DNA from: an uncultured virus (IMG/VR IMGVR_UViG_3300028888_000009) | Taxonomy: Duplodnaviria; Heunggongvirae; Uroviricota; Caudoviricetes | Length of the DNA stretch: 20,000 nucleotides | Strand: one strand, 5' to 3' | IMG/VR virus record: IMGVR_UViG_3300028888_000009 | In this document: piece by piece, positions 1 through 20,000 of the stretch | Position numbering within the stretch: the stretch's first letter is position 1 | How the letters are laid out: every line of letters begins with the position of its first letter | The notes under the pieces: model-generated | Databases searched by the model: none | What the model saw: the letters and a program-made list of their open reading frames with translations, nothing else | What the model was told of the DNA's origin: nothing | Program-made: the position numbers and the translations under genes

Positions 1-154
1 CTTCCTTCCAAGCACCCATCAGCGAGTCATACGCCTGGTCGTCAATCACCACCTGCTCGAACTCGCTCACCCCATCCTGACGGACAAAGGTGCGGCTTGC
101 GTTGGTACTCTCTGCGTACAGCAGGTTCTTCACTTCTTGTTTCGTAATTTCCAT
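1..154 (-). CDS. Hypothetical phage protein, 5' part (runs off the window edge)
   Basis: Manual translation from ATG at 154 gives MEITKQEVKNLLYAESTNASRTFVRQDGVSEFEQVVIDDQAYDSLMGAWKE, open to position 1. A-rich leader (TTAAAGAGAA-ATG). Same strand as the structural operon. Confidence 0.7.
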   Translation of the reverse strand, partial: MEITKQEVKNLLYAESTNASRTFVRQDGVSEFEQVVIDDQAYDSLMGAWKE

Positions 155-175
155 TTCTCTTTAATTTAAGGTAAC

Positions 176-212
176 ACCCAGCAAGTATGCTGCCGAAGCT
201 CGCCTGCTGGGT
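176..212 (-). other. Intergenic stem-loop (possible terminator or RNA processing/stability element)
   Basis: Inverted repeat ACCCAGCA (176-183) / TGCTGGGT (205-212). The minus-strand RNA has an internal GC-UUCG-GC loop but no strong U-tract after it. Confidence 0.5.
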
Positions 213-797
213 TTATTTTATAATATTCATTCTATAACTCACTCCTGCCCCTGCTAACCACTTGCCTTCGTGGTTGACCGCTCCGTAGGCAGAGAAAGTC
301 GTTTTCCTTGCGTTGTAGCGCATTTCCCAGACAAGGCAAGGATTTATACTCTTGTCTGTATAGAAAGCCGCTGCACCAAAATCTAAGGTCAATCTCGGCA
401 TTTTTGCAACCTCATAAGGCTGACGGATAATCTCGGTCGTGTGATGGGCATACACCCTCACGCTGTCAAGGGCAGGGTCTACTCCGCTGTACCACACCTC
501 CACCGTGTCGGTCACGCCATAGTACCGATGCTCGTAAGGCAAAGTGACAAACATCGTGTCGTTCCTCCACATCGTATCGTGTACGGCAACGGGGTAGAGT
601 CGGTTGACGAAACGAATCAACGTATCAACCCTTGGCTCTACCAGCGTCACCGTGTCTACTCTCTCAATGCGGATGGTGTCGGCAATAGGCGGTTGCATCT
701 TCTCGCCACGAATCTTCCAACCTGCCAAAAACGAGGCAAGCATCAAACCCATAGCAAGCAGCACAGCCAACAACAATATCTTAATCTTCTCCGTCAT
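213..797 (-). CDS. Putative spanin-like lysis accessory membrane protein
   Basis: Start moved to MTEKIK (ATG 797, ATGA overlap with the upstream small ORF). One N-terminal TM helix, repeated 'DT' beta-motifs (DTIRIERVDTVTL..RVDTL..HDTMWRNDTM) and a beta-rich C-terminus ending GVSYRMNIIK. Lies downstream of the holin and lysin. Confidence 0.55.
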   Translation of the reverse strand: MTEKIKILLLAVLLAMGLMLASFLAGWKIRGEKMQPPIADTIRIERVDTVTLVEPRVDTLIRFVNRLYPVAVHDTMWRNDTMFVTLPYEHRYYGVTDTVEVWYSGVDPALDSVRVYAHHTTEIIRQPYEVAKMPRLTLDFGAAAFYTDKSINPCLVWEMRYNARKTTFSAYGAVNHEGKWLAGAGVSYRMNIIK

Positions 798-934
798 CGC
801 ACATTCCTTGTAATGAACTCCATTATCCCTTGCACATCGGCACATACCTCTGCCTCGTCCTTGTAGTCCTTGGAACGCAAGGCAGGCACTTCCTCCTCGC
901 CGTCTCTACGGCATGTAATCGTAACGTGTGTCAT
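794..934 (-). CDS. Small hypothetical protein (46 aa), not in the ORF track
   Basis: MTHVTITCRRDGEEEVPALRSKDYKDEAEVCADVQGIMEFITRNVR*. Coupled at both ends: TAATG with the HNH stop at 934 and ATGA with the next start at 797. Confidence 0.65.
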   Translation of the reverse strand: MTHVTITCRRDGEEEVPALRSKDYKDEAEVCADVQGIMEFITRNVR

Positions 935-1791
935 TATTGCTTCCTCCTTCTCTTTATCTCACCTATAACCTTTCCAATCTCTTTCATTTCTTCGTGTGTA
1001 AAATACTTGTTTCTTGCCGCATTGCATTCAACACAACACGGAACAACATTATCCATCGTATGACCCTTGTTGTTGTCTATCCTGTCGCAACCAATCCTCT
1101 TGTCGTCTCCACAATAGACGCATTTTTGAGTCAGTATGTTGTCAATCATCCATTCAATAGTGATGTCGCATGTATTAACGCCAAGTTTCTTGTCTCTGCA
1201 TTTATAAGATGAAATCATCTTAGAAGCCTTTGCTCTAACATTTACACCAGCGTCCTTGTAGTCTTTTGCCTTCTTATCATCTCTCTTCTTCTTGACACCA
1301 TATACAACCTCCTCTGGTGTATATTCTCTAACCTTGCTATAATACCTGATGGACATTGCGTTCCTTGGTATTCCCGTTTTCAGACTCCATTGTGTCAGGT
1401 TGAGTGTTTCATCGCCTATTGTTATGTATACACCAGCCTTCATATCAGCTGCGACCTCTTTTGTAACCCAAGCGTAGTTGTCAATACTAAACGGCTTACT
1501 TATGTCAAGCCGCCTTAGCACAAGGCCTTTCTCGTAACTTCCTACAACATCATTGTAAAATGTTCTAAAGTTTTTCCACCTCTCATCAATTCCAGCCTTC
1601 TTCCCTTTCTTGGTAAACATTATAGCCCGCCAAGAATTAAATATATATGGGTTTTCTTTCTTTAGGTCGCCGATGTAATCTGGTCTGAGTTTGGCACTTT
1701 CACGAAGAGACTCAGACTTCTTCTTCCTCTGTTCAAGAGGAAGGTCTTCGTGTCCTTTCACAAACTGTCCCTTCTCGTTCCTTAGTGCCAT
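934..1791 (-). CDS. HNH-family (homing-type) endonuclease with two HNH-like domains
   Basis: C-terminal CVYCG...DRIDNNKGHTMDNVVPCCVECN is a Zn-binding HNH motif. A central degenerate copy reads WKNFRTFYND..GLVLRRLDISKPFSIDNYAWVT. N-terminal RNEKGQFVKGH is NUMOD-like. Lower GC than neighbours (23/60 in 1561-1620). Confidence 0.8.
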   Translation of the reverse strand: MALRNEKGQFVKGHEDLPLEQRKKKSESLRESAKLRPDYIGDLKKENPYIFNSWRAIMFTKKGKKAGIDERWKNFRTFYNDVVGSYEKGLVLRRLDISKPFSIDNYAWVTKEVAADMKAGVYITIGDETLNLTQWSLKTGIPRNAMSIRYYSKVREYTPEEVVYGVKKKRDDKKAKDYKDAGVNVRAKASKMISSYKCRDKKLGVNTCDITIEWMIDNILTQKCVYCGDDKRIGCDRIDNNKGHTMDNVVPCCVECNAARNKYFTHEEMKEIGKVIGEIKRRRKQ

Positions 1792-1793
1792 AA

Positions 1794-2255
1794 TCAGACA
1801 ATTTCAATGGTTATTTCTTCTCCTCTATCACGGGCTGCAATAAGCAAGTCCATCAACTTATAGAATGTGTTGGCAGAGTTTATTACCTTGCCCTTGACTT
1901 TGTTCTCTCCTACAATCACACATCCAAGCGTGGAGTCTTGGTCTGTGCCAACATGAATTAGAACACCGCTATAACACGGTACACCTATCAAGCGCGGAAC
2001 TACGCCGCCATACTTCTTCGCCCAGTAACGATACCTGAACTTTGAAGACACGGTGTTCATGTCAATCTTGTACTTGCCGCAAGGGATTGCCGTTTCGCCT
2101 GGCACCTTAATCCGATTGATCTTGTTCGATGGCATATCGGAGGACAAACCTCTGTCCTTGTCCTCGATGGTGTCGCACACATACTTCCCGTCAACATACA
2201 AGCTGCCGATGGTGTACTTCTCACCCTTGTATCTTCTCCTTAGTTTAAGTTCCAT
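1794..2255 (-). CDS. DUF5675-like protein, putative endolysin (YkuD/L,D-transpeptidase-like His-Cys motif)
   Basis: MELKLRRRYKGEKYTIGSLYVDG..CDTIED, ETAIPCGKY and VLIHVG..STLGCVIVG motifs are typical of this family in Bacteroidetes phage lysis cassettes. Downstream of the holin. Confidence 0.75.
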   Translation of the reverse strand: MELKLRRRYKGEKYTIGSLYVDGKYVCDTIEDKDRGLSSDMPSNKINRIKVPGETAIPCGKYKIDMNTVSSKFRYRYWAKKYGGVVPRLIGVPCYSGVLIHVGTDQDSTLGCVIVGENKVKGKVINSANTFYKLMDLLIAARDRGEEITIEIV

Positions 2256-2292
2256 AACTATTCGTAGTCTGGTTAGTCTTCGTTAACTATCT

Positions 2293-2568
2293 TCATAACG
2301 CAATCGGTATTGCGAGTAATGAACCGACCAAGCCACCGAACATCGTGGCTACAAAGTCGGCTACATTCGGAACTCCGTGCTTGACATCCCAAGCCTCCTT
2401 GATGCCACCGACAACGGCAGCGACAAGGAAAGCGAGAAATGCGCTCCACCACACCGTAGTGGCAAGGTCAAGCAAGGCGAAGGCTATCTGCGCCACGACC
2501 ATCCCTGCGATAAAGTGGAGGCACTTGTCTGCTTTGAGGCTATACAGCCAGTCAATTATCTTCTTCAT
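2293..2568 (-). CDS. Small multi-TM membrane protein (DKxxHF..KExxD..DxxAT..G type, VanZ/YfiM-like)
   Basis: Start MKKIIDWL at 2568 (ATGA overlap). Three hydrophobic helices with motifs DKCLHF, GIKEAWD and DFVATMFGG. Confidence 0.65.
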   Translation of the reverse strand: MKKIIDWLYSLKADKCLHFIAGMVVAQIAFALLDLATTVWWSAFLAFLVAAVVGGIKEAWDVKHGVPNVADFVATMFGGLVGSLLAIPIAL

Positions 2569-2897
2569 AGGCCGTACCATCCGAATATCCAACTAATCAA
2601 CATTGCGATGCCGACACCGATGGCGTTGCCGATGACGATAGGAAACCAATACCAAGGTGTCCACTTGTCGTGCTTGATGAGCGCACGGATGGCCTCAATG
2701 ATAGGAGGCAGGACAATGCCGCCGAGGAGCAAGACCATCAGCAGGTAATACATTGCGTCGCCTCTCCAACCGAGGGCGGCGAACAGCGTCACAAGGACGG
2801 CTGAGATTAGGATGCACCAAAGATGCACCACGTTGGCCTTGATGCTGTCACCAAGGCAGATGGAATGTTCATTGAGCCACTGTGCTAATTTCTTCAT
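2565..2897 (-). CDS. Small multi-TM membrane protein, hypothetical
   Basis: 110 aa with about three hydrophobic segments. Coupled to the next gene and located in the lysis region. Confidence 0.65.
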   Translation of the reverse strand: MKKLAQWLNEHSICLGDSIKANVVHLWCILISAVLVTLFAALGWRGDAMYYLLMVLLLGGIVLPPIIEAIRALIKHDKWTPWYWFPIVIGNAIGVGIAMLISWIFGWYGL

Positions 2898-2922
2898 GAT
2901 ATAATAGTTTTAATGGTTAAGT

Positions 2923-3417
2923 TTATTCTATTTCTTCTTCTATTTCTTCCTCCGCTTCTTCCTCTTTCGCTTCTATCGGTTCGGTAGGCTCAAGAACATC
3001 CTCAAAGTCGGGTCTACGGAAGATGCGAGCAATCAGCTTGATGATGTTGACTTTTTGCTTGATGCCCTTGTATTCTAAGTAGTTGTCGATGATGGACGAC
3101 AGCTCGATGATGCACACCACCGCCATGATGATGACCGACAGTAAGGGCAAGCCGAACACGCTGCCGAAGTTGATGCCAACAAGCGTTGCGATACTCAGCC
3201 AGCAGATATAGTCAACCAACTTGTTGAGACTTCTCCTCACGGCTCTTGACGGACGTATCTTCTCGCCTCGCTTTTTGGCTGCTGCGATACCGAATCTCAA
3301 ATCACCAAGGATTAGGATGACGGCCAGGATGAGAAACCACAGCATTTGCTGCCATCCTTCGATGAATGGCGACAGCACCGCCGCAGTGAAGCCTCCTATT
3401 ACATTTCTTTCGTTCAT
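2923..3417 (-). CDS. Phage holin (holin family 4-like)
   Basis: TM segments plus the signature 'GDLRFGIAAAKKRGEKIRPSRAVRRSLNKLVDY...IELSSIIDNY'. Acidic C-tail. AAGGAG precedes ATG 3417, and there is an alternative in-frame ATG at 3435. Confidence 0.8.
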   Translation of the reverse strand: MNERNVIGGFTAAVLSPFIEGWQQMLWFLILAVILILGDLRFGIAAAKKRGEKIRPSRAVRRSLNKLVDYICWLSIATLVGINFGSVFGLPLLSVIIMAVVCIIELSSIIDNYLEYKGIKQKVNIIKLIARIFRRPDFEDVLEPTEPIEAKEEEAEEEIEEEIE

Positions 3418-3435
3418 TGTCTTATCTCCTTTCAT

Positions 3436-3489
3436 TTACACCCAAAAGGCGGGGTTTCTCATCGTAGCGTTTTTTACAATTTCGGTCAT
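3436..3489 (-). pseudogene. 17-codon ORF, probable truncated gene remnant or leader peptide
   Basis: MTEIVKNATMRNPAFWV* follows a good A-rich leader (AAAAAGGAAACAAACC-ATG). Its stop abuts the upstream holin ATG at 3435. Confidence 0.35.
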
Positions 3490-3506
3490 GGTTTGTTTCC
3501 TTTTTT

Positions 3507-4163
3507 TTAATCTGCGACAGTTAATATTCCACCCCCTGCGGTGTTTCCGTAGAAGCGGTTGGTTTCTTCGCACCAAAGTCCCGCCTCGCCGTTATAGAGG
3601 CAAGGGCGAAGAGTGTAGATTGGTGTGTAGTTGTCGAAGTAATCGTAACTATTCGCGTTTTTTGCCGCATCGTCATAGATACGGATAGCCCCGCTTTTGC
3701 CCGTGTAAGGCGTCGCCGTCGATAGCGGGCGTCCGATGTTTAGCCCGCTTGTCGGTCGTACGCTGCCCTTCGTGTAGTTGACCGCAACAGTATTCCCGTA
3801 TCCAAATCCCAATGGCGTCATGAATAGACTATAGCGCTGGGTTGTAAAAGGAAGAGATGATGTAGACGACAGCGTGCTCGTTGAGTCATAGCGTGCGGAA
3901 AAGACCCTATGGTTGTTGTTTGTGGATGAGTTCATCCACAACGCGAAGACAAAGTTGCTTCCGTTATACGCGGAAAATATGGCCTGTTGGTGTCTTGCCT
4001 CGTTGCCAATGGTCACGCGAATTGAGAAGTCTTCAGGCAAGATGATGTCCGTCTCGATGTACGCGGTGCCGTCAAAAACGAGATATGTATGGAACTCGGG
4101 CGCACTTCCACTGCCTTGCGCCTGCATCATCCCGCGCCTCCTCAATAGCAATAAGTTACTCAT
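3507..4163 (-). CDS. Putative virion receptor/glycan-binding protein (LamG/concanavalin-like beta-sandwich)
   Basis: True start is probably MSNLLLLRRR (ATG 4163, ATGA overlap). Motifs YLVFDGTAYIETDI and LRPCLYNGEAGLW..TNRFYGN are typical of gut-phage beta-sandwich tail proteins. Confidence 0.55.
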   Translation of the reverse strand: MSNLLLLRRRGMMQAQGSGSAPEFHTYLVFDGTAYIETDIILPEDFSIRVTIGNEARHQQAIFSAYNGSNFVFALWMNSSTNNNHRVFSARYDSTSTLSSTSSLPFTTQRYSLFMTPLGFGYGNTVAVNYTKGSVRPTSGLNIGRPLSTATPYTGKSGAIRIYDDAAKNANSYDYFDNYTPIYTLRPCLYNGEAGLWCEETNRFYGNTAGGGILTVAD

Positions 4164-4729
4164 GGTCTCGCCTCCCATCCGCTTGGCAGGTCGGCAGGCG
4201 ACCACACGTTGTTGTCGATGAGGCTGACGTAGTGTACGCCCTCGAAGGTTACCTTGTCGCCGATGTTGTAGGCGTCTTGCGCCCCTTGCGGCTGCACCCA
4301 TTGCGGCCATTCCTCTATGCTCACCTCCACGAAGAGGCTCACGGCGGTGTCTGGCGTCCAATCTTCTTGAACGGTGTGCGCTTGGATGACCTTCCACAGC
4401 TTGCCGTCGTACCAGTAACGCTCGCCCACGTTGACGGATTGCCCCATCTTCGACACCCACGTCGGGAACAAGGCCGCGACGTTGAGCGCGTCCTCGTCGC
4501 TGAGGCTCTCGGTGCTGTTTGCCAGCATCCGCTTCACGGCTTCCATGACTTCGCCCATGTCGGGGTCGGTCTGCGGCTGCGGAGGGATTACGGGCGGCAC
4601 ATAGGGAAGCCACCCAGCGGCTGCTATCTGCTCCTCGCTGGGGTTGGAGATCCACACGCCCTCGTTGGTTTGGATGGTGCGGCAGTCCGAAAAGACCTGC
4701 CTGTCGCCTATCATTTTGTAGTACATCAT
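4160..4729 (-). CDS. Carbohydrate-binding (CBM5/12, chitin-binding type 3-like) domain protein
   Basis: Two aromatic repeats: VGERYWYDGKLWKVIQAHTVQEDWTP and YNIGDKVTFEGVHYVSLIDNNVWSP...W. High GC (41/60 in 4441-4500). Confidence 0.7.
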   Translation of the reverse strand: MMYYKMIGDRQVFSDCRTIQTNEGVWISNPSEEQIAAAGWLPYVPPVIPPQPQTDPDMGEVMEAVKRMLANSTESLSDEDALNVAALFPTWVSKMGQSVNVGERYWYDGKLWKVIQAHTVQEDWTPDTAVSLFVEVSIEEWPQWVQPQGAQDAYNIGDKVTFEGVHYVSLIDNNVWSPADLPSGWEARP

Positions 4730-4745
4730 ATCTCGGTCTCCTTTC

Positions 4746-6347
4746 TTAGTTTTCGATTATTGTGGCGAGGCCGTCCATGACGCTGACCTCGTATGACTTG
4801 CTTGCGTTGATTGTCGGTGCTGAGCCGCCAGCCCACGAAGTGATTGCGCTCGGCCATGTGATGGTTGGTGCGGTCGCTGGTGTCGTGAAAGTCCAGCAGT
4901 AGACGTGCGCCACCGTCAAATCGGTAGGCGTGTTCAAGGCTGGGAAGGTGGTGTCGCCGCTCAGCGTGCCGTACTGGTAGACCTTGTCGGCATCCATAGA
5001 TGCTGGGATGGTCGAGGCATCCACCACTGGAATTGGTGTTGCGAAGTCGCTTGCCTTCTTACCGCTGTCCGTGAGGTTGCCGTCGGAGTCAAGACCTGCG
5101 AGGTTGCCCGAGGTCGCTCCACCAACCTTGTCAGCCTTATTTTCAAGCAAATCATCAAAGGCTTGTCCGTTAGGACATAACGACACATATCTCCAATTTT
5201 GCGTATTTTCGTTCCACGAAAAAACAACGACATATCCGTCGACTTCGTAGTTGTTGAAGTTTACATACCTGCCGTTAGTTGTTGCGATGTAGAAATAGCG
5301 GTGGTCATCTCCGAATGTTGGTGAGTCTTGCGGTCTAACAATGCCTCCATAGAGGCATCCGTCTGCAAACATGGTCGAAAGAATGACATACATACCCCCG
5401 CTCTGTACGGGGTTTGTGCTGTTCTCGGTCGGTATCGCGTCTATCGTCAGCTCTGTCTGCAACCCGAGTTGCGCAGCAGTCTTGTTGCCACTCAGCGTGA
5501 CATTGTTGATTGACGGCTTGTTTGTAAGGTCATTATAGTTGGAAGTTCCACCTCCGCCTCCACTTTGGTTTACCCATTCAAGGTCATTGTCGGTATTGCT
5601 TTTCTTCGCAAGGACTTGCCCTGTCGTACCACCAGCAGGAACCATCTCCGCTTTCGTTGCGAGTTTGTTGGAAGAAGAAGCGTTGGAAGGTATCTTGTCT
5701 TCAATGGCCTTGCCTCTGTCACCAGGGAATGCCGTTGATGAGGTCTCGCCAAGAGCAAGGCTCTGCGAAATCTCAACGTAAGCACTGCCACTCCAACGAT
5801 AGGTCTTGTTGGTGTCAAGTGCCACATATATCTTACCGCTCTCCCCAGTGGCAGGGAACGAGGCGAGATTTGCATATTCCAGAACGTCGTCAACGTATGA
5901 AGGCAACTGCGACTGAGGAACCTTGCCCCCGCTATCGAGAGTTGCAACACCACCATTTGCACCTTTATCTGTGTCAGGAATAGCACCTACCTCACTTGCT
6001 GTATAGACTGGCTTTGTCTGAGCCTTAGCCCATGAAGGCACCGTTGGGTCGGTCTCGGTCTGCACGGCTGTATCTGCCTTACCCAAAGATGTTTGTACGG
6101 CAGACGCGAGGTCGGTCTTCGGGATGCCGCCAGACGGCTTGGAGTAAGCATTTGCAACCTTTGCTTTCTCAGTGTTGTTGTAGTCATTAGTTGAAAGGCC
6201 TTTACCAGAAACCTTATCCACCTTTCTATCCACCTCGTCAACGATGTTGTTGAGTACGGTGTTCATCTTCGCGCCAGTGATTTCACGTTGATGGTTGGTG
6301 CGTATGTTGTTTGCTATCCAAGTCTTTATGTCGGTGTACCAGCTCAT
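4746..6347 (-). CDS. Tail/whisker fibre-like structural protein (mosaic)
   Basis: Contains fibre modules KVDKVSGKGLSTNDY, ETDPTVPSWAK, NGGVATLDSGGKVPQSQLPSYVDDVLEY, GGTTGQVLAKKS, YNDLTNKPSINNVTLSGNKT and GNLAGLDSDGNLTDSGKK. N-terminal IRTN..EITG motif. Confidence 0.7.
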   Translation of the reverse strand: MSWYTDIKTWIANNIRTNHQREITGAKMNTVLNNIVDEVDRKVDKVSGKGLSTNDYNNTEKAKVANAYSKPSGGIPKTDLASAVQTSLGKADTAVQTETDPTVPSWAKAQTKPVYTASEVGAIPDTDKGANGGVATLDSGGKVPQSQLPSYVDDVLEYANLASFPATGESGKIYVALDTNKTYRWSGSAYVEISQSLALGETSSTAFPGDRGKAIEDKIPSNASSSNKLATKAEMVPAGGTTGQVLAKKSNTDNDLEWVNQSGGGGGTSNYNDLTNKPSINNVTLSGNKTAAQLGLQTELTIDAIPTENSTNPVQSGGMYVILSTMFADGCLYGGIVRPQDSPTFGDDHRYFYIATTNGRYVNFNNYEVDGYVVVFSWNENTQNWRYVSLCPNGQAFDDLLENKADKVGGATSGNLAGLDSDGNLTDSGKKASDFATPIPVVDASTIPASMDADKVYQYGTLSGDTTFPALNTPTDLTVAHVYCWTFTTPATAPTITWPSAITSWAGGSAPTINASKSYEVSVMDGLATIIEN

Positions 6348-6365
6348 TGTATCTTGTGTTTATGG

Positions 6366-6512
6366 TTAATCGAAATCGTCGTTAAAGTCGTCATTGAACT
6401 CGTATGTCAAGTATGGTGGAGGCAGAATGAATTGGAAACGCATCGTTCTTTCTGCGACCGTTACCTCTATGTTCCTAATAGAACCTACTATACCTATCTC
6501 CCACCTTTTCAT
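6366..6512 (-). CDS. Small protein (48 aa) ending in FNDDFNDDFD, not in the ORF track
   Basis: MKRWEIGIVGSIRNIEVTVAERTMRFQFILPPPYLTYEFNDDFNDDFD*. Fills the gap between two structural genes and starts 2 nt after the upstream stop. Confidence 0.7.
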   Translation of the reverse strand: MKRWEIGIVGSIRNIEVTVAERTMRFQFILPPPYLTYEFNDDFNDDFD

Positions 6513-6514
6513 TG

Positions 6515-6901
6515 TTATATCAGTTTGTTGTTTTCCCTATTGTCAAATGCCATTGAAAAGAGCTTGTCAGAATGGTCTACATTACTCGTGTCGTGTTTGT
6601 AGACGGTAATCTCAACAACCACCTTGCCAATCATCTTCATGCTCTCTTCGTGGTCGATAAGAATCTCGTAATGGTCGTCAACAAATGTCAACCTGCCATC
6701 AGAGATACTCCCTTTCGTTATCAGGTTTCTCTTGTAGTCGTAGAAGGCAACAAGCACATCGTAGCCTTCGTCGATGGGGATTACACCATCCTCATCCATA
6801 TACTTAAGCTGCAAAGGCACGGTGTCTCCAGTTTGGAAACCACCGATGTTCTCCATCCCATTGCAACTACCTCCACCATTGCATCCGCAATTACAACTCA
6901 T
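6515..6901 (-). CDS. Hypothetical structural protein (BppU N-terminal-like Ig fold) with Cys-rich N-terminus
   Basis: MSCNCGCNGGGSCNG leader, then a 'QTGDTVPLQLKYMDEDG...GKVVVEITVY' beta-pattern. ATGA overlap with the upstream gene. Confidence 0.5.
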   Translation of the reverse strand: MSCNCGCNGGGSCNGMENIGGFQTGDTVPLQLKYMDEDGVIPIDEGYDVLVAFYDYKRNLITKGSISDGRLTFVDDHYEILIDHEESMKMIGKVVVEITVYKHDTSNVDHSDKLFSMAFDNRENNKLI

Positions 6902-7299
6902 CTCTCATCCTTTCCGCAATGCTTGCACCCATGTTCGCAGATGTCCTCTGCCAACAGGAACGCCGCATCGCCCGATAGATAACCTACCGCTTCGTTATTG
7001 TCTAATCCGTAGTATTCGGCAATATGGTCTACCAAATGCCTTATCTCATGTATCATTGAGTTGATGAACTCCTCTACGCTCGTTGTCCATCCGATATAGA
7101 TGGTCGTGCGCCTGCCGTTTGAATAAGTGAAGGCTTGGTTGGGTCTGTTCTCCTCAATCAAGCCGTAAGCCTTATCCATGATGTAGTCATCCGCACCCAT
7201 CTCCAACAGGCAGTCGGATACCGCTCTCGCTCCTCCGTCGCCTTCGTCGATGAACACGTCAACGCGCCAGCCTCTGATATGGAGAGTCCTATGTGTCAT
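6898..7299 (-). CDS. Putative HEXXH zinc metallopeptidase-like protein
   Basis: Start at ATG 7299 (TGATG overlap). Contains HEIRH, a downstream NEAVGYL third-ligand-like motif, and a C-terminal CEHGCKHC. Confidence 0.6.
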   Translation of the reverse strand: MTHRTLHIRGWRVDVFIDEGDGGARAVSDCLLEMGADDYIMDKAYGLIEENRPNQAFTYSNGRRTTIYIGWTTSVEEFINSMIHEIRHLVDHIAEYYGLDNNEAVGYLSGDAAFLLAEDICEHGCKHCGKDER

Positions 7300-7715
7300 C
7301 AGAGCATATCCTCCCAAATAATCGGAATGTTCTTGCCCATGCAATCCATCATGAATCTATTGAACACCAACTCATCATATCCGTCTGGGTCGTCAAGCAA
7401 GTTCTTGACGTATCTTGCGACATGCGCCTCATCTGGAACAGAATCCTCATAGAAATCGGCCTTGCACATGTTGGCGACATACACCTTGTCATAGCCTTTG
7501 TCGTTCTCCAAGGTGACTCCGTATCTCGTCAGCATATCCTCCACTTGCTCCTTAGTCCAAGGCTCAATCTTCTTGTCGGTCTCGTCACGCATCATACCGA
7601 CAGCCCACTCGCACATCGTCTTCGAGAAGTGACCGCCATAGGTGGCCATATACTCGTTGAAGCCTTCCGGGTATCGCTGCGCCGATTTGATTTCTTTCAT
7701 CTGGTAATGGTTCAT
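7299..7715 (-). CDS. Conserved-looking hypothetical phage protein (YGxHFSK..CEWAV type)
   Basis: Start MNHYQM at 7715 follows AAGGAG. Motifs YMATYGGHFSKTMCEWAVGMM, YDKVYVANMCKADF and DDPDGY..FNRF..DC..IIWEDML. Confidence 0.7.
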   Translation of the reverse strand: MNHYQMKEIKSAQRYPEGFNEYMATYGGHFSKTMCEWAVGMMRDETDKKIEPWTKEQVEDMLTRYGVTLENDKGYDKVYVANMCKADFYEDSVPDEAHVARYVKNLLDDPDGYDELVFNRFMMDCMGKNIPIIWEDML

Positions 7716-7731
7716 CGTCCAACTCCTTTCC

Positions 7732-7777
7732 GTTGGTCGGGAGAGACAGGGCGACACCCCTACCTCTCCGTTCCAAC
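7732..7777 (-). other. Long intergenic hairpin directly upstream of an RBS
   Basis: Minus-strand RNA GUUGG-AAC-GGAGAGGUAGGG-GUGUCG-CCCUGUCUCUCC-CGA-CCAAC forms a 12-bp inner stem (2 G-U) plus a 5-bp outer stem. No U-tract. Confidence 0.6.
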
Positions 7778-7786
7778 ATCGTAGCA

Positions 7787-8170
7787 TTACATGTAACGGC
7801 CTCTCGCGTCACGCATCCTGCGCTCCATCATGCGGTCGTCTCGTTCATTCCATTCGCGTCTGTGCTGGTCTCCGTAACCATCCATGCGGTTGCCATAGCG
7901 TCCGTACATACGGCTGCCATAACCGTCACGCATACCCATGTCGTCGTAACGACGCTCGCCGTACTGCGACTCCATGTCATCGGAGATTTCACACATCTTC
8001 TTCACAGCCTTGAAAGCCTTCTCAGCACCTTCAACGACCATCTTCATGTCGCCACTCTCGACGGCATCCATGACCATCTCAATGCCTTCCTTGGCTTTCT
8101 TGCCTGCTTCCTTGTATTCCTCGACACCACCGTTGTCTCGGTTGCCGTATCGCATCATCACATAACCCAT
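7787..8170 (-). CDS. Met/Gly/Arg/Tyr-rich hypothetical protein ending RDARGRYM
   Basis: Start MGYVMMRYG (ATG 8170). Helical N-half and a low-complexity C-half with repeated (R/D)xYG units. Confidence 0.7.
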   Translation of the reverse strand: MGYVMMRYGNRDNGGVEEYKEAGKKAKEGIEMVMDAVESGDMKMVVEGAEKAFKAVKKMCEISDDMESQYGERRYDDMGMRDGYGSRMYGRYGNRMDGYGDQHRREWNERDDRMMERRMRDARGRYM

Positions 8171-8174
8171 AGCC

Positions 8175-8705
8175 TTATTCCTTTCCTTTCTTTGGTGCAA
8201 GGGCTTGCTGCAAGAGCGAGGTAAGCTGGTCAATCTTGGCGTTCTGCTCGGCAATGATGCCGCCAAACTCCTTCTTGATAGCCTCCACCTGCTTCGCGTT
8301 CTGCATCTCAGCGTTGCGCACTGGGTCTCTCATCGTAATCTGCTCGTCACACCACTCAGAGCCTTTCTTGAACTCGTCTTGGTGGCTGATGAGATAGTCG
8401 TAGTTCGCCTTCGTTGACTTCAGTTCGTTCAGCAGGGCATTCTCGTCTTGGCACACCACGATGCCGTTGTCTGCGTTCTCAGCCGCCGTCAAGTCAGCGT
8501 AGATGTTGTTGAACACAACCTCTCTCCCCTGCCATCTCACTCTCATGCTCATCACCTGTCTCGGAGGCATCACCCCTTGAGGCGTGACTTGCAAGTTGAA
8601 TTGAGGAGTAGGCGGGGTTACCTGAAGCACCTCGGCCTGCGTGATTGTGTTCTCCTTTCGGTTGAGAATCTGTATTGTCGCTCCTGCATTAAGTTCCCTT
8701 AGCAT
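8175..8705 (-). CDS. Hypothetical protein with C-terminal coiled coil
   Basis: 176-aa ORF in operon order. Beta-rich N-half with a Pro/Gln linker and a heptad-rich C-terminus. Confidence 0.75.
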   Translation of the reverse strand: MLRELNAGATIQILNRKENTITQAEVLQVTPPTPQFNLQVTPQGVMPPRQVMSMRVRWQGREVVFNNIYADLTAAENADNGIVVCQDENALLNELKSTKANYDYLISHQDEFKKGSEWCDEQITMRDPVRNAEMQNAKQVEAIKKEFGGIIAEQNAKIDQLTSLLQQALAPKKGKE

Positions 8706-8727
8706 ATTGTTGGATTTTGGTTATTGG

Positions 8728-9360
8728 TTAGCCATTGTTGGCGGTTGTGGTAGCGGTCACGGGGATACGGGCAGCAAGCGCTGCAATCTGCTGTTGCAGA
8801 AGGGCAATTTGGCCGTTGATGGTGTTGGTCTGAGCCTGGTCACGCAACTGGTTGATGATGTCGTTCTTGGCATCAATCTGCTGCTGCATCTCACGCTCCC
8901 TGATTTGGCAGAAGCCGTCGTTCATTGCCACGGTCTGGTTCTTGATCTCCGAGACGATCTCGTTGGTCTGTTGGCAGGTGGCAAGACGGTTCTCGCAGCA
9001 GCACTGGGAGAGCTGTTGGCTCATGGCAGCGTTGCCTGCTTGGATAGCGTTGGTCACTTGCAGCGGGTTAGTGGCGTTGCTGATGGCGATGTTGCCAAGC
9101 GTGGAGTTGATGCCAGCCACTTGCATGCCGACATTGCCGACAGCGTTCATGATAAGGTCAGCGTTGTTGTTGGCAGTGGCCTGTGCGCCGAGGGCAGCAG
9201 CAGCGGCATTGCCATTGCCATTGCCACCCCAACCGCCGAAGCCGCCACCGAACAAAGCACCACCGAGGATACCGCCAAGGAAGCCAGGGACGATGCCGCC
9301 CCAACCACCATAGCCGTAGCCACCGTTACCATCGAAATTGTAAACTTGAGGTTGTTCCAT
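8728..9360 (-). CDS. Gly-rich/coiled-coil 'QCCC' protein (glycine-zipper N-terminus)
   Basis: Start MEQPQ (ATG 9360). Contains GGWGGIVPGFLGGILGGALFGGGFGGWGG, Asn/Gln/Ala-rich heptads and LSQCCCENRLATC. Confidence 0.75.
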   Translation of the reverse strand: MEQPQVYNFDGNGGYGYGGWGGIVPGFLGGILGGALFGGGFGGWGGNGNGNAAAAALGAQATANNNADLIMNAVGNVGMQVAGINSTLGNIAISNATNPLQVTNAIQAGNAAMSQQLSQCCCENRLATCQQTNEIVSEIKNQTVAMNDGFCQIREREMQQQIDAKNDIINQLRDQAQTNTINGQIALLQQQIAALAARIPVTATTTANNG

Positions 9361-9394
9361 AGTATTTCGGTTTTTCGTTAATAAATAAGGTTGC

Positions 9395-9447
9395 GCAAAG
9401 ATGCACAACCTTACATGCTTTCAATCCGTAAAAACTCCGAAACGAAA
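9395..9447 (-). promoter_or_regulatory. Putative phage late promoter, copy 1
   Basis: Minus strand TTTCGTTTCGGAGTTTTTACGGATT...GTTGTGCATCTTTGC. Ungapped match of 38/53 nt to 14767-14819. CAnnTTTG resembles the Bacteroidetes -7 element TAnnTTTG. Confidence 0.65.
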
Positions 9448-9456
9448 CTGTGTATT

Positions 9457-10002
9457 TTACTCCACAGGAGGATGATGTATTATCTCGGTAATACCACGAT
9501 AACTACTACCTCCACTATATCCTGTCAGCTGTATGTATGCTTGGTAGTCAACTTTCCCTAAGTTCTGAGAAGTATAGACCGACACATAAACCAAATACCT
9601 CCCGCTTTGACCAGGGTCTCCCGTAGGTTCCATCTGACCCGACCAATCCGCAAAGTCATGATTCCCATTGTGAACGTAATACACCCTCGTTATCTCAAAC
9701 CTGCTTGCATCCGTTCCTCCAACCTCAACCTCAAGGTACTTGCTATTGGTATAGAATGCAACAGACAATCCAACTTCATGGCTCTGCAACTCTGCCTCGT
9801 CCTGCAAGGCTTGTACAAACTCTTGCCCGTTTTGGTTGACTTGCAGATAAGCCTGCCCGCCGTGATCGCCTTCTATGTCAAACTCCTTGTTCCTATTATT
9901 ACGCCCAAAGTATTCGGCATTGATGGACACACTCAATAGGCCGTCGCCAGATGTATCATTGTGGTCGTCAATGACAACAAAATCGTAAACCGTACTACTC
10001 AT
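9457..10002 (-). CDS. BACON-like (Ig-fold) protein, paralog of 10015-10695; putative fibre tip/cap
   Basis: Shares DDH..TSG.G, Y.GR..R, TNS and DPG motifs with the upstream gene but lacks its C-terminal half-domain. Confidence 0.6.
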   Translation of the reverse strand: MSSTVYDFVVIDDHNDTSGDGLLSVSINAEYFGRNNRNKEFDIEGDHGGQAYLQVNQNGQEFVQALQDEAELQSHEVGLSVAFYTNSKYLEVEVGGTDASRFEITRVYYVHNGNHDFADWSGQMEPTGDPGQSGRYLVYVSVYTSQNLGKVDYQAYIQLTGYSGGSSYRGITEIIHHPPVE

Positions 10003-10014
10003 AGAACATCCTCC

Positions 10015-10695
10015 TTAATGTACGTTGACTTCCCAATTGTCGTTTGACAATACATCCACATCAACACTGGCCTGCCCATCGCTATACCCAGCGGCACTGA
10101 AAGTGATTATCTTTGACGACGTTCCTTCATCGTCGAGCCATAGATAACTATCTCCAGCAGCTTGTATGATATTGCAAGAACCGGTCACACCCTGTGAGCC
10201 AGTAGCCATCAAAGTGCAGTATCTTGAGTTCATGGTTGCGTTAGCAGCTATGGTAACGACTATGGTAAAAGCAATCTCCTGCGTGGCACCAGGGTCATTT
10301 GCAAACGTCTGGCCACTCACGGATTGGTTGCCTATAGTCTGACCTCCGAAGTTAATGCTGAAATAAGTCGGCAATGTGCCGATGCTATCAGCATCCACCG
10401 TCAAGGCAAAGTCAAGTCGTGGCGAGTTTGTCTTACCAGTAATGGTAATCTGACCTCCTGCCGCCGTTGCTTGGTACGACGCTTGGTTGAACTGCACATA
10501 TTCTGGTTTAGGTAATTGGATAAACTCCACAGTTGCCGTCTTCGGATTTGTTTCAATGGTTGTAATTGTGGTGTAGCCAGTTCGCTGCAAACGGCCTTTG
10601 TAGACTCCCTGACAGATATGCGTTACATAGCCGTTACCGCTTGTCGCTCCGTGGTCGTCTACAGTCATCCAAGATACATCGGTATAGATTGACAT
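10015..10695 (-). CDS. BACON-domain protein with split (circularly permuted) terminal domain
   Basis: N-terminus SWMTV..GATSGNG..KGRLQRTGYTTI..TVEFIQ matches a BACON C-half. A central full domain ends AAN..SR..TL...IIQ. C-terminus YLWLD..ITFSAAG..VDVDVLSNDNWEV matches a BACON N-half. Confidence 0.7.
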   Translation of the reverse strand: MSIYTDVSWMTVDDHGATSGNGYVTHICQGVYKGRLQRTGYTTITTIETNPKTATVEFIQLPKPEYVQFNQASYQATAAGGQITITGKTNSPRLDFALTVDADSIGTLPTYFSINFGGQTIGNQSVSGQTFANDPGATQEIAFTIVVTIAANATMNSRYCTLMATGSQGVTGSCNIIQAAGDSYLWLDDEGTSSKIITFSAAGYSDGQASVDVDVLSNDNWEVNVH

Positions 10696-10708
10696 GTTTT
10701 TTTTCTCC

Positions 10709-11569
10709 TTATTGTTGTTGGTTGAATCTCTCTCCGATAGGCGGGTTCAGTCTCGCATAGTCGGGGTCGATGTAGAACGGCTGCACCGCCATGCGGTCGT
10801 ACAATGCTGCCTCCTGCGCCCTGCCGATGCCCCTAAGCACATTGGCCGTGATTTGGTTGAGGCAAGGATAACGCAAAGGCTCGCATATCTTCACATAGGC
10901 ACCATCGCCGTCACCGAACTTCTTCGGCTCGGGAACGTACTGGCCATACATCATCACCTCCACATTCGATGTGCATGAGTAAAGCTCAAGGAACGGATAA
11001 CCGCTCTGATGCACCAAGGCTCCAACAGGCTTCGTGTTGGTGCCACGAAGGTATCTGTTGGTCTGCTTGCGGTATTCTGCGCTGTCCTCGTTGACAACGG
11101 TCTGAATGGGTCGCTCCCAATCGCTCATCTGCAAGGTGATGAGGCGCAAGAAATCGCCAGGCAACGGCATGAGATACTTGTAACTCTGCATCTGCAACTG
11201 CCTATCTGGTTGCCCTTCGTTCACTTCCACTTCCCAACTCGTAACGGTACGCACAACCACGTTGATAGAGCCGCCCTCGGGAGGGAAGATGAGTGTCTGC
11301 GGATTCACATCAAGGACATTCACTTCCTCTCTGCCATACTCCGCAAACGGCTGGCATTTGTCGTCAAACAACTCACCATCCTTCAGCAACACGTTGGGCG
11401 AATCAAGGTGCATCTTGCGCACCGACGGAAGCACCGATGCCTCAATCTCCTTCTCCAAGTCCTCTACGGCTTGGTCTGAGGCCACAAGCATGGCATCCTC
11501 GTTGTTCGACAACTCGTCCAACTTGGCCTTCACATAATGGAATATGTCGCTGTAAGATAGTTGTGTCAT
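10709..11569 (-). CDS. Putative head-tail adaptor/connector protein with an inserted half-BACON segment
   Basis: Two genes downstream of the MCP. Helical N-terminus (VKAKLDE), LPGDFLRL..MSDWERP and RGT..KPV motifs, helical C-terminus. Internal LDVNPQTLIFPPEGGSINVVVRTVTSWEV. Confidence 0.55.
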   Translation of the reverse strand: MTQLSYSDIFHYVKAKLDELSNNEDAMLVASDQAVEDLEKEIEASVLPSVRKMHLDSPNVLLKDGELFDDKCQPFAEYGREEVNVLDVNPQTLIFPPEGGSINVVVRTVTSWEVEVNEGQPDRQLQMQSYKYLMPLPGDFLRLITLQMSDWERPIQTVVNEDSAEYRKQTNRYLRGTNTKPVGALVHQSGYPFLELYSCTSNVEVMMYGQYVPEPKKFGDGDGAYVKICEPLRYPCLNQITANVLRGIGRAQEAALYDRMAVQPFYIDPDYARLNPPIGERFNQQQ

Positions 11570-11575
11570 GGTTCT

Positions 11576-11965
11576 TTAGAGTTGTAGGTTGGGGAATGAC
11601 AAGCCAAGTTTGGCAATCTGCGCCTTCAATGCGTTGGGCGAGATGACGCTCTTCGGGTTGATGCTGTACTCCTTCTCCAAGAAGGCTCTCGCATCGGCAA
11701 GCGAAGTCACGTTGTCTGCCGTCAACTCGGGTTCTTCCACAGGCTCTTCGATTAGGATTTTGCTCTTGAGGAAGATGCGTTTGCCAAACATGGGCGAGTT
11801 CTCAATCACAAACTGCACCAAGGTGTCTTCCGTGTCGAGCGTGGCGTTCTCGTTGTCACGCATGTTGCCGTTCACGAAGTGGGCATCCACCATGATGTCG
11901 CCAAGGCGAATCGGGATTCTCGCTTCGTTGGCTCTTGTCATATAGGTCTTTCTGTAATGTGCCAT
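11576..11965 (-). CDS. Hypothetical head-associated protein
   Basis: 129-aa ORF immediately after the MCP terminator, with a C-terminal small helical domain (SLADARAFLEKEY...LGLSFPNL). Confidence 0.65.
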   Translation of the reverse strand: MAHYRKTYMTRANEARIPIRLGDIMVDAHFVNGNMRDNENATLDTEDTLVQFVIENSPMFGKRIFLKSKILIEEPVEEPELTADNVTSLADARAFLEKEYSINPKSVISPNALKAQIAKLGLSFPNLQL

Positions 11966-11995
11966 TGTTTCTCTTTTTTAGGTTGTGTGTTTTTT

Positions 11996-12030
11996 CAAAA
12001 GTAGGACTGCCCACCGAAGCAGGCAGTCCT
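11996..12030 (-). terminator. Rho-independent terminator/attenuator after the major capsid gene
   Basis: AGGACTGCCTGC-TTCG-GTGGGCAGTCCT-ACTTTTG: a 12-bp stem with a cUUCGg loop and short U-tract, 13 nt after the MCP stop. Confidence 0.75.
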
Positions 12031-12043
12031 TATCGTATGGAGA

Positions 12044-13765
12044 TTAGGCAGTGATGGCACCGCTGTATTTCTCCCATTTGGTCTCCTGAGCATTCCACTT
12101 GACGATGGTGCCAGCGGAGAAACCAGTACCGCCAGTGTTGTCGTCATCGGTCTCAAGGTACACCAACAGGCCGTCAGCCCAAGTGGTAGGTGCGCCAGTG
12201 GCACCACCACCGACATACATCTTCGGAGTGGTTGCGGCTTGGCCGTTACCATCGGTGGTGAGCTTGCTGAGGGTGTAGTACACAGCACCGACCTTCTTGT
12301 TGAAGGTGTAGATGTCGCTGCGGTTGTCGTACACGGTGTCGATACCCATAATCTTGTCGGCGGGGCCAACGAGGATGGAGTTGTAGCCGCGAAGCATAAC
12401 GCAGTCAATCTTGATGTAACGGTCGCGGTCGGCCTCAACGGGTTCCTTGCCGCCCTTGCTCAAGTCTTCCTTGCTCTTCTCACCGACATTGGGCTTCTTC
12501 CAGTAGTGGACAGCGTTCTTCATGTCTATGATCATGGCGCAGTTCTCATAACCCATTTCGTCAAGGATGGGGCAGAGCTTGAAGTTCAGCGTACCGAAGG
12601 TGGTCTTGAATTGGGTAATGTCAACACCATACTTGGTTTGGGTAGCCATCACGTTGGTTTGGGCAACCTTGGTGAAGTCAAGGTTAAGCAGCTGTTCGAT
12701 GAAACCATAGGAGCAGTACACCTCGGCCTCGTTGGAAGCACTCCACTTGCCAAACTGCATCTTCGACATGGCGATGATGTCCTTGTAGGTAATGGCATCT
12801 GTGGTCACATACTTCATAAGGAGTTGGGTGAGGACACCTTCCTCATAGTAGCAGTTCAAGTCGCCAAGGATGTCGTCGTGTTCGACCAGCATACCGCCAG
12901 CACCAACGAGTTTGGTACGCTCGTTCTCCTGACGGAAGGTCATCATGGCATTGTCGGCGATGTCGTCAGTGAAGTAAGGCACGTTCTTTTTCTTAACCTT
13001 CCACTCTTTCTCAATAGTGGTGTTCATGATTTTCTTCTGCAAGTTGGCATCAACGAACACGGGCGTTTGGTTCTTCGGGCTAACAACCAGCTGCGCGGTG
13101 TGGCAAGCGGTGGCCAGCATTTGGAACTTGGTGCCAGCGGGGATGGCATCGTGAATCACATGGGCAGTGCCGCTCCAATAACCGTTGACGGGAACGCAGA
13201 TGATACCATCGGAAGCACGGCCAACGACTTTCAGCATCAGTTCGCCATCGGCAATGTTGTTGCTGTTGACGTACTTGTAGCCAGGAATGCCCTTGGCGAT
13301 GAAGGTCTGCGACTTGCCGAACATACGAGCGTTGGCGGCAGTCACGTTGTAACTCGAACCAGAGCCGATAGACAGGGTGATTTCAGTGGGCGTACCCGTA
13401 GCAGCAATGTTCTTGTTGTTAGTGCAGTCCATCAGAGGCGTAGCCATCGTCGGGTGCTTAACGGTGTAGTCCTTCACCTGCTTCTGACGAGCCAGTCTTT
13501 CAACGTCGGTCGAGAAGGTGTAGTTGAACGGGCGAAACTTGGTGACAAGTTCGTCGATCTCGTCGTCATTGATGTCGCTATCTTTGACGACCTTTTCGGT
13601 AGCAGGCGTACCCGTAAGGTCGGTGTTCAAGTCCTTAGTATCGGGGTCAGCCGGGCGGTCAATAGGCTCGTTGTCGCCAACGGCAACAGCAGCCATCGAG
13701 AGGTCGGCACCGAAAGCCAGTGCCAACATGGTCAGCATGAAGCTGAGTAGTCTGAATTTCTTCAT
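12044..13765 (-). CDS. Major capsid protein (HK97-fold presumed) with N-terminal hydrophobic leader and C-terminal extension
   Basis: Largest gene after the scaffold, with strong codon bias and a downstream terminator. Motifs FRPFNYTFSTD, ENERTKLVG, YYEEGVL, FKTTFGTLNF and CAMIID. Start MKKFRLL at ATG 13765 with an A-rich leader. Confidence 0.75.
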   Translation of the reverse strand: MKKFRLLSFMLTMLALAFGADLSMAAVAVGDNEPIDRPADPDTKDLNTDLTGTPATEKVVKDSDINDDEIDELVTKFRPFNYTFSTDVERLARQKQVKDYTVKHPTMATPLMDCTNNKNIAATGTPTEITLSIGSGSSYNVTAANARMFGKSQTFIAKGIPGYKYVNSNNIADGELMLKVVGRASDGIICVPVNGYWSGTAHVIHDAIPAGTKFQMLATACHTAQLVVSPKNQTPVFVDANLQKKIMNTTIEKEWKVKKKNVPYFTDDIADNAMMTFRQENERTKLVGAGGMLVEHDDILGDLNCYYEEGVLTQLLMKYVTTDAITYKDIIAMSKMQFGKWSASNEAEVYCSYGFIEQLLNLDFTKVAQTNVMATQTKYGVDITQFKTTFGTLNFKLCPILDEMGYENCAMIIDMKNAVHYWKKPNVGEKSKEDLSKGGKEPVEADRDRYIKIDCVMLRGYNSILVGPADKIMGIDTVYDNRSDIYTFNKKVGAVYYTLSKLTTDGNGQAATTPKMYVGGGATGAPTTWADGLLVYLETDDDNTGGTGFSAGTIVKWNAQETKWEKYSGAITA

Positions 13766-13797
13766 TTCTCTTTTATTTTGTGTTAGTAATTGAGTTC

Positions 13798-14733
13798 TCA
13801 TTCGTCAAATTCCATGTCTTCGTTACGGAAGGGGTTGCGCACCACCTTCTTGTTCTTCGGTTTCGGCTCGGGTGCCGTGCCGCCTTGTCCTCCGTCAAAG
13901 GTGGGAGGCAGGCCTTGCGGAGCCTTGCCTTTTGCCAAGGTAGCCTGCACCTTGGCGTTGTGTCCTTTCAGTTCACCCTCTTGTCTTGCATTCTCCACAT
14001 CGGCATCGTGGGTGGCTGCTTTTCTCATCATGTCAAACAGCTTGTCGCTGTACTTGCCTTTAAGTCCGTCCGTGTAGAAGTCGTTCATCTGCTGCCACAT
14101 CGCCGCCATCTCTTCCTCTCCGATGTCGTTCTTCTCACAATACTTTGAGAAGCGGCTGATGGTCTCCTTGATGTTGTTCTCGCCTTCCTCGCGGAGTTTC
14201 TTGCTCTCCTCCTGCCCTTTCAGGTAGTTGGTGTACGACTCCGACAGTTTCTTCGACTTCTCGGGGTCGTCGTAGGCTGCAAGGATGTCCTCTTTCGAGA
14301 ATCTTCCAAGCAGGCTCTCAAAGAAGTCCTTGCCGTCTGCCACATCAAGGAACATCCCACCAAACTGCGGATGCTCGCTGATGACCTTGCGGAAGTCGTC
14401 GTCGCTCTTCTTCAACTTGTCGTACTCCTTAGTGCGCTCGTTTTGACGCTTCCAGAACAATTCCTCGTCCGCTTCATCGTCATCCGGATAGTCCTTCTTG
14501 TGACGCTCATAGAACAAGTCCTTCTGCGATTTCTCCTTCTTCTCCTCCTTCGGCTCGTCCTTTTTCTCAGTCTCTTTCTTCTCGGTGTCAGCCTTCTCGG
14601 TTTTCACCTCGTTCTTTTGGGTGTTTTCGGTTGCCGTGTTGGTGGTCTGGGTGCCGCCACCTTCGTTGGTGGTTGCGCTGCCCGATGCACCATTTGCAGT
14701 TGCCGTTGCGCCCGTTGATGATGTACCTTCCAT
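13798..14733 (-). CDS. Capsid scaffolding-like protein
   Basis: Start MEGTSS (ATG 14733). Low-complexity T/G/E/K N-terminus and a highly charged helical body with ARQEGELKGHNAK. Directly upstream of the MCP. Confidence 0.65.
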   Translation of the reverse strand: MEGTSSTGATATANGASGSATTNEGGGTQTTNTATENTQKNEVKTEKADTEKKETEKKDEPKEEKKEKSQKDLFYERHKKDYPDDDEADEELFWKRQNERTKEYDKLKKSDDDFRKVISEHPQFGGMFLDVADGKDFFESLLGRFSKEDILAAYDDPEKSKKLSESYTNYLKGQEESKKLREEGENNIKETISRFSKYCEKNDIGEEEMAAMWQQMNDFYTDGLKGKYSDKLFDMMRKAATHDADVENARQEGELKGHNAKVQATLAKGKAPQGLPPTFDGGQGGTAPEPKPKNKKVVRNPFRNEDMEFDE

Positions 14734-14766
14734 GAGTTGTTGTTGTTTTGGTTTGTGTATTTGTGG

Positions 14767-14819
14767 GCAAAAGTGAACAACTTTAATGGGGATGAATCCG
14801 TAAAAAGTCACAAACGCAA
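14767..14819 (-). promoter_or_regulatory. Putative phage late promoter, copy 2 (drives scaffold-capsid operon)
   Basis: Minus strand TTGCGTTTGTGACTTTTTACGGATT...GTTGTTCACTTTTGC. Same motif and spacing as 9395-9447, 34 nt upstream of the scaffold ATG. Confidence 0.65.
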
Positions 14820-14857
14820 AGCCCTGCTTGAAAAAAATCGAACTTTTTTCTTACTTA

Positions 14858-14890
14858 TTTAGAATTATTCCAAATAAATATCTATCTTTG
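14858..14890 (+). promoter_or_regulatory. Bacteroidetes sigma-A type promoter for the terminase operon
   Basis: TATCTTTG at 14883-14890 matches the TAnnTTTG -7 consensus. TTTA at 14858-14861 is a -33-like element. AT-rich context, about 50 nt before ATG 14942. Confidence 0.65.
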
Positions 14891-14941
14891 CCCTCAAAAG
14901 TACGTATTACGTACTATCCTAAAACTGAACTATTCGACAAG

Positions 14942-15382
14942 ATGGCTGCGAAGAAACGAGAATCAGTCTACGAGTTCAAGGAACGCTACGACGACTTGAA
15001 CAGGGCGTACAAGGAAGCCCACAAGCAAGGTCACTACGAGACACAATACGAGGCGATGGCGGTGGCGGTCAACATGCCGTCATGCCGCTTCTGGGTGTCG
15101 GCAGAGAGGCTGTCGGAGGTGATAGCCGCCTTCGACGCCGGCAACGACATCCGTGTGAGCCACCGAAGTCCGCGCTACGAGATGTACGAGGAGCTTTACA
15201 AACGCTACCTCGCTTACAAGGCCGAGCATCCCGACATGAACAAGATTGACATCTGCGAGGAGGTCATCTGGCAACCCGCTCCGAAGTTCTATATGCGGCC
15301 TTCGTGGGGACTGAAGATTCTCTATCGTGGCCGTGAGAAGCGTCCACGTAAACACCACCACCGCAAAAACGAGACGGAATGA
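14942..15382 (+). CDS. Hypothetical protein, possible DNA-binding late-transcription regulator
   Basis: Start MAAKKR (ATG 14942). Two internally repeated helical units ending AVNMPSCRFWVS and VIWQPAPKFYMR, with a basic C-tail. First gene of the divergent operon. Confidence 0.55.
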   Translation: MAAKKRESVYEFKERYDDLNRAYKEAHKQGHYETQYEAMAVAVNMPSCRFWVSAERLSEVIAAFDAGNDIRVSHRSPRYEMYEELYKRYLAYKAEHPDMNKIDICEEVIWQPAPKFYMRPSWGLKILYRGREKRPRKHHHRKNETE

Positions 15383-15999
15383 AAGACTGGATTGGAAACG
15401 GAAACTCCATCTTCAAGACCTTGGGCGCATCCAACCACACTGACAAGGAGCGTGAGGCACAAGACTACTACGCCACCGACCCGATAGCGATTGACAAACT
15501 CGCCGCCGTGTACGATATTCCACATTATATATGGGAACCTGCCTGTGGTGAAGGACATTTAGCGAAAAGGTTAAAAGAATTAGGCCACGGAGTTATTAGC
15601 ACTGATTTATTTGATAGAGGTTATGGGCTTGATGGAGTTGACTTCTTGAAAAAAAACGATGTTCCTTTTGCCGCCCATGTTACAAAATGGGCAATCCTCA
15701 CCAATCCACCTTACAAGTATGCAACCGAATTTGTTTTACAAGCCTTGCAATTACTACCCAAAGGCGCACCCTGCATCATGCTATTGAAGACAACAGCATT
15801 GGAGGGCAAAGGCCGTTGGGAAAGGCTTTACAGCAAAGGCTACCTGAAAGCCGTGTACCAGTTCAGCGAGCGGCTGCTATGCGCCAAGAACGGTGACTTT
15901 GAGGGTATGAAGGCAGGCGGTGGCAGTGCCGTGTCCTACGCATGGTTCATCTTCGCCAACGACGGAAAGAACGACCCACCGAAAATCTATTGGATATGA
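15379..15999 (+). CDS. Orphan amino-DNA methyltransferase (N6-adenine/N4-cytosine, NPPY)
   Basis: DYYAT, SAM-binding IWEPACGEGH, STDL and catalytic ILTNPPY motifs, plus YAWFIF. No cognate restriction enzyme adjacent. Confidence 0.85.
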   Translation: MKDWIGNGNSIFKTLGASNHTDKEREAQDYYATDPIAIDKLAAVYDIPHYIWEPACGEGHLAKRLKELGHGVISTDLFDRGYGLDGVDFLKKNDVPFAAHVTKWAILTNPPYKYATEFVLQALQLLPKGAPCIMLLKTTALEGKGRWERLYSKGYLKAVYQFSERLLCAKNGDFEGMKAGGGSAVSYAWFIFANDGKNDPPKIYWI

Positions 16000-16490
16000 A
16001 GCATAACACAACCATATTATATATTATCGTATTAGCCTGCGCCTTCTTCGGCCTCAATGCCGAATGGGGCTACATGGCAGGCTCTCCGTGGTGGTCGCAC
16101 CTCACCTTCCACTTCGCCCACGGCAACATCTTCCACCTTGCCGCCAACCTCCTTGTCGCGTTTCTGCTTCTGCTCAACCGCAAAGACCCTTGGTGGCTGT
16201 GGCCAGTGTGCTATGCCGTGGCTACGCTTTGCTCCTTCTGCATCGCAACGAACAAGCCTACGGTGGGATTGTCTGGCCTGCTCCTCGCCTACTACGGCAT
16301 CATATGCTACAAAGACGGAGCAAAGTGGCGTTCCATGCTCTACACCTTGGGTTATATGGTGGTGTCGTGCCTCTTCGCCTCACGCCTCGCAATAGGATTG
16401 CATTTTATGTGCTTCGCCATCGGTGCCGCCATCGGCGGAGTGATGCTGTGGCTATCCAACATAGAGAGAAAGGAGAAGATGTATGGCTAA
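15996..16490 (+). CDS. Rhomboid-family intramembrane serine protease
   Basis: Start MKHNTT (ATG 15996, ATGA overlap). About six hydrophobic segments, HFAHGNIFHLAAN (HxxxxHxxxN), catalytic GLSG (GxSG) and catalytic His in IGLHFMCFAIG. Confidence 0.85.
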   Translation: MKHNTTILYIIVLACAFFGLNAEWGYMAGSPWWSHLTFHFAHGNIFHLAANLLVAFLLLLNRKDPWWLWPVCYAVATLCSFCIATNKPTVGLSGLLLAYYGIICYKDGAKWRSMLYTLGYMVVSCLFASRLAIGLHFMCFAIGAAIGGVMLWLSNIERKEKMYG

Positions 16491-18765
16491 CAAGACAAGC
16501 GATTTAGACCTTGAGGTGCAGGCGATGTGCGACGAGAACCGCCGCCGTATGCGCTACCTCCAAGCCGACTACGACCCCATCACGGGCGAAGGACTTGAAC
16601 TGCGCGACCCAAAGACCAACGAGAACCTGCACTACCGCAAGCGCATCGAGATACCCGACCATATCATCCCAGTCCAATGGCTTACCCTTGAAACAAGGCG
16701 CAATAACCTCTACAAGCAGGTGATTGAATGCGGCAGCATAGCCAAATACATTGAGAAGGTGCTGGACGAAGACCCCGAAGACGAGGAAATCATCCAAATG
16801 ATACAACGCTCCCTCGTTGAGATACGCTACCGTTTCGACTTCCCTCATTGGGCTTACATGAACTGGCGTGTCAAGGACAAACGAGGTATTGACGAGAGTG
16901 TGGTGCTGACCGAGGAAGAAGCCGAGCGCATCAAAGCCTCACGCATCGAAAGCGACGACTCTTCCCTTATCCCCTTCAAACTCAACCGCGCACAACTCGA
17001 CCTTGAAGCAGGTGTGGAGTCGCAACGTGTCAAAGGTCTACCCATCCGCATCATCTTCGCCAAGAACCGCCAATGCGGTGGCTCTACCTATGCCGAAGCG
17101 AAACTGGCTTGGATTCAGCTCTGCCACAAGAACGGATGGAACTCCGTCATCGTTGCGCAGGTGTCGGCTACAGCAAAGAAGATTCAGATGATGTACGAGA
17201 AAGCCATTGGCCACTACCCGCCTTGGCTACTTGGATTGCCCGACAACGAGCGGCTGCGCTTCTCGCAATATGGCCGTTCTGCCTCCGACTTCCGCATCAC
17301 CTACGGAACCACATCCAACCCACAGCCTGCCCGTGACGCGGTTATCTCCGTAGGCACATACAACAACCCCGACTCCCTGCCCGGTACGGATATGGCTCTC
17401 GCCCATATCTCCGAGTTGGCATTGTGGAAAAACACCGATGGCAAGTCACCCGAGGATTTGTTCAAGTCGGTGGCTGGTGGTATCATGAATATGCCGCTCA
17501 CCGCCATCATCATCGAAAGCACACCTCGTGGCAGCGGCAACTACTTCGCCGACGAATACGCAAGAGCCAAGTCGGGCAAGAGTGCCTACCTCGCCATGTT
17601 CATCAAACTGTCATCCAACCCCTACGACATTGAGCCTGTCAAGAGCCTCCGTGGTTTCATCCGTTGGATGATTGAGAACAAGAACAACCGCAACTGCCCC
17701 GAAGAGATATTTGGTCATAAGGGAAAGCCCTGCCGTGTGTCGGGTCAGTTCATCTGGAAGATGTGGGAGAACGGCTCCACCATTGAGAACATACATTGGT
17801 ATCTGCTCAAACACTTGGAGTTCAGCCGCCACTCCGATATGGCCTCCGAAGCACCCGTTGACGACATCGAAGCCTTTGCCAACACCGATTCGTTGGTGTT
17901 CGACATGTACGATGTGGATGCCTTGGAGAAGCAATGCGTCAAAGAGCCTATCAAGGTGGGCGACATCTACTCCGACTATACACTTGGCAAGGATACCTTG
18001 GAGAACTATGAGTTTGAGGAACGACCGGGCGGCACGATGAAGATTTGGGAAGAGCCTAACCCCGTCAAGATGACCAACCAATATATCGTGGTGGTGGATA
18101 TAGGCTACTTCTCTGCCAAGGCCGACTGGTCTATCATCCGTGTCGTTGACCGCTCCGAGGTGGCCAGCGGTGGCATGGAGAAGACTGTCTTGCTATGGCA
18201 TGGGCATATCCCCCACGATTACCTTGCATGGAAAGCCGTGCAGGTGGCCAAGTGGTACAACAACGCCCTGCTTGTCTTTGAGAGCAACACGCTTGAAAAG
18301 GAAAGGAACAGAGAAAACACGGTTGTAGTTGTTGACGACCTTGGCAACGAGTTGAACTACATCCTTGAAATCATAGACTACTGCTACGACAACACCTACC
18401 TACGCCGTGAGTCGCAGGCACAAGATGTGAATGGTGGTGGCGGCAAACTGGTTGTCGGTTTCCACACCAACAAGAAGACCAAGCCAGGCATCGTACGCAC
18501 CCTCGAAGCCGCCATCCGCGACAAGGACTTCATCGAACCCGACAAGGAGACCATTGAGGAGTTCCGTCACTACGAGCGCAAGCAGAACGGCTCATACGGA
18601 GCAATGGCAGGCTGCAAGGACGACCGCCTCATGACCATCGGCATTGCCTTATACATATCCCGCACCCTTGACGGAGGTCTGCCTGCACCAAGGCGCAAAG
18701 ACCTTCCGCAAGAGAAGGAGAAGCAACACGACTACCACAACACCCACGGAGAAGCATCATTCTAA
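16483..18765 (+). CDS. terL: Terminase large subunit
   Basis: FKLNRAQ (Q-motif), KNRQCGGST (Walker A, KxRQxGxST type), AHISE (Walker B), IIESTPRG (coupling motif), RNase H-like VVVDIG..ADWS and KDDRLM. Confidence 0.9.
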   Translation: MANKTSDLDLEVQAMCDENRRRMRYLQADYDPITGEGLELRDPKTNENLHYRKRIEIPDHIIPVQWLTLETRRNNLYKQVIECGSIAKYIEKVLDEDPEDEEIIQMIQRSLVEIRYRFDFPHWAYMNWRVKDKRGIDESVVLTEEEAERIKASRIESDDSSLIPFKLNRAQLDLEAGVESQRVKGLPIRIIFAKNRQCGGSTYAEAKLAWIQLCHKNGWNSVIVAQVSATAKKIQMMYEKAIGHYPPWLLGLPDNERLRFSQYGRSASDFRITYGTTSNPQPARDAVISVGTYNNPDSLPGTDMALAHISELALWKNTDGKSPEDLFKSVAGGIMNMPLTAIIIESTPRGSGNYFADEYARAKSGKSAYLAMFIKLSSNPYDIEPVKSLRGFIRWMIENKNNRNCPEEIFGHKGKPCRVSGQFIWKMWENGSTIENIHWYLLKHLEFSRHSDMASEAPVDDIEAFANTDSLVFDMYDVDALEKQCVKEPIKVGDIYSDYTLGKDTLENYEFEERPGGTMKIWEEPNPVKMTNQYIVVVDIGYFSAKADWSIIRVVDRSEVASGGMEKTVLLWHGHIPHDYLAWKAVQVAKWYNNALLVFESNTLEKERNRENTVVVVDDLGNELNYILEIIDYCYDNTYLRRESQAQDVNGGGGKLVVGFHTNKKTKPGIVRTLEAAIRDKDFIEPDKETIEEFRHYERKQNGSYGAMAGCKDDRLMTIGIALYISRTLDGGLPAPRRKDLPQEKEKQHDYHNTHGEASF

Positions 18766-18777
18766 AAACACAACAAT

Positions 18778-19287
18778 ATGAACTGGTTCAAAATATTAAG
18801 GAGATACATCATCATCAAGACCGCAGAGTCCTACTACAACCGCATGATGGAAGGCTGCAACGAACTATACAAAAAGACAAGGCAGCACCACTACATCATC
18901 ATTGACCCCTTCAAGGGCAACAAGATCACCATCACAAACCGCGCCAACTTCCGCACCACCAAGCGAGCCATCAACGACAGCGGCATCCGTATGGGTATCC
19001 GCACTGGCGAACTCGTCCTCACCGATGTCACCATGCCAGATGTGCATGACGGCTGCTTCTACTCCACCCTGCTCAAAGCCGACCTTGACAAGCTGATGCG
19101 CAAGCCAGAGGAGAATGCCAAGGCCATCAAGCACCTCACCAACGACATAGAGGCAAGGCGCAGAGCCTACATCAAGTGGACACTCGACCACGCTAAGATT
19201 CGCCACCGCAAGACCCGCCGTGAACGCCAAGAGGAACGCATTATCCGCAAGGAACTCAAAGCTATTAAGAAAGGGCAAAAGAAATGA
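18778..19287 (+). CDS. Hypothetical basic protein
   Basis: 169-aa ORF with codon usage like terL and an A-rich leader. Coupled (ATGA) to the next gene. Confidence 0.7.
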   Translation: MNWFKILRRYIIIKTAESYYNRMMEGCNELYKKTRQHHYIIIDPFKGNKITITNRANFRTTKRAINDSGIRMGIRTGELVLTDVTMPDVHDGCFYSTLLKADLDKLMRKPEENAKAIKHLTNDIEARRRAYIKWTLDHAKIRHRKTRRERQEERIIRKELKAIKKGQKK

Positions 19288-19697
19288 TTATAGAAGAAAA
19301 AGATAAGTTCCGCATTGAAACATCAAGGATGATGTTGACAATATTACTTCAAAAGAACATATCGTTGCAACCGTGCGAATATGGGACTATGGCAGCTGCA
19401 TCAGTTGCGCTTGCTGACGCGCTTATTAAGAATCTTGAAGAAATGCCACTACCACAAAATGTTGACACGAAGCATCCAATTATAGAAGATGGATTTATAA
19501 AGGTTACTTCTTATCATGGCAACTCAAAATACATTGTCAAAGGTAGAATCTATAAAGGAGATAGCTATAGCCTTTTTGGAGATAAAATAATTGCCCGATT
19601 GAAAACTGGAGTTAAATCAAGACCAGACGTATTTATTCGGTCTAATCAGGGAAGTTGGGTAGAGGCAACAGAAGAAGAATACAATGAGCAGAAATAA
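19284..19697 (+). CDS. Hypothetical protein (low GC)
   Basis: 137-aa ORF with a 'AAASVALADALIKNL' helix. AT-rich (20/60 GC in 19501-19560). Confidence 0.65.
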   Translation: MIIEEKDKFRIETSRMMLTILLQKNISLQPCEYGTMAAASVALADALIKNLEEMPLPQNVDTKHPIIEDGFIKVTSYHGNSKYIVKGRIYKGDSYSLFGDKIIARLKTGVKSRPDVFIRSNQGSWVEATEEEYNEQK

Positions 19698-19702
19698 AAA
19701 CT

Positions 19703-19733
19703 AAAAACCCGCCCCAGCAATAGCCGAAGCGGG
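19703..19733 (-). terminator. Rho-independent terminator between convergent genes
   Basis: Minus strand CCCGCTTCGGC-TATT-GCTGGGGCGGG-TTTTT: an 11-bp stem with G-U pairs plus a U-tract, downstream of the gene ending at 19762. Confidence 0.75.
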
Positions 19734-19761
19734 AAACACAACCCATCATGAAAAGATTACC

Positions 19762-20000
19762 TTATCTCAATTTGTTGTTGAGCCGTGTCTCGAAGTCAAC
19801 GCTGAGGTAAGAATACCTCTCGTTGGGCTTCAGATATGTGTATATGGCAAAAATGAAATACTTGTAACTCATACCTCGCAAGGTGTTCAGCCTGCCGTAC
19901 TTCACTCCATCCCTGCTTCCATAAACGGCCATCTTCACGAAACTCATGTTGGCGAAGTGTGTGTATCTATGCAATGTCCTCACAAGCGTCTTGTACTCGT
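19762..20000 (-). CDS. C-terminus of a probable virion tail/stabilisation protein (partial)
   Basis: Frame is open to the window edge (..EYKTLVRTLHR...VYGSRDG...LRGMSYKYF...ETRLNNKLR*). The beta-rich C-terminal pattern resembles phage tail-tube/nozzle proteins. Confidence 0.5.
   Translation of the reverse strand, partial: EYKTLVRTLHRYTHFANMSFVKMAVYGSRDGVKYGRLNTLRGMSYKYFIFAIYTYLKPNERYSYLSVDFETRLNNKLR

Follow-up and report, generated by a model that had tools for sequence, protein, structure and literature searches.

In chaperone-usher pili, each subunit has an Ig-like fold without its last strand, and the gap is filled by the N-terminal extension of the next subunit, resulting in ordered non-covalent chains. 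Donor-strand exchange in these pili donates one strand, and the chaperone and usher genes are dedicated to the process. A tail domain that is encoded in two genes and rebuilt between chains by β-strand complementation is described, in the available part of the account, for the split nozzle of Pseudomonas podophage A1002, in which the strands that gp42 lacks are provided by gp39 (PMC13730344). Podophage adaptors contain β-dock (β) domains which dock fibres or collar proteins (available sections of PMC13730344 and PMC10172136), and tail-region proteins of crAss-like phages carry tandem repeats of the BACON domain (available sections of PMC6949934).

Here we analyzed a 20,000-nt stretch of DNA, referred to as the window, from an uncultured podovirus-like phage whose lineage is non-crAss and whose capsid protein is of the SU10 type. 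Three adjoining ORFs on the minus strand encode proteins of 286 aa (10709-11569), 226 aa (10015-10695), and 181 aa (9457-10002). They contain sequences of the same fold family as BACON (PF13004; PF19190, 'Viral BACON domain'): relatives score above the Pfam cut-offs, the solved BACON domain of BoGH5A resembles the middle domain of the 226-aa protein and, as reported for BACON in gut phages, the genes adjoin tail genes. Whereas known BACON domains are whole domains in one chain, the domains at this locus are cut at one fixed loop and the halves are found on different proteins. In the following, A denotes the first half of the viral BACON domain (PF19190, approximately positions 1-40), B the second half (approximately positions 40-94), and BmA a linker made of B, a middle domain, and A; we refer to the A halves as sockets and to the B halves as plugs. 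We consider it probable that the three genes encode an ordered neck appendage, consisting of adaptor, linker, and tip, which is held together by two split BACON domains rebuilt between chains.

By its modelled fold, the 286-aa protein is a head-to-tail adaptor of the T7 gp11-like or crAss ring-protein-like type, which bears out the adaptor-like role that an earlier note on this DNA had given to the upstream protein. Its AF2 monomer model (pLDDT 80.7) shows the helix bundle and β domain of podovirus head-to-tail adaptors in both VIA and Foldseek comparisons. The best Foldseek matches were the phicrAss001 tail barrel and the Moo19, SU10, and T7 tails. The top 31 VIA matches were all phage neck or tail adaptors with Z values of 10.3-5.0 (10.3 for cyanophage A4, 8.9 for GP4 and SU10, 6.6 for T7 gp11), followed by matches with Z of at most 4.8. 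The fold is shared with T7 gp11, with the SU10, Carin-1, and GP4 adaptors, and with the ring proteins of phicrAss001, and the PHROG family phrog_22135 matches residues 135-256. The adaptor gene is located directly after the capsid genes; a portal gene is absent from the window. Compared with the matched solved adaptors, which comprise 181-243 residues, the 286-aa protein has an extra insertion of ~40-60 residues that represents half a BACON domain.

Using hhalign and half-domain HMMs, we confirmed the layout proposed in the earlier note, namely B at the start and A at the end of the 226-aa protein, a lone inserted A in the 286-aa protein, and B plus one domain without a trailing A in the 181-aa protein. 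Only part of the ~90-residue BACON domain is present in these terminal and inserted segments, corresponding to positions ~40-94 at the N-termini and ~1-40 at the C-termini and in the adaptor insertion. The hhalign comparison of the 226 family (alignment A1) with the 286 family (A2) gave a single match, between residues 189-226 of the 226-aa and residues 85-118 of the 286-aa protein (E 5.8e-4). A1 matched the 181 family (A3) over residues 8-179 and 7-177, respectively (probability 97.7%, E 2e-12), and the 181-aa protein is therefore a paralogue of the 226-aa protein that lacks the trailing A. The N-termini of the two proteins share 37% identity over 30 residues (E 8e-4).

In the 226-aa linker, for which alignment A1 and the profile search define the B-middle-A architecture, plug 1 covers residues 2-63 (10507-10692), as delimited by the complex model described below and a B-half HMM match at residues 9-46 (1e-13). 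The middle domain (approximately residues 64-182; 10150-10506) is predicted with a pLDDT of 91-98 and is by its fold a complete BACON-like Ig domain; for residues 65-181, the best VIA match was to residues 42-129 of 3zmr_A, the BoGH5A BACON domain (Z 9.1, rmsd 2.2, 87 aligned). Socket 2 consists of residues 183-226 (10018-10149), is detected by the A-half HMM at residues 184-223 (1e-13) and in fused relatives, and ends with the protein itself, whose C-terminus lies one residue past the WEVNV strand. The 181-aa tip starts with plug 2 (approximately residues 5-58; 9829-9990), which the B-half HMM matched at residues 11-47 (1e-07), followed by its one BACON-like domain.

The suggestion that BACON profiles would give half-length matches at the termini held for relatives of these proteins but not for the window's own three, in which Pfam BACON had no match at E<=1. 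Residues 20-57 of the tip homologue P0111 correspond to PF13004 positions 24-60 of 61 (26.5 bits, cut-off 25) and residues 5-54 at the N-terminus of P0125 to PF19190 positions 42-93 of 94 (30.7 bits), while the internal A+B junction in the tandem relatives P0122, P0124, and P0134 covers PF19190 positions 2-92/93 of 94 (30-40 bits). PHROGs gave no function for the 226-aa or the 181-aa protein, and in tblastn against phage records the 226-aa protein was matched by its middle domain only, in 4 records. That Pfam misses the window's own halves agrees with a reading in which the halves do not pair but would be left over from the decay of a broken multi-BACON gene, or would serve as arms for another partner such as the portal, capsid, or host surface. 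We regard this reading as unlikely, considering how well the halves are conserved.

The search for relatives yielded 34 homologues of the 226-aa protein, and the 226-family profile retrieved 456 representatives at E<=1e-3. The B-middle-A architecture is kept in 26 of 26 aligned homologues (A1, 53-86% identity to the window's protein); the half-domain motifs are present in every aligned row, and W221 and N218 are invariant. Among 150 family representatives obtained by clustering at 50% identity, a B is found at the start of 135 and an A at the end of 110; both are present in 102, in which the cut is at the same loop. The neighbouring genes keep the matching halves far above background: in 80 further viral loci with 90 BmA units, which are not independent as several are near-identical, the C-terminus of the upstream ORF scored at least 5 bits on the A HMM in 59 of 88 cases (11 of 801 background ORFs) and the N-terminus of the downstream ORF at least 5 bits on the B HMM in 47 of 84 cases (7 of 801). 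Of the 84 downstream N-termini, 24 also scored 5-10 bits with the A HMM, and none reached 10 bits. Decaying remnants would not keep a common cut loop together with matching neighbour halves, which counts against decay, as does the presence of a ribosome-binding site in front of each gene.

The gene order anchor, linker, tip, to which the earlier note had drawn attention, holds and recurs across many phage lineages. Five distinct relatives of the window lineage keep the order adaptor with A, BmA, and tip with B, and in the crAss-like cr127_1 and cr111_1 a 70-aa and a 126-aa protein ending in A are encoded upstream of the BmA gene. Searching for related loci with P0125 as single query gave no matches, and the search with alignment A1 found no contigs beyond those already in the set.

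Socket 1 comprises adaptor residues 84-121 (11207-11320), as supported by hhalign, the A-half HMM, and the complex model; residues 85-116 (VLDVNPQ...WEVEV) lie at 11222-11317. The insertion sits between the N-terminal helices and the β domain of the adaptor. An A-half HMM built without adaptor sequences recognized it in P0064 (7.9e-12), P0073 (6.8e-6), P0099 (1.3e-4), and the window protein (0.01), whereas the B-half HMM found nothing better than 0.45 in the adaptor insertions. The insertion is dispensable for the adaptor fold, being missing in 9 of 27 aligned adaptor homologues and poorly ordered in the adaptor monomer model (pLDDT 56-71). Since we found no genomic context for the nine insertion-less homologues in viral, metagenome, and genome collections, the co-occurrence of socket and BmA was assessed on L005, BS-TP4, and L016. 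L005 and BS-TP4 have an adaptor without the insertion and no BmA. In L016, the adaptor homologue (228 aa) lacks the insertion and the next protein starts with B, where the contig ends; this locus is a counter-example to strict co-occurrence of the socket and a B-first protein.

The arrangement in L016 would fit a linker that closes on itself. In such a case, the 226-aa protein would be a circular permutant whose own B and A form one domain within the chain, and the adaptor socket would be filled by the 181-aa protein or stay empty. As in permutants, the two ends of BmA proteins fall precisely on strands that are neighbours in the BACON fold, and the 226-aa monomer model (pTM 0.76, pLDDT 73-94 at both ends) could reflect intramolecular pairing. 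However, DSSP analysis of this model revealed no strand at residues 190-204 or 217-226, with bridges at 205 and 208 and a short strand at 214-216, whereas a rebuilt domain would require the IITF, VDVDV, and WEVNV strands in residues 190-226. Moreover, P0237 and P0251 carry an unpaired terminal A and no N-terminal B. Together with the complex model and the natural fusions, these observations make self-closure very improbable in our view.

We modelled the 286-, 226-, and 181-aa proteins as a three-chain complex with the adaptor as scored chain and with own alignments as input. According to this prediction, the 226-aa protein uses its N-terminal half to complete the half domain inserted in the adaptor, in agreement with the adaptor-shaft contact expected at the outset (ipSAE 0.69, 0.01, and 0.67; median 0.67; best of 3 controls 0.10). 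The model thereby passed the mark of the tool, which was attained by 116 of 157 complexes of solved structure and by 2 of 215 mismatched pairs, a calibration that is only rough for three chains with own alignments. A pLDDT of at least 73 was obtained for the partner, and the run agreement was given as 0%; the one run of three that failed (0.01) speaks for halves that do not pair. The predicted interface comprises exactly adaptor residues 84-88 and 90-121 and residues 2-63 of the 226-aa protein, with an expected error of 0.6-0.8 Å between plug 1 and adaptor residues 84-121 in the best run, and predicted strand pairs between 226:56-61 and 286:92-97 and between 226:22-28 and 286:100-106. When the 226-aa protein was replaced and the 181-aa protein, then the sole B on offer, was retained, the adaptor scored only 0.10; the model therefore does not place any B whatever in the adaptor socket. 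Both the pairing of the 226-aa B with the adaptor instead of its own A and the low score with the 181-aa protein argue against self-closure. The assembly of a familiar fold from two halves may be memory on the part of the model.

Natural fusions bear on the second joint. As read from their sequences, they join a 226-like C-terminal A to the B of a tip as one ordinary contiguous BACON domain. The L011 fusion of 428 aa contains ...NDNWSVDL-PRVISIVNS-DWFRLDDHGDNSGDG..., i.e., A and B without interruption, and its C-terminal part shares 36% identity with the 187-aa tip (E 4e-28). Similarly, P0113 consists of a 226-like part (61% identity) followed by a 181-like part (36% identity, E 5e-29); sequence reading showed the same layout in P0114, P0116, and P0123, and P0115 was assigned to it from the half-domain HMM scan alone. 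The internal A-to-B linker in fused relatives measures 4-19 residues, which equals the few residues that follow a terminal A added to those that precede a terminal B. These fusions place the A of the 226-aa protein beside the B of the tip, contrary to what self-closure of the linker would require.

At the junction between the 226 and 181 genes (10003-10017), direct reading of the sequence shows the TAA stop codon of the 226 gene, overlapping the AGGAGG Shine-Dalgarno sequence of the 181 gene, and a 12-nt spacer before the ATG. With a ribosome-binding site of its own, the 181 gene forms a separate cistron. Read-through or recoding of the stop codon was rejected as an explanation for the split: the codon is TAA, every gene is preceded by a Shine-Dalgarno sequence of its own, the reading frame differs across the junctions in L013, L018, and L019, and the window's large genes are open under table 11.

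The 226-aa protein has both a plug and a socket, and the earlier note had proposed that it docks on the adaptor and then polymerizes head to tail to form a fibre whose length varies and whose cap is the 181-aa protein. We consider this doubtful. The similarity of the 226-aa and 181-aa plugs is consistent with self-addition, as are the two BmA units fused in tandem in P0122, P0124, and P0134 and the loci with consecutive BmA genes (BmA directly followed by BmA in 2 of 80, BmA-A-BmA in 9 of 80). Against polymerization, sockets and plugs are balanced 2:2 in the window and, as far as detected, in the complete related genome G002, where the BmA-profile search detects linker and tip only and the adaptor socket was found by alignment. 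This balance fits a 1:1:1 chain, so that no polymer would be needed. In addition, the AGGAGG of the tip gene is equal to or stronger than the GGAG of the linker gene, which gives no hint of a surplus of shaft over cap, and a trio pattern kept in many lineages fits a defined chain. There is a similarly small chance that the half-BACON plugs and sockets serve gut and rumen-type phages in general as a pair-specific joining code and that the 226-aa unit also adds to itself, with subunit supply setting chain length and tip reach, giving a variable-length non-covalent Ig fibre that is assembled on the adaptor ring by exchange of whole half domains.

The term 'pilus-like' used previously turned out to be an analogy only. 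Chaperone-usher pili donate one strand, whereas about half a sandwich (four to five strands) would be exchanged here, and no chaperone or usher families were found among the window's ORFs; the match of the 226-aa middle domain to Caf1M:Caf1 (3dsn_A, Z 8.7) reflects the general Ig fold. The A1002 nozzle is likewise a tail domain in two genes rebuilt between chains by β-strand complementation, with the pairing being predicted in our case. According to the available part of its description, it differs in fold (β-propeller and platform) and concerns a single phage, rather than a reusable plug and socket at successive gene boundaries across lineages (PMC13730344). In literature searches and term look-ups in PMC6949934, where 'split' and 'permut' do not occur, we found no description of a split half-BACON joint in print.

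Returning to the ordered appendage of adaptor, linker, and tip, we infer how linker and tip are joined, as well as their copy number and function, as follows. By analogy to solved podoviruses, the adaptor would form a dodecameric ring under the portal, with its lone A as a surface insertion at the start of the β (fibre-docking) domain. The N-terminal B of the linker would plug into this socket and complete the β sandwich, and its C-terminal A would provide the second socket, which receives the N-terminal B of the tip. Up to twelve single-chain whiskers would result, each with four Ig-like domains: a rebuilt BACON domain, the middle domain, a second rebuilt BACON domain, and the tip domain. Only 3 homologues of the 181-aa protein were found, suggesting that the tip is variable, and its variable domain would be the likely glycan- or surface-contacting end.

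If the halves reconstitute, they would represent a natural split-domain connector that hangs exchangeable tips on a conserved anchor in hundreds of uncultured phages, the anchor in the window phage being the head-to-tail adaptor itself. This would explain small 'hypothetical' genes in tail modules which begin or end in the middle of a domain, and would provide a rule, based on sequence only, to predict the contacts and order of virion proteins. In addition, small non-covalent connectors between proteins, possibly orthogonal to each other, would become available as a set.

The window, from an uncultured tailed phage, spans its late-gene region, with genes for a holin (2923-3435), the large terminase (16483-18765, plus strand; phrog_2) and a major capsid protein of the SU10 type (12044-13801, minus strand; PF17236, E 1e-8). 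Downstream of the capsid gene lies a series of small minus-strand genes, including those for the proteins that we call adaptor (286 aa; 10709-11569), linker (226 aa; 10015-10695) and tip (181 aa; 9457-10002). A 68.6-kb metagenome contig, L006, carries an adaptor gene identical to that of the window.

Several neighboring genes deserve mention. The major capsid proteins of the window and of all relatives (L002, L004, L005, L016) have a hydrophobic, signal-peptide-like N-terminus (MKKFRLLSFMLTMLALAFGADLSMAA...), which is unusual for an HK97/SU10-type capsid protein and may be a cleaved propeptide; translation of the window's gene likely starts 12 codons into the ORF, at its second Met. A 129-aa protein with a fixed C-terminal motif, SPNALK....G..FPN, is encoded between capsid and adaptor (11576-11965, minus strand), is kept in every relative (L001-L016) and has no family in Pfam or PHROGs. 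The tip gene is directly followed by a gene for a glycine-rich 226-aa protein (8728-9408, minus strand; phrog_16490), in which GGYGYGGWGG is followed by a Q/N-rich coiled segment and which may have an ejection or membrane-active role. Directly upstream of the terminase gene, a rhomboid-like membrane protein is encoded (15942-16490, plus strand; PF01694, 22.6 bits, at the cut-off), and a 'rhomboid domain-containing protein' is annotated at a similar position in Bacteroides phage BS-TP4.

The linker starts with the second half of a BACON domain (B; W.tv...G.GnG.v.v.....GR..R...i.v......v.Q), continues with a middle domain and ends with the first half (A; L.F.a.GG..v.V.SN..W.v). This layout, termed BmA, had been described in the earlier note and is kept in all 26 aligned homologues (53-86% identity; taken from 34 hits). 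Conservation extends to the residues before Met10, which confirms 10695 as the start. The tip proved to be a paralogue of the linker that retains B and the next domain without the trailing A (hhalign: linker residues 8-179 with tip residues 7-177, 97.7%, E 2e-12). The half domain thought to be inserted in the adaptor was recovered as well: the sole similarity between the two families joins linker residues 189-226 to adaptor residues 85-118 (hhalign, E 5.8e-4), exactly the segment singled out before (11222-11317). We refer to a lone A as a socket and to a lone B as a plug.

Pfam detected no BACON domain in the window's own three proteins and did detect it in their relatives. The N-terminus of the tip homologue P0111 corresponds to positions 24-60 of 61 of PF13004 (26.5 bits versus a cut-off of 25) and residues 5-54 of the single-unit protein P0125 to positions 42-93 of 94 of PF19190, while the internal A+B junction of the tandem relatives P0122, P0124 and P0134 covers the whole of PF19190 (positions 2-92/93 of 94). 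For the middle domain of the linker model (overall pLDDT 90.4), the top structural match is BoGH5A, at its BACON domain (3zmr_A residues 42-129, Z 9.1, rmsd 2.2). Confidence is high at either end of this monomer model, as would suit a linker that closes on itself within one chain; however, most strands for a rebuilt domain are missing from residues 190-226, where only one short strand (214-216) is seen, and we regard self-closure as improbable.

The BmA proteins of the crAss-like phages cr127_1 and cr111_1 (Crassvirales; L018 7001-7636 and L019 1744-2373) are annotated as 'lipocalin-like protein, BACON binding domain' and the csAssE-Sib match as 'glycosyl hydrolase family 5 protein'. Such labels, probably derived from the BACON domain found in GH5 enzymes, are misleading. 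Several multi-BACON proteins (P0121, P0147, P0213; L018 4396-6765) share a short C-terminal motif, GI.[EY]M.IE....F..., which may be a further conserved docking peptide.

By its predicted fold (pLDDT 80.7), the 286-aa protein is a head-to-tail adaptor, as suspected. Foldseek matched the model to phicrAss001 ring proteins and to the tail adaptors of Moo19, SU10, Carin-1, N4, DEV and T7. Using the structure superposition tool VIA-align, the top 31 rows were all phage neck/tail adaptors (Z 10.3 to 5.0, 86-197 residues aligned), with unrelated folds only afterwards (Z 4.8 or lower). PMC10172136 describes the same helix-plus-beta-sandwich ring fold for phicrAss001, and PMC13730344 names the beta-dock domain of podophage adaptors as the place where fibres or collar proteins usually attach. 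The A half follows the N-terminal helices (residues 6-56) and precedes the beta domain, which starts at residue 127; it is the lowest-confidence region of the monomer model (pLDDT 56-71). It is absent from 9 of the 27 aligned adaptor homologues, a ratio that is not a frequency since these were picked from 71 hits to include short ones. L005 and Bacteroides phage BS-TP4 have adaptors without a socket and no BmA genes. L016 (4255-5309) encodes a 228-aa adaptor homologue without the insertion, followed by a B-first protein before whose C-terminus the contig ends; here the socket would be on another protein, and thus other anchors must exist.

Completion of the adaptor's domain by the linker, as postulated in the earlier note, is predicted by a three-chain ESMFold2 model (family alignments A2, A1 and A3 for adaptor, linker and tip; adaptor as scored chain). 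The ipSAE values were 0.69, 0.01 and 0.67 (median 0.67) versus 0.00, 0.00 and 0.10 for three controls; in the tool's own calibration, which applies only roughly to this three-chain job, its mark was attained by 116 of 157 solved complexes and by 2 of 215 mismatched pairs. The partner had a pLDDT of 73 or higher, and the failure of one run left the run agreement at no more than 'at least 0%'. The confident interface comprises adaptor residues 84-88 and 90-121 and linker residues 2-63, so that the model places the adaptor's lone A against the linker's B, with linker strands 56-61 and 22-28 paired with adaptor strands 92-97 and 100-106, respectively. The control that gave 0.10 is informative: it had the linker replaced but kept the tip, which also bears B.

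Natural fusions bear on the second joint. In L011, a 428-aa protein runs from a linker-like unit directly into a tip-like unit (...NDNWSVDL PRVISIVNS DWFRLDDHGDNSGDG...). P0113 shows 61% identity to the linker over residues 1-217 and 36% to the tip over residues 237-399 (E 5e-29); P0114, P0116 and P0123 share this layout, as does P0115, which was assigned solely by half-domain HMM scan. The fusions indicate that A of the linker and B of the tip correspond to the halves of a single ordinary domain. With the linker profile A1, 456 representatives were retrieved at E<=1e-3, of which 199 also passed E<=1e-10. Scanning with A and B HMMs built from the BmA family placed B at the start of 135 and A at the end of 110 among the 150 representatives listed (both in 102, B only in 33, A only in 8, neither in 7). 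Thirteen of 19 proteins of at least 600 aa begin with B and a middle domain and continue as long fibre-like chains. Inside proteins, A and B are separated by 4-19 residues.

A decoding artefact as the origin of the split was ruled out. At the linker/tip junction (10003-10017), the TAA of the linker gene overlaps AGGAGG, 12 nt before the tip ATG; the adaptor gene ends TAA-GGAG, 13 nt before the linker ATG (10696-10708). The linker and tip genes are in the same frame in the window and its closest relatives, and the equivalent junctions are out of frame in L013, L018 and L019. These strong Shine-Dalgarno sites overlapping the preceding stops suggest a host with SD-led initiation; all cultured distant relatives that we found are Bacteroides phages.

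The order adaptor-with-A, BmA, B-tip is kept in five distinct relatives of this lineage. In cr127_1, a 70-aa protein ending ...NVDIESNTNWTFND precedes the BmA gene; in cr111_1, the order is a gene for a 126-aa protein with an A-like end, the BmA gene and a gene for a 99-aa protein with a B-like start. In a further set of viral loci (the best 80 out of 198 relatives, several near-identical; 90 BmA units), strict HMM thresholds left a lone BmA in 53. Reading the neighbors showed small upstream genes ending ...SNT.W.I and downstream genes starting ...IPW..G.GN.... With a minimum of 5 bits, the A HMM matched 59 of 88 upstream C-termini versus 11 of 801 background ORFs, and the B HMM 47 of 84 downstream N-termini versus 7 of 801. 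In crossed controls, B matched 0/88 upstream ends and A 24/84 downstream starts (0/84 at 10 bits or more). In these other lineages (L022-L101; e.g., L030 4629-4961 and L034 4749-4961), a protein of 45-156 aa (mostly 66-110 aa) serves as anchor; its last ~30 residues form the A half (...YLRVTP....L.W......Y.V.SNT.WNI), and its attachment to the virion must depend on the short N-terminal part.

In G002, a related genome that is complete (58.8 kb, with terminal repeats), the BmA-profile matches are linker and tip only, giving two detectable sockets and two plugs when the adaptor's socket, seen by alignment, is counted. The earlier note had the linker polymerise onto itself. Unit-to-unit joints are possible, as tandem BmA-BmA proteins and loci show, but neither the balanced count nor the ribosome-binding sites of the linker and tip genes call for a polymer, and we consider one unlikely. 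We came across no account of split or permuted BACON domains in the literature searched, which included PMC6949934; the closest published parallel found is phage A1002 with its split nozzle (PMC13730344). The data are best read as adaptor, linker and tip forming an ordered chain through two rebuilt BACON domains; the chain would assemble in the order of the genes. We infer that up to twelve copies may be present per virion and that the variable tip would contact a surface or glycan.

Follow-up and report, generated by a model that had tools for sequence, protein, structure and literature searches.

Why would the major capsid protein (MCP) of a tailed phage begin with a leader resembling that of an exported protein, and what might a rhomboid gene overlapping the large terminase gene (terL) have to do with it? 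Both features lie in the window, by which we mean the whole stretch of 20,000 nucleotides analyzed here, from an uncultured virus of the Caudoviricetes. An earlier note on this DNA had proposed that procapsids assemble tethered to the inner membrane and are released or matured by the phage's own intramembrane protease. We examined both genes, their conservation, and their joint occurrence across relatives. The features discussed are listed below.

12044..13765, minus strand: MCP, 573 aa from MKKF; HK97 fold, SU10/DUF5309 type
13541..13675, minus strand: acidic, proline-rich linker, MCP residues 31–75, between the leader and the capsid N-arm (KFRPF)
13676..13765, minus strand: MCP leader, residues 1–30, with basic n-region MKKFR, hydrophobic helix, and motif L11, A15, G19...M24, A25
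13798..14811, minus strand: scaffold-like protein (phrog_22323, E 1e-27), directly upstream of the MCP
14939..15382, plus strand: small conserved protein (phrog_27246); ORF open from 14828
15379..15999, plus strand: DNA methyltransferase-like gene (phrog_799, E 2.5e-52), inserted between the small protein and the rhomboid
15996..16490, plus strand: predicted rhomboid intramembrane serine protease, 164 aa, six transmembrane (TM) segments
16483..18765, plus strand: large terminase subunit, terL (phrog_2, E 2.6e-14)

Capsid protein gene and head module

The MCP is encoded on the minus strand in a frame (12044..13801) that would give 585 aa if the upstream in-frame ATG at 13801, which shares an ATGA overlap with the scaffold stop, were used. 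The ATG at 13765 (MKKF) has A-rich surroundings, and the MKKF start was chosen by gene callers in P0001, a homologue 99% identical to the MCP. From this start, the N-terminus reads MRTQLLTQNKRE-MKKFRLLSFMLTMLALAFGADLSMAAVAVGDNEP..., residue for residue as the earlier note gave it. The protein matched Pfam SU10_MCP (PF17236) with 35.5 bits (cut-off 24.1), and Foldseek searches with its AF2 model (pLDDT 70.4) returned HK97-fold capsids: Vibrio phage VP1 (9in6, E 9e-18), phicrAss001 (7qoh, 5e-11), SU10 (7z46, 6.5e-7), and HK97 (1ohg, 2.9e-6). We found 202 homologues of the MCP. The family comprises 641 clusters at 50% identity, and the hosts of its phages are Bacteroides, Segatella, and Prevotella.

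The MCP sits in a head module, with the scaffold-like gene directly ahead of it, a placement kept in relatives, and terL 2.7 kb away. The phrog_27246 protein, probably the small terminase, has homologues encoded immediately ahead of the rhomboid in BS-TP4 (E 7e-27) and in a distant clade (E 2e-7). The methyltransferase-like gene is missing from the same position in two relatives (L004 and L005) and in BS-TP4. No member of a prohead-protease family was found in the window, as the earlier note had observed, and relatives gave the same picture: PF04586 was absent from all five related records (0/5), and a scan of 58 ORFs in a complete relative of 58.8 kb, its 4596-aa ORF aside, yielded no prohead protease. 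As the portal of the complete relative G007 is of the P22 type, and P22-type heads are built with a scaffold and without a maturation protease, this absence is weak evidence.

A conserved leader on the capsid protein

The signal-like N-terminus previously claimed for the MCP proved to be a basic, hydrophobic leader ending in small residues that is kept in homologues. The best 15-residue hydropathy was at least 2.0 in 115 of 120 homologues among the matches listed; of the other five, two begin inside the leader, two begin at MA, and one is a fragment. Because even homologues with only 28% identity keep the leader, it is neither a chance feature nor a mis-called start. Across 90 non-redundant N-termini, conservation was 0.89 for L11, 0.89 for A15, 0.97 for G19, 0.83 for M24, and 0.96 for A25, with L11, A15, and G19 on one helix face and M24-A25 following. 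The hydrophobic core spans 9–15 residues (a 19-residue Kyte-Doolittle window exceeds 1.6 in 88/90, and AF2 places a helix at residues 6–17), then comes a Gly-rich break, and small residues stand last (MA, AMA). Together with a positive N-flank in 85/90, the core in 88/90, and A25 in 96%, this is a Sec-type n-h-c architecture.

In a clade with MCPs of 450 aa, the leader is the best-conserved segment of the protein (0.65, with the body at 0.47 and the linker at 0.33), and it is the sole stretch conserved enough to serve for locus searches. A leader profile gave 83 matches, all of them MCPs; no other ORF scored better than E 0.88. Judged from its sequence, the leader is specific (LxxxAxxxG....MA), unlike ordinary signal peptides. 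The other substrates named earlier for the rhomboid (a glycine-zipper QCCC protein, the holin, and host membrane proteins) found no support, as the profile matched MCPs only. The linker that follows is predicted to be disordered because its pLDDT is 28–44, and it is poorly conserved save for D42, D49-L50-x-G52, E69, and D71.

Mean flank charge over the 90 N-termini was +2.5 on the N-side and −3.6 on the C-side, the latter negative in 90/90. This bias predicts an N-in/C-out orientation, and therefore an MCP body that is exported rather than left in the cytoplasm.

The leader might never be removed, or the gene might have two starts, with a minor, membrane-bound long form and a shell built from a short form starting at M24. 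M24 is conserved at 83%, gene callers began P0042 and P0070 at this Met, and the N-terminal tripeptide of relatives lacking the leader, MAE or MGE, is also found at the leader's end in their sister clade (...GGGVLMAEATV). Against this, M24 is preceded by 20 nt rich in GC (39% AT and 11% A in 39 distinct N-termini), whereas the stretch before the MKK start, at 82% AT and 54% A, has the composition usual for Bacteroidota starts. The MAE correspondence, moreover, cannot be pinned exactly within the variable linker, and loss of the rhomboid alongside the leader (see below) is left unexplained. We regard this reading as very unlikely.

A phage-encoded rhomboid beside terL

The rhomboid likely starts at ATG 15996, in an ATGA overlap with the methyltransferase stop, and its end (16490) overlaps the terL ATG (16483) by 8 nt. 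It carries HxxxxHxxxN (H42, H47, and N51; codons 16119–16148), GLSG (S93; 16272–16274), and H136 (16401–16403), so that the complete rhomboid overlapping the terL start, as described in the earlier note, was recovered with all its motifs. The match to Pfam Rhomboid (PF01694) scored 22.6 bits, exactly equal to the cut-off of 22.6; a close relative (L005) reached 27.1 bits, and the rhomboids of many relatives fall below the cut-off. A profile built from 15 phage rhomboids matched E. coli GlpG structures (E 3.7e-7), with the phage GLSG and H136 aligned to the GLSG and AH motifs of GlpG. Seven positions (H42, H47, N51, G91, S93, G101, and H136) are invariant in 15/15 of these proteins, which share 21–68% identity. 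The AF2 model (pLDDT 86.1, pTM 0.82) has seven helices, six of them long, and its top 34 Foldseek matches were all GlpG, at weak E-values of 0.01–0.14 and TM-scores of 0.5–0.7. Profile match, catalytic Ser and His, TM2 motif, and modeled six-TM fold thus all place the protein among rhomboids, and we predict that it is a protease. Its loops, as we read them, suggest that the topology is the usual one, N-in/C-in, and that the active site faces the periplasm.

The same predicted six-TM core is found in GlpG of E. coli and H. influenzae and in Providencia AarA (MEROPS S54; PDB 2ic8, 2nr9, 4qo0), which also share the TM2 H-x4-H-x3-N, the TM4 GxSG serine, and the TM6 histidine. The phage protein differs from these in being phage-encoded, minimal at 164 aa, and without a cytoplasmic domain, in its short L1 loop, where no WR motif is evident, and in its location in a head/packaging operon. 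Another rhomboid-family enzyme, rhombosortase, is likewise paired with a dedicated sorting signal, GlyGly-CTERM (TIGR03902), which consists of a Gly motif, a hydrophobic helix, and a basic cluster; the phage leader is N-terminal and has these elements in mirror order. We rejected identity with rhombosortase, as the phage rhomboid scored 26.5 bits against a TIGR03902 cut-off of 84 and its putative signal is N-terminal, not C-terminal.

Leader and rhomboid across relatives

The earlier note had suggested looking for co-occurrence of the two features across related phages, and presence and absence support the link well. Among leader-bearing relatives, PF01694 was found in 71/79 whole viral records (36/40 and 35/39 in two sets) and in 26/26 records at least 90% complete (14/14 and 12/12). 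By our reading of locus and contig coordinates, the eight records without a match are fragments, cut off short of where the rhomboid would be expected. In the closest leader-bearing clade, the rhomboid adjoins the small gene in 42/42 loci; three leaderless loci from that same search have the small gene and no rhomboid. Seven further leader-bearing phages (BS-TP4, BF1-TP2, L215–L218, and L219) also carry a rhomboid.

The leaderless sister clade is represented by 80 loci, in 77 of which the N-terminus is readable, and all 77 lack the leader. PF01694 was found in 1/80 of its records (0/40 and 1/40) and in none of the complete ones (0/20; 0/12 and 0/8). The phage-rhomboid profile likewise matched 1/80 leaderless loci, and the neighboring small gene is kept in 75/80, directly abutting terL in L093, L094, and L108 (3/13 loci inspected). 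In an MCP tree made with the leader trimmed, the leaderless clade (n = 24, support 1.0) is nested within the leader-bearing family, which makes the event a loss. A leader without a rhomboid was never seen where the rhomboid position was covered. The reverse was seen once, in L130, where an intact rhomboid (HxxxxHxxxN, GLSG, and His; 63.9 bits) lies beside an MCP that lacks the leader and falls deep within the leaderless clade. A rhomboid can thus be retained, or have a use, where the leader is missing, and the asymmetry is that expected of a substrate depending on its protease. Leader and rhomboid both exist, are under purifying selection, and have been gained and lost together.

On the MCP tree, leader and rhomboid were lost together in what is essentially one event, so shared ancestry could produce the pattern. 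The two could then be functionally independent, the rhomboid cutting some other phage or host membrane protein and tracking the leader by ancestry only; roles in lysis timing, superinfection exclusion, or host takeover can be imagined. L130 would fit such independence, as would a clade of 70–77 kb in which the rhomboid lies not beside terL but past the lysis genes, ~11 kb from the MCP. Excerpted descriptions of the Stenotrophomonas phages DLP5 and DLP3 also list a rhomboid among their genes. Independence sits poorly with the precise removal of the rhomboid from between the small gene and terL in the leaderless clade, the remaining module being kept, and with its presence in all 26 complete leader-bearing genomes despite MCP identity as low as 28%. 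The leader motif, moreover, occurs on no other protein of these loci. We consider independence unlikely.

How the leader might be processed

We judge it somewhat probable, from the sequence patterns above, that the rhomboid processes the MCP leader. The MCP would be made as a precursor whose N-terminal 25–30 residues form a sequence-specific, membrane-inserting leader. The rhomboid, encoded between the small-terminase-like gene and terL, would probably be co-expressed with the packaging genes and would act on the leader, either by a cut near the conserved M24-A25 or by disposing of it. Leader-free MCP would then build cytoplasmic procapsids together with the scaffold. We infer membrane insertion, cleavage by the rhomboid, and the cleavage position alike; candidate reasons for having a leader are timing, localization, or concealing the MCP from cytoplasmic sensors.

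The membrane-tethered procapsids first proposed face two difficulties: the charge bias of the leader predicts a topology in which the MCP body is exported, and HK97-fold proteins normally have their N-termini directed toward the procapsid interior. Classical rhomboid substrates are N-out, and the N-in/C-out orientation predicted for the leader is the reverse. The AarA substrate TatA, which is trimmed at its N-terminus, is a small protein inserted in the membrane, whereas the substrate proposed here is a 573-aa capsid protein predicted to be N-in, opposite to TatA.

The n-h-c layout, with small residues ahead of the mature part, fits host signal peptidase I equally. That enzyme might remove the leader, with the rhomboid only clearing leader peptides afterward or having no role in the cut; a clearing role would deal with thousands of peptides left in the membrane, like signal-peptide peptidase. 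The leader shares with Sec signal peptides the canonical n-h-c order, the charge bias of an exported protein with its positive N-flank and acidic early mature region, and small residues at its end, and this account still explains the co-loss with the rhomboid. However, the leader's conservation is far above that expected of a generic signal peptide, LxxxAxxxG....MA being kept across 28% identity and tracking a dedicated phage protease. Position −3 is often Met (GGGMMA), which suits signal peptidase poorly, and export stays paradoxical for a capsid protein that must act in the cytoplasm. Removal by signal peptidase I seems to us improbable.

Processing by the rhomboid also invites comparison with prohead proteases (HK97 gp4 with its delta domain, Peptidase_S78; T4 gp21). 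In both, an N-terminal MCP extension goes with a phage-encoded protease in the head module, and the working shell of at least some relatives lacks the extension, as with prohead-protease propeptides. The rhomboid is of another class, membrane-embedded rather than packed inside the procapsid, and the leader is hydrophobic, signal-like, and 25–30 residues long, whereas the HK97-type extension is a ~100-residue coiled-coil scaffold domain.

In the PINK1-PARL system, a mitochondrial rhomboid cut in an N-terminal membrane anchor frees a large cytosolic domain, and the T4 prohead starts on the inner membrane, attached through the portal vertex only. Both are conceptual precedents, and neither involves an MCP leader. 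Anammox cEnc encapsulins have an HK97-fold shell protomer with a predicted N-terminal translocation signal (PMC11664910); there, the whole shell is thought to lie inside the target compartment, where a DNA-packaging phage head cannot be.

Implications for phage head assembly

Capsid assembly of tailed phages is regarded as cytoplasmic, with maturation, if any, carried out by soluble proteases inside the procapsid. The pairing of leader and rhomboid points to a membrane step in tailed-phage head building that is so far undescribed; we found no paper describing such a pairing. That a large Bacteroidales tailed-phage lineage makes its MCP via a membrane-inserted precursor matured by a virus-encoded rhomboid is a reading we put forward tentatively, as a serious possibility. 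Because the leaderless sister clade gets by without such a step, the leader's role would lie in regulation or evasion rather than in structure. As this clade is naturally both leaderless and rhomboid-less, the hypothesis is directly accessible to genetics. Cultured phages include BS-TP4, BF1-TP2, and BKO1-TP3.

To our knowledge, the natural substrates of bacterial-type rhomboids are mostly unknown, and these enzymes would gain a clear and abundant candidate. If the reading is true, a viral rhomboid would for the first time have an assigned substrate, and an HK97-fold capsid protein a maturation step that depends on the membrane. The capsid assembly pathway of tailed phages would then include a membrane step, in an MCP lineage that is frequent in human-gut metagenomes.

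Gene layout and protein identities

The window covers the structural and packaging region of the phage, in which a plus-strand quartet runs divergently from a pair comprising a scaffold-like gene and the gene for the major capsid protein (MCP):

12044–13765 (−), MCP, counted from an MKKF start; reaches 13801 if an upstream ATG, which overlaps the scaffold stop, is used
13798–14811 (−), scaffold-like gene, phrog_22323
14939–15382 (+), small protein, phrog_27246
15379–15999 (+), DNA methyltransferase-like gene, phrog_799, inserted after the small-protein gene and ahead of the rhomboid
15996–16490 (+), rhomboid, 164 aa; start overlaps the methyltransferase stop (ATGA)
16483–18765 (+), terL; start overlapped by 8 nt by the rhomboid end

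Close relatives L004 and L005 and the cultured Bacteroides phage BS-TP4 all lack the methyltransferase-like gene at this site. Three minus-strand genes lie at the window's left end: an HNH/endonuclease VII-like gene (934–1791), one for a DUF5675 protein (1794–2255), and one for a Phage_holin_4_1 holin (2923–3435).

Identification of the MCP draws on its match to Pfam SU10_MCP (35.5 bits, with a cut-off of 24.1), an AF2 model (mean pLDDT 70.4), and structural matches to that model, the best of which were all phage capsids: 9in6 (E 9e-18), followed by phicrAss001, SU10, and HK97. A sequence search of the MCP against solved structures returned 0 matches. The model places a helix at residues 6–17 and disorder at residues 19–77. 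The rhomboid was identified by a Pfam score exactly at the cut-off, a match of the phage-rhomboid profile to GlpG structures (E 4e-7), and an AF2 model (pLDDT 86) for which the top 34 fold matches were all GlpG, but with weak E-values of 0.01–0.14. Rhombosortase was considered as an identity and rejected. The earlier note had described a signal-like MCP leader and a complete rhomboid overlapping the terL start, and sequence, Pfam, and AF2/fold matches agreed with this description in every detail.

Conservation of the MCP leader

A search for MCP homologues gave 202 proteins, and 115 of the 120 listed had a strongly hydrophobic N-terminal segment; the other five comprised two that began inside the leader, two that began at its terminal Met-Ala, and one fragment. 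Across 90 non-redundant N-termini, the leader residues L11 (0.89), A15 (0.89), G19 (0.97), M24 (0.83), and A25 (0.96) were highly conserved, with G19 and A25 equal to the best core residues. The i, i+4, i+8 spacing of L11, A15, and G19 puts them on one helix face, where they form a predicted small-xxx-small packing motif; a Gly-rich break and Met-Ala come next. Within the 450-aa MCP clade, the mean top-residue frequency was 0.65 in the leader, compared with 0.47 in the body and 0.33 in the linker. The leader was thus more conserved than any other part of the protein, and no other stretch was conserved enough for a locus search of this clade. Judged from these alignments, conservation of this degree is unlike that of ordinary signal peptides.

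The leader was also specific to MCPs. All 83 matches of a leader profile were MCPs, the best non-MCP ORF had an E-value of 0.88, and the leader-profile searches found the same leader on no other protein. One weak match, a small protein at L219:9857–10252 (+), carries an ordinary lipoprotein signal with a different motif, a hydrophobic stretch ending LASC. We also considered translation from the internal M24. Start-codon context argued against this, as the upstream MKK start lies in 82% AT and the conserved internal Met in 39% AT; the long, MKK-start form is thus taken as the main translation product. By sequence comparison, the leader is genuine, shared throughout the family, and specific in sequence.

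Conservation of the rhomboid and cultured relatives

Residues H42, H47, N51, G91, S93, G101, and H136 were invariant across 15 phage rhomboids sharing 21–68% identity, and this alignment points to a conserved core gene with its catalytic residues intact. The same module was present in the cultured Bacteroides phages BS-TP4 and BF1-TP2, which encode a scaffold and an MCP with a leader, with the genes for the small protein, rhomboid, and terL transcribed away from them, at an MCP identity to the window of only ~24% where alignable. A passage search of the paper describing these two phages gave 0 occurrences of "rhomboid". Both also carry giant genes of 8–16 kb, and the complete 58.8-kb record G007, which contains locus L005, has a single 4596-aa ORF at 15909–29699.

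Co-occurrence of leader and rhomboid

We then examined the distribution of the rhomboid across leader-bearing relatives. PF01694 was found in 36/40 and 35/39 whole viral records (79 in all), rising to 14/14 and 12/12 for records at least 90% complete. Many of these matches scored below the Pfam cut-off, with single ORFs of 150–235 aa as targets; the five inspected (L082–L086) scored 114–125 bits against the phage-rhomboid profile and aligned with invariant catalytic residues. The eight records lacking PF01694 were fragments (4–86% complete) that, by locus and contig coordinates, stopped short of the expected position. Gene position varied, as in an abundant clade of 70–77 kb the rhomboid lies not beside terL, but ~11 kb from the MCP, past the lysis genes. 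Five further loci from the 450-aa clade all had both leader and rhomboid. Wherever the rhomboid position was covered, no leader was seen without a rhomboid.

A family profile search of 1.84 billion representatives gave 641 clusters, and the best 150 of these included a clade with an MAE... start and no leader, which we sampled as 80 viral loci. The MCP N-terminus was readable in 77, the other three being cut by contig ends, and none of the 77 had a leader upstream of the MCP: the frame closed within 0–402 nt (≤165 nt except in L134) with no hydrophobic segment. PF01694 was found in 0/40 and 1/40 whole records of this clade, and in 0/12 and 0/8 complete records; the phage-rhomboid profile matched one of the 80 loci. 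The co-occurrence of rhomboid and MCP leader across related phages that the earlier note had proposed as a check was therefore borne out, with a rhomboid in 26/26 near-complete leader-bearing records versus 0/20 complete leaderless ones, and a single exception, L130.

The nearest leader-bearing relatives of the leaderless clade (P0160 type, 46% identical to leaderless P0171) had a rhomboid adjoining the small gene in 42/42 loci, and the same search also caught three leaderless loci with the small gene and without the rhomboid. The small phrog_27246 protein is conserved in all clades, and leader-bearing phages have the rhomboid wedged between its gene and terL. In 3 of 13 inspected leaderless loci, L093 (gene 8477–8980), L094, and L108 (gene 8702–9133), the small gene abuts or overlaps terL, so the rhomboid slot there is cleanly empty. 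A role for the small protein as a dedicated rhomboid partner was rejected, as it is kept in 75 of the 80 leaderless loci and abuts terL in the three named above; from its position directly upstream of, or overlapping, terL in leaderless phages, it is probably the small terminase.

Phylogeny and the exception L130

An MCP tree was built with FastTree (n = 149; sequences below 400 aa dropped, leader and linker trimmed, 409 columns kept). The 24 MCPs of the leaderless clade (support 1.0) grouped beside a leader-bearing sister clade of 8, and the pair (support 1.0) was nested within a leader-bearing family. Midpoint rooting with parsimony gave a leader-bearing root, which together with this nesting makes the main contrast one loss of both features. 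Because kin share labels, the leaderless contrast counts as one strong event rather than 80 independent ones. Several leaderless singletons are scattered over other parts of the tree and may represent either additional losses or artefacts of gene calling: P0157, P0142, and P0266 had no relative in the viral collection, and leaderless P0247 used as a query returned relatives that were all leader-bearing (33–44% identity).

L130 (8158–8643 (−) and 10001–11515 (+)) was the sole case of a rhomboid beside a leaderless MCP. This rhomboid is intact, with all motifs, and sits beside the small gene; the MCP falls deep inside the leaderless clade. The record, of 62% completeness, is labelled a provirus. 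The rhomboid shares only 21% identity with that of the nearest leader-bearing clade and so is not a recent copy from there; mosaicism or renewed acquisition may account for the locus. L130 counts against a strict one-to-one dependence of leader and rhomboid. A protease–substrate relation nonetheless permits an exception in this direction: a protease may persist, or be gained anew, where its substrate is missing.

Predicted topology and head maturation

The flank preceding the leader's hydrophobic core (core present in 88/90) had a mean net charge of +2.5 and was positive in 85/90, and the 20 residues that follow had a mean charge of −3.6 and were negative in 90/90. This is the layout of a Sec signal peptide, and host signal peptidase I is a candidate for making the proposed cut itself. 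Under the positive-inside rule, the charge bias predicts an N-in/C-out orientation that would export the MCP body, yet exported protein cannot build a head whose DNA is packaged by a terminase in the cytoplasm. Loop charges of the rhomboid predict that both its termini lie inside, as is usual (N-in/C-in), and that its active site faces the periplasm; M24–A25 would then sit close to that active site. Classical rhomboid substrates such as TatA are N-out, whereas the predicted chain direction of the MCP leader is reversed.

The earlier note proposed procapsids tethered to the inner membrane by the leader and released or matured by the rhomboid. N-termini point inward in HK97-type procapsids, and tethering by hundreds of leaders conflicts with this picture. 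A more economical model would have the MCP precursor held at, or targeted to, the membrane ahead of assembly, with the rhomboid cut then releasing assembly-competent MCP.

The absence of a prohead protease, noted for the scaffold–MCP unit, held across the window and extended to relatives. Neither the window nor 58 scanned ORFs, a set excluding the 4596-aa ORF, of the complete 58.8-kb relative, which has terminal repeats, gave a match to a prohead protease family; PF04586 was absent from the records of five relatives. In the window, residues 95–255 of a 533-aa protein (4746–6347, −) match domains that recur in PHROGs annotated as peptidase, head decoration, and minor tail; the protein looks like a repeated surface domain and not like a prohead protease. 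The portal of the 58.8-kb relative is P22-like, and P22-type heads need no maturation protease, so the missing protease is weak evidence.

Hosts and standing of the leader–rhomboid link

Among MCP matches in genome and MAG records, 12/14 were from Bacteroidales (Bacteroidaceae, Segatella/Prevotella, Tannerellaceae), one on a 254-kb Prevotella contig. The MCP contigs of L222 and L225 come from MAGs assigned to Bacilli and Oscillospiraceae, for which mis-binning of phage contigs is the likely explanation.

Our literature check found no paper linking a phage rhomboid to a capsid leader, and none pairing phage, viral, or phage-encoded rhomboid with rhomboid protease. The terms phage, viral, and virus had 0 occurrences in a 2025 rhomboid review, and listed entries on the DUF5309/SU10 MCP and on MCPs with an N-terminal signal peptide held nothing relevant. 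Leader cleavage, membrane insertion, and a tethered procapsid are proposals drawn from sequence; a functional link between the rhomboid and the capsid leader is, comparatively, well supported, on the basis of one main loss event with one exception.
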